NCBI RefSeq assembly: GCF_006345805.1
Contig: NC_042999.1
Span: forward strand, 63,550,001 to 63,614,000
Source of the DNA: Octopus sinensis
Lineage: Eukaryota
Length of the DNA: 64,000 bases
Reading direction: 5' to 3'
Each line of letters opens with the position of its first letter. The stretch's first letter is position 1. The notes below the pieces were generated by a model. That model saw only the letters and a program-made list of their open reading frames with translations, was not told the DNA's origin and ran no database searches. Shown here piece after piece: positions 1 to 64,000 of the stretch. The position numbers and the translations under genes are program-made.

Positions 1-375
1 AGTACATCAACATCAACATCAAAATAAAGATCAAATGGAAATTGTAGTTGTGATACCTGTGCTGGTGGCACATAAAAAGCACCATTCGAACGTGGCTGAT
101 GCCAGCGCTGCCTCGACTGGGTTCTGTGCTAGTGGCACGTAAAAAGCACCAACCGATCATGGCCGTTACCAGCCTCCCCTGGCACCTGTGCCAGTGGCAT
201 GTAAAAAGCACCCACTACACTCACAGAGTGGTTGGCGTTAGGAAGGGCATCCAGCTGTAGAAACACTGCCAGATCAGACTGGAGCCTGGTGCAGCCTCCT
301 GGTTTCCCAGACCCCAGTCAAACTGTCCAACCCATGCTAGCATGGAAAACGGATGTTAAACGATGATGATGATGA
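1..375 (+). mobile_element. RTE-clade LINE 3' UTR fragment
   Basis: Same 3' end as the RT-encoding element at 46910-48886 (GGTTGGCGTTAGGAAGGGCATCC...CCATGCTAGCATGG) with a (GAT)n tail. Confidence 0.85.
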
Positions 376-733
376 CTTCATTTCCCTACTACCAAATCTT
401 GTACAAACCGATATATCTCAGTTCTTCCTTCTCAGATTGTCAACCTTTTGGAATTTACTTCCCCATCATGTTTTCCCTGCACAATGACTCAGAGACATTC
501 ATACTGAACATCAACCATATTGTTTGGTATTGCCTGTGATGGTCATCAGTACTTCTCCTTGCTTCTGGGTGAAATTATTAAGAACAAAATTTATGAAAAA
601 CATTAGTAAAGGAAAAGAAAATATTACTGGTTTAATATTGACTGGAAATGGGCAGACTTAATAAATCTATTGTAATATAAAAGGAAACTTTCTAAACACT
701 TATTTACATAGGAAAGATGAAACTTGTGTTACA

Positions 734-1411
734 TTGAAGGCAACCTATCTAGGCAACTCCAAAATATAATTGAAACAGAGTTGAGGGGGCTCTTTGTCCT
801 GTGACAATGTGCCTTTAGTATTAAACAAAATATGCTTGTGTGTGGCAATATTTTTGATAAAATCACTTGAGAGTTAATAAAATAAAAAAAAAGAACTGTT
901 TCAATTTTGAAATTCTTCAGATAAGTGTAGTAGCTACAAGAATTTAGTTCCTTCCTTCTATAGTATAAGTTTAAACCATACTGGGGCCAAATTTACTTTT
1001 AATTTATAAAATATCTACCAACAATATACTGTGTGAATTCAATTAGCCTCACTCTCTTTGTGGCTTTGTGCATTGTCAAAAGAAATCTATTCTTAAAGTA
1101 ATTAAATTCAAGTACTCAGAATAGTTGAATCTATTTTGTTTAAAATATAACAAAATAGACAAAAGAAAGATGTGGTACTGTAGCAAAGATTGTTCTTATA
1201 TCTCTGTTGCTATATAATATAAAGTCTGTATGTTGTACAATGGGTGTATGTTATATAAAGGCCTAAATTAAGTGTGATCTACTATTCTGAGTAATTTTGT
1301 AGATGTCATTGGAATAAGGTGTAAAGTCATGCTAATACAGGACTAAGTATCCTCTCAAGCCTGTATCTATTATATTTTAGAATGACTGCTTCCTAGATAG
1401 GTTGCCTTCAA
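734..1411. repeat. 20-bp perfect inverted repeat pair, possible decayed MITE
   Basis: TTGAAGGCAACCTATCTAGG (734-753) and its reverse complement (1392-1411). Confidence 0.5.
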
Positions 1412-2272
1412 GATAACAGAAAGAGTTTTGTCTCTGCAATGTGTTTGGGAAGTTTCATTAGAATGAATTTATTGAGTGTGCTCTACAAGTAAGATCTTGT
1501 AATTTGACCCATTTAGGAAAACATAAAACTTGGAATATGACAGCTGTCTGACTGCATTTAAACATGGGAAAAGAACATAAATATGACAATTATCATCATT
1601 TCCCAGTTGGAGCACCTACACAATGGTAAATGAGTCCTGCCACTCCTACTAATACATGTGAATAATATGACTGTATTCAATGAAGCAAAGTTGCACGTTG
1701 TAGTGACTACACCAAACTGTACAAGCAATGCAAACAAAAAGAGTACAAATAATTTAAATGAAACAAAATGTTATTATAAAATATATAACAATTGCCTCTC
1801 GCAACAATGCCCTAATGTTCACTTGCCTATTGTGTATTCTATGTAAAGCACGTTCACATACTTTGAATTGTTGAATTTCATTCCTAAAAATAGAGATTTT
1901 TTATAGGGTATACAAAGCTACAAATTTTGGTGCAAACATATATTTTAAAAATTTGTTTTGTGGTCACATGATTTCATCCTACCATGTGACATGTTGAGCA
2001 AGTGTCTTCTACCACAGTATTTTTGAAGAAAAAGGGATGATGAAACTAAGTGGGGACCTACTGGATGGACTTTTTCTGCCTCTTGTTCCCCTACTAGTCT
2101 AAAAGGACCCATGGCAGTCATAAATTTGCCTTTCATCCTCTGTTGAAGCCATTGAAAATTAAAAATTTGTGTAGCAGGAATAAAGTCAATTTAATCACCA
2201 CAATGTATCACTGGTATGTATCAACACTTGAAAGAGGAAATACTTTTCCTAAGTCAAATAGATATAATGTAT

Positions 2273-3003
2273 TAATATACACTATAAAAAATAAAACAGA
2301 CCTCACTTTAATTGCTGAAGTAGTGATGAGAGAATCACAAAGAAAATATACAATATCAGACACAAATGGGTATGAGAAATTTTGTATATTTATAAAAATA
2401 AATCACTGAGTTTAATTACACAGAGATGCCATCATCATCATCATCATCATCATCATTGTTTAACACCCGCTTTCCATGCTAGCATGGGTTGGACGATTTT
2501 GACTGAGGGCTGGCAAACTAGACGGCCGCACCAGGCTCCAATCTTGATCTGGCAGAGTTTCTACAGCTGAATGCCCTTCCTAACACCAACCACTCTGAGA
2601 GTGTAGTGGGTGCTTTTTACGTGCCACCAGCACGGGGCCAGTCAGGCGGTACTGGCAATGACCTCGGTCAAATCTTTTTACACATGCCACCAGCACAGGT
2701 GCCAGTAAGGAGATGTTGGTAACGATCACGCTCGAATGGTGCCCTTTTATGTGCCACCGGCACGGAGCCAGTTGGCTGCTCTGGCAATGACCACGCTCGG
2801 ATGGTGCTCTTGGCACCCTACTAGCACGGGCACAAGTGCCAGTAATATACACTATAAAAAATAAAACAGACCTCACTTTAATTGTTGAAGTAGTGATGAG
2901 AGAATCACAAAGAAAATATACAATATCAGACACGAATGGGTATGATAAATTTTGTATATTTATAAAAATAAGTCACTGAGTTTAATTACTAAGAGATGCC
3001 ATC
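2273..3003. repeat. 161-bp direct duplication flanking an RTE insertion
   Basis: 2273-2433 and 2843-3003 are near-identical and bracket the RTE fragment exactly. Confidence 0.9.
2431..2845 (-). mobile_element. RTE LINE 3' UTR fragment
   Basis: (CAT)n tail at the left, conserved RTE 3' end, several ~60-bp GTGCCACCRGCAC units. Confidence 0.85.
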
Positions 3004-3619
3004 TACATGAAAAACAACAGTTAAGTTAGTGTAATATATTTAATGCTATGGACATTGAAAATCTAATTAGAAATATTTATGCAGTGAGCAAAGGTAACAT
3101 TAGCATAATGTGCTATGCTGAAAAGGTCTAATAAGACCAAAACATGTCAAGAATTGTCTTTCATACTTAGTAAAGGTATGAAAATATTGGTTTCAATTCA
3201 TGGGTTAAGGCCATCAGTTTTGGGGGAGGATGCAAGTTGATTACATCAACTCAAGTGCTCAGCTTTCTTTTCCAAAACATATAAGTACTTCTAAGTACCA
3301 TAAATGTCTGTGTATATTATACCACCATGCATAATGTGCCTCTCAATTATGGAGGCCGCATTTGTCTTAAAAACCAATAATACTACTTATAAAACATAGT
3401 GTCATACAGCTGAAATAAAAGTAGATAACCAGCTATAATCCAACAATTTTTAATATATTATTTGAGATAAAATATATTGACATATTTAAAAGAATTATCT
3501 AAAATCATATTACAGCTCTATTACATTAATGTTTTTTCTTAATGAAAGTGAGTAAGGAAATACCATATATTAAACAACGCCTTAATTTTGATTTTGGTTG
3601 AAAAGCATGTTATCTTTTT

Positions 3620-3885
3620 AGGCATGTTTCTGTCATTGGACTGCAGCCATAATTGGACATTAAATTGAAGGGTTTAATCAAAAATATATGTGCCAATACT
3701 TATTCTTTAGTCTGGTACTAATTCTATCAGTTGAACTACTAAGTTACAGGGACATAAATAAATCAACGTCAGTTGTGAATCAGTGACATCCAGTTTCCAA
3801 CTATATATTCATTCACAAGGCAATGGTCAGCCCAGGGATATAATAGAAGATACCTGCCCAAGGTATTGAACAGTGTAACTGAACT
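3620..3885 (-). mobile_element. Degenerate tRNA-derived SINE (group A)
   Basis: Diverged match to the group A copies at 30416 and 45595. Confidence 0.55.
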
Positions 3886-5099
3886 ATGCTTGATTAAAAT
3901 ATTTGATTTTTATGCAGGTAATGTCCCGACATATTTCTCCATGTCACTAACTTATTTCTAATGTTCAGTATCATTATTTTAATCCTTCCGTCTTCAGTAC
4001 AGACAGAAGGATGAGGCAAGGCTAGAGTGGATAAAGTGAAATTTGGTAATGCAGGAGATTTTGCAAAGCGAGATTTTCTTCCATATCATTTAGTTTGAGG
4101 AAGGGTCAATGCCTATAATATTTATAGGCTCTCCTGGACTGCCATTGTTCTTGTATAGACCCAGGTCAGTCCTGGCTGAGCAAAGATATTTCAGTCATGA
4201 CCACACTTTTTTCATTGTTGATGTATCTAAGACATTTGAGGGTTGAGTAGGACTGTAGAATATAATTAGTAGTATGTTGAGTCACTGCATAGAGGTTCCC
4301 TCCCACAATGATGGGATTCATCCATCTCATGTTCAATCTGACCTTTGCAGCTTTGAAAATTCCAAAAATTTGTATTCTTAATGAGGAAGAATTGGGGGAA
4401 ATTTTAGGTAGGGGGTTTGAGGAAGTAAGACACTGTAGACTTGATGAAGGGACAGGAAGATTTGCTTGGATAGGAATGACAAAAGGTTTGTTAGTGTGAT
4501 GATAGTCACTCTGCTTGTTGTAGTAGTACAAATGATGGCAGGACATTACATTTCATGGCTACTGGATATAGCATGTTGGTGAGAAGAGGCAAGTTTCATA
4601 CACACAAGGTAGTTCTTAGAATTGAAGTTTCTATATCAGTAGTTGTATTTGTTTTTTAAGGTCAGGTTATCCCTGATTGAGTAGACCTATGATCAAAGAT
4701 ATTTTATCAGTGACCAACCACTCTGTTTAGAGTTATCTAGGACAACATTATCCAGTGTGATGAAAATCTGGCTATTATTTCTGCCAGGTTAAGCGACTGT
4801 GTAAGTTTTCCCTTTTTGGCCCGACTTTTGGTAAGTGTTAGTATTAAGAGAAAGAAAGCTTATAAAGGAAGCAGTACAAAGTAAAGATTATAAGGTTAAG
4901 AAAGCAATAATAATGTAATGCCGGTGGTGGAGAAAAAACAATCAAGTAGATGGCTTTTTCTGCAGTCTCAAATACTGATGAACAGAGTATGTCATTCATT
5001 ACACTATACTGTAAGAAATAGAAGCGAAATCATCCCGCCTTTACCAATAAGTTTCTATGTAGTTGCGCGAATAGCAACCAAAGTATATGCTTCCGTCTC

Positions 5100-6067
5100 A
5101 AAAATGAAGGATATATTACATAATGTAGTCTTAAATATATTATGCCTAAGTTTTGGTCATAGGTGTGAATAGATCCGGTGTGCTAAACAACAAATATTAA
5201 TATCAAGGGAAACAAAGACTAAAAAATCCTTCGTTAGGCATATTCTAGGGTTTTAGTAGTAGACGTTTCCCAGTGTATTTCTGATTTAAAATAAATTCCC
5301 GCTTAATTAATTAATGCATAATTAATCTCGCCAGACTGATGAATAATAAATGGAAATGAAACGAGAACAATTGTAATGATACACAATGAGTCAGGCAGTC
5401 GTCATAATCTCCTGCTTATTAATATAATGAACCAAACCTTTAGTAAGAGAAAATCTTTTTAAAAAATAGAAATGAAAATAATTCCCTCTGAGAAATAAAA
5501 CACATAAATGAATATTTCTAAAAATATATATACGTTATATATTTTATGTATGCAACAAGAAAGAAAATATAATTTGCTAATAATTTAATTTATTGGTTTG
5601 AAATAGTTTCCGCGGGAATAACAAGAGTATAGGTAACAGGTGAATGCCTTTTAACACGAGACTGGCCGATCCGAATGTGTGGCTCCTGGTGCTTTGTCTA
5701 ACTCTGCAAGAAACTGATGGAGTTATTATTTGCGAAATCTTATAACAACCACCACACTCCAGATATTATTTCATTCATTCACACATAGATATTTATATGT
5801 ATGCATCTCTGTTGTAGTTGTAATGACATATCATAATTGACATGTCATTTGTGGAGAGATTCGGCTAATGTTATGTTGAAGATATGGTTATCAGCCTGCC
5901 AGCTGTCCGTGTCTATGCATAAGCAATAGGACAAACAAGCACATTTAATTATAAGCGACCTCCAGTTGTCAAGAAAGGAAGGAAAAAATAACAAACAAAC
6001 AAGGAAGGTGGTTTATTGGTGGAGTTGGCGCTGTTTTTCCTTATGTTTTCAATTACTGATAAACTTA
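5100..6067 (+). promoter_or_regulatory. Putative promoter / 5' UTR region of the plus-strand gene
   Basis: Repeat-poor stretch with more CpGs than the flanks, upstream of the first coding exon; E2F-like TTTCCGCGGGAA near 5607; possible donor AG|GTAACA at 5633 and acceptor TTGTAG at 5817. Confidence 0.3.
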
Positions 6068-6324
6068 ATGAAGATCAGAATGAATGATAATCAGAATGAT
6101 ACTCCCTCTACTTTACCGAAAGTTCAAACGTTACCTTCTTTCAATACAACAAGTCTCCCTAATACCGACAGCAGTGCTAGTCACCATCATCTTTACCACC
6201 ACCGGCCGCTTGTTTCACAGACAGCCATCACCAACACTACTGGTCCAACAACATCTTTGTCGTCCACGTGTAAAACCATGGATGTTAATCGCCACAGTAA
6301 GAAACCAGAACGTCACTCTCCTAG
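6068..6324 (+). CDS. First coding exon of an unidentified protein (Ser/Thr/His-rich N-terminus)
   Basis: MKIRMNDNQNDTPST...KKPERHSP(R) in unique sequence, ending at donor AG|GTGAGA (phase 2); joins in frame to 21990. The start could instead be the ATG at 6080. Confidence 0.65.
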
Positions 6325-7075
6325 GTGAGAGATATTCCATTTATTTCTATCATCTTCACATCTCGTTATATATCTATTCATTTCCGCATCTTTATTTTGA
6401 ACTATTTAAAATCATTATTTATTAGAAGCCTCTTTTTTTTTTCTTCGCAACATAAATGTAATATAGACGTAAGTTGTGTGATATGTTAATTAAATTTAGA
6501 GGAAGATGAGAAAATAAGATTGTATGAGGTTCATGCTTCATCAACGATGTAAATGAAATGAAATAGCCACACCTGAGAATCGAAATCGTTACTGAAGGGA
6601 GGCTTAATTGGTCACATGACTTGCTAGAAATAGTAGCCATATCTCAATTCACACCCTTCCTTTTAAAACTTAGACGGGCTGATCACGGCTGTGATGCCTT
6701 TGATTACAGGGCTGGCCTCGAACTAAACAAAATATATATCAAATGGTTAATGTATTGTTTTTAATTTCCTGGCCACGTAATATGTATAAAACCTGCATTG
6801 ACTGAATACTGATTTTATTGTAACGTGACACATTTTGCATAATCGATTATATTTATAGTATCACTGAAGAAATTCGAACAATACTGTTTTCGACAATTTC
6901 TTTAATTGAAAGATTTTTAAAAAACCCATGTTTTTTTGTTTCCCTTTCATATTTTCATTTTCTGAAACGATTAGTGAAGTAAGAAGAATGTTTCTATCTG
7001 GATATTGAATCCAGGTTGTGGATTTCGTTCGCCGAGAACATTCTTTCAAAGCCTTTCGTCGAAGTATTGGATTAC

Positions 7076-7110
7076 CTTATCATTGGCGTTTCTTCGTTGA
7101 CTGAAGACAT
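7076..7110 (-). CDS. Possible first coding exon of an opposite-strand gene
   Basis: ATG-SSVNEETPMI then AG|GTAATC donor in unique, CpG-richer DNA; no partner exon found in the window. Confidence 0.2.
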
Positions 7111-8536
7111 TTCCGAAGGTCCTCTAATCCCCGGATTATTCGAAAGTGAAAGTGATTTACGTGCAGAAAGAATCACTAGTCCAACCCCCTTAGTGTTTTG
7201 TCTTCAGGGACTCTGTAGCCATGGCGCAACTATGTTTAAACGATAGGATGCTTGTCCAATTGCATAGAGATACCGGTATCACAATCTGTTGGGGTCTACT
7301 TTGACGCTTTCTTGCAGTGTGTGAGGGAAGGGCGGTGACTTTAACATCGATGGGACTTGAATCCTGAGGTAGGATCTGAACTAATAGCGCAAAGAGTTGG
7401 AACGGGTACTGCAAGTTACGGTTTCTGTTTAAGCTATCTCGTCCAACATTCTCTTAAATCCGCCAATCCACCACTCCGCGTTATAACGTTATTTAGTGTC
7501 CCCGAAATAATGAAAGTTAAAAAAAAAAAAAAAGAAAAGCGACCCGGCAAGATATGAACTCAGAATGTTGAGAATCAAAAAGCGTTCTATCTCTGTTTAA
7601 CTACGATGTCAATTCGCCGGCTAACCTTACCTATTATTTGTTGTTGTCTAGTCATTGGCGAGCTCTAGTGCTCAAAAGCTTTCCGGACGTGACTGTCGTA
7701 TTATTTTGTATATTAGACTTCGTTGGGTAACTTGAAGGGTATTTGGACTGTTTGCTCGTGCAACTCGAGATATCACACAGTAGCTTTTCCATGTTGTTAA
7801 AATAAGCTATAATCAAGCAGACCTGTGGGTAGAGAGACCCCAGCCGTAACCACTCAGTCTGTTCGCAGGTAGCTAGGACTACATAATGTGTCTCTCTTTA
7901 ACCAGACAACAGGGTATAATTCGAGAGAGATTTAACTGCTATTTTAACGTGTCTGCAATCACATAGAAACTTCATTTTATAGCAGCGTGAGATGTAATGG
8001 AACGACTCCGCATATTAACGGTACTTTTTTTTATTATTTTTTATCAATCCTGAAGGATGAAAGATAAAGTTTATTTTGCCAGGTTTTGAACACTATACTA
8101 CTGGCTCTATCAATACCGATTTTTTACTTCATTTTTCGTGGCAAAGAAAATTGGAAACTGTGAAGTTCTCAATACTATCAGACTACGGTGACGTAAGTGA
8201 AGGGGTTTGTCAGTTTGGAATCTAAACACGAAAGCGGGTTCTGGCACGATATAAATGTACAACCTGTTTCAACCTGGTTGGATTTCAAATCACATGCTCT
8301 CCTTTAAAATTTCTCTCTAAGAAACAAAGAAAATACATTTATAACGCTAGATTATTAACATGTGTAAACTAATAGATTTTTTTTTCTGTTTAAGGCCTAT
8401 GTATGTGTGTGTGTGTATATTTAAATATACATACACATTGACAAATGCATATGCACACACCTAATTAGCGTGTTATTGCATAAACACACACGTGCAGAGT
8501 GAGACGTATTTATTTACTTGCTGCCAATATATTATG

Positions 8537-8580
8537 TATACATACATACATACATACATACATACATAAATATATATATA

Positions 8581-8628
<48 letters not shown>
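8537..8628. repeat. (TACA)n/(TA)n microsatellite
   Basis: Direct reading. Confidence 0.95.
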
Positions 8629-8630
<2 letters not shown>

Positions 8631-8908
8631 CCTCATGGAGGCAAAGTAGCTGAGTTCCTTTCGAGTGTTGGGCCTCTATGGAAACAACGACCGAGACCTT
8701 TGGCATTATGTTATGCAGTCATGGCAGATACCGGTGGCACATAAAAAAGCACCCATTACACTCTCGGAGTGGTTGGCGTTAGGATGGCCATCAAGCCGCA
8801 GAAATCATGCCAAATCAGACTGGAGTCTGGTGCAGTCTTCCAGTTTGCCAGCCCTAGTCAAACCGTTCAACCTTTTCCTGCATGGACAACGGATGTAAAA
8901 TAATGATT
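8628..8908 (+). mobile_element. RTE LINE 3' UTR fragment
   Basis: GTGGCACATAAAAAAGCACCC...GGTTGGCGTTAGGA...GGATGTAAAATAATGAT. Confidence 0.75.
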
Positions 8909-9408
8909 ATATATAAATATATATATATAATACAAATAAGAAAATGGAGAAACAAATTTAGTTTGTTATATATATAATGTGTGTATGTATATATTACACA
9001 CACGCACACACTCACTGACAAGTAAATGTATATGTGTGTATTGTTTAAATGCCTATTCTTCTGTACACACCTTAAGCTTAAATCAATTTTGTTTTATCGA
9101 TTTATATCTGTAAACTGTTCTTGGGCTTTTGTTTCTGGCTGATCGTTTTTTTTTTTTTTTTTTTTATTCTCTATAAACGTCGATTGTATTGAGGTGAATA
9201 AGCAACAAGTTAGTCATTCAGTGTTTGATTACAGGATATTATATACACGAACACACCTATTTACATAATGATTCCTTACAGAAGATTAACTCTTCAAATT
9301 ATGGAGCTTGTAGTCAAATCGTTGACTCCTTGCATCCCCCACCCCTACACTATTTCACACTAATTGGCTGGTTCTATAAATTTTATCTATCTAGGAAGGG
9401 TAGATTAG

Positions 9409-9760
9409 TTCTCTTTTACTTCTTTCAGTCATTTGACTGTGGCCATGCTGGAGCACCGCCTTAAGTCGAGAAAATCGACCCCAGGACTTATTTTTTATAA
9501 GCGTAGTACTTATTCTATCGGTCTATTTTGCCGAACCGCTAAGGAACGTAAACACACCAGCATCGGTTGTCAAGCGATGTTGGTGGGACAAAACAGATAC
9601 ACAAACGTATACACACACATACATATATATGACGGGCTTCTTTCAGTTTCCGTCTACCAAATCCACTCACAAGGCTTTGGTGGGGCCGCGGCTATAGTAG
9701 AAGACACTTGCTCATGGTGCCACGCTGTGGGACGGAACGCGGAACCATGTGGTTCGTAAG
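9409..9760 (-). mobile_element. tRNA-derived SINE (group A)
   Basis: Reverse-complement match to 30416-30801, with central CA/TA microsatellite. Confidence 0.85.
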
Positions 9761-10188
9761 GCACTCCTACACTTGAAATCAGAATATAATAAGGCATCGT
9801 TAAAATTTTGTACAGTAGCAGTGGTCTCAGCAGCAGTTTTTTTTAATTCTTATACTCCACCGCCTACTTGGTACCTCAACATGGCCACAGCTCCTGAGCT
9901 GTAACTACTAAAGACAGCTAAAAAAATGTATATATATGTATCTGTATATAAGCATATATATGTATATATTTATATGTATAGGTATATATGTGCGTACATG
10001 TATATATATATCTAGAGAATGGCTGCATGACTATTTGTTGTTCTCTAGTCATTGGCGAGCTCTAATGCTCAAAGGCTTTCCAGGCGTAACTGTCCTATTA
10101 TTTTGTATATTAGAGACTTCATTGGGTAACTTGAAGGGTGTTTGGACTGCTTGTTCTTGCAGCTCGAGATATCACATAGTATGCCCAT

Positions 10189-10436
10189 GGGCATGTGGCG
10201 TAGTGGTTACGAGCACAGGTTACTAACGATTCCAGGCAGTGACCTGAATAATAATAATAATAACATCGAAAAATACCTTAGGAATGAGAACCCAAGTTCG
10301 AAATTTCCCCCAAGACACCTGATGAAGGCTGGAGGGTGTATCAGCCGAAACGTTGTGTTAACAACAAACAAGATGAGGACAAATATCCATCAAATGTAAA
10401 TAATGTACATATTTCCTCATCTCTCAAATATAGAAC
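10189..10436 (+). mobile_element. tRNA-headed SINE-like element carrying a hammerhead ribozyme
   Basis: A box TGGCGTAGTGG (10196-10206), B-box remnant CGATTCC (10227-10233), (AAT)n, hammerhead, 3' hairpin; 3' part recurs at 62661-62744. Confidence 0.65.
10314..10359 (+). ncRNA. Minimal type I hammerhead ribozyme
   Basis: GACAC-CTGATGA-A-GGCTG..CAGCC-GAAA-CG-TT-GTGTT; stems I and II pair, stem III is the ACGT palindrome; predicted cut after 10354. Confidence 0.8.
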
Positions 10437-10639
10437 GACAACATGACAAATAGAATGAGTATAATAGAGGGTGGTTGCAGAAAATGAACAAAGTTGAGAG
10501 GAAGAGGAGATGAACCATAATGAGAGAGGCTGAACTAGAGAAGTAATGATGAGAAGTGCTAAAGGTGCAATATGATGAGAGAAAGACAGAGAGACAAAGA
10601 TGCACACACACACACACTGATGGGGAGGGATTGTCCACT

Positions 10640-10745
10640 CAACACTGGCCTATCTATTTTCATCATTGGTTCTTATCCATGACATGAACTATCACTTTAT
10701 GGAATCCATTATTGCATCTGATGAGACATGCATTCATTTGTGAAA
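10640..10745 (+). mobile_element. Mariner transposase scrap
   Basis: Translates FMESIIASDETCIH, resembling the IITGDETW catalytic motif. Confidence 0.5.
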
Positions 10746-10986
10746 TGTATGTCTTTCACAAAACTCTTCCATCAGTGTGAAACTATGTAACTTCTAGCTT
10801 GATTTTTTTTTTTTTTTTTTTCATTCAAATTAGTGATCTTTACAAAATATGTCCAATGAAAATCTTACCCTAGATAAGAGATTCTGGTGCTCAACAACAA
10901 CCTATAATAACTGTGTCCATAAAACATCAGCCCATTTTACATTGACAAAAACAGCTTAGTAAAAATTCAGTTTGAAACACATGATA

Positions 10987-11150
10987 GGTGCAGGCATGGC
11001 TGTGTGGTTAAGTTTGCTTCCTAACCATGTGGTCTTGGGTTCAGTCCCACTGTGCAGCACTTTGGACAAGTGTCTTCTACCCCAGGCCTACCAAAGACTT
11101 GGGACTGGATTTGGGAGATAGAAACTGAAATGTCTATTTGTATTTTTGTC
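10987..11150 (+). mobile_element. SINE group A, 5' half
   Basis: GGCATGGCTGTGTGGTTAAG...GGTTCAGTCCCACTG...CAAGTGTCTTCTAC. Confidence 0.75.
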
Positions 11151-11412
11151 TTGACATCAGGTGATGGTTGTAAATGAGCATCATTTCCAGTTTCCCCCCA
11201 AAAAAAACATGTCTGACCACAGGGAAATACTACCTTGCTAGGATACAGGTGAAGCTTGACAACAGTATGGACATCAGAACAGTCAATTATATATTATAAG
11301 AAATCCAGAAACCATCTTGAAAAAAAAAAAAAAGAGTTGGAAGGAGGTTTTAAAAGTTTTCCATATAAACATCATAAATAATTCGTTCACTTTCAAGAGA
11401 ATGCGAGATAAT

Positions 11413-11633
11413 TATTGGAACAGTGGATCTCAAAGCATATGCAGCTATAAATAATAGTATGCAAACACTGAACTGAGAAACCCTTTTAGATAGAAAATGT
11501 TGAAGGCTGCCCATGAGACATGAACCCAAATCCCACTGGCAACTATCAACTTTTTCTATCAAAAAGAAATTTTCAGCCCAGTGTTTGCATATTATTTATA
11601 GCTTTGTGTGCTTCAAGATCCACTGTTCCAATA
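11413..11633. mobile_element. Hairpin MITE with ~55-bp imperfect terminal inverted repeats
   Basis: TATTGGAACAGTGGATCT...TATGCAAACACTG versus CAGTGTTTGCATA...AGATCCACTGTTCCAATA; TA at both ends. Confidence 0.65.
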
Positions 11634-12424
11634 AAGACTAATCCCACTTAAACATTTGTTCTTTTGGAACAGCACATAATTGAGATGAATAAATAAATGA
11701 TTTGAAATAGGGTATTGTTATAGAGTGCTGCTTTCACACCACATCATCAAGAAATATTTGATTAAGCCAGCCTTGCATTATTTCCATATTAAAAAAGGTA
11801 GGTAACTCATTACAGAAAGTAAACAAAAATATAACTTCTTCAAATGATTTTGTTTGCAAAATTTTTGAATGAAGATCTATGGTGGCCCGTACATTTTTAT
11901 TCATAAATTGAACTGGATCCAAACCAGCCAAAAATATATTACAGGATCTCTGATGTTCAAAACTTAGAAATGCAAGGAACTGTTTTGGAAACCAAATAAA
12001 AAAAAATTATAAAAAGTTAAGAGGGTGGTGATTGATTCACCTATTTTGAAACATTTACTTGTTTCGATAACTCACGAAAGCCAAGTTTATTTTTAGATTT
12101 CCCATTATTGCTGGTTTTATTTTTAATAATGCTAATTTCACCAAAAATTACTCTAAAGAAAAGCCGGTGTGTATTGTAGACAAGATATATTTTTTTATAA
12201 CATTTCATTGCCTAAAAACAGGAGTGCATTGTACACACGAGCAGTATTCTATAACAATAACCTATTTCAATGTGGGAATTTTAGCATTTCCTGTTGTTAA
12301 TTGCAATGCTTTCTTTGAAGTTTACCTTAAAGTCAGTGTATATTATGGACGAAATTTATTTTTCTGGCAGTTCATTACCCCAAAATAGTGATGCACATGA
12401 TGTATATGAATATAATTTATGAGA

Positions 12425-12745
12425 AGGTACATGGCTCGGTGGTTAGAGCATTGGACTTAGATTCAATTCCTGGACCAAGCTGTGTGTGTTCTTGAGCAAG
12501 ACAATTTATTTCACGTTGCTCCAGTTCACTCAGCTGTGGAAATAAGTTGTGACATCACAGATGCCAAGCGGTATTGGCCTTTGCCTTTACCTTTCCCTTG
12601 GATAACGTTGGTGGTGTGGCGAGGGGAGGCTGTTATGCATGGGTGACTGCTGGTCTTCCATAAACAACTTTGTCTGGACTTGTGCCTCAGAGGGTAACTT
12701 TCTAGGTGCAATCCCATGGTCATTCATGACCAAATAGGGTTCCTT
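12425..12745 (+). mobile_element. tRNA-derived SINE (group C)
   Basis: A box TGGCTCGGTGG, core TGTTCTTGAGCAAGAC...CCAGTTCACTCAGCTG; homologous to 39870-40195. Confidence 0.8.
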
Positions 12746-12749
12746 TTAT

Positions 12750-12978
12750 TGTGCCGGTGGCACGTAAAAAGCACCATCCAACCGTGGCCGTTTGCCAGCC
12801 CCGTCTGGCACATAAAAAGCACCCACTACACTCATGGAGTGGTTGGCGTTAGGAAGGGCATCCAGCCGTAGAAACATTGCCAGATCAGACTGGGCCTGGT
12901 GCAGCCTTCTGGCTTACCAGACCCCAGTTGAACCGTCCAACCCATGCTAGCATGGAAAGCGGACGCTAAATGATGATA
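12750..12978 (+). mobile_element. RTE LINE 3' end
   Basis: Conserved RTE terminus with TGATGA tail. Confidence 0.85.
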
Positions 12979-13758
12979 AATGATATGGAAATGTTGAAGT
13001 TTGAATTTGGATAAGTTTGCATGTTATGACAATGACAAGAATATAATATTTTAGGACTGAACCTTCAGAGAAAAATTAATGTTCCAACATTTTTTTATAC
13101 TGTTATATCACCAAAAACTGGGTTTCTTGATTCACTTCCACTTTATGCCTGTCGATAACTTATGGTCTTCATCTGTCTGCAGCTGCACCTTGAATCTCCT
13201 TGGAGGACCTTCAAATCATGTATCACATACTTAGGCTCTTCACTCCCTATGTAGCTTAGGCCATTGCTGACTTCTCTCCACTATTTTCAACTCTGGGCTG
13301 TTTTTGTCTCTCCTTCAGTATTGGCAGTGGAGGGGGGCATCCCCTTCTGTGTATCCCTGAGGGAAGGCCTTCCTCTCCCAAATTTTGTTGGTTTTGAATT
13401 GTCATCAATGCTCCTCTAATATTGCTTTTTTTTTCTAGGTTGGGGATGCTGCCCCTACACAAGCCAATTTTTACCTCTTGGAAAAGGTGGTCTGTACAAG
13501 TCTGGCCTCTATCCTTTGACCTGCCCAATATGGAAATCCTAGCAGGAGCTTGCTCTTCATTGGCATAGCTCTCAGGGTCATTCTGATACACAAGCCACCA
13601 CACTGAAACAAAGACTGCCCCTTGATGGTCTACAAATAATTATGCACCAATAAAAGTACTTAATTGGGTATTTATTTCATCAACATCAGAAGAGTGATAG
13701 ATGAGGTTAATCTCAGCTAGATTTTGACATAAGTCCAATTGGTTCCTGCTTGCCAAAA

Positions 13759-14822
13759 TCATCATCATCATCATTTAACATCCGCTTTCCATGCTGGCAT
13801 GGGTTGGACAGTATGATTGAGGGCTGGTAAGCCAGAAGGCTGCACCAGTCTCTAATCTGATCTGGCAAAGTTTCTACTGCTGAATGCCCTTCCTAATGCC
13901 AACCTTTCTGAGAGTGTAGTGGGTGCTTTTATGTGCCATCGGCATGAGGGCCAGTCAGGCAGTACTGGCATCAGCCATGCTCAACTGGTACTTTTTACAT
14001 GCCACCTGCACAGGAGCCAGTCCGGCAGCACTGGCAACAACTACACTCAAATGGTGCTTTCTTTTACATGCCACTGGCATGGGTGCCAATCAGGCAGTAC
14101 TGTCATCGGCCATGACGATTTCACATACCTCAACAGGTCTTCGAAAGCATAGTTTATTATCCAGTGATTAAAGAGTACTCTTAAATGGGCTGGTTCTGCA
14201 GCACTGGCATAAGCCACAGTTATGGTCTCACTTGGCTTGCTGTATCTTCTCAATCACAGCATATCTCCAAAGGTCTCAGTCACTTGTCATTGCCTCGGTG
14301 AGGCCCAATGTTCGAAGGTTGTGCTTCACCACCTCATCCCAAGTCTTCCTGGGTCTACCTCTTCCACAGGTTCCCTCAACTGCGAGGGTGTGACACTTTT
14401 TCACACAGCTGTCCTCATACATTCGCAACACATGACCATACCAGCGCAGTCTTCTCTCTTGCACACCACATCTAATGCTTCTTAAGTCCAACTTTTCTCT
14501 CAGGGTGCTTACACTCTGTCGTTATGCACACTGACATTATACATCCAGTGGAGCATCAGAGGTAGGAGCTCTCTGAACTCTGCCCAGGTTATCCTTGCTC
14601 TAGCAGCTACACTCAGAACATCCACCACTGCTACTGACTTGGTCACCTAGGTAACAGAAGCTATCAACTACTTGTAGTTTTTTTCCCCACTGGAATGTGA
14701 CAGAAGCTGTTCTCTGCACGTTTTCAGTGTTTACTGCTCCTTAGCATTTTCCACACAAAAAAACTATCTTCCCAGTAAGCCTTCCTTTGGTATTGCTGCA
14801 CCTCTTATGTGCCCATAGCTAA
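13759..14822 (-). mobile_element. RTE LINE, 5'-truncated and decayed (ORF C-terminus plus 3' UTR)
   Basis: ORF 14276-14491 (QERRLRWYGHV...GRGRPRKTW) is homologous to the 47562 ORF; PHD remnant near 14750-14820. Confidence 0.9.
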
Positions 14823-15031
14823 CATTTAGTCAGTATGCTGATAACATGGTTAATTACTCTTTTTGAGCATCTGTCGGTCAATGACTGCAGGGAAGTGTGA
14901 GTGGAATGGGGAACTGAGTGATGTTAGGCAAGGTTCTGGTTTGAATCGTTATAAGAAAGTGGGAACCATGCTATGGCATGAAGACATTGTTTTGCAATCA
15001 TGCCAAGGCACCATTTGTATAACAAAATACA

Positions 15032-15232
15032 CATTTCTTTACTACCCACAAGGGGGTAAACACAGAGAGGACAAATGGATTAAGTCGATTATATTGACCC
15101 CAGTGTGTAACTGGTACTTATTTAATTACCCCGAAAGGATAAGTTGACCTCGGCGGAATTTGAACTCAGAACGTAGTGACAGATGAAATACGGCTACGCA
15201 TTTCGCCCGGCGTGCTAACGTTTCTGCCAGCT
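15032..15232 (-). mobile_element. tRNA-derived SINE (group B)
   Basis: Reverse complement of GCTGGCAGAAACGTTAGCACGCCGGGCGAAAT...GAGTTCAAATTCCGCCGAGGTC. Confidence 0.85.
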
Positions 15233-15477
15233 AAGATTACAGAACTAACTGGTTTTGATATAACAGTTGGGTATGCATGTATGCTATATAAATTGTTTTA
15301 TGGCATTAACATTGGTTTAGATTTTCATTGTTGGGGACGAGGGTAATAAAATAAATACCAGTAATTTGCTAATGTCAACTGTATCAACTCCTTTTATCAA
15401 AAAAATTACACCATAGTGCGATGAGTTATATCTATGCAAAAGAAACCATAAGTTAATAATTACACAGTGCAGACAGA

Positions 15478-15859
15478 TTTGTGTGATTAAGAAACACACT
15501 TTGCAACTGTGTGGTCTTGAGTTCAGTCCTTCTGTGTGTCATCTTGGGCAAGTGTCTTCTACTATAGCTCTGGGCCAACCAATGCCTTGTGAGTGGATTT
15601 GGTGGATAGAAACTGTGTAGAAGCCTTTTGTATGTATGTATGTATATATGTGTGTGTCTGTGTTGTCTCTCTCCCCCCACTGTTTAACAACTGTTCTTGG
15701 TTTGTCTACATTCACATAACTTAGTTCAGCAAAAGAGACCAATAGAAGAAATACCAGACTTTAAAATACATAAGTATTGGAGTTGATTTGTTTGACTAAA
15801 CCTTTCAAGGTGGTGCTCCAGCATGGCTGTAGTTGTATGACTGAAACAAGTAAAAGATA
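15478..15859 (+). mobile_element. SINE group A
   Basis: CTTGGGCAAGTGTCTTCTACTATAGC core and GACTGAAACAAGTAAAAGA tail. Confidence 0.8.
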
Positions 15860-16697
15860 CTTAATGCTCTCTACTTTTTTTTTTAATCCTTTTTAAGATC
15901 CTGTGAGGACCCAGTTAGTTCTCCTTATTCTTTCCACACTTCTGTTTTCATTCAGGAAACTTTTTTTACCAGATCTGATATCAAACAAATATGAAGTAAC
16001 ACAAATCATTTAAAACTGACTGTTTTACCCTCCATACCTTGTTTCACATAAACTCATGTGATTTTCAGCCATACACAAAACATTAGCCTCCAGCCCCTTT
16101 CTGTTGTAAATTAAACTAGCTGTCTGTTATAAGAAGCCATTTATTTTTGTGGTATGTAAAAAATGTATGTTGCTGTTCTGTTTTCTCCTGGTGTATATGA
16201 TGTTGTTAAAGCTATAATTAAGATCTCTCTATAATAAATTTATATTACATAAGTGACATTCAAATATTAAAACTAAGAATTTGATGTTGGTATTTTAGTT
16301 CATTGTTTGTGATGGTTGCTATAGGGTACTTATAAGTTCTTAGTGAAACAGGTTCATGCCTGTAACACAATTGGTGGGCCTTACAGAATGCTTGATTTAA
16401 CACCAGCCCCTGCCATATTCTTGAGTGTCAGTTTGTCACAAGCATTATTACCAGACTTCCAGTTTTCTCTCATTGGCGGTATGTTAGACGTACCACCACA
16501 TTGTCCTTGGGCACCTATAGTTACCTCTTTCATGGGCATTACAATCAAGCCTCACATTTTTTTCTTGCAAACATTGGTCTGTATATAGTCTGGCTGGTCA
16601 TTGTTTTGTGTGAATCTCACCAGTCTGGGAGAGTCTATCAAGCTCAGAACCATTTGTATCCTTATACTCTTTCATATTTATCCATGCTCTGAAGCCC

Positions 16698-17115
16698 TCA
16701 TCATCATCATTTAATGTCCGCTTTCCATTCTAGCATGGGTTGGGCGATTTGACTGAGGTCTGGCGAATCAGATGGCTGCACCAGGCTCCAATCTGATCTG
16801 GCAGAGTTTCTACAGCTGGATGCCCTTCCTAACGTCAACCACTCCAAGAGTGTAGTGGGTGCTTTTATGTTCCACCAGCATGAGGGCCAGTCAGGTGGTA
16901 CTGGCATGGCCACACTCAAATGGTGCTTTTTATGTGCCTCCTGCACAGGAGCCAGTCCAACGGCACTGGCAACAACCTCGCTCAAATGTTTTTTTCACGT
17001 GCCACCAGCACAAGTGCCAGTAAGGCGATGCAGGTAATGATCATGCTCGAATGGTGTTTTTTACGTGCCATCAGCACAGAGGCCAGCTTGTTGCTCTGGC
17101 AACAATCACGCTCGC
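16698..17115 (-). mobile_element. RTE LINE 3' UTR fragment
   Basis: (CAT)n tail, conserved terminus, repeated units. Confidence 0.85.
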
Positions 17116-17602
17116 CGATAGTCTGAATATATCTGAAGGATCTAGTGTCCACAGCAGAGTTTAACAAACTTGTCTTTTTGCTCAATATCACTCCTGACCA
17201 AACAGATCGATGACTGCAAGAATTCTGCCAGTGACCATTTTATATGTGTTTTTCTGATATAATGTTCTCAGGATTACATTATCCTTTTCTAAGCAGGTGG
17301 GGGTATGATTTGAGGAAAATTTGGTTGCTACTTCAAACAGATGGAATGACCTCGTAGAACCTTCCTCATTGGCTCAAGTTTGACAAGGGGGAGTTGGTTG
17401 GTGTATAGTTGTTCCCTAGAATTTCCTAGAGGTGTCAATAAACCAGCACACTCAGTGGTACTGTTGCAGTTATCCTAGAGTTTTATGTATATTGTATAAT
17501 TGTCTGTTATTAGGTGGTAAAGATTGAAAGATGAGGTATAGTATCTACCAGAGATATGTTTGTATGTCTATATGTGTTTGGAGAAGTGTGGATTGAAGCA
17601 GA

Positions 17603-17813
17603 CATCATCATCGTTTAACATTCATTTTCCATGCTAGCATGGGTTGAACGGTTCGACCAGGGTCTGGGAAGCCAGGAGGCTGCACCAGGCTCCAGTCTGA
17701 TCTGGCAGCGTTTCTACAGCTGGATGCCCTTCCTAACACCAACCAATCCGTGAGTGTAGTGGGTGCTTTTTATGTGCCACCAGCATGGGTATCACAACTA
17801 CAGTTTCCATTTG
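17603..17813 (-). mobile_element. RTE LINE 3' end
   Basis: Conserved terminus. Confidence 0.85.
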
Positions 17814-18173
17814 ATTATACCACTATATGATTGTCATAGACTTCTATTTTCTTTCTTTTAAAAGCTTCAGGAATTATGCCAATATAGTAACTAATTATTT
17901 TCTTTTTATGCAAAGTCTGACAGCTGAAGGGGTAAGCTATTCAGGATTTTTATGTTAAAATGTTGGTGTTTTTATCTACCTAATTATCATGACTACTCTC
18001 AGTAAAGATAACATGGAGAAATAGAAATTGCTGTTTTCATATAGCTTCAATGCGTTCAAGTTTCATATAATTGGAACCACTTAACTTAATTTTACTGACC
18101 ATATTTTAATACCTTTTTAGAAAAGACTTGAATGCCACAGTTTCTCTTGCTCTTCAATTATAAAAATTACAAA

Positions 18174-18488
18174 CATCATATCATCATCATCGTTTAACGT
18201 CCGTTTTCCATGCTAGCATGGGTTAGATGATTCAATCGGGGTCTGGGAAGCCAGGAGGCTGCACCAGTCTCTAGTCTGATTTGGCAGTGTTTCTACAGCT
18301 GGATGTCCTTCCTAATACCAACCACTCCGAGTGTAGCGGGTGCTTTTTACATGCCACCGACACAGGTGCCAGGGGAGGCTGGCAGCGACCACGATCGGTT
18401 GGTGCTTTTTACGTGCCACCAGCACAGGTGCCAGGCGAGGCTGGCAGCGACCATGATCGGTTGGTGCTTTTTACGTGCCACCGGCACA
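18174..18488 (-). mobile_element. RTE LINE 3' end with two near-identical tandem units
   Basis: Conserved terminus; CACAGGTGCCAGG..GGCTGGCAGCGACCA..ATCGGTTGGTGCTTTTTACGTGCCACC occurs twice. Confidence 0.85.
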
Positions 18489-19196
18489 TTATATTAATGA
18501 ACCAGTAAGGTGAAACCACATAGCTTGGTGGTTACGGTGTGGCATTCATAAGTGCAACGTCATGGTTTCAATTCCTTGGCTGGTTACTGCATAGTGTTCT
18601 TGAGCAAAATACTTCATTTCACATTGTTTTAGTTCACTAAGCTATGAATGAGTAACATCTTGGTCACTTATATGTCATGGAAACTGAATAAGCAGCACCT
18701 GTGAATCCTAGGACTTGAGACACTATTGTCCAGGGATTGATGTTGATGATGATGTAAGGAAGCCTTTACATACCCACTTGACCTGCTAGAGATATCAGCC
18801 AAATCTCCCTCAAATGAAACTATGGCAAATGTCTTCTGCCATAGCCCCAGATCAGCCCAAGCTTTGAAAATTAAATTGGATAGTTATTATTTAGCCCTGA
18901 TTGAACAAACTTATGATCAAAGACAATCCAGCCATGATCATCCTGTCTTTTTATGATTACTTCTATGACTCCATTATTATTTAATATATCCTTCCTTTTT
19001 TAAGACTTTTTAGCATGATATAAGAAAATTTGGCTTCTATTTCTAGTGGCTTACGGTGAAACATGCATGGAATCACATCCCATCACTTGGTTGAACACCA
19101 CAACTTAGTCGATGGGTAATTTCAGTGGCATCTACTCTGTTATAAACATTAGGACCAAACTCTTTGTTGGGCTTATTCTTTTGAATAAGCCACTAA

Positions 19197-20073
19197 TACA
19201 AAGTCTGATCAATAAGTATCTGGACTGTTGCTATAGTAACAAAACTAAAGCACACAGGGTGAAAGCGCTTGGTACAGATTGACCTTGAACTTTGCTGTGC
19301 ATGCACACTAAGTTTTAATGTTGTAGCTCACTTTCACTATTTACAGCAGTGCTTGGAAGGAAGGTGTGTAGCATGTGAGCATTTCATTGACCATGACAGA
19401 GAAAGTTGTCATGGTAATACCTGCTCAGAGGCCTTCGCAAATTTGCAGAAAGTGTATGGAGAGGAGTATATGAGCCACACACAAGTGTACGAGTGGTTGA
19501 AAAAATGCTGATATTGATGAATGTTCAGGGAGACCCACAACCAGCAGCACTGAAAAAAAAAAACAGTGCAGATGTGCGTGCAGCTGTGAGGGGAAATCAT
19601 CAAACCACCATCCATGAGTTATCAGAGGATGTGCAGATTAGTTACAGTTCAGTTCAGTTCACTGAAGATTTATGTATGAGACACATGTCTGCCAAGTTTG
19701 TGTGAAAACTGCTTTCAGCTGACCAAAAAGACACTCAAGTTTCAGTAGCACAAGATCTTGATTGAGTCGAAAATGATGGAAACTTTCTAAAAACTTTGCA
19801 TAGGCCTCTGAGCAGGTATCACCAAGCTTTTGGCAAAATTTGATGCAGATTCTCTGCTAAACTTTCTCTGTCATCGTCAATACGATGATGATCACATGCT
19901 ACACACCTTCCTTCCAAACACTGCTATAAACAACAGAACTGAGCTAGAATATTAAAACTTAGTGCACATGCACAGCAGAGATCAAGTTCAATTTGTTCCA
20001 AGCAGCTTCACTCTCTGTGTTTCAGCTTTGTTACTATAGCAACAGTCCGGATACTTATTGATCAGATCACATA
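19197..20073 (+). mobile_element. Non-autonomous mariner derivative with >200-bp inverted repeats
   Basis: TA-flanked TIR TCTGATCAATAAGTATC.GGACTGTTGCTATAGTAACAAA; frameshifted HTH remnants (LQKVYGEEYMSHTQVYEWLKK; TIHELSEDVQISYSSV..EDLCMRHMSAKFV). Confidence 0.9.
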
Positions 20074-20856
20074 CATAAAAAAAAAGTTCTATTTCCCAAA
20101 AAGTGATATAAAAGATTTACAGAAATAATCACAATTATACTTTTGTTTTTCATGTACTCTGAAAGATTACATTCTCTTTTTGGTGGTGGTAGTGATGGGG
20201 GGGGGGGGGTTCATTTTTCCTCTTGTTTTTTTTATTACTTTATTGTTGTCTCTGATGGCATTTGAGTGTCAGCTCTTAAATTACTACTGCACCTCGGAAG
20301 TTCACTCCTTGCCTCAATTTAAAATGCTCTAATTGATATCTGAAGTAAGTAGGCTTTAGTTATACATTTAGTGTTTTGTAAATCTATTTGGCTAAGAGTC
20401 ATTCAAGCCCACACAGACAAGCAACATCACTGTATGAATTCGAAAATGATGGTCTCTAAACTGTTCACAAGGTATAACACACACACACACACACATACAC
20501 ACACACATCACACTCAACACACATACTCATGTATAGAAACATCTACTTTTTTGTTTATGTTTTATTTTTTAAATTTTGCTTTTGTGTTTTCCCAAGAAAC
20601 TGATGCATTCGCTAGACTGATTTATATTATTTCAGGAATAATCATATTTTTCTTATTAATTTATTCATGATTTACAATGAAACCACTATAGTACATTTCA
20701 CAGTAAACTTAGTCCATGATCAGGTTTGTGTTTCCAGTTGCATCACTAATATCCCGAGAAGGAGGGAGCGAGAGAAATTAAGGGGTATACCTAATATGTT
20801 TCTTAGCTTAACAGTACTCACTACCTAGCCCTCGGGTGTCTTTAACAGAGTTCACT

Positions 20857-21011
20857 TGGTGCTGGATTAAGGCATGGGCTTTAGAGGCTGCAGCCTGAAG
20901 GCCGCCACCAGCTAAAGGGGCTCCAGAGATGAAGTAAAAAGTTTTTGAAAATATCATTGAGAGCCACACCAGTACTAGCCTCAGGGCCTACAAAATCTTA
21001 ATCTGGCTCTG
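20857..21011. mobile_element. Possible small hAT-like MITE
   Basis: Imperfect TIRs GGTGCTGGATTAAG / CTTAATCTGGCTCTG. Confidence 0.4.
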
Positions 21012-21179
21012 AATCCATTCTGTTAGTATTTAGGCACTGGTTTGGGTCTGAGGGTAACTTTTCTTTCTCCCATTTAGTTTTGGAGTCCTTGAAAAAAGCT
21101 ATGGACTTTGCTCTTCCTCTCTTTGATGAAGGTCATTAATAATAATAATAATAATAGTAATAATAATGGTTTTTAATAT

Positions 21180-21777
21180 AGGTGTAGGGTTTTAAATGTG
21201 ACAGAAGTTCGTTAGTTGATTAAATCATTTCTAGCACTTGACTCGTACTACTTTATTTTATCAACCCCAGAGGGGTGAAAGGCAAAATTAACTTTGGTGG
21301 GATTTGAACTCAAAACATAATAAAGAGCTGTAAGAAATACCATTAACATTTCTGCCATTCCACTGCTATGATAATGATTTCTTTTATAAGGCCTGAAATT
21401 TTTGCAGGGAGTGGCTAGTTGTTTACAACGACCCCAGTATCCAATTGGTACTCATTTTCTCGATCCTGAAAGGATGATAGGCAAAGTAGTCTTTGGCAGA
21501 ATTTATGGATGTAATGCTGCTAAGCGTTATCGTCTGATGCACTAACGATTATGCCAGCTCACAACCTTAATAATAATAATGATTCTTTCTACTATAAGGT
21601 TTGAAATTTTGCGGGGAGGGAGCTAGTTGGTTACATTGACCCCAGTGCTTGAATGGTGCTTATTTTATCAAACCGAAAGGATGAATGGCAAAGTCAACCT
21701 TAGTGGAATGTGATCTCTGAAAGTCAGACATCCTACTAAGGATTTTGTCCTTATGCTTATGGTTCTTGCCACCTTAA
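21180..21777 (-). mobile_element. Cluster of three decayed group B SINEs separated by (TAA)n
   Basis: Three copies of GGTACT..TTTTATC.ACC...GAAAGGATGA..GGCAAAGT. Confidence 0.7.
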
Positions 21778-21794
21778 TGATGATGATGATAATA

Positions 21795-21830
<36 letters not shown>
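21777..21830. repeat. (TGA)n/(TAA)n microsatellite
   Basis: Direct reading. Confidence 0.95.
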
Positions 21831-21832
<2 letters not shown>

Positions 21833-21989
21833 GAAAACTGCATCATTTAACTTCTCTACTGTTTCTAGAGTTTATTTATTTAAAAGAAATCATGTTTGTT
21901 ATTTAAATTTTTACCATGTTTTTTATTTGAATATTTAACAATGTTTGATTTAATTGTTATTGTATTGTCTTTTGTCTTTCTTTCTTTAG

Positions 21990-22064
21990 GAACCAACATA
22001 ACAGTATTTTTGCAGAAGTGGAATTTGGGCCAAAAGGAACTTTGATGGACAACTCTAGACTCAT
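21990..22064 (+). CDS. Internal 75-nt coding exon (phase 2-2) of the plus-strand gene
   Basis: Long polypyrimidine tract plus TTTAG| acceptor and |GTAAGT donor; reads (R)NQHNSIFAEVEFGPKGTLMDNSRL in frame with exon 6068-6324. Confidence 0.75.
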
Positions 22065-22159
22065 GTAAGTTTTTGTCTAAGCTATTCTTCTCTCATTTAG
22101 TTTGATTTGTTTCCAAAATGTCTTTTATACTAATTCAACAAAATTCGAGAAATATACTA

Positions 22160-22372
22160 GTTTCAAATTTTGGCACAAGGCCAGCAATTTCGAGGAAGGG
22201 CTAATTCGATTAAATTGACACCAGTGAGCAACTGGTACTTATTTTATTGACCCCCAAGAGGAGGTAAGGCAAAGTGGACCCTGATGGCATTTGAACCTAG
22301 AACATAAAAATGGACAAAATACTGCTAAGCATTTTCGCCACTGTGCTGGTGATTTTGTCAGCTTGCTTCCTT
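22160..22372 (-). mobile_element. SINE group B (decayed)
   Basis: CTGGTACTTATTTTATTGACCCC...GGCAAAGT core. Confidence 0.7.
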
Positions 22373-22429
22373 AATTCAAAAAACATTAAATATGTATTTA
22401 AATTTAAACAAGTACTCTTCCCACCTAAT

Positions 22430-22632
22430 TGAGGGTTATTTGGTGACCTTAGTGCTGCTGGTGCCATGAAAAGAGTACCCAGTACATTCTTTAAAGTGGT
22501 TGGCTTTGGGAAGGGCATCAAACCATAGAAACCATGCCAAAGCAGAGCTTGGTGCAGTCTTCTGACTTGCCAGCTCCAGTCATACAGTTCAACCCATGCC
22601 AACATTGAAAACAAATTAAATGATGATGATGA
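22430..22632 (+). mobile_element. RTE LINE 3' end (older)
   Basis: GTGGTTGGC...GGAAGGGCATC...(TGA)n. Confidence 0.75.
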
Positions 22633-23715
22633 TTTTGCAATTCAGCTTCAAAATGGTCACCAGGTGCAGTCCAACTGCACCTGGTGGCGTTTATGGACAT
22701 TCTTGTTTGGCAAATTGTTTGCCAGCTCTACATTTTCAAATTGCTCTAGAATTTAAAAAATCCCTTATTTGAAAGCTCCTCTCTCTCTCTTTCTGTCCCT
22801 GTTTACTCTATCATTATTATTATTATTATTATTCTGCTGTTCGTCACCACCTGTTCCTTTTTCTGCATTGTCATCATTTCTTCTCCCCTACCTTCCCCAA
22901 CTTGTGTATCATTGGTCACCCTTTATCTCCCCTTAAGCTCCACCCGATTTCTACAGTTATCTAATCTTCTCTTTTCCTTACCCTTCCCCCCTATCATCCC
23001 TCAACACTTGTTCTTCATAATATTCTCCCTCTCACTCATTACCTGCTCTCATTCCCCTATAAACTCTTGCAACCACTAACCACTCGCACTTCCTGTTCCC
23101 CTTTCCCCATTTATTTCTTTTCACCTCATATCTTGAGGGTCCACTTTCACACCTCATCACCACTATTTTTATCTTCTTCCAGTTCACACACAAACACACA
23201 CACACTTCCATCATCTCTTCTATAATGCAAGTAGCAGTGTAGCTTCCCTACAGCAAGAAACCTTTTCCATTCTGGACCCTTCTCTCTCACTTTAACCCCT
23301 CATCCTATAGCATAAAGCTGTCTCCCTCTCTACTAAAGCCCCATTCAGTTGAAGGGAATCTTAGCCATAGCAGAGTTAAGTTGTGCTAACAATCAATATT
23401 TTGTCCTGGCAGAATTGCCAAGTTAAACAAACTGTTGTATTTAATTGTACTTACTTTCAGTCCTTGTAATGTCAACTTTGATTTTTATCCTAGGGTAGAT
23501 AAGATAAATACCTGTTATTTACTGGCAGGGGTAAGGATCTATTTGACAACACTCTCTTCCCAAATTTTGTGGCCATATGTTTATGATAGAATTCAATATC
23601 ATAACCCTCATGCTGAGGGAGATTACTCTACCAGCCAGGTTCTAACTAAAAGTCAGTATACTCTTACTTTGTGGCTGATGATAGTAAGGAGTAACACCAG
23701 ACTTGTAATAAATTA

Positions 23716-24099
23716 AGGAGTGGCTGTGTGGTAAGTAGCTTGCTTACCAACCACATGGTTTCAGGTTCAGTCCCTCTGTATGGCACTTTGGGTCAATCAA
23801 AGCCTTGTGAGTAGGTTTGGTAGACGGAGACTGAAAGAAGCCCGTCATATATATATATATATATATACACACATCTGTATGTGTGCCTTTGTGTCTGTGT
23901 TTGTTTCCCCCCCCCCATCACCGCTTGACAATGTATGCTGGTGTGTTTACGCCCTCGTAACTTACTTGTTCAGCAAAAGAGACCGATAGAATAAGTACTA
24001 GGCTTACGAAGAATAATTCCTGGGGGTCGATTTATTCGACTACAGGCATTGCTCCAGCATGGCCACAGTCAAATGACTGAAACAAATAAAAGACTAAAA
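23716..24099 (+). mobile_element. SINE group A
   Basis: GGAGTGGCTGTGTGGTAAGTAGCTTGC head through GACTGAAACAAATAAAAGA tail. Confidence 0.9.
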
Positions 24100-25122
24100 T
24101 GTTTGTCACCCATTGTAGTATGGAAAAGATCCTTTGTATCCCATCCACAGAACATTGAACTAATGAGAGAGCATTAAGAAAGGAATTTTTGAGTAGTGTG
24201 AGACTGTGTAACTCTTTTTTATATTGTCGAAATATGGAAAACGAAGCAATTTGGTTGTGACATGGATGGACGCCTTCATAAATTATTTTATACCTAAAAG
24301 AGGTATAAAATAATTACAAAGGTGACTGAACATGAAGGAATGGTTAAGGAAGATGGTGGTGGAAAATATGAGGTGGGCTAACTACCAAGGAAGATAGATT
24401 TGGTTATACACCTACAGCTGAAAGAAAATAAAATTTTTTGTTGAAATTTCTCACATCGTGGCATATAAACTCATCCAAGATCATAGATTTCCCTATATGA
24501 TTTTTGCTGACACAAACATCTGTTTTCTGAGGCTTGATTTTTCACCTCATTACATAATTATTTTCTTTTTTTTTTATGCTCCCTTCACTAAATAAGTTTA
24601 TATTAACGTACCTATTTTATTATAAATTATCTGCAGTTATTTTCTTACTTGCTTTATACTTTATTTGTTCATTTAACAGCTGTTTTTTTTTTTTTTTGTC
24701 CATGGAAGCATTGGTTGGATAGGGGAAATATTTGAGGCAGGATTTTATGGTTGGATGCAGTTCTTGTTGCCAATCCTTACCTGTTTTACAACTAGGAGAT
24801 TTCTTGTTCCATAGATTTTTGAAAATGCAGAGCAACTGATCATAATATTAACAAACAATATAAACAACACCATTTCACTCGAGTGAAACTTTGAGATGTC
24901 AACATTCTCACACGTTCAAACACACTCAGATATATGTACATACATGCATATAGACACACATATACAATGGGCTTCCTAGTTTCCATCTACCAATTTCACT
25001 CATAAGGCATTGTCTCAGAATATCAAAGGATGTGTTCTCTCTCTCTCTTCCTCTCTCTCTTCTTTTCCCCCTCTACTTGAAATCACATCTTAGATAGAAA
25101 AGAAACATTGATTTATGCTGTC

Positions 25123-25668
25123 TTAGCCCTTTAGCATTCAGATTACTCAGTCAAATGTAATGCTTATTTATTCAGATCACTCATTACCTCCATAGCTCTG
25201 GGGTTTCAATGAGGTGATTATTTATTTTTAGAATGACACAGTAGGGCTGATGTGAGAGGCTACACATGGCCAGTTTTAATGTCAAAACAGGTAGAATATT
25301 TGGGCCAGATATGGCTGGTTTAAATTTTTATTATTTATGTGCCCTTTTCAAGCCTAGCCAGGCTCATGGGTCCGGTTTCCCAGTTTCTGTGGTGTATGTG
25401 TTCCCCCCCCCCTAGCTGGAAGGGACACCAGTCCATCGCAGCGTTACTCATGAAACAGGAAGAGTGAGTGAAAGTTGGAGCGAAAGAGTACAACAGGGGT
25501 CGCCACCACCCCCTACTGGAGCCTCATGGAGCTTTAGGTGTTTTCGCTCAATAAACATACACAACGCCTGGGTTGGGAATCAAAACCCCAATCCTCCGAC
25601 TGCGAGTCCACTGTCCTAACCACTGGGCCATTGTGCCTCCACAGCTGGTTTAAATGCTAAAGGGTTAA
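25123..25668. mobile_element. piggyBac-like MITE interrupted by a SINE
   Basis: Ends TTAG-CCCTTTAGCATT / AATGCTAAAGGG-TTAA; uninterrupted inverted relative at 56821-57047. Confidence 0.75.
25326..25643 (-). mobile_element. tRNA-derived SINE (group D), full length, with 12-bp TSD
   Basis: A box TGGCCCAGTGG on the minus strand; TSD GCTGGTTTAAAT at 25314-25325 and 25644-25655. Confidence 0.9.
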
Positions 25669-26158
25669 ATATATTGTCTGAAAATAAGATGAGATGGTCT
25701 TGGCTGGAATACTGTTGAGGTCAGCTTGATCAGAGCAGTTGTAGTCCCAGATACACTAGAGCGAAAAGACAAGATGGTCACTACTAGAGTGCTTTTTCAT
25801 TGTAGGCCGATTTGGTACAAGCTAATCTGGGACTAAACTACAACTTTCTGGATCAGAAGAAAGAGGTAGTGTCCATGGCTTTTGCAAACCCTCCAAGAAT
25901 GGTGGGATTGATGTCATTAATCTTAATCTTCCACTTAAACTGCTACAAGTTGGCACCTGCAAGGAAGGTATGAGCAGAGGTAAAATTCTAGAAAGCCAAC
26001 ATTTGAGGGTGTACGTAAGGATTTGTTTTAATAGTTGGTGCAGAGCCTACCAGGTGGAACACATGAAGGATGGGAGGAGGGGAGGTGGCACAAGACCATC
26101 ATAATAGTACCAGAAAAGGCAAAGAGTTGTGGAAGTCACATGTTAGTTAATAACTGGA

Positions 26159-26560
26159 GAAGGCGATGAGCTGGCAGAAACGTTAGCATGCCGGGCAAAA
26201 TACTTAGCGGTATTTCGTCTGCCATTACGTTCTCAGTTCAAATTCCACCGAGGTCGACTTTGCCTTTCATCTTTTCGGGGTCGATTAAATAAGTACCAGT
26301 TACGCGCTGGGGTTGATATAATCGACTTAATCTGTTTGTTTGTCCTCTCTATGTTTAGCCCCTTGTGGGTAGTAAAGAAATAGGTATTTTGTCTGCCGTT
26401 ACGTTCTGAGTTCAAATTCCACCGAGGTCGACTTTGCCTTTCAGGGTCGATAAATCAAGTACCAGTTACGCACTGGAGTCGATGTACTCGACTTAATCCT
26501 TTTGTCTGTCCTTGTTTGTCCCCTCTATGTTTAACCCCTTGTGGGCAATAAAGAAATAAG
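26159..26560 (+). mobile_element. SINE group B with tandem duplication of its 3' part
   Basis: GTCTGCC.TTACGTTCT.AGTTCAAATTCCACCGAGGTCGACTTTGCCTTTCA occurs twice. Confidence 0.9.
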
Positions 26561-26659
26561 AAAAGGCAGAGAGAGGAGGCAGGATGCCTCTACGCCAGAG
26601 GGTGGGATGTGTCTGTGAGTGATTTTAGTAATAGCACTGTTGCAGATTATTCATAAATA

Positions 26660-27024
26660 CACCAGCCACATGGTTCTGGGTTCAGTCCCACTGCGTGGCA
26701 CCTTGGGCAAGTGTCTTCTACTATAGCCTAGGGCCGACCAAAGCCTTGTGAGTGGATTTGGTAGACGGAAACTGAAAGAAGCTCGTCGTGTATATGTGTG
26801 TGTGTGTGTGTGTATGTTTGTGTATATGTTTGTGTGCATGTCCCCCAACATCGCTTGACAACCGATGCTGGTGTGTTTACGTCCCCGTAACTTAGCGGTT
26901 CGGCGAAAGAGACCGATACAATGGGTACTAGGCTTACAAAGAATAAGTCCTGGGGTCGATTTGCTCGACTAAAGGCGGTGCTCCGGCATGACCGCAGTCA
27001 AAATGATTGAAACAAGTAAAATAG
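26660..27024 (+). mobile_element. SINE group A
   Basis: High similarity to 45595-46007. Confidence 0.9.
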
Positions 27025-27884
27025 TATATCTGTACTTTTACTGAGTCTGTTAATGTTAGTACAGATTACAGGTTTTATTTTTCTCTTTGTTTTTTTTTTT
27101 TTTTTGTTTGCTTTTTCTGTTGTTCCAATCTTTGAACTGTTACAATGCTTGAAGGCTTACTGCCTTCAAGGATTTTAATCTATAAACTCCGATACTTATT
27201 TCACTATGGCGTTTATCTTATTGATTTATATTTAGTGAATAGATGAGTTTTGACTTTTTTTAACGTAAACGGCCGTAATTCAATATATTGATACACATAG
27301 GCGCGAACGCACGCACGTACACACACACACACGTCTGTGTATATGTTGTACATAAAGTCAAGCCTGGAGCCATGTATTTGTGAAGTAAACTTCCGTTTTA
27401 CGTTTCATATCTTTTTCCATGCTTGCCTGATTGGGATGAGCTGTTTTAGGGAGTGGGTAATTTTTTTTTTACCGAGTCCCCCTACTTACTGTGCTAAATA
27501 TTCAATTATAGGAAAATGAGTCACATCCGTTTCGTGTCAGTCAACTGAATTGGAACTAGCAGAGTTATGTACCTTGCGCAGTGACCTGACTGATTGTAGA
27601 AGTGAAGTTTCAACTCATAGCTATGTAGCCAGTAGCTAGTACCTTAACTTCCTAAACATTATATCCCTTTATAACTATTTTTGTCTTTTTATCTAGCCCT
27701 GTCAGTAAAATATAACATATCTAAGGCTGCATTATTCTTCATACATATGTCTCGTTTCATTTTTAAAATAGTAGGGTGTGATTTAAGGGAATTTTGGCTG
27801 TTATCTATAGCAGATAGAAGAACTATAAACAGGCTGCCTGTTGCCTTGATCTTTGATAGTGGTAAATGTCCCATGCCTGTTTCT

Positions 27885-28160
27885 ATAATGGGTTCCCAGC
27901 CACTGGGCTGTAGACCAGTACAAGGCCATGGAGCATTTTGTACCAAACCACTCAGAAAGAACATATTTAAAAATTTTATTTCTATTTTATTAATTATTGC
28001 AGTCTGCAGGATATTTTTGCATTATATATGTATTATATACATATGATAATTAAATTATATATGATATACTTTGTTTGTTATGCATATAGTCACCAGCTCT
28101 GTGGAAACATTGCCTTGCAGGAATCCAGTCTGTGGTGCAAAAATAGTTGGGAACTGTTGC
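27885..28160. mobile_element. hAT (Charlie-like) MITE, decayed
   Basis: Ends ATGGGTTCCCAGCC / CCAGTCTGTGGTGCAAAAATAGTTGGGAACTGTTG. Confidence 0.45.
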
Positions 28161-28884
28161 TCCATTACATACATGGTTATCTACCATAGTTGGGGTTGTT
28201 GTTTAGCTTGATGATAACCCTGATCAAATGTGTTCCCTAACCATCCAGGCGTTTTTTCAATATAATGTATGACTAAATTTAACAATTGAATTCTTCCTTT
28301 TTTTTATGCTAGAAAAGCAAAGAAAGATTTGATTGCTATTTCTAGCATGTCAAATGGCCTTATAAATGTCCCCTCATTGGCTTGTTCTTTGGTAGTATGG
28401 TGGTACACAACACCTGCTTGTTTATATAACTGCACTTATTTACAACTGTTATCCTTTGTATATTCTCATGCATAGGTATGACTATAAGCACAAGCATGGC
28501 TGAGTGGTTATGATGCTTGATTCCTAACCATGTCATCTCAGCTTCATTCTCACTGTATAGCATTTTGGGCGTGTGTGTTTCTTCTCTAACCCCCAGGCTG
28601 TGCAAAGCCTTATGAGTAAATATGGTTGACAGAAACAGGAGGTGTGTGTGTGTGTGTGTACATACACACACACACACACAATTGAGCAACAATCTTTATT
28701 ACATAACGCTACAATTGTTTCAACATAGATTGCTGAAGCATTATATAAGATATAAATTAACATTTCATATCTGTTGTTATCGTTGTTATTCCAGTGAATT
28801 ATATCTTTTTATGTGGGCATATATAAAGAATTTGCTGAATCATCCTTAAATTCCACTGAATACATACTTTTGAACTGCACCATT

Positions 28885-29515
28885 TTATTATTATCATTAT
28901 ATGAAAACTCACAGCTTATATTGCTGGGTATGATGGAAAGTGTCAGCTGTCCACAGCCAGCAGACTAAGGTGACCCTTGTTTACTGGTCATGCTTCAAGA
29001 ACCCTGTGATGAATTCTTGCAGTTCCAAACAATGCTGATTTTTGTAGTTGTTCTACTTTCACACTTGCACCAATCTTTTTCAGCCATGTTGGTAGTAGAG
29101 TGCTGATACTTCCAAGTGCACCAATTACTATTGTTATCACATCTACTCTCTTCATTGACTGCAACCTTCGTATTTCCCACTTCAAATCATCATAGTTGTT
29201 TATTTTTTCTTCTTTCACATTGATCCTGTTGTCACCAGGGTATGCTATGTCAATTATCATACATGTTCTTTCTTTTTTATTCACAACAACAATGTCCAGT
29301 TTCTGATTTCTGGTTGGGTGATCACACTGGATCATTACATCCCACAGGATTTTGCAGTTCTCATTTTCAGTGACTCCTTCTGTAGTTTGCTTATACCATG
29401 TATTTGATCTCCTTATAGGCTGTGATTTCCACAGAGCTTCCAATGGATCGTTCTTGCCACATTGTCATGACGTCTTTTGCATTCGCGTTGTGCCCATTTC
29501 GGATATTTGCTATTA
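28885..29515 (-). mobile_element. R4/Dong-like non-LTR retrotransposon 3' fragment (restriction-like endonuclease)
   Basis: KRRHDNVARTIHWKLC, then after a frameshift KILWDVMIQCD...DIVVVNKKERTCMIIDIAYP...IVIGALG...QLQKSALFGTARI; (TAA)n-like tail. Confidence 0.85.
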
Positions 29516-29611
29516 GGACATCCAAAATTGTTGGAAAGAAAAAAATTAGTGATTAGATTGGTAGAATTATTAGAACATGAGACCAAAATGTTGAAATATT
29601 TCTTTCAGCTC

Positions 29612-29841
29612 TTTGACCCTTTTGTTACCATATTTCTGCTGTGATGTTTTGTGTTTCTTTCATTTAATTTTAAATATAACAAAGAATTTAGTAAAATAGC
29701 TTAGTTATCATTAAGTTAGTGTCAGGGACATAAATTGTGACTAAGGTTTGGCAGAAGATTATAAATTAGAACTTTTGAAAACAAGACATTTGTACTCTAA
29801 AGCCAGAGGCAGTTTCAAGCAGGTTGGTATCAAACCGGTTA
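29612..29841. mobile_element. piggyBac-like MITE (second family)
   Basis: TTGACCCTTTTGTTACCA / TGGTATCAAACCGGTTAA imperfect TIRs. Confidence 0.5.
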
Positions 29842-30061
29842 AGGTAGTGAAATGGCAAAATTGTTACTATGCGGGGAAAATTCTTTGTAGTATTTCTTCT
29901 GGTTTTATGTTCTGAGTTCAAATTCCACTCTGATCGACCTTACCTTTCCTCCTTGGGGTGCTTAGCAACTTGCATGTTCATTTCACAAATAGATTGTTCA
30001 GTTGTTTGCATCAGCTGGAACATTCATTGTCATAAAATCAACACAGTGCCAGTTGTGCATG

Positions 30062-30380
30062 TGAAGGCACGTGGCTTAGCAGTTCAGCTATTCGGCTCAC
30101 AATCATTAGGTTGTGAGTTCGATTCCTGGCAGCACACTGTGTCCACGAGCAAGATACTTAATTTGATTTCACTCCAGTCCACTCAGCTGGCAAGAATGAG
30201 TAGTGCTTGTATTTCTAAGGGTCAGCCTTCTCACATTCTGTGTCATGCTGAAAACTATATTAAGGACAGTATGTGTGTCTTTGGAGTGCTTAGTGACTTA
30301 TATGTTCATTTCACAAGCAGGCTGTTGTGTTGATCAGATCAACTGGAACACTCATCATAACCTACGGAGTGCCATTTACA
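30062..30380 (+). mobile_element. tRNA-derived SINE (group C-like core, different tail)
   Basis: A/B-box head GTGGCTTAGCAG...GTTCGATTCC; GAGCAAGATACT...CTCCAGTCCACTCAGCTG core. Confidence 0.65.
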
Positions 30381-30415
30381 ACAAAAAATCAGAAGCCAAT
30401 TTACATTGGAAAGCT

Positions 30416-30801
30416 AGGCACAGGAGTGGCTGTGTGGTAAGTAGCTTGCTTACCAACTACATGGTTCCGGGTTCAGTCCCACTGCGGGGCACCTTGGGCA
30501 AGTGTCTTCTAATAAAGCCTCAGGCCAACCAAAGCCTTGTGAGTGGATTTGGTAGGCGGAAACTGAAAGAAACCCGTCGTATATATGTATATGTGTGTGT
30601 GTCTGTGTTTGTCCGTCCCCCCCAACATCGCTTGACAACCGATGCTGGCGTGGTTACATCCTCGTAACTTAGCCGTTCAGCAAAAGAGACCAATACAATA
30701 AGTACTAGGCTTACACAGACTAAAGTCCTTTGGTCGATTTGCTCGACTAAAGGCGGTGCACCAGCATGGCCACAGTCAAATGACTGAAACAAGTAAAAGA
30801 G
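30416..30801 (+). mobile_element. SINE group A, full length
   Basis: A box TGGCTGTGTGG, B box GGTTCAGTCCC, CORE-like ACCTTGGGCAAGTG, central microsatellite, GTAAAAGA tail. Confidence 0.9.
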
Positions 30802-31469
30802 CTATTTGTTATCACAGCAACTATGATACAAGTTTTATGAACCTCATTAGGAAGTTGTTTGTATGTTTCACTTGTTTTGATAACTAAGACAGTTATGTTT
30901 GAAAACTGGCTTCTCTCTCTCCATTTACACGCACACACATGCACACACAAGTTCTAAGCTAATTAAGTAATGGACCAATTGAAGTAAACTAATAAGATAA
31001 AGATAAACCAATAGTTATTTATTCATTGACAGCTACGCAGTTGTGAATCAATTACAAAAGCTAAGTAATTCAGTTAACGATTCATGCAGCAAAACCTGTT
31101 CATCATCTTCATTATTTTATGTCTGCTTTTCCATGCTGGTATGGGTTGACAAACTGGCAGAATCTCTTGCCTGTTGCACAAAATGCTTAGCAACATTTCC
31201 TCAGGTTCTTTACATTCTGAGTTTAAATCCTACAAAGGCGAACTTTACTTTCATCTCTCCAGGGTCAATAAAATAAAGCACCAGTCCAGTACGGGGCTTG
31301 ATGTAATTGACTTGTCCCTTGCCTCTCAGAATCACTGCAACTAACCAGTGTCCTGTTCAGGAAGTTTGTTATTATCTTAGTCACTTGTACATCACGGAAA
31401 CTTGGTAACCAGCCTTGTGAAGTGTAAGAAAAAAAGGCGGTGGGGAGTGGGAGATGGAGGTCTTTTTCA

Positions 31470-32640
31470 GAAGCAGAGATCTATGTTATTCACCCTGGTT
31501 GGTCGGAGCACAATTTGTTCCATGAATAGGGCATTGGTGAGTTTGAGCAGGGACTCCACCTGTACTTCTTTGCAATGAGTCATCTTTTTCAGCACAGTAT
31601 CTTATGACTAGTTGCATCAGGTTCACTTTCTGAAGATCAGATCAGCTTTCACCACTTTGTCCCATCTATTCCTCTTCTACAGATTCTACAGGTATTGGTC
31701 AACTTCCTTCAGGCCTTGTGACAATGCTAGAAATATTTATTTATTACTCAGCAATTAATTATCAACTATGTCACTGTAATTGAATTGTATTTCATTAACG
31801 ATGTTAGATTAACACTGTAATTACTGTCTAGTTTGATGTTCTTTTTATGTACACACCTATCTCTTTGATGTAATGTATAAATAATATACATAGTCTTATT
31901 CATCTAAACTCTTTTCATTAGGATAAAAGATATACATACATAGATATGTGTATGTATATACACACACATACACAACTCTGCATCTATTTTATCCTAATGA
32001 AAAGTGTTCAGGTGGAAGTTATATTGTAAGGATTTTTTCCATCTTATTTTTATTTTATTTGTGTTTGGAGCATGACTTTTAACTTTTGCAACTCTCTCTC
32101 TCCTCTCTCTCCCCCCTCTCTCTCTCTATATATATATATATATCATGACTCTGAAATGTATTTTCTGTTCTATTCAACAACAATGGTTTATCTGACAATA
32201 AACAAGCCTTCACATCATGTCTTGGAGCCAGCAAACTGGTCTTTCCATTTTCTCATTGTTGTTTCAGTTCATTGTCAATATACTTATCTGATTGTCATCA
32301 TAATATCATTTCTCAGTTCTTATATGGTTTAGATAACCCTATAAGACAATCACTCGGCATTCATTTTGATATAGTGTCTTAGATTATAGCTCAGTCTCTG
32401 GCTACTTTTGGTCCATTACATCGACAGCTCTATTATGTTGTGATCCAAAACTAATGTTGGTGTTACTTTCACATGAACGATGTTCATATTCTTTGTGAAG
32501 CAGAGATCTATGTTATTCACCCTGGTTGGTCAGAGCACAATTTGCTCCATGAATAGGGCATTGGTAAGGTTGAGCAGGGACTCTACCTGTACTTCTTTGC
32601 AATGAGTCATTTCTGAGGCTGTCCTAAAGGCTGGATGTAT
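31470..32640 (-). mobile_element. Two overlapping fragments of a CR1/L2-type LINE apurinic endonuclease
   Basis: Minus-strand translation LFMEQIVL.PTRVNNIDLCFTKN...VLDHNIIEL (PTR / DL / SDH-like motifs); 114 bp shared between 31470-31583 and 32497-32610. Confidence 0.65.
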
Positions 32641-33025
32641 CCTATCTATCTCTCTCTTCTATCTTTTCTCTTGTCAAAGAAAATATTTCTCTAGCATTTG
32701 CTATTTTACCTTCGTTTTGGTCTAACGACCCACCATGTTCGTTTTCATTCAGTTTCTTTTTATGTCTCCACTGTCCTGTTTTTGTTCCCAAATTTGATCC
32801 TCCATAAATCCCAAATTTTATTTTGGTATTTGTGGGAGCAACTGCCTTCGAAGACTCAGGCAACCGACAACGGATGAAGGATCGTTCTTTATGTCACTTG
32901 TCATGTTTTCCATTTGTTTCTCTTGTTGTTTGCATATTCAACTCCTTTGTTTTTGTATTTCATGTTGCTTACTGTCTGTGTGTGTGTATATATATATACA
33001 CATACACTAACATGCATCCATATAT

Positions 33026-33706
33026 ATCATCATCATCATCGTCGTCGTTTAACGTCCGTTCTCCATGCTAGCATGGGTTGGACAGTTCGACCGGGGTTCT
33101 GGGAAGCCAGAAGGCTGCACCAGGCTCCAGTCTAATCTGGCAATGTTTCTACAGCTGGATGCCCTTCCTAACGCCAACCACTCCGTGAGTGTAGTGGGTG
33201 CTTTTTACGTGCCACCTGCACAGGTGCCAGGCGGGGCTGGCAACGGCCACGGTCAGATTGGTGTATTTTATGTGCCACCGGCACGGAAGCCAGTCGAGGC
33301 GGTGCTGGCATCGGCCACAAGTCGGATAGTGCTTTTTACGTACCACCAGACCAGGGATCCTGGCTGGTTCAATTCGATTTCGATTTCGCTTGCCCCAACA
33401 TGTCTTCACAAGCAAAGGGGGTTGGCATGGGTGCCTGTCGTACGGTCGCATTGGAGTATTTTACGTGCCACGGCCACGAGTCGGATAGTGCTTTTTACGT
33501 ACCACCAGGCCAGGGATCCTGGCTGGTTCAATTCGGTTTCGATTTCGATTTCGCTTGCCCCAACATGTCTTCGCAAGCATGGGGGGTTGGCATGGGTGTC
33601 TGTCGTCGGATGAGGTTCTATATCGACTTCGCTTGCCTCAACCGGTCTTTGTGTCCAAGGGAGGAAAGGCATTCATAAGTGGGCTGGGCTCACTTGTCCT
33701 GCCTGG
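33026..33706 (-). mobile_element. Young RTE LINE: complete 3' UTR plus last codons of the ORF
   Basis: Near-identical to 46910-47577; inserted in (TA)n. Confidence 0.95.
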
Positions 33707-33773
33707 TATATATATATATATACACACACACACACATATGAATATGTATGTATATATATATATATATTATATA

Positions 33774-33826
<53 letters not shown>

Positions 33827-34217
33827 AATATACACACACACTGAGATCATGGATGCCTATGAACTTCCATAAAATAAAATCAACATAAAGAATAATTTTG
33901 GTTTCATTCTTTTTTTTTTTCATTTTTCATTTTTTTCGAACCTTAACACGCACCAACTCATATCTTTTGTTTCACCATGTATGTCATGAGTACTCTATCG
34001 TTTCCTTTTTGTCTTCCATTTTAATGACTATTTTTTTCTCTCTCCCTGTGTGTGGCATTCATTCACTCATTGCCTCCTACCAGACACTCTCCACCCCTTA
34101 ATGTTCACTCATTGTGTTCACTGTGTGTCTCTCTCTTACTTTTTCTCCTCCTCCCGCAATATGATGTAAAGTATGACAGGAGAAATTGGCCAACCAACAT
34201 TTTTATATATATATATA

Positions 34218-34489
34218 CAATGGCGCCTTACTGGCACCTGTGCTGGTGGCATGTGTAAAAAGATTTGAGCAAGGTCATTGCCAGTACTGCCTGACTGGCC
34301 CCTGTGTTGGTGGCACGTAAAAAGCACCCACTACACTCTCAGAGTGGTTGGTGTTAGGAAGGGCATCCAGCTGTAGAAACTCTGCCAAATCAAGATTGGG
34401 GCCTGATGCAGCCATCTGGTTTGCCAGCCCTCAGTCAAAATCGTCCAACCCATTCTAGCATGGAAAGCGGACATTAAACAATGATGATA
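34218..34489 (+). mobile_element. RTE LINE 3' end
   Basis: Conserved terminus. Confidence 0.85.
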
Positions 34490-34499
34490 TATATATATA

Positions 34500-34652
34500 A
34501 ACTGCCTGCGTCAGTTGTTGACTGCCATGACACTGCATCCTTTAAGGCCCTCATGCTTTCCGAAATCCGCCGAAACTACACCTGATTATATATACACTTT
34601 AGATGAGTTGTAGTGCACCTGAGCACTGTACACAATTATTGTTATTGTTATT
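34500..34652 (+). mobile_element. CR1/L2-like LINE 3' end
   Basis: LPASVVDCHDTASFKALMLSEIRRNYT* C-terminus and (TTA)-like tail; related copy near 49790-50003. Confidence 0.65.
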
Positions 34653-34731
34653 ATATAAGAGTAACGGTGTCATTGTGACCCAAAGGTCTCAGGTGTCAGG
34701 TCATGCTGACGCATTACCTTATTAGGCAAAG

Positions 34732-34756
<25 letters not shown>

Positions 34757-34770
<14 letters not shown>

Positions 34771-35275
34771 TGTAGTTGTGTGAGTGTCTGTCTCCTACGA
34801 TTTAGATTCCTAACTCCTCCCACATTTTGCGGTGCAGTTTAACCAAATTCGGGTATCTTATAGTCGTAATTAATATCGAGCCCGTCTGGCTATTAGCGCG
34901 TGTCTACAATGAGTCTACGATTTTAAAAATAATTTAACATCATTTTTTATTCCATTTTAATGCATAATTTTTCGTGTGTCAATGGCGGCGGAGTTGGCGT
35001 CCACGCTCAAACACCTGCACCTGTGTTTGCTTCTCTCCCTTCTTCCCTCCCTCCCTCGTGAAGCTGTGGGGAAGGGAGTTTAAGGAAATCAACGTCGTAA
35101 TGCGTTGTCAAGGAGACCAGCGTTCTTTTAGAACAACGACTTCATGGCTTCAAGACACCAAAACAGAAATGGCTAAGAAAGCCCGAATTGGCATCTATAA
35201 AGGAAGTAACTCTCTAAAAATGCTTATATAGTTATTTCCCTTACAAACCCGAGCAACGCCGGGCGATACTGCTAG
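34757..35275 (+). mobile_element. Non-autonomous Helitron
   Basis: 5' TATATATAAAACTG, 3' hairpin CCCG-AGCAACGC-CGGG (35248-35263) followed by CTAG|T; sits in (TA)n. Confidence 0.75.
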
Positions 35276-36264
35276 TATATATATATATATATATATATAC
35301 ACTTATATATATATATCAGTTATTATTATGTAGAGTTATATTAAGTTTCCGTTCTATTGTGTGGTACCTTGGGCAAGTGTCTTCTGTAATACCCTCTGAC
35401 CAACTAGAGTGTACTGAATAACCTCTATAATACACTCTGACAACCAGAGTGTACTGGATAAAAAAAATCACATACATAGGCACTTGTGTGGCTAAGAAGC
35501 TTGTTATTAAAGCCTTGTGAGTGGATATGGGTAACATAAACTGAAAGAAGCTCAGCATATATATATGCATGTGCATTTGTGTATCTTTGTATTTATATTC
35601 CCATAACTGGTGTTGGTATGGTTTTTATTCCTGTAACATAGCAATTTGGCAAAAGCTACCAATACAATAATCACCTGCCTTAAAAACTAAAAGTACTAGC
35701 GTTGATTTGTTCTACTAAAATTCTTCAGGATAATAGTGTGTGTGTGTGTGTGTGTATTTGTGCATGTATCTAGGTGACTGTTTTCATTCTGCAGCTCTTC
35801 TAAAATTTGCTGAACTATGGGTGGTGAGATTTGTTGACATTTCTTTCTCTCGACAACTCGTTAGGTAGCTGTGTGCTTTCAGAGACAAGCAGAAAGAAAA
35901 CTTTTCTTACTTGAAAAACAAGCGAGCCATAGAAAAAGAAGGGCATTTGTGTATAAAAAAAAATAATCCCCCAATCATATGTATTCAAATAGCTTATGCT
36001 AACATGGAAAAAAATGAGCATAAAACAAATGAACAAAAAAATAATTAATTGAGACGCACACACACACACATGATTGCATATGAATGTCTGTGTATGTATC
36101 ATCATCATCATCATCATTTAATGTCTGTTTTCCATGCTGGGTTGGACGGTTTTACAGGATCTGGCAAAGGCATCATCGCCTGTTTTGGCATGGTTTCTAC
36201 AGCTGGACACCCTTCCTAACACTAACCACTTTACAGTGTACTGGATAAAAAAAGAAATCACATA

Positions 36265-36327
36265 TGTAGTGGTTATCACGTCTGCTTCACACGCAGAAGA
36301 CTGCGAGTTTGATCCTCGCCAGAACCT
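36265..36327 (+). pseudogene. tRNA-Val(CAC) pseudogene, 5'-truncated
   Basis: D arm TGTAGTGGTTATCAC, anticodon arm TCTGC-TTCACAC-GCAGA, T arm GCGAG-TTTGATC-CTCGC; 5' acceptor strand missing. Confidence 0.75.
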
Positions 36328-37040
36328 TCACCTTGCCTTTCTTTTTAACGGCGATGCATCAGCATGGCTGAAACTACAGCAAAAAAAAAAAATATATATA
36401 TATATATATAGGCTTGGTTATGAGGATTCATTCCATTGTGCAGTACCTCGGGCAACTGTCTTCTAGTATAGACCCAGGCTAGCCAATGCTGCTTTGTGAG
36501 TGGAAATGACAGACGAAAACTGTGTGGAAGCCCATTTTGTGTGCGTGTTTACCCTCTTCCTCCACTGCTTGACAATGTTGTTGACTGAGTGGGTTGGCAA
36601 AAGAGAAACCAACAGAATATGTGCCCGGCTTAAAAATAAGTACCTGGATTGATTAGATCAATTAAAACCTTTCTATGATGTAGCTTTGAAATGTTCTTGT
36701 GCAGAGATAATGACTTTTCTTCAAGAACTCCACTGGAGTGTTTGATTCAGTTGATACCACCACCATTATCATACTTGTTTTTTTTATGTTTTGAGAGCTT
36801 CAGGAAAGGTGGTTGGCTCACCAAACATTTCATAAAATCCTTCCTTTACCACTCTATCCACTGGTTTAAGCTGGTTGAGATTTATTCCCCAGTATTCCTC
36901 TAACACTGATTTGCCTTTTTGTGCTATGTGGTGACTTACTATATTTGAATAGCATAAAAGATGCACAGACATATTAGATACTCCCCAGTTTAAGCAGCAC
37001 ATATTCAAGAAAAAAAGATTTTAGTGCATTAGATCATCTC

Positions 37041-37324
37041 TCTATATATATATAAACGGCAAAATGTCTGTCTGTCTGTGTGTGTATCCTTTATACAAAT
37101 CCACAAATTTTCAGTTAGAGGGCTCACACTTTCTATGGTCATTCAAAACCGTCCAAGGGTAGTCGTGCACATCTTTACATTTTCCCCAGTCACCCCGCAA
37201 AGCCATTAAAAAATCAATAGAAGCGACTTTTTGTGAATTTTCTATCCAAAACCCAATCAAAATACCCGAAACTTGATACTCCAGTTGAATGCCAGCTAGC
37301 TGTATGTGATTGGTCGAAGATTTG
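37041..37324 (+). mobile_element. Probable Helitron 5' part
   Basis: TCTATATATATATAAA start followed by (TCTG)n(TG)n; no 3' CTAG end seen. Confidence 0.45.
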
Positions 37325-38104
37325 GACAGTACTTGCATGTATGTGACAGCTGAGGACATGCTTAGGCTTGAAGGAAATGAAACCAGCATTGCTTTGCTAG
37401 ATGTGCAATGTCAGTGTACATGTTCATCAGAGTGTAAGCATCTTGAGAGAAAAGTTGAATAAGAGGCATCAGATGTGGTGGGCAAGAGAGACGACTGTGT
37501 TGGTATGGTCATGTGATGCGTATGGACAAGGACAGCTGTGTAAAGAAATGCTGATCTCTAACTGTGGAGGAAACCTGTAATTGAGGCAGACCCAGGAAAA
37601 CATGGGACAAGGTGGTGAAGCTTGATCTTCAAACTTTAGACCTCATAGAGACAATGACTAGTGACTGAGACGTATGGTGATGTGATGTGCTGTGCTTGAG
37701 AGGACCCGTCAAGCCAAGTGAAATTGTAGTTGTGGCTGATGTTGGTGTCACTTTACTGTAAAAAGCATCTTTTGAATGTTAGGCCTCACGGGGGCGAAGT
37801 GGCTAAGCTCTTTCAAGTGTTCAGCCTCATGGAGGCAATGACTGAGACCTTTGGCATTGTGTCATGCTTGAGAAGAAGACCCATCAAGCCAAGCAAAACT
37901 GCAGTCATGAGAGGTACCTGTGTTATGCAAATGGCACCCATTCCGGTGGCACATAAAAGCGCCCATTACACTCTCAGAGTGGTTGGTGTTAGGAAGGGCA
38001 AATCAGACTGGAGCTTGGTGCAGCCTTCCTGCTTGTCACCTATGATCAAACCATCCAACCCATGCCTGTATGAACAACAGATATTAAATGATGATGATGA
38101 TGAT
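37325..38104 (+). mobile_element. RTE LINE ORF C-terminal remnant plus 3' UTR
   Basis: Decayed homolog of 47562-47950 (VTAEDM, WYGHVM, GRPRKTW) ending in (GAT)n. Confidence 0.85.
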
Positions 38105-38650
38105 GGTGGTGGTGGGGAAGGTACACCCTGACCTCATTACAGGGCTTTCAAGATTGCTAGGAAAGAGGAAGGAATATATCCTCAAACTGAAAACCCAGCC
38201 CAAATGCTTACTACATGACTAGTACCAGGATATTTAACACCCTAGGCTCCCAAAAATGTGCACCCACTTCTCCCAGCTCTACAACATGCACATCCTTCTA
38301 TTAGCCACACTATAATGTATTCCATCTCCTCACAGCCCTATATTGTGCATTCTGTCTATAATTTTAACATCATGCAATATCATTGACTAAATCTGTTATA
38401 CTCTTTACTCTTTTACTTGTTTCAGTCATTTGACTGTGACCATGCTGGAGCACCACCTTTAGTCGAGCAAATCGACCCCAGGACTTATTCTTTGTAAGCC
38501 TAGTACTTATTCTATCTGTCTTTTGCTGAACCGCTAAGTTATGGGGACGTGAACACACCAGCATCGGCTGTCATGCGATGTTGGGGGGACAAACACAGAC
38601 ATACAAACATATACATACACACACATACATACATACATACATATATATAT

Positions 38651-39637
38651 AAATAAATGAAAGAATGGAGTCGAACGAAGATGTTAACAAAATTCCTTTA
38701 CTCTCGACAAATGTTTCGAAGACAACGTGGTTTCATTCCAAAGGAATAAAGGGTGTAAGATGCAATCTTCTCATCAGGAAAGAAAGGGAGCCTCTCTCGG
38801 CAACAAGACAAACAAAAATTTCGATGACCGCCTACATGGTAAACAAAACGATAATGTGTTTTTTTAAAAAAAAACCGTTAGAAGAATTGACGTCAAAGTT
38901 AGATAGTAGGAAGAAAAGGGTTAAAGGAATGATAGGTAGGGAACCAGTGGAAAGGAAGGGTACGTTGATTAAGAATGTTCAAAGGCTTAGGAAAGAATTT
39001 CGTTATTGAAGTGGGGTGCACGTTAAGCTAATTGTTCAAAGCATGATGCCTATCGTAATTATTTGTATGAGTAAAAAGTATGTTTCTGCCAGTGCTTACA
39101 TTTATACGATTTCTCTATGAGTGTGTTTACAAGGGGAACCTTAGAGAAGAGGATATGGAAGAGCTCAGAGTTGCAAATGTTACAAAATCTCCTGCCCTTA
39201 TCAAAAGGGAAGGATACAGACAGTATGAACCAATCTAACTTGAAATCTATATTATTGTCTTTAAGACGCCAAACTAATTTACTTAGCCCTGTACTATGTC
39301 GTTTTTTACTATCCCTGAATGTTGAATAATGGTTTGAAATTCTCTTGGATAACTGGGGAAGATTGCATCTTACACCCTTTATTCCTTTGGAATGAAACCA
39401 TGTTGTCTTCGAAACATATATCGAGAGTAAAGGAATTTTGTTAACACCTTCGTTTGACTCCATTCTTTCATTTATTCATATATAACACACAAATTTCTGC
39501 AAATGAACCCGGAGTTTCTACCCTTGGACAGGTCACTTCAACCGTGTTTCTGACGTGAATTTGCTACCCTGGTATCGGTTCAACGAATTTTCCATGCTGA
39601 CGATAAACATAGGATAATTCATTCATCTATTGAAATA
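38651..39637 (-). mobile_element. Penelope-like retroelement, 5'-truncated, with inverted pseudo-LTR
   Basis: GIY-YIG endonuclease C-terminus (KRISNHYSTF...STGLSKLVWRLKD...CNICNSE...CKH, 39059-39357); 38651-38770 is repeated in inverted form from 39358. Confidence 0.85.
38695..38787 (-). ncRNA. Type I hammerhead ribozyme with long stem II
   Basis: Minus strand CCTTTCTTTC-CTGATGA-GAAGA..(~43 nt)..TCTTC-GAAA-CATTT-GTC-GAGAGTAAAGG; GUC site at 38708-38706. Confidence 0.8.
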
Positions 39638-39869
39638 CATATATATATATATATATACACACACATACATACATACAATGGGCTTCTTTCAGTTTTCGTC
39701 TACCGAATCCACTCAAGGCTTTGGTCGGCCCAAGGCTACAGTTGAAGGAACTTGCCCAAGGTGTCACGCATGTGGTTGGTAAGCAAGCTACTTACCACAC
39801 AGCCACTCCTATGCCTACTTTATCTGGCAAAATTTTAAATGTTTCATGCCAAATTATTGGACAGGCTAA

Positions 39870-40195
39870 TTCATGGCTCTGGTTAGAACGTCAGGCTCAC
39901 AACCATGAGTTTGACTGCCGGACTGGGCTGTGTGTTGTGTTCTTGAGCAAGACACTTTAATTCACGTTGTTCCATTTCACTCAGCTGTAGAAATGAGTTG
40001 TAACATCACTGGTACCAAGCTGTACCAGCCTTTGCCTTTCCTATGGATAACATCAATGATGTGTAGAGGAGAGGTTGATTTGCATGGGAGACTGCTGGTC
40101 TTCTATAAACAACCTTGTCCAGACTTGTGCCTCGGAAAGGAACTTTCTAGGTCCAATCCCATGGTCATTCATGACTGAAGGAGGTCTTTACCCTT
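39870..40195 (+). mobile_element. SINE group C
   Basis: Homologous to 12425-12745. Confidence 0.8.
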
Positions 40196-40440
40196 TCTAA
40201 CACAACACAACCTTCTCATCTACCCTATCTTCCAGAAGTAACCTCCCCTGCTCACTTGTGAGATATATTTTTTAAGTTGGTTTGAGAAATTCTGATTTAG
40301 TTGTTCAGAGTTTGTGTGGGATTCCCAGATTTTAGCATCCAAGATGGTTTCCTATTTTGCAGCTCTGCCCCTGAGGGTGGATTTAGTTAAAAGTATCCAA
40401 AGTGCTGGGTGATGCTAGTATTAAACTAATCAATGGTCAT

Positions 40441-40672
40441 TTTTTTTTTTATTGCCCACAGGGGACTAAACATAGAGGGGACAAATAAGGACAGACAAAG
40501 GGATGAAATCGATTACATCGACCCCAGTGCGTAACTGGTACTTAATTTATCGACCCCGAAAGGATGACAGGCAAAGTCAACCTCAGCGGAATTTGAACTC
40601 AGAATGTAACGGCAGATGAGATACCGCTAAGCATTTCGCCCGGCTTGCTAACGTTTCTGCCAACTCACTGCC
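40441..40672 (-). mobile_element. SINE group B, full length
   Basis: Reverse complement of the 26159 copy, with poly(A) tail. Confidence 0.9.
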
Positions 40673-41628
40673 TATATAAAACTAACCAATAGATTAAGAG
40701 TTACCACCTAGTTTAAATATTTTATTTCTAAGAAAAACAACCCCTCTAAACACCCAATACTCCATTATGACACTTCTTTGACATTTGCTGTCCCTTTGTG
40801 AACTCGAAATACTCTACTTCAACTCCACCCTAGTTAAGAATCCCTAGTGTAGAGCTCCTTCATTGGCTCAAGAGATCCCTATGACTTTCTCTTTGCATAA
40901 AAACTGCTTGACTAAGTATCTATGAGTAAAAAAGCTAAAAGCAAAATACACATACATCAAAACAGCCAAGTTTATTCTGTTTATTATTATTTATTTTTTC
41001 TTTAAGTTATCACCTTGGTTGAACACCAACTGTTGTCATAAAACTATTCACTCAGTTACATAGAAATCATTGTAGTTTTCTCGTGGCCCTTCCCACAAGT
41101 ATACCATGTGACATACTTTTTACAAATTTAAGTACATAGATTACTGATAGTCAGGCAAACCTCAGTGGAGGATTGTCGCTCTGAATGAAGCATAGTATTT
41201 GAAATAGTGAACTATAAAGGGAACTCACTGAACTTAAAACAAGTGGTGGAAACAAGTAGTCTCTATCAAGCAACTACACACACAAACAGACACGCGCACA
41301 CACACAAACACATGTATGTATATATATATGTAAAACCAAAACAATGTGTTGTTTGCATTTAACTTCTGCTCAGTTCATATGCTGCTATCTCAGCTGGTAC
41401 ATTTGACCCTGCTTTAGATGCCAGCTCAGCTGATTTTTGCTGGTACCAAAGATGTTTTTAGGGTCTTTCTACTGTAATAACACTACCAATGGTGATGTTT
41501 AAATTCAGTGTTGGCACATTAATCTGACCTGGTGGCTTTCTCATTGCGTGTTTTTATCACTTGGAGACAGTGAACTTGTTTGTCCAGAAACTGATTTCTA
41601 GAAATTTTGCAAATTTTTCATTGAGCTA

Positions 41629-41660
41629 ATGATCCGACAGATTTCCAAAACTATGTTCCT
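41629..41660 (+). CDS. Probable alternative first coding exon (MIRQISKTMF, phase 2)
   Basis: First ATG after an in-frame stop, perfect |GTAAGT donor, same phase as exon 21990-22064, inside a ~1-kb repeat-poor island. Confidence 0.5.
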
Positions 41661-42399
41661 GTAAGTGCATTTCTTTAATTTCATTATTTATAACTGTTTA
41701 TTTATATTTAATTGACTTCAGTTTCAGATTCAATCATCCACATTATATCTACTCTATTCAACTTTCTCTTCATTTTCACCATTTGTTATATTTTTGTTTT
41801 CTTTTTAGTTTATTTTCATTTATGTATTTTTTCCCCAATTGAATAGTGGTTCCATGACCTTTGCAGATGGGGAGTGTAGGGAAGGCGGAATATGGTGCAT
41901 ACAGTTTTTATTTATTATTTATATTTTTTTATGAATTCAATGCACAAATATATTGTCAAAGTCATATCAATTTTTTTCTTTGTCATTCTTTAAGAGATAT
42001 TTTTGGTCGTTTCTTTAAAAAGAACTTTTGTGTAAATATAGCACAACTTGAGTGGACTTAAGTACATATATATTTTTAATTCATAAGAGACTCTTATTTT
42101 CACATTTATAGCAAAAATTCAATTTCAATGTAATTACATTTCGGTTTCATGTTATCAAAACCAAAGTTGGAAGATTCTCTTCGGTTGTTTCATGCAAGAA
42201 CATTTTATTTGTTCTTAATAGAAAATATTGTGAACAAAGTCACTGAGACCTGCTTTGAGAAGAGAGAGATGGATGACATTTTCTCTATATTATCTCTAAA
42301 ATTGTGTGACATGTTTTGTTTTTTTTTAATCATTTTGACTGGTTTCTTTCTTTACCAGTGCAACTGACTCACTCTGCATGATTCAGTTCTCTCAATTGT

Positions 42400-42780
42400 T
42401 TACTTGAGGTGGGTTTGATCTTTATCTCTCCACACACGCCTTGAGAGAGAGATATGATCCTTGTCCATAGACATTTGTATAAAGTTTACCTTAAAAGAGG
42501 ATCAATTATCAATTTCTCTCTCTACTCTCACTGTGTGGTGTAGACCTTGATACAGAGAGAAAGAGTGTGTGAGACAGAGGTGATGATTTCTCTCTGTCCA
42601 TACAATTAAATGTAGTGTAAACCTTAGGAGAGAGGGGCCAATTTGTTTCTGTTCATACATATTTGTATAATTTGTACTTCAAGAGCAGGTGAGCCTCTGT
42701 CCATGCAAACGTTGATCCAGTCTCAGTTTGTCCATGTACACCTTGCAATGTTTACTTAGAATGAGCATCAGTCTCTGTCT
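42400..42780. repeat. Highly diverged minisatellite (~55-60 bp unit)
   Basis: Recurring ACCTT(G/A)A..GAGAG...TCTCTGTCCAT motifs. Confidence 0.4.
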
Positions 42781-44477
42781 GACCATCATTATCATTGTTT
42801 TATTGTCCACTTTTCCAAGTTGGCATGGGTTGGATGAAATTTATTGAGGCAGATTTTCTATGGTCAGATGCCCTTCATGTCACCAGCTGCTACATGCTTA
42901 CAAGCAAGCTAATATTTCCTGATAGCCATACAAGTTTTTGCAGAATTGGAAATGAATGATACTGCTTGTATAATAGTGACACTTCTTTACAACTATCTCA
43001 TGATAGTGACACTTCTTTACAACTATCTCTCAAGGAGAGAGAGACACACACACACATGCACACACACAGATATATACATACATATATCCTCTTCATCATC
43101 ATCATCATCATCATTTAGCATCCTTTTTCCATGCTGACATAGGCTGGATGATTTTACTGGATCTGGTGAGCCACAGAGTTGTAACTAGTGTCAATGTCAG
43201 ATATATATTTATATATACAGCAAGCTTCTTTCGGGAAACCTCTATTAAATTCATTCAAAACGTTTTGGTTGGCATGAGACTATAGTAGAGCACACCCAAG
43301 GTGCTATATAGTGTGACTGAACTTGCGACCATGTGGTTGAGAAGCAAACTTCTTTATCCCACAGCCATGCCTGTCCACATGCACAGTTTTTTAAGGGTCT
43401 TGTGTTCATAGTAACAAGAAACATTTATAACTACCAGCTGCACTACAGTGAGTGTCACTAAGTGATCACTCGATCTTTTAGAAATAATAACAACCAAATA
43501 GCCCACAACCATCTCTGAAAAAAGAAAGGACATGTTGGTTCATGTAATAGACCTTGGTATGCAAATGACAGCAGGATTATGGCTGGAACATCTTTGATCA
43601 TAGGTTTGACTTCAGTCAGGAGTAACTAAGCAACAATAGTCCATACTACAGAATTTTGGAGATGGCCTGGTTGTTTGATGTACAACTCTGTACTGAGGTT
43701 AAAGCATCAGAAGTAGTGAGTGTAAGAACCGGATGAGTTCTTTCACACTGTTATGGGATTGGTGTTAGAAAGGGCATCCACCTGTAGAAACCATGTCAAA
43801 GCTGACATTGGAGCACAATGCAGTCTGGTGGCTTGCTAGATTCTGCCAGACTGGCCAGCATGGAAAACAGAGGTTTGTTGTTGTTGATGTTGTACTACAG
43901 AACAAGCATGAAAGCCTGGTACCACTGGGTCAGTTATAATCGGAGCTTTGATGTTTATGAACTATAGAGTTGTCAATTCTTGGCAACACTGCATGTCTAA
44001 AATAGAGGTTCATGGATGAGAACCTAAGCATCTGTGTTTCATGAGGTTTATCTCAGGAATAATGGAGAACCGTATAGCTTTTTCTAGAGGATTAGAAGTA
44101 ATTTTTAAGTAAATTCTTACCCTGTATGTATATGTGGTGGATAGAGCTACTTATCTGTCCAAGGAAAGCTACAGTAACCTAATAGTGCAAGTGGCCAGTT
44201 ACATTTGATAAAAAGCAGAACAAAAAATTGTTCTGTTACACTGAATAGCTAGTATTATCATATCAGATAGATCAAGCTCCATACCAGATCAATACTGAAG
44301 ATCTCACTACATTGATTTTAATTAGACCAGGCAGTCTTCCTCAATTTCATGGCCCTGCTGTTGCAGCTACTACTACTGCTACTATTCTTATTGTTCTTGT
44401 TTACTCAGATGCACCTTACTCTAATTAAATATTCTAAATGACCTGAAATATTCATCTTGCCTTGGTTTTGTTGTCCT

Positions 44478-44665
44478 TTGGCAGAATGGTTAGCACGCCG
44501 GGTGAAGTGCTTAGCGGTATTTCTTCTGCTGCTATGTTCTGAATTCAAATTCCGCCGAGGTCGACTTTGCCTTTCATCCTTTCAGGGTCGATCAAATAAG
44601 TACGTACCAGTTACGCACTGGGATTGATGTAATCAACTTAATCTCTTTGTTTCTTCCCTTTGTTT
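44478..44665 (+). mobile_element. SINE group B
   Basis: TGGCAGAATGGTTAGCACGCCGGG...GTCGACTTTGCCTTTCATCC. Confidence 0.85.
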
Positions 44666-44672
44666 AACCAAT

Positions 44673-44754
<82 letters not shown>

Positions 44755-44989
44755 GACAGGTTTCCACACTTTCTACCAAACTTATTCACAAAGCATTACT
44801 CAGCCCACCTGGAGCTATAGTAGAAGACAGTTGCCCAAAGTGCCGTGCAGTGGGACGGAACTGGGAGCCACATAGTTACAAAGCAAGCTTTACATGATTG
44901 GATTTACTTTCCACTGCTGTATCTATTCAGGTTTGACCAACCATGTTGAGTTTTCCCTTATTGGCTCAACAAGAAAAGAAGTAGTATTG

Positions 44990-45400
44990 TTTATCCTTTG
45001 CCTGTTCCAGTGACTAAACTGCAACAATGCTGGGGCATCTTGAAGGGTTTAGTGAAACAAATTGACTCCAGAATTTGTTGTTGTTTTTTTTTTAATCTAC
45101 TACTTATTCTATTGGTATTTTTTGCCAAACCACTAAGTTACAGGGATGTAAACAAACCAACACTAGTTGTCAAGTGGTTGTGGAAGACAAATGCAAAAAT
45201 ACACACCCAAACACCATGCATACATACATACATGCATGACAGGCTTCTTTCAGTCTTTGTCTACTAAATCCACTCACAAAGCTTAAGTTGACTCTGGGCT
45301 ATAGTAAAAGACACATGACCAAGGTAGCGCATAGTGAGACTGAGCCCAAAACCATATGGTTGGGAAGTAAGCTTCTCAACCACATAGCCATGCCTGCCCC
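44990..45400 (-). mobile_element. SINE group A (older)
   Basis: Diverged reverse-complement match to group A. Confidence 0.75.
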
Positions 45401-45594
45401 TATATGTTAGAAGACAAAACCGTTGATCAGCTGTGGCTTCCACTGCATTAGTATCTGGTGCCCTCTTTACTTTCTTTAATAGTCACTGAAGAGAAGGACA
45501 GGTCAACAAGGGATCTTCTATATGGTCACTCAAACAGCTAGAAATATCAGTCAAATTTCTCTCAAAGCATTATCCTACTGTCTTTAAAAAAAGC

Positions 45595-45769
45595 AGGTGC
45601 AGGAGTGGCTGTGTGGTAAGTAGCTTGCTTACCAACCACATAGTTCCGGGTTCAGTCCCACTGCGTGGCACCTTGGGCAAGTATCTTCTACTATAGCCTC
45701 GGGCCGACCAAAGCCTTGTGAGTGGATTTGGTAGATGGAAACTGAAAGAAGCCGTCATATATATGTGTA

Positions 45770-45805
<36 letters not shown>

Positions 45806-46007
45806 CATATATATATGTGTGAGTGTGTCTGTGTTTGTCCCCCCAACATTGCTTGACAACCATTGCTGGTGTGTTTACGTCCCCGTAACTTAGCGGTTCG
45901 GCAAAAGAGACCAATAGAATAAGTACTGGGATCAATTTGCTTGACTAAAGGCAGTGCTCCAGCATGGCCACAGTCAAATGACTGAAACAAGTAAAAGAGT
46001 AAGAGAA
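45595..46007 (+). mobile_element. SINE group A, full length
   Basis: Same head, core and tail as the 30416 copy. Confidence 0.9.
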
Positions 46008-46876
46008 TGTCAGAATGATTCAACTAAGCCTGGAATGCCTGCTATCACAGATCTATTTGTTCTGAGCTCACCTGTGGTCAAACAACAACTAACTTTTGAA
46101 AAGAAAGAATAGGACGGTGGAGGTGAGGAACAGTCATTTCTTTAGTGAAGCTTTATGGAAGGGGGATGGGAGGGACGAGTGTGACATTGGTGGATAACTT
46201 GACAACATTCCAGATTCACCTATAAACTGGAGAAATGTCTAGAACTGAGGACAGTAGAGGTTGTTTTTTAACTCCAGGTCAACATTGAACCAGCCCACTT
46301 ATGATCAAAGAGGTTCCAGTAGTAACCATCTCGTCTTTATTTTAGACATATTTAAAATCACATTCCAATTTGTCCCTCTGCTCTTTTTTTTTTCTTCTAA
46401 ATTATAGTCCAGCTCATTCAAGCACGGAAATAACATAATAAAGGATATTGATTGTACTGTGAACTAAGGATGATTTGGCTGCTATTTTAGCATATTCATC
46501 ATCATCATCGTTTAACATCCGCTTTCCATGCTAGCATGAATAATAATAATACTAATAATTTAGTAAAATAATAATAATAATACTAATGATTTCCTTTGTT
46601 GGCCACAAGGGCCCAACTCATTGAGAATGACATCAAAGGATGAAATCCAGAGACAAAAAGGTGGGGTTTACATCAGTCAAAATGGAAACAATGATAAGGA
46701 TATAACAAAAGATATAAAAGTAGGATTTAGAAAAATAATAATAATAATAATAATTTTAGCACAAGGCCAGCAATTTTCAGGAAAAGTGAAGGTCAATTAC
46801 ATCAATTCCAGTGCTCAACTGGTATTTTATATTATCAACTCTGAAAGGATGAAACGCAGAGTCAACTTTCAGCATG

Positions 46877-46909
<33 letters not shown>

Positions 46910-46911
<2 letters not shown>

Positions 46912-48886
46912 CATCGTCGTTTAACGTCCGTTCTCCATGCTAGCATGGGTTGGACGGTTCGACCGGGGTTCTGGGAAGCCAGAAGGCTGCACCAGGCTCC
47001 AGTCTAATCTGGCAATGTTTCTACAGCTGGATGCCCTTCCTAACGCCAACCACTCCGTGAGTGTAGTGGGTGCTTTTTACGTGCCACCTGCACAGGTGCC
47101 AGGCGGGGCTGGCAACGGCCACGTTCGGATTGGTGTATTTTATGTGCCAGCGGCACGGAAGCCAGTCGAGGCGGTGCTGGCATCGGCCACGAGTCGGATA
47201 GTGCTTTTTACGTACCACCAGACCAGGGATCCTGGCTGGTTCAATTCGATTTCGATTTCGCTTGCCCCAACATGTCTTCACAAGCAAAGGGGGTTGGCAT
47301 GGGTGCCTGTCGTACGGTCGCATTGGAGTATTTTACGTGCCACGGCCACGAGTCGGATAGTGCTTTTTACGTACCACCAGGCCAGGGATCCTGGCTGGTT
47401 CAATTCGGTTTCGATTTCGATTTCGCTTGCCCCAACATGTCTTCGCAAGCATGGGGGGTTGGCATGGGTGTCTGTCGTCGGATGAGGTTCTATATCGACT
47501 TCGCTTGCCTCAACCGGTCTTTGTGTCCAAGGGAGGAAAGGCATTCATAAGTGGGCTGGGCTCACTTGTCCTGCCTGGTCTTCTCACGTACAGAATATTT
47601 CCAAAGGTCTCGGTCTCTGGTCATTTCCTCAGTGAGGCCTAAAGTTCGAAGGTCGTGCTTCACCACCTCGTCCCAGGTTTTCCTGGGTCTACCTCTTCCA
47701 CGGGTTCCCTCAACTGCTAGGGATTGGCACTTTCTCACACACCTATCTTCATCCATTCTCGCCACATGACCATACCAGCGCAATCGTCTCTCTTGCACAC
47801 CACAACTGATGCTTCTTAGGTACAACATTTTTCTCAAGGTGCTAACGCTCTGTCGAGTATGTACACTGACATTACACATCCATCGGAGCATACTGGCTTC
47901 ATTCCTCACGAGCTTACGCATGTCCTCAGCAGTCACGGCCCATGTTTCGCTGCCATGTAGCATGGCTGTTCGTACACACGCATCATCCAGTCTGCCTTTT
48001 ACTCTGAGCGAGAGGCCTTTAGTCACCAGCAGAGGTAAGAGCTCCCTAAACTTTGCCCAGGCTATTCTTATTCTAGCAGTTACACTTTCAGCGCACCCAC
48101 CCCCACTACTGACTTGGTCACCTAGATAATGGAAGCTATCAACTACTTCTAGTTTTTCCCCCTGGAAAGTGACGGAAGTTGTTTTCTGCAGATTTTCGGA
48201 GGTTAATGCTCCCGAGCATCTGCCACATACAAAAACTATCTTCCCAGTTAGCCTACCTTTGACATTGCTGCACCTCTTATGTGTCCATAGCTTACACTGG
48301 GTACATCTTATAGAGTTTCTACCTACACCTTTTCTACAGATCGAGCAGGGCCATCTTCCTGAAGATATTTGTGGATTGTCTACCTTTCTACTTATTAGTA
48401 CTTTGGTTTTAGCTAGGTTGATTCTAAGGCCCCTTGATTCTAAACCCTCCTTCCACACCTGGAACTTCTCCTCCAGTTCTGATAGTGACTCAGCAATAAG
48501 AGCAAGGTCGTCAGCGTAGAGGAGCTCCCAGGGACAGCCTGTCTTGAATTCCTCCGTAATTGCCTGGAGTACTATGATAAATAGGAGGGGGCTGAGTACT
48601 GAACCCTGGTGGACCCCAACCTCTACTTTGAATTCTTCTGTGTTCCTCACCAGCCATTCATCTATCCCTAGTTTCCTCATTGACCACCAGATAAGGGATC
48701 GGGGGACCCTATCAAAAGCTTTCTCCATGTCAACGAAAGCCAGGTACAGGGGCTTATCTTTGGCTAGGTATTTCTCCTGCAGCTGCCTTACCAGGAATAT
48801 AGCATCAGTGGTACTTTTCCCTGGCACGAACCCAAACTGCATCTCATCTAAACTAACTCTCTCTCTAATTAGTTGGGCTATGACCC
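46910..48886 (-). mobile_element. Young 5'-truncated RTE LINE
   Basis: RT ORF plus complete 3' UTR and GAT-type tail, inserted at (TAA)n. Confidence 0.95.
47562..48886 (-). pseudogene. RTE reverse transcriptase (partial; RT + PHD finger + C-terminus)
   Basis: QFGF, FVDMEKAFDRV, GVHQGSVLSPLLF, YADD (48507-48518), YLG, RLRWYGHV, GRGRPRKTW; no endonuclease; the first ~20 aa of the listed ORF come from the flanking SINE. Confidence 0.92.
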
Positions 48887-48897
48887 TAGTTGGGCTA

Positions 48898-49115
48898 ATC
48901 CTTTCTATTATAGACACAAAGCCTGAAATTTGTGGGGAGGGGGACAATCAATCACATTGACCTCAGTACACAACTGGTACTTAATTTATCGACCCCCCAA
49001 TGAGGCTGAAAGGCAAAGTCAACCTCGGCTTAATTCAAACACAGAAAGTAGCAACAGGCAAAATACCTCTAAGCATTTCGTCCAGCATGCAAACGATTCT
49101 GCCAGCTAACCACCT
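48898..49115 (-). mobile_element. SINE group B
   Basis: CTGGTACTTAATTTATCGACCCC...GAAAGGCAAAGTCAACCTCGGC. Confidence 0.8.
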
Positions 49116-49789
49116 AAATAATAATAATAATAATGATTATAATTCTGATCATGAGCAGAAATAGTGGGGGAGCATCATAGCCATGTGTTGAAAGGAATTC
49201 TCAGAGGTTTGGATAATTCACCTTTGGAAACATGGGTGTTTTGTTCAACATCCTTAAACAATCCTTATTCAAGGACCATTTGAGCGGGATGGGCTACTCA
49301 ACCAGAAGAAAATCCAAACAGGGCCCCACCTGCAAGGTCATGCACTGTTTGTCTTGATATGAGATCACCATGTCGTGTACATATGGTTGTGATGCATGTG
49401 CCTAGAGTACCCTTATCAGACGGGTAGTCATGATGGGTATACTGGGCTTCGTATATTTTACCCCAGTGTCACTTTGATGGCATGCACTGCTCTCTCACTC
49501 AATAATAATAATGATGATGATCCTTGACTAGTACTTATTTTATCAACCACAAAAGGATGAAGGTCAAAGTTAACTTCAGTGGAAATTGAAGCTAGATGGA
49601 CAAAATGCGACTAAGCATTTTGTCCAGCATAGTAACAGTTCTGCCAGTTCACTGCCATGATGATTTCAAATTTTAGTACAAGGTCAGGATAATAATTCTT
49701 TCTTTATTGACCATAAGGGCTGCAAAAGCATCTGGGACAGTACAAAGAGGAAGGATAGTGGAGATTTATATAGAAATGTGTAATCAATA

Positions 49790-50003
49790 ATGATATTGTA
49801 TACAGAGCTCAGGTGCACCACAACTTGTCAAAACGTGCATATAAAGTATATGCAGTAATGTACAAATGTCTGGAAAGCGAACAGTGTATGAGTCAGATAC
49901 ATGCTTGCGTGTGTATGGAGGGAAGAAAATCAGGTGTAGTGTTGGCGAATCTCAGGAAGCTTGGGAGTTTTGAAGGATGCAGTGCTCTGACAACTAACAA
50001 TAA
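49790..50003 (-). mobile_element. CR1/L2-like LINE 3' end
   Basis: Homologous to 34500-34652 (CACTGCATCCTT...ACTACACCTGA...GTGCACCTGAGC). Confidence 0.6.
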
Positions 50004-50269
50004 TAGTTTGCAAAAACATCTTAAGAAGTAAAATCCCCTGTGGGGTGGGGGTGAAATGTCACCTAGGGATAACCAAGAAACCCCTCAGATCCTGAGCCAT
50101 CCTGCTCACCTGAAATACTATGGCAAGTGCTCCACTCTCCTCCATATTTTTTAGCCTATAGGCACCATCTTATATACATTCATTTACCTTTCAATAAATT
50201 TTCTGGGAGGCAGCTCTCTTATTGTATAAATTCTAGAAGCAATAAATACCTCAAAAACACAACAGTATT

Positions 50270-50430
50270 ATAAGGATACGAAAATATAATACAGTGATAT
50301 GACAACACAATACAGCACAAAACATTACAGCTATATAACATACTACAACAAACAGTACAATATTTGCCACACTACAACACATCACAGTAGAGCACAACAG
50401 TTTAGCCCAGTATCCCATATCAGTACACAG
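50270..50430. repeat. Degenerate pentanucleotide (ACAAY/ACAGY) repeat
   Basis: Direct reading. Confidence 0.6.
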
Positions 50431-50877
50431 TGTCAACACAGTTTCTGATTTCATTACATCTTATTCAGCCAGACACTGCCACTTCCCCCCCCCACACCAC
50501 CACCACCACCAAATTTACTGATCATAAAGATAGAAGATAGATGAACCATATTTGTTTGTGGCTTAGAACAGGATCTAGAATTGACTAGGAAACAGATATT
50601 TGAAACACAATATTCTGAAGCACTTCAATGCAAGTTAACAACTCCACTGAATGTTATTACTTTCAGTATTACTTCATCCGGAAATTTCATTTGAAAAGAA
50701 ACCATTTAATGCTTCCTGTAGCTTCTAAGATCTTTTCACTGCTGTACTACCATTCTTATCTATTCTTTTTCTTTTTTTTTTTTTTATATCTTTTATTTGT
50801 TTCAGTCATTAAACCGTGGTCATTATGGGGCATCATCTTGAAGGGTTTAGTTGAACAAATTGATATCAGTGCTTACT

Positions 50878-51477
50878 CGCTCTTTACTCTCTCTTTTACT
50901 TGTTTCAGTCATTTGACTGCGGCCATGCTGGAGCACTGCCTTTAGCCAAGGAAATTGACCCCAGGACTTATTCTTTGGAAGCCTAGTACTTATTCTATTG
51001 GTCTCTTTTGCCAAACCACTAAGTTACGGGGATGTAAACATACCAGCATCAGTTGTCAAGCGATGTTGGGGGACACACACAAACACACACACACACATAT
51101 ATATATACATATAAAGTTAATCCAAAGAAGAAAGCACAAAAAAACACAACAACGCGAGGACGTGGAACAAATATAGTATTATTGGACGCTCAGGAAAGAA
51201 GGAGGGTTTAATGTTTCAAGCGGAGCTCTTCGTCGAAAACATAGGAGAAGGAAAGATCCAGAGAAGGGAAGACTGAGGGAAAAAAATCGTCAACGGTACA
51301 CACGCGGTCATATACGACAGGCTTCTTTCAGTTTCTGTCTACCAAATCTACTCACAAGGCTTTGGTTGACCCGAGGCTATAGTAGAAGACACATGCCCAA
51401 GGTGCCACGCAGTGGGACTGAACCCGGAACCATGCGGTTGGTAAGCAAGCTACTTGCCACACAGCCACTCCTGCGCT
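50878..51477 (-). mobile_element. SINE group A split by a ~200-bp insert
   Basis: Both halves present around 51112-51310. Confidence 0.85.
51112..51310 (-). mobile_element. Penelope-like pseudo-LTR fragment with decayed minimal hammerhead (51206-51240)
   Basis: Minus strand GTTT-TCGACGA-A-GAGC-TCC-GCTT-GAAA-CA-TT-AAAC; core departs from CTGANGA. Confidence 0.55.
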
Positions 51478-51780
51478 TATATATATATATATATATTTTT
51501 TTTTTTATAAGTCTGATAATTATTCTAATGATCTTTTTTGCCACTAAGTTATGGGTCACAAATAAACAGCATCAGTTATCAAGCTGTGTGGAGGACAAAA
51601 AGCGCACATTTGCACACAATGGTCCTCCACACACTGTCCGTCAAGTTCTTTCACAAGACATTGGTCAGCCTAGTGCTCTAGTCTAAGACACTTGCACAAT
51701 GGGATTGAACTCAAAGCCATATGGTTGCAAAGTGAGTTTCTTAACCACACAGACATACTTGTGCCATTTATTTGTATATC

Positions 51781-52189
51781 TTTTATCTCTTATTCTTTTG
51801 TTTCAGTCAGTAGACTGTAGCCATGCTGGAGCACTGCCTTGAGGAATTTCAATTAAATCAACTCCAGTACTTTTTTTTTTTAAGCCTGGTACTTATTCTA
51901 TCAGGGACATAAACACACCAACACCAAATCCACTCCCATGGCTTACGGGGACATAAACACACCAGCATCGGTTGTCAAGCAATGTTGGGGGGACAAACGC
52001 AGACACAAAAACATTTACACACACATACATACATATATATATATATATACAATGGGCTTCTTTCAGTTTCCATCTACCAAATCCACTCACAAGGCTTTGG
52101 TAGAAGGCACTTGCCCAAGGTGCCACACTGGGACTGAACCTGGAACCATGTGGTTGAAAACCAAGCTTCTTACCACGCAGTCATGCCTG
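51781..52189 (-). mobile_element. SINE group A
   Basis: Reverse-complement match with a small internal duplication. Confidence 0.8.
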
Positions 52190-52599
52190 TTCAAGAAATT
52201 TAATACAAAACATCAGAGTTAAAATTGGAGTGGTGGGTTAGTATTATATATGATTGTTACAAAAAAAAAGATATGAGGATAAATTATGTTACTGATTTTT
52301 AATAGAAAAGCAGCTGTTGCTTTATATTCATGCTGTACTCAAGTAAAATGGGTAATAACTCTATAAATATTTTTATAGATTATTTAATTAGCTCTGATAT
52401 CTTTAATTATTCAATTATGATGCATGTGTGTTTTAAACCTAAAAATTATTGATGCACATGGTACATTATTTGCAGTTAATCAGATGTTTGAATTGGCATA
52501 TCTGTTGTCCAAGCTAATTGATGTTCAATGAAGAGTTTAAATTTCTGTAATAATGTATTTTTTTATGAAACTACATTAAATGTTCATTATATATTATAT

Positions 52600-52905
52600 A
52601 AGTGCAATGGCTCAGTGGTTAGGGCAGCGGACTTGCAGTTGTAGGATCGCGGTTTCGATTCCCAGACTGGGCGTTGTGAGTGTTTATTGAGTGAGAACAC
52701 CTAAAGCTCCACTAAGCTCCGGCAGGGGTGGTGGCGATCTCTGCTGTACTCTTTTGCCACAACTTACTCTCACTCTTTTTTCTGTTGGCCTGCTCACTTA
52801 GCCAGCGGGGTGGCATCATTTGAAGGCTAAAACAATATGAAGCGCATTGTGACCAGCGATGTGTAGGAACATCTGATAGTTTGGTCTGTCACTGTGACGG
52901 TGATA
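52600..52905 (+). mobile_element. SINE group D head and body with a different 3' tail
   Basis: A box TGGCTCAGTGG, B box GTTTCGATTCC, GTTTATTGAG.GA.AACACCTAAAGCTCCA shared with 25326-25643. Confidence 0.85.
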
Positions 52906-52917
52906 TAAGTACACAAG

Positions 52918-53640
52918 CGAAGTGTGTTCAGAAAGTATCCAACATTATTTTTTCATGCTGTGTGGACAGAATCCTTTGGGTGAGAGGTGATGCCACTTTT
53001 TCTGCATATGCATGAACATTTTCATGCTTGTAAGCTGCATCAATTTCTAGCTGTTGCACCTAGGATACAGATGTGTACTGCATCTTCATCAGATTTTCGT
53101 TTTCGTGCAAGATGACCAAATGCATCAAGCAGGGACCAGAAATGCATGTCTCTTCACTTGTGATGATGGTCTTCATGAAGTCTGCGTTGTGGTTTGTGCA
53201 GTTCAGCATGTCCTGAGCAATTTCCATGTGGGGTTGCTTCTGCTGTTCCACAAGCACCTTGGGGATGAATTTTATGAACACTCTGCATACACAAATCCTC
53301 CATTAGGATGTCATATACTGATCCCCACGTCCCGAGCAATTTCCTGGATTGTTACATGAATGGTCTTCCATGACTATTCACCAAACTTTCTCAATCAGCT
53401 CCTCGTTTCAGTTTGTGGCTGGCCCATCTGAGTGTACCATGGTTTCCAAAGCACTTGTACCTTTCCTTGATCTGAGCCTTTGCCCATGGCATTATCACCA
53501 AAGGCCTGCTGAATCCTCAGGATGGTTTGAGCTTGAGAATCACTAAGCTTTTGGCAAAACTCTGCTTGATGTGTTCAGTAAAAACGAAAATCCAATGAGC
53601 ATGCACTATACATTTATACTCTAGGTGCATTGTATAAATG
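52918..53640 (-). mobile_element. Decayed mariner derivative
   Basis: GSVYDILMEDLCM / KFIPKVL..QQKQPHMEIAQDML..FMKTIITSEETC transposase remnants; TIR-like GTGTGTTCAGAAAGTATCC. Confidence 0.8.
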
Positions 53641-53894
53641 AATCCAATAAAGTCATATCTCCCTTGGCTGTTTACTATCTTATAACGTATTGAAACAATT
53701 CAGAAATAGAGTGTAAAACTAAAATGACAAAATGATGAAGTGTACTTGGTTTCTGTTCATACAATGCTACATACCTCAGTTTATATATATAAGCTTCCAC
53801 AAAAACATATCTTAAAATTTTGTTTCAGTAACCCACTATATATATATATAGCAATACAAAAAGTTCTCCATTTGCAAGCATTCGGTCAATATAT

Positions 53895-54281
53895 CTGTCA
53901 CATTAAGTTGACAGCATACAACTACTTTATCGTATCACTACTGCATAAATCTTTCTGAGAGATTTAGAAATGTATTATTTCTATTTTTGAAATCAAGTGA
54001 ATGTATTTCACTAGAATAATTATATGTTTACAAGGGCTAGATGGGCATCTCCAACTAGCAAGCCATGTTACTCCAGACTGAAGATGAGCAATGACTCAGA
54101 AACTAGTCTCTGGATGCTGGCTTAGCTGGGTGGAGGTGCTTATCTCCCCCTTGTAAACATAAGGACACAGGAAATGTGTCAAGGCTGACAGGAAGTGGTG
54201 CTGCTTCCTGGGGCTAAATAGCAGTAGTATTATTCCCTTCATGGGACTGTCACATTAAGTTGACAGCATACTACTACTTTA
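53895..54281 (+). mobile_element. Retrozyme-like element: 352-nt monomer plus 35-nt terminal redundancy, with TSD
   Basis: 53895-53929 repeats at 54247-54281 (one mismatch); GTCAATATAT flanks both sides (53885-53894, 54282-54291); internal hammerhead and many hairpins. Confidence 0.8.
54062..54121 (+). ncRNA. Type I hammerhead ribozyme
   Basis: TCCAGA-CTGAAGA-TGAG-CAATGA-CTCA-GAAA-CTA-GTC-TCTGGA; intact core, GUC cut after 54108, stem I internal loop, palindromic ACTAGT stem III. Confidence 0.9.
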
Positions 54282-55234
54282 GTCAATATATCATTTAATA
54301 TCATCTTCATTTAGTGTAATTATTCCAAGCTGGCATTGTTTAGATAGTTTGTCAGGATTTGAATGATTCAAGGACTGCGATATGCTCTACTATCAACCTT
54401 GGCATGGTTTCTATGACTCTGATCACTTCCTAATACCAACCACTTTACAGCATGTACTAGGTGCTTTTTTTCCTGCCACCACTACTAATGAGGTTGTCAT
54501 GCAGTTTGCAGGACTATGGACCCCAAGAGAGGTAGCTTTATACTGGGAGATGAGGTGTTAAAGTATAAGTGAAGGGACCAGAGCAGAGCAGGCTTCTTGC
54601 TACAGGGGGGGGGGGAGCACATGGATACTCATATTTTAAAAGAGTGTGGAAAGGTGATTGGGGTGAAGCCAGGAAGAGATGAAAATAGTGGTGATAAAAC
54701 ATCTGTGTGGATCGTCAACATGCTTCACCATTTCATCGGATGAGGTGAGTAAAATTGAATGGGGCCAAAACTAGGAGCGTGAGTGAATGGGTGGGAATAT
54801 AATAACTGAAGAACAGATGTTGAATGGATGATAAGTAGGGGAGGTACGAAAGAGTAGGTTGGGTAGGGTTGATTCGTGGATGTAAAGAATAGTGGGCGAG
54901 GGGGAAGTGACCATTGGTGATAAGTAGACAAAGGAAAGGTGTGAGAAAGAGATATGACAAGTGGTTGAGTAGGTTGCATGAGTGTGTGAGAGAGAGAGAG
55001 GCAAGCATAGTATGTGAGAGATGTTTGGCAACCAAGGTGAGATGATTTGGTGGCTCAGTTGGGAGAAGAGGCAATATAAATATGGTTAGAGAGGACAGTA
55101 TTAAGGATGAGGGATGGATATCAAATGAAATGGTTCCAGATAGTTAGAAAGATTAGTGGCTTCAAGGAAGAACTGCAGTTAGATGGGAGGGAAATTTGAA
55201 TAAAGAATCCCATTGCACACACACACACACACAT

Positions 55235-55645
55235 TGTTTCTGGAACTTAGTTTTGCCAAGTTAGGTGGTTCTTCTTGAGAACTGCCAATCATACTAGTTT
55301 GTTATCTCTTCTGTGAGGTACAAGGTCCTGGGATCATCCTTCACCATTTCATCTTATGTCTTCCTGGGTTTCCATCTTTCACAAGCTCTATCCACATTAA
55401 GTGATCAGCACTTCTTTATACAGCTACCCTTATCTATATGCATCACATGATCATACCAATGCAATTTTCTTTCTTACATACTACTTCTGATTCCACTGAT
55501 GCCCAGTTTTTTTCTCTGCACATTTCTACTATGTCCTACATTCATACTTACATTGCACATCCAGTGGAGATGCTTGCTTCATTTCTTTCCTGCTCCATTC
55601 AAAGATCTGTATTACTACCATACATCATTGCAGTTCTAACACAAG
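55235..55645 (-). mobile_element. Old RTE ORF C-terminal remnant
   Basis: Diverged homology to 47580-47980. Confidence 0.6.
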
Positions 55646-56820
55646 TGTAATTTGTGATATATGTTGAATATGTTAAAATCATTAAATACAAGTCATTCAA
55701 AAATACTTCTTTCTTTGTATTAAATGATCTTAACGTATAAAATTACTTTCATTGCATAATCAATTTTGTTTTTGATCATAGAGAATATCTCCCAGATCCT
55801 AAATGTCTGATGTTCAAAATCTAAATCCCAAGACTGTTTTTTGAAAAAAATTCTCCAACACATGTCTGCAAAATGGAACTTTTTCAAAATCATTTTGATA
55901 ATTGTGTGTTATTTTATATATTTTTGTGGTGCTTATTTGAAATATCAAAATAGCCCTTTCCCATTACCTAAAGTTTTCTCACAATTTAATGGTAAAATAT
56001 ACCATAATCTGTTGGTAAATCCACATATGGTTGGACAAAATGTAACTAATAAAAATGAATTTGCTACTTTATTTAGCAAAATAAAATGGTACAAATGCAA
56101 TTAAAAAGTGAAAAAATAGATTTTTACAAGGGTTCCATTCACTTTATGGTTCATCACATCAAAATCTATTCTGTTACACTTGGTAACTATGCCTGGAACT
56201 CTTTCGCTTGTGAGCATTTGATGGACATTCATATTGCACCATCCAGCAGTAGTCAGCCATCAAACTGACATTTCATTTTCCTTGCTATCTTCTTTTCATC
56301 TCCTTTGTCTTGATTAAACCTTTTTCCTCTGTGCCTCACTCACCCCCACCCCAGATTTTCCAGAAAGAAATCCAAATGGGCTTGTAATAAATGAAGTTTA
56401 ATACTCATTTTAAATCCTAAGGCCTCAAACTTACAACGCACAGCCCAGTCTTGGAGTCAAACTCACTACCTCATAATTGTGAGTCTAACATTCTAATCAC
56501 TGAGCCATGCACTCTAATCACTGAGCCATGCACTGGCCTGCCCTCTTAACCAGCAAGGTGTAACATCATTCCAAAGCTGCATGTGACCAATGGTGTATAA
56601 CAGCATCCAACAGTCTGGAGTCTGGTCAGTACAGTAATTTATAAGTGTTTATAAAGGAAACATCATTAAATGAAGCAATAAACCTAGTAAACATAATAAA
56701 AACAATAACATCTAATTCATGCAAACTGCTCTGTAGAACCTAACTTCATGGTTAGAGCTTTTGTATATCAATGTTTAGATAGCATTAACAATTCAAAGGC
56801 TGTCAGTATGACTGCATAAC

Positions 56821-57047
56821 TTAACTCTTTAGTATTTAAACCAGCCATATCCAGCCAAAATATTCTACCTGGTTTATGCTCAAACTGGCCAGGTCTGGTC
56901 TCTCACACCTATCTGGCAATGTCATTTTAAAAATCAAGTTACCTCATCAAAATCTCAAAGCTACAATATAGTGCATGATTAATTTGAAAACATTGTGAAT
57001 AGATAAGCGTTATTTTTTACAGAATAATGTGAATGCTAAAGGGTTAA
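56821..57047. mobile_element. piggyBac-like MITE
   Basis: TTAA at both ends, TIR C(T)CTTTTAGTATT / AATGCTAAAGGG; same family as 25123-25668. Confidence 0.75.
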
Positions 57048-58089
57048 ATCAAGGGGATTTTTTAGGGTTATTTTTTTTTCACACACCTTCCTCTAGGAAC
57101 ACTGACAAAAGCAAACAGACTTCTTTGGTTCCAATGCTATGTCATTGTAAATGGAGTATACTTTCAAGGCATGGAGCATATGCAAAAACAGATATGGCAG
57201 CCCACTATGGAGGGGCTGCTATATCCTTTTTGCAAAAACTACATTACACAACTGCCATTCAGAAATTATTGCAAATTGCATTCATAGAAAATTTAAGTTG
57301 TACAATTTTTTCCAGCCTATTCTATTCCCACACTGCTAACAATGGCATATATTTCCATCTGATTGTATATATTTACTTGGGTGTTGATGTATGATTATTT
57401 CAGTTATTCATTCCATTCATAAAGTATTTCTCATTCTAAATTCACCTCCTAATAGTTTGTTTCACTTACACCATGGTTAATGGTTGTAAATCTACCACCA
57501 AAACATCATTTATATTTTTCTCTCACGAGTATATCCATTTGTATGATTTTCAAAAAAAAAGTTTTGTTTAGATTTTGATTTGGTTAGCATTTTAAATTAC
57601 TTTCTTTGCTCTTCTTCTTTGCTTCATTGTGACTCTATTTAAATCAAGGTTTTATCCATGCACATGTTCCTTTAGAAACCCTGACAGAAGTAAGCAAACT
57701 TCTTTGGTTTCATCATTTGGTCATTTAAAATGTTTATATTTGAATTATAATTTAATTATGAATTTATATAATTTTATGTTTTAAGGCCTCCTTCGGTTAG
57801 GGTAGACTGTTAAGGCCTCCTTCAGTTAGGGTAGCATATAGGGTAGATCATCCAAACCAGGCAATACATATCTGCTCAGCTGGGTTTTTTTTCTATTCCA
57901 GCTGCTATCATCAGCCCTTCACAGCACTTTGTGTCTTCTGCCGAGAGTCACAGCAAGCCTTTGAAATAGGCACTTAAAACTCACTAAATATGCACTAGTT
58001 TAGAAATTTGTGGGGAGAGATTAAGTGATTAAATCAACACCACTATTTGATAAGTACTTTATTTTATTGATCTTAAATGTTAACCTTAG

Positions 58090-60520
58090 TGTTTTGGCAA
58101 GAGTCATTGACATCCTGTGTGATTGGAAGAATGGACTAGCCAAGCTCTTATAAAGAATGGCGCATTGACTGAGAGTTGGTGGAAGTCGTAGGAGTCGTTG
58201 AGAATTCATGGAAGTTGTAGGAAGTCGCGGAAATCATTGAGAGTTTGTATTTCTTGGAGTATTGTATTTAGCAGAGTAATTTGAAGTACAGTGTGTGAAG
58301 ACAATCGTGTCTGTCCCAACTCATAGAAGGATATAAAAGTGGTAACGAGTTTATTCAAATTACTTTGGATGTGAACATTTTCTTTTGATACAAAACCAAA
58401 GAAAAATGAGTTAACATGGAAGACTTATTAGCCTCCGTGGTGCAGTTGCTACAGCAGTCACTGCAGCAATTACAACAACAAAAACTATACCAACAGTTGC
58501 TGGAATTAATGTTGAAGTCCAAAAATACTTCAGGTTTGTTCTCGTCAGATGGCATAGCAAATGCAATCACAGCACCAACAGTGTATATTAAGAAAATGTT
58601 TAATAGAATCAGAGTATCTGCTCGTATTTTCCAACTGGTTTTAATGAATGTCTTAAAACATTCCACTATGTGCTCGTATTTTCCAACTGGTTTTAATGAA
58701 TGTCTTAAAACATTCCACTATCCGCAACCTTCTGGAGGCTATTTTTGCGAAATTAAACAGTGGCAAAATATTTTCTGAATTGGATCTCTCTGACACATAA
58801 CTACAAATTAGAGTAGACAATGAATGCTTGAAGTACCTAACAGTTAACACACATAAAGGACTGTATAAGTACAACAGGTTACCATTTGGTTTAAAAGTTG
58901 CACCAGCAATTTTTCAACAGAATATGAATCCAATGTTAGTGGACTGTGAATTCGCAATTCCATATCTGGATGATATACTCATTAAAAGCAAATCCAGGGA
59001 TCAACACATCAAGCATGTAAAATATGTATTTCAAAAAATTAAAGATTACAGCTTAACCATGAGTGAAGAAAAGTATGAATTTTTCTTACTGGAAATAAGA
59101 TATTTAGGACAAGTCATTGACAGGAATGGACAACAACCTGACCCATCGAGGGCAGGCACAATTAAAAATATGCCTCCTCCAACTAATATAGTGACCTTAG
59201 AAACATCTTTAAGACTGGCAATTTATTACCAAAAGTATAACCCAAATATGCATACGGTTAGGACTCCGCTGGATAATTTGCTGGAAAAAGATATGGAAAG
59301 GAATTGGTCAGAAAATTGCCAAAAGGTGTTTGACAAAATTTTTTAAAATATTAATATCTGATTTGTTGTTAGATCACTTTTATCCTGCAGCAGGGTTTGT
59401 TGTAGCTTCAGACGCTTCTGAGTATTTGTATTGAAGCAGTAATGCTACATAAATATAAAGATGGTAGTATGAAGGTGGTGGTTCGTGCTTCACATTCTCT
59501 GATATCAGCAGAGCAAAATTATAGTCAAATCGAAAAAGAAGCTCTAGCAATCATTTTTGCCATGAAAAAATTTCACAGATTTTTGCACAGAAGTATCCGA
59601 TAATGATACACAGTTTACAGCATATGAGTTTTAAAATTTTGGCAAAATGTATGCAGTTGAACACATCTCTACTCCACCATATTACCCAAGATCAAATGGG
59701 CAAGTGGAACAGTTTGAAGATACATTTAAAAGGGCATTAAAAAATCAAGAAACAAGCTAGTTGATGACACAGCATTGATACAATTCTTGAGGGTTTATAG
59801 GATAACACCAAACCCAAACACTTGTTCAGGTAAGTCACCTGCAGAACTAATTTTTACTTAAAAAATAAAAGCAATTTTTGACAGATAAGAAAAGCAAATA
59901 AGGAAAACACTAAAATATGACAAAGTATTTTAATCTCAGTGACATGGTGTTTTTCAAAATATATAAAAATCGAAGAGAAGCTTGGGAAGGCAGAATAGTA
60001 ACAAAATGAATAGGCAAAAAAATGGGAATGCAAAAGACATTTTAAAAAGTTTTTAAAATATATGGAAAAAAGAAAAGATACCTGTGGAAGTGCTCTATGA
60101 CACCTTTGATATTCCAATGCCTTGAACTTAACGTAGCAGCACAAGAAAGAGGAAACAAACAGAATGGTTGAAAGTAGTGCCTAAATGGACGAGATATTAA
60201 ACTTCCCTAGGGAGTAAATCTCAAAGAAATGTTGTGGCAAGAGTTATTGACACCCCTGTGGGAGTGGAAGAATGGACTAACCAAACTCTTATAAAGAATA
60301 GCATATTGGTTGAGAGTTCATGGAAGTCATAGGAATTGTTGAGAGTTCATCGAAGTCATGGGAGTCGTTGAGAGTTTGTGGAAGTTGTAGGAAGTCATTG
60401 AGATCTTGTACTTATTGGAATGTCGTGTTTAGTGGAGTAATTTGAAGTACGTCATGTGAAGACAGTTGTGTCTATACCCACTTCGTGAAATCTATGTCTA
60501 ATGTATAGAAGGATGTAAAA
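58090..60520 (+). mobile_element. Ty3/Gypsy LTR retrotransposon, internally deleted and decayed
   Basis: LTRs ~58090-58338 and 60230-60520, PBS-like TGGTAACGAG (58340), 5-bp TSD CTTAG/CTTTG, gag, RT, RNase H and integrase remnants in Gypsy order. Confidence 0.92.
58760..59880 (+). pseudogene. Gypsy pol remnant (RT, RNase H, integrase)
   Basis: YNRLPFGLKVAPAIFQ, YLDD, SDAS, NYSQIEKEALAIIFA, SDNDTQF, PRSNGQVE; stops and frameshifts. Confidence 0.9.
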
Positions 60521-60644
60521 CTTTGTTAACCTCAACAAGATTTGCTTTCAGAGTATAAAGGGCTATAACTATGTACTCTAAGCTCTAACAATTCTGCCAA
60601 TCTACTACCTGAAAACAAATTTAATGATGATAATAATAATAATA

Positions 60645-61035
60645 ATGGTTTCAAATTTTGAAATGAGACCAACAATTTTAGGAGTGGGGTTAATCAATTT
60701 CATTAAACCCAGTGCTTGATTGGCACTTTATTTAATTGACCCCGAAAGGATGAAAGGCAAAGCTGACCTTGGCAAGATTTGAGCTCAGAACATAAAGAAA
60801 TGGAAGAACTACAGTTAAATACTAATGATTCTGTCAGCTTGCTACCTTAATGATAATAATAATCCTTGAGAAGAGGGATTAAGTTGATTACATTGTCTCC
60901 AGTACTCCACTGATACTAATCCAAAAGGATGGAAGGCAAAGTCAACCTTGGCAGGATTTGAACTTGGAATGTAATGACAAAATGCTATGAAGCATTTTGT
61001 CCAGTGTACTAATGGTTTTGCCAGCTTGCCGCCTT
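60645..61035 (-). mobile_element. Two decayed group B SINEs in (TAA)n
   Basis: GAAAGGATGAAAGGCAAAG core occurs twice. Confidence 0.7.
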
Positions 61036-61060
61036 TACAACAACAACAACAACAACAGTA

Positions 61061-61228
61061 ATCATCATCATCATTTAACGTTTGCTTTCCATGCTAGCAT
61101 GGGTTGGATGATTTGACTGAGGTCTGGCGAACCAGACTCCAGTCTGATCTGGCAGAGTTTCTACAGCTGGATGCCCTTCCTAACGCCAACCACTCCAAGA
61201 GTGTAGTGGGTGCTTTTACATGCCACTG
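61061..61228 (-). mobile_element. RTE LINE 3' end
   Basis: Conserved terminus with (CAT)n. Confidence 0.85.
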
Positions 61229-62084
61229 GAAGCGGCCATGCCCAAATGGCGTAAACAAACAAATGAAGTTTGCTTTAGAAGCGTTGAGATGTCTTAGAAA
61301 GTTAAAGAAGTGGTTTTAAATTCTCAAACACAGGATAATGCTAATAATATAGCCTGAAGAGAATAAGCTACCCCTATTTTGCAGAAAAAAGTGTTGCCAG
61401 CCGGCTATGAGACTCAAACTCACACCTCCGTGATTACACAATAACATTATAATTTCTAATTTAGGTACAAGATCATGCATTTTGAGGAAGGGGGCATTTT
61501 ATAATACAACTCCTGTACTTGACTGGAATTTATTTTATTAACCCTGGAAGGATGGAAGGCAAAATTGACACAAGAGGAATTTGAACCGAGACTGTAAAGA
61601 GCCACAGACGATATTAACACAGTCAGTGTTTGTTTTAAACTTAATTTCCTCTTAGTTGCAGATCCTTTTATCTGTTTGTAAATTCTCCTATAATGCTAGG
61701 TGTGCCTTGCTAATATTTCAGATCAAAAATAAATACATTCAGGAAATCCCGTTGCATCTAATTCATTGGCTAAAAAAACAAGTTTTTTATTTCCTGGTGT
61801 TTTATTGCTTGGTTTCTGTGTCTATGTCTATGTTGTCACTTTCCTTGTGGTGCCCCCACTCTCTCTTTCTGTTTCATTGAATGTGTACCTCTACGTCTTT
61901 GTCTGCACATTTCTCGGTCTGCAAACACCACTAGAGTGTCTTCTGCAAGCAAGCAAATATGTATTTACGGTAAGATGTTGTTTATTTTCTCAAAAAACCC
62001 CAAATTCGATGATGATGATAATTATTAGCTGCAAGCCGGCAGAATTGTGAGCACAAACCCGTCTCTGTCTGTTACTTTTTAAAT

Positions 62085-62436
62085 ATCACTTGTTTCAGTC
62101 ATTGGACTGCAGCCCTAATGGGGCATCACCTTGAAGGGTTTAGTCAAATAAATCAACTCTGGTACTTATTTTTAAATCTGATACCTATTCTCTTGGTTTC
62201 TTTTCCTGATGCACCTACAGGGATGTAAACAAACCAACATTGGCTGTCCAGTGGTTGACACACACACACACACACACAAAGACATATGGTTTCCATGTAC
62301 CAGATTCACTCATAATACATAGCTAAGCCCAGGGCTATATAGTAGAAGGCATTTTATCCAATGTGCAACACATTGGGACTGAATATGAAACCACTTGGTT
62401 GCAAAGTGAGCTTCTTAACCACAGATCCATGCCTGC
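62085..62436 (-). mobile_element. SINE group A (older)
   Basis: Diverged reverse-complement match to group A. Confidence 0.7.
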
Positions 62437-62802
62437 ATCTTTTGAGCACAGTTAAATTGGGAAACTGCAAGAATCATAAGTGTTAGGCAAAATGTCTGAA
62501 TTCAAATCCTGCTGAAGTCGACGACTTTGCTTTTCATAATTTTTGGAGTTGATAAATGAGGTACCTGTCAAATACAAAAGTTAATTGTTCCCCACACTCC
62601 CATCAAAATTTCAGGTTTTTTGCCTAATGCAGAAAAAATTATTATTATGATTATTATTCAGTGCTATATTTAAGAGATGAGGAATTATGTACATTATTTA
62701 CATTAGACAGATGAGGGCAAATATCCGTCGAATGTAAATAATGATTATGATTATTGTTATCATGATTGCACACTAATTATTTCATTATTCTTTTACTTCT
62801 AG

Positions 62803-62833
62803 TTATCCGAGCAACCATGGTGTGGTGCCATCG
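62803..62833 (+). CDS. Putative 31-nt micro-exon
   Basis: TTCTTTTACTTCTAG| acceptor and CG|GTAAAT donor; GC-rich relative to flanks; in phase 2 reads YPSNHGVVPS (all three frames are open). Confidence 0.5.
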
Positions 62834-64000
62834 GTAAATATTTGTTGCTTGAGATGACACTGACTTCACATATGTCCTATGATGATGTATTGTATCACAA
62901 GTCAGTTTGGTTCATACTAGCTTTGTCACATACACAATTAAACAATGACAATGATGTCAAACCAGTGAGGGACCCTCATGTGGTTGCTTGATCTACTAGT
63001 AATAATTTCTAGATCTCACTCATAAAAGCAGGACATATTTAATCATGTAATTCAGAGTTATGTGTTTTGAAGAAAGACATGACAGTTTGGTTTTTCAGAT
63101 GACTACCACCTTTGAAAAGAATGACACTATAGATAATGTGGGCCTAGATATACTTAGAAAGAAAACAAAAGATTGTCACGAGTGATATATTTTTGTCTTT
63201 TAGGAAAACACATTAGATAATAATGATCTTGGGTACATTGTACCTAGGGAAAATGTTGGGATGGTCATAGCTGAAACATTTTTGATCTAGCATCTGCTAG
63301 AACAGTAGTGACTCACTTCTGGTCACACAACAATGATCACATCAACAATGATAAAGCTAATATAAACTTGATATTTTTTTCATTTGTTTTAATGATTATA
63401 GTTATAAAGGTGATGAGATGGTAGAATTGTTAGCACACCAGACAAAATACTACAGCATAAGAGACTGATAGAATAAGGACCATTCAACTAAAACCCTTCA
63501 TGGTGGTGTCTCAGCATAGCAACAGTCCAAAGACTGGAACAAGTAAAAAATAAAAACATCAATGTTTAAATATAAGATGAAGCTGTCATAGCAGGAAGAT
63601 CTTAGACCATAAGTCTGCTTGATCAGGGCTAAATTTAATCAACAACAAATATATGCAGTTCTAAATTATATAGTTATTATTTGTCTTCAATTTGATACAA
63701 ATGTTCCCTGCCTACTTTTATGTGAGCAATTCATATGTTTTTGTTTATTTACTGCAAATATCTCTGACTGTAGAACAAAAGCAAGAAATAATGTTTGTTT
63801 AAACTGTTACAGCTTTGGAGTGTTTCCACGCGGAGATATCAACATTTTATTTGACAGTTTCAGTAACACCCTCAGGAACAAACATTCAATACTCCAGCAG
63901 AATGTCAAAGATCAGCTGTTAACAACATTTACAAGTTATAAGTAAAACTCCATTAACTCATAGTCTGGAAACACATACACACGCATGCGCACACATACAC

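Follow-up and report, generated by a model that had tools for sequence, protein, structure and literature searches.

The window, the whole 64,000-nt stretch of Octopus sinensis DNA analysed here, contains a near-monomeric copy of a dispersed, non-coding hammerhead ribozyme family, whose likely template was a 352-nt RNA circle, copied and inserted by an enzyme borrowed from a Penelope-like element (PLE). The probability of this reading is put at about 0.7. Support at the sequence level, for PLE mobilisation as well as for a circular template, comes from the ends of 136 insertions. It is about as likely as not that the dispersed copies thereby keep a record of the element that moved them and of the circularity of the RNA. 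The features of the window copy are as follows.

53885..53894, plus strand: left target-site duplication, GTCAATATAT, 10 nt (11 nt with the shared C)
53895..54246, plus strand: one 352-nt retrozyme-family unit, whose 5' end was truncated at the base of the 54234-54246 hairpin
53895..53930, plus strand: hairpin formed by unit 1-20, and the first of the two fixed 3' ends in the family (site A, unit ~35-36)
53965..53984, plus strand: a further hairpin, with the second of the two fixed 3' ends in the family (site B, unit ~90)
54023..54161, plus strand: rod closing stem I, in which 54023-54067 pairs with 54118-54161
54050..54062, plus strand: stretch of insertion of an ORF1-only element, occupied in L073/L105, L162 and L226 and empty in the window copy
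54072..54114, plus strand: type I hammerhead, with its core in the sequence and stems I and II covarying
54102..54107, plus strand: helix III in minimal form, with the palindrome ACTAGT through which two copies are predicted to pair
54164..54246, plus strand: three hairpins and the 3' side of a long-range helix, in the minimum-energy fold
54247..54281, plus strand: second occurrence of the first 35 nt of the unit, which stops at site A and marks the genuine 3' end of the insertion
54282..54291, plus strand: right target-site duplication, the second GTCAATATAT

The sequence-only reading had described a 10-bp duplication enclosing one 352-nt unit and a 35-nt repeat of its own start, and all of these were recovered at the same coordinates. 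The duplication match reaches one base further, a C that is also base 1 of the unit. Unit positions are numbered from window position 53895, with the predicted cut after unit 214. The two versions of the unit start (53895-53929 and 54247-54281) are 97% identical, with one mismatch and a spacing of 352, and the copy consists of one arm of 387 nt with its 3' end at site A. Its 5' end falls at unit 349-4, where arm ends of the family occur in excess (15 versus 6.4 expected). The GC content of the unit is 40%. The longest stop-free stretches on the circle, 36 aa on the plus and 52 aa on the minus strand, bear out the claimed lack of an ORF, and an RT plus GIY-YIG ORF, sought in the window element, is absent. 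The claim that Pol III boxes and poly(A) are lacking holds for the B box and for poly(A), but a single A-box-like match lies at unit position 224. As this lone match is not conserved in relatives and is accompanied by neither a B box nor poly(A), a Pol III promoter or SINE was rejected. Elsewhere in the window, LINE reverse-transcriptase fragments lie at 47565-48947 (minus strand, also with a weak PHD-finger match) and at 58801-59343 (plus strand), and abundant short repeats, probably SINEs, occupy ~52600-52800 and 54338-54565.

The hammerhead core is present in the sequence as had been claimed, with CTGAAGA at 54078-54084, GAAA at 54099-54102 and a GTC ending at 54108, after which the motif predicts the cut. 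Stem I is formed by 54072-54077 and 54109-54114 (6 bp), and stem II by 54085-54088 and 54095-54098 (3-4 bp). The ribozyme had been called complete, which is accurate for the core and for stems I and II but overstated for helix III, because the latter is minimal, a single A-U pair plus the palindrome ACUAGU, with a pairing probability of 0 in the monomer circle. Two such palindromic stretches are computed to form a duplex of -6.2 kcal/mol. Hammerheads with a helix III of one pair plus a palindrome are weak alone and active as dimers (PMC7229834; PMC4209133), and the window hammerhead is predicted to belong to this dimer-requiring type. Among the Rfam models there was no hammerhead match and no other ribozyme family on either strand; a match to MIR2599 (25 bits against a cut-off of 120) was dismissed as a chance hairpin. 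The minus strand carries neither a hammerhead core nor CUGAnGA, and the earlier label "viroid-like" is not supported beyond size and fold.

Folding of the copy as a linear molecule gave -150.1 kcal/mol (z -9.7; none of 100 shuffles reached this stability), and the circular unit gave -134.2 (z -10.4 against 60 shuffles), with 66% of bases paired. The rod and hairpins listed in the sequence-only reading appear in the minimum-energy fold, the 54247-54266 hairpin (as unit 1-20) being present in the circular fold and absent from the linear one. An additional hairpin, beyond those listed, is found at ~53965-53982. Covariation was assessed in an alignment of 18 hand-picked sequences from several families, with the structure drawn from the window copy. 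Changes on both sides are seen throughout stem I (6 pairs) and stem II (4 pairs) and in 18 of the 38 pairs of the main rod helix. The number of such both-side-change cells is 112, versus 41.6 in shuffles and at most 28 in slid controls; that 0 of 500 shuffles reach it is not a probability, since the window copy supplied the structure and the sequences share ancestry. RNAalifold finds stems I and II unprompted, and the fold crossing the unit junction closes and covaries across families. The base of stem II is poorly paired, being unpaired in 10 of the 18 sequences. The letters of helix III change between families yet a palindrome or near-palindrome is kept, and even within the window's own family L012 carries a different one. 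Circular folding and covariation analysis, both suggested in the sequence-only reading, came out in its favour (z -10.4; helices I and II covary across families). These compensatory changes point to selection on the RNA structure of the window repeat and its related families.

Sister families in the fetched loci are ~65-80% identical to the window unit. The largest of them (L175:690-1000, L189-L218), a younger family ~70% identical to the window unit, counts 1770 candidates, with best copies 93-96% identical; C replaces the core U4, helix III is longer, matches also stop at two sites, and inverted arms are present. More colinear sister families occur at L058:5961-6235, L076:1170-1444, L191:1121-1365, L243:1528-1772, L223, L249, L250, L252 and L276. 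Some of these have U at core position 3, and each has its own palindromic helix III.

A search of the organism's own genome (2.72 Gb) with the unit returned 2519 first-look candidates. Scoring was applied to 40 of these, and the best near-full-length copies proved 86-94% identical. A 24-nt hammerhead motif with up to 2 mismatches has 815 matches, a count that may include close sister families, versus 1 for the control. A hammerhead 23-mer has 156 exact matches and a unit-start 27-mer has 282, with controls at 0. When exact hammerhead 14-mers spaced by one unit are counted, only 5 loci have head-to-tail pairs (6 in all, the longest run being a trimer), and two intact cores on the same strand occur in 3 of 141 clusters. 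The 6 pairs against 815 motif matches therefore describe a family that is dispersed and near-monomeric in this assembly. It had been anticipated that a BLASTN search would reveal further copies in tandem multimers; hundreds of copies are indeed scattered through the genome, but multimers are rare. The only trimer found in the window's family (G000:C13:9688940-9689655) is a candidate source locus. The window copy itself is a dead end, since with one ribozyme and without a partner it cannot alone release a circle, as the sequence-only reading had recognised. As copies are 6-14% apart, the family may now be inactive.

The insertion anatomy of the family points to the mobiliser. From 148 fetched loci, 141 clusters were obtained, and 5 were dropped as duplicates or for identity below 78%, which left 217 arms in 136 insertions. 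Read in ribozyme sense, the 3' end is at A (unit 27-41) in 92 arms, at B (unit 80-99) in 83 and elsewhere in 42; both ranges were set after the first 30 loci and held in later sets. We infer that site A is a start of reverse transcription. The stretch from A to B forms an optional "tail" of family copies. In 76 of the 136 insertions two arms lie head to head with both 3' ends outward. Where both ends are at A or B (n = 51), the combination is A with B in 47, A with A in 2 and B with B in 2 (p ~1e-10). The targets are rich in AT: flanks are 77% AT, and (TA)n stands at the right end in 50 of 136 insertions. Exact, non-simple duplications of 8-14 nt flank 10 of the 136, compared with 0.4 in shuffled pairs, and simple-repeat duplications flank 28 more. 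Across 72 insertions, the arms of one insertion share 84 minority bases versus 34.5 for unrelated copies, and therefore derive from the same template subfamily. No upstream flank is shared between copies in the 141 clusters, except for common repeats and the ORF1-only element described below.

PLEs are recognised by partial tandems, by an inverted copy that is truncated at its 5' end and by a tail confined to one end (PMC8557442). In the anole, both strands of AT-rich DNA are nicked by the PLE protein, and the tail lies between the two internal sites at which this protein starts (PMC11167929). The octopus family has the marks of solo PLEs, namely two 3' ends, a one-end tail, an inverted 5'-truncated arm and an AT-rich target, and on this anatomy its copies were very probably mobilised by a PLE. 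The earlier claim that another element's RT made the insertion is strengthened by these PLE-type ends. The genome contains intact RT plus GIY-YIG ORFs of 775-781 aa among 5029 GIY-YIG candidates. One PLE family has copies 98% identical, inserted in (TA)n and with two 3' ends ~70 nt apart; other PLEs of the genome have head-to-head arms. The young autonomous family L051-L055 (e.g., L051:2872-5214), with copies 98-99% identical in (TA)n, carries an intact 781-aa RT plus GIY-YIG ORF; its 3' repeat holds a minimal variant of the hammerhead, and a long coding-like region lies upstream. An autonomous partner had been proposed as something to look for: intact PLEs are present, but in the 40 PLE loci checked, from at least 4 families, no terminal repeat homologous to the unit was found by blastn or profile. 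The hammerheads seen in the sampled PLEs are minimal and unrelated to that of the window unit. PLE fragments near 4 family loci were read as neighbours or targets. The hammerhead at L058 was considered as a PLE's own and rejected, being a separate antisense insertion of a sister family.

Evidence for the form of the template comes from the lengths of the arms. Of the arms that reach unit 220, 89 of 92 continue across the cleavage site, and therefore cut linear monomers are not the usual template. Crossing the site is no proof of a circle on its own, because PLE RT also uses uncleaved linear RNA; it does so in vitro, where unprocessed RNA is the main substrate (PMC11167929). Arms longer than one unit number 41 of 175, and 11 of 104 in a set unselected for length. 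Stop rates exclude the 30 loci that had been selected as full-length, three loci that are interrupted and all arms lacking a canonical end. The rate is ~0.5-0.7 per 100 nt up to 325 nt (0.62 at 250-325 nt) and 1.70 per 100 nt at 325-385 nt, with 2.56 for A arms and 1.27 for B arms. In a test stratified by unit position, with entry points adjusted to the way in which loci had been selected, stops beyond 325 nt number 28 versus 15.2 expected (136 arms; p ~5e-5), in an analysis that is post hoc, having been devised after the data were seen. The one-lap excess keeps p <=0.011 over five thresholds (300-352) and three bin widths. A direct comparison of B with A arms at the same positions gives 8 versus 4 ends and is not significant alone (p 0.16). 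Recombination between terminal repeats could remove long arms and add to the excess, which leaves unexplained the 9 stops at 334-347 nt. Stops that track the distance from the start, and not the place in the unit, would be expected if the RT meets its own product on a circle. Genomic multimers able to serve as linear templates are rare. These arm-length statistics make it probable that the copies were made from a circular RNA template. Of the earlier suggestion that an RT ran about 1.1 times round a circle, the one-lap stop excess agrees with the lap, and the start points proved not to be free.

Several apparent signals were discarded. A pile-up of 5' ends at the cleavage site was apparent in 72 insertions and gone later (3 versus 2.0 expected). 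The dimers at L011 and L019 were considered as two-lap products and rejected, since the units of the former have 16 minority bases in common, far more than they share with the locus's other arm and the sign of a later local duplication, and those of the latter differ at 36 of 308 sites.

RNA reads were available from three unstranded raw runs of one study. Summed depth over the unit is ~60-230, versus 0-3 in the left flank, and is equal on both strands. The joint of 54246 to 53895 is crossed by 14-16 reads in each run, and also exists as DNA in many copies. Neighbouring repeats have a depth equal to or above the unit's, which over the repeat at ~52600-52800 lies in the thousands. No common read starts or ends on the unit were seen in the three runs. 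Most reads are less than 95% alike, so they probably come from a relative or from other copies. The reads show the family's sequence in RNA, not a circle.

The following cycle would accommodate these data. A rare locus with two or more units may be transcribed by read-through, and two hammerheads are predicted to pair via the palindromic helix III and to cut out a monomer. A host ligase would close it, a step taken from the literature on other retrozymes, and the monomer circle should be stable since helix III cannot form there. A putative PLE RT-endonuclease would then nick AT-rich DNA on both strands, and cDNA would begin at the internal sites A and B, giving the one arm or the two head-to-head arms observed. 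The RT would pass the ligated cut site and tend to stop after about one lap, presumably at its own start.

The main alternative, which involves no circle, is that the unit is a terminal repeat or a deletion derivative of an unsampled PLE. Its copies would then stem from linear RNA, left uncleaved, that was transcribed from the few dimers, from the trimer or from an array missing in the assembly. Insertion ends of PLE type suit this alternative, as do the relationship of frog retrozymes to PLE terminal repeats (10.64898/2026.07.22.740005) and the preference of the PLE enzyme for unprocessed RNA in vitro (PMC11167929), and the PLE loci checked amount to 40 of 5029 GIY-YIG candidates. It is nonetheless unlikely. 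In none of the sampled copies does the unit form the terminal repeat of an adjoining PLE ORF, the hammerheads seen in PLEs are minimal and unrelated, the fold closes over the unit junction and covaries, and a linear multimer offers no cause for stops that depend on distance.

Two further explanations depart from a PLE-copied template altogether. The unit's size, its rod-and-hairpin fold and its many compensatory changes would fit the strong RNA selection of a true viroid-like replicon, multiplying from RNA to RNA and leaving genomic copies behind. Its minus strand, however, has no hammerhead core, neither strand matches another ribozyme family, read depth is modest, and retrotransposition alone accounts for the copies, which makes such a replicon very improbable. 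The model that the sequence-only reading implied literally, in which a LINE enzyme primes at random points of the circle and leaves freely permuted copies, draws on the 10-11 nt target-site duplication and on the LINE RT fragments in the window. It is largely refuted by the distribution of 3' ends, 175 of 217 of which lie at two fixed sites, so that only the 5' ends vary; the pairing of A with B, the overlapping inverted arms and the lack of poly(A) also speak against it. The earlier reading had counted fixed ends shared by all copies against itself, and this applies in part, to the 3' ends and not to the 5' ends. The preferred reading remains a ribozyme circle copied by a PLE enzyme.

Copies of the family also host a second mobile element. 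This 1.7-kb element lies in the 5' arm of the rod in several copies, flanked by target-site duplications of 9-17 nt; examples, often in tandem stacks, are L219:1209-2930, L073/L105, L162 and L223-L276. It has one ORF of ~445 aa, in which a CCHC knuckle scores below threshold. The Atlas clusters closest to this ORF are CCHC and ZCCHC3-like proteins, and by resemblance we take it to be LINE ORF1-like. The element ends near AATAAA, without poly(A), and its 3' motif has 192 matches in the genome. Among the first 30 of these 3' ends, a hammerhead comes next in 17 (at 22-39 nt where measured), a target remnant and then the next copy in 7, and other sequence in 6. With tandem copies counted once, 17 of 23 sampled sites are insertions into the retrozyme superfamily. 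ORF1-like coding sequence, 25-98% identical, lies upstream of all 30 sampled 3' ends, and no RT was found upstream of them; none matched the RT of the window. An ORF2 partner was considered and rejected when long spacings proved to be tandem ORF1-only copies. The host retrozymes belong to several families with differing letters at the site, and some composites of retrozyme and ORF1-only element have themselves been copied with inverted arms. An ORF1-only subfamily with a different 3' motif (L260-L272) forms head-to-tail stacks, often not beside a retrozyme.

A similar behaviour is known for target-specific Tx1-clade elements and their non-autonomous partners, which insert with target-site duplications into multicopy repeats, repeatedly at one site, and have an ORF1-type protein with a CCHC knuckle (PMC4494074). 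The targets listed for that clade are DNA and LTR transposons, snRNA and 5S genes, satellites and microsatellites (PMC4494074), and do not include ribozyme repeats, in which most sampled sites of the ORF1-only element lie. This element also differs in that no ORF2 partner was found at the sampled sites. In the literature searched, including the available text of PMC4494074, no retrotransposon that targets ribozyme repeats is described. The ORF1-only element would add such repeats to the known targets of site-preferring retrotransposons, and its specificity seems independent of shared DNA sequence. At about even odds, the genome holds three tiers of parasites: PLEs, ribozyme circles copied for one lap, and ORF1-only elements that target sites just upstream of hammerheads and then ride along. 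As exact start sites can be named, the circular template could be compared with linear ones in the existing in vitro PLE assay, and the one-lap statistic is applicable to any retrozyme family.

The retrozyme nature of the repeat, proposed from the sequence-only reading, is supported by comparison with the non-LTR retrozymes of animals. These include coral and mussel units of 350-390 nt and axolotl units of 330/350 nt (Cervera and de la Pena 2020, PMC7229834). The window unit shares with them its size (within 150-450 nt), non-coding nature, GC content below 50%, absence of LTR structure, type I hammerhead, a highly self-paired predicted circle (66% paired, z -10.4) and a target-site duplication longer than 4 bp (PMC7229834). 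Its helix III resembles that of the axolotl HHR_Amex1, with one pair and a palindromic tetraloop, and HHR_Amex1 cleaves well only as a dimer (PMC7229834). Animal retrozymes form tandem arrays of at least two ribozyme units (PMC7229834), whereas the octopus copies are nearly all dispersed near-monomers and the window copy has one ribozyme; it is a variant of the group because this tandem organisation is lacking. The two fixed 3' ends and the inverted arms belong to the octopus family and are not part of the account in the available text of PMC7229834. For cephalopods, 235 hammerhead matches have been counted, and only counted, in the squid genome (PMC6962438), and no retrozyme family or A/B insertion anatomy was found in the open literature; subscription journals, Repbase, Dfam and the supplement of PMC7229834 may contain older descriptions.

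With endonuclease PLEs, among them the PAc element of the anole, the family shares 5' truncation, partial tandems, an inverted 5'-truncated arm, a one-end tail, two internal start sites, AT-rich and (TA)n targets and a hammerhead upstream of the starts (PMC8557442; PMC11167929). Unlike PLEs, it has no ORF, and its tail is ~55 nt, compared with 30-40 nt (PMC8557442; PMC11167929); its hammerhead has a full 6-bp stem I within the rod, and the unit has no homology to the sampled PLE terminal repeats. PLEs have been proposed, without direct evidence, to move animal retrozymes from circular RNA (PMC7229834; PMC7761336). The closest parallel in organisation is provided by the solo (monomer) retrozymes of frogs, which are likewise dispersed monomers with rarer dimers and co-occur with PLEs (Li et al., 10.64898/2026.07.22.740005), and whose mobilisation, according to that preprint, is still to be characterised. 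The frog study links retrozymes and PLEs by distribution and phylogeny (10.64898/2026.07.22.740005); here they are linked by insertion anatomy.
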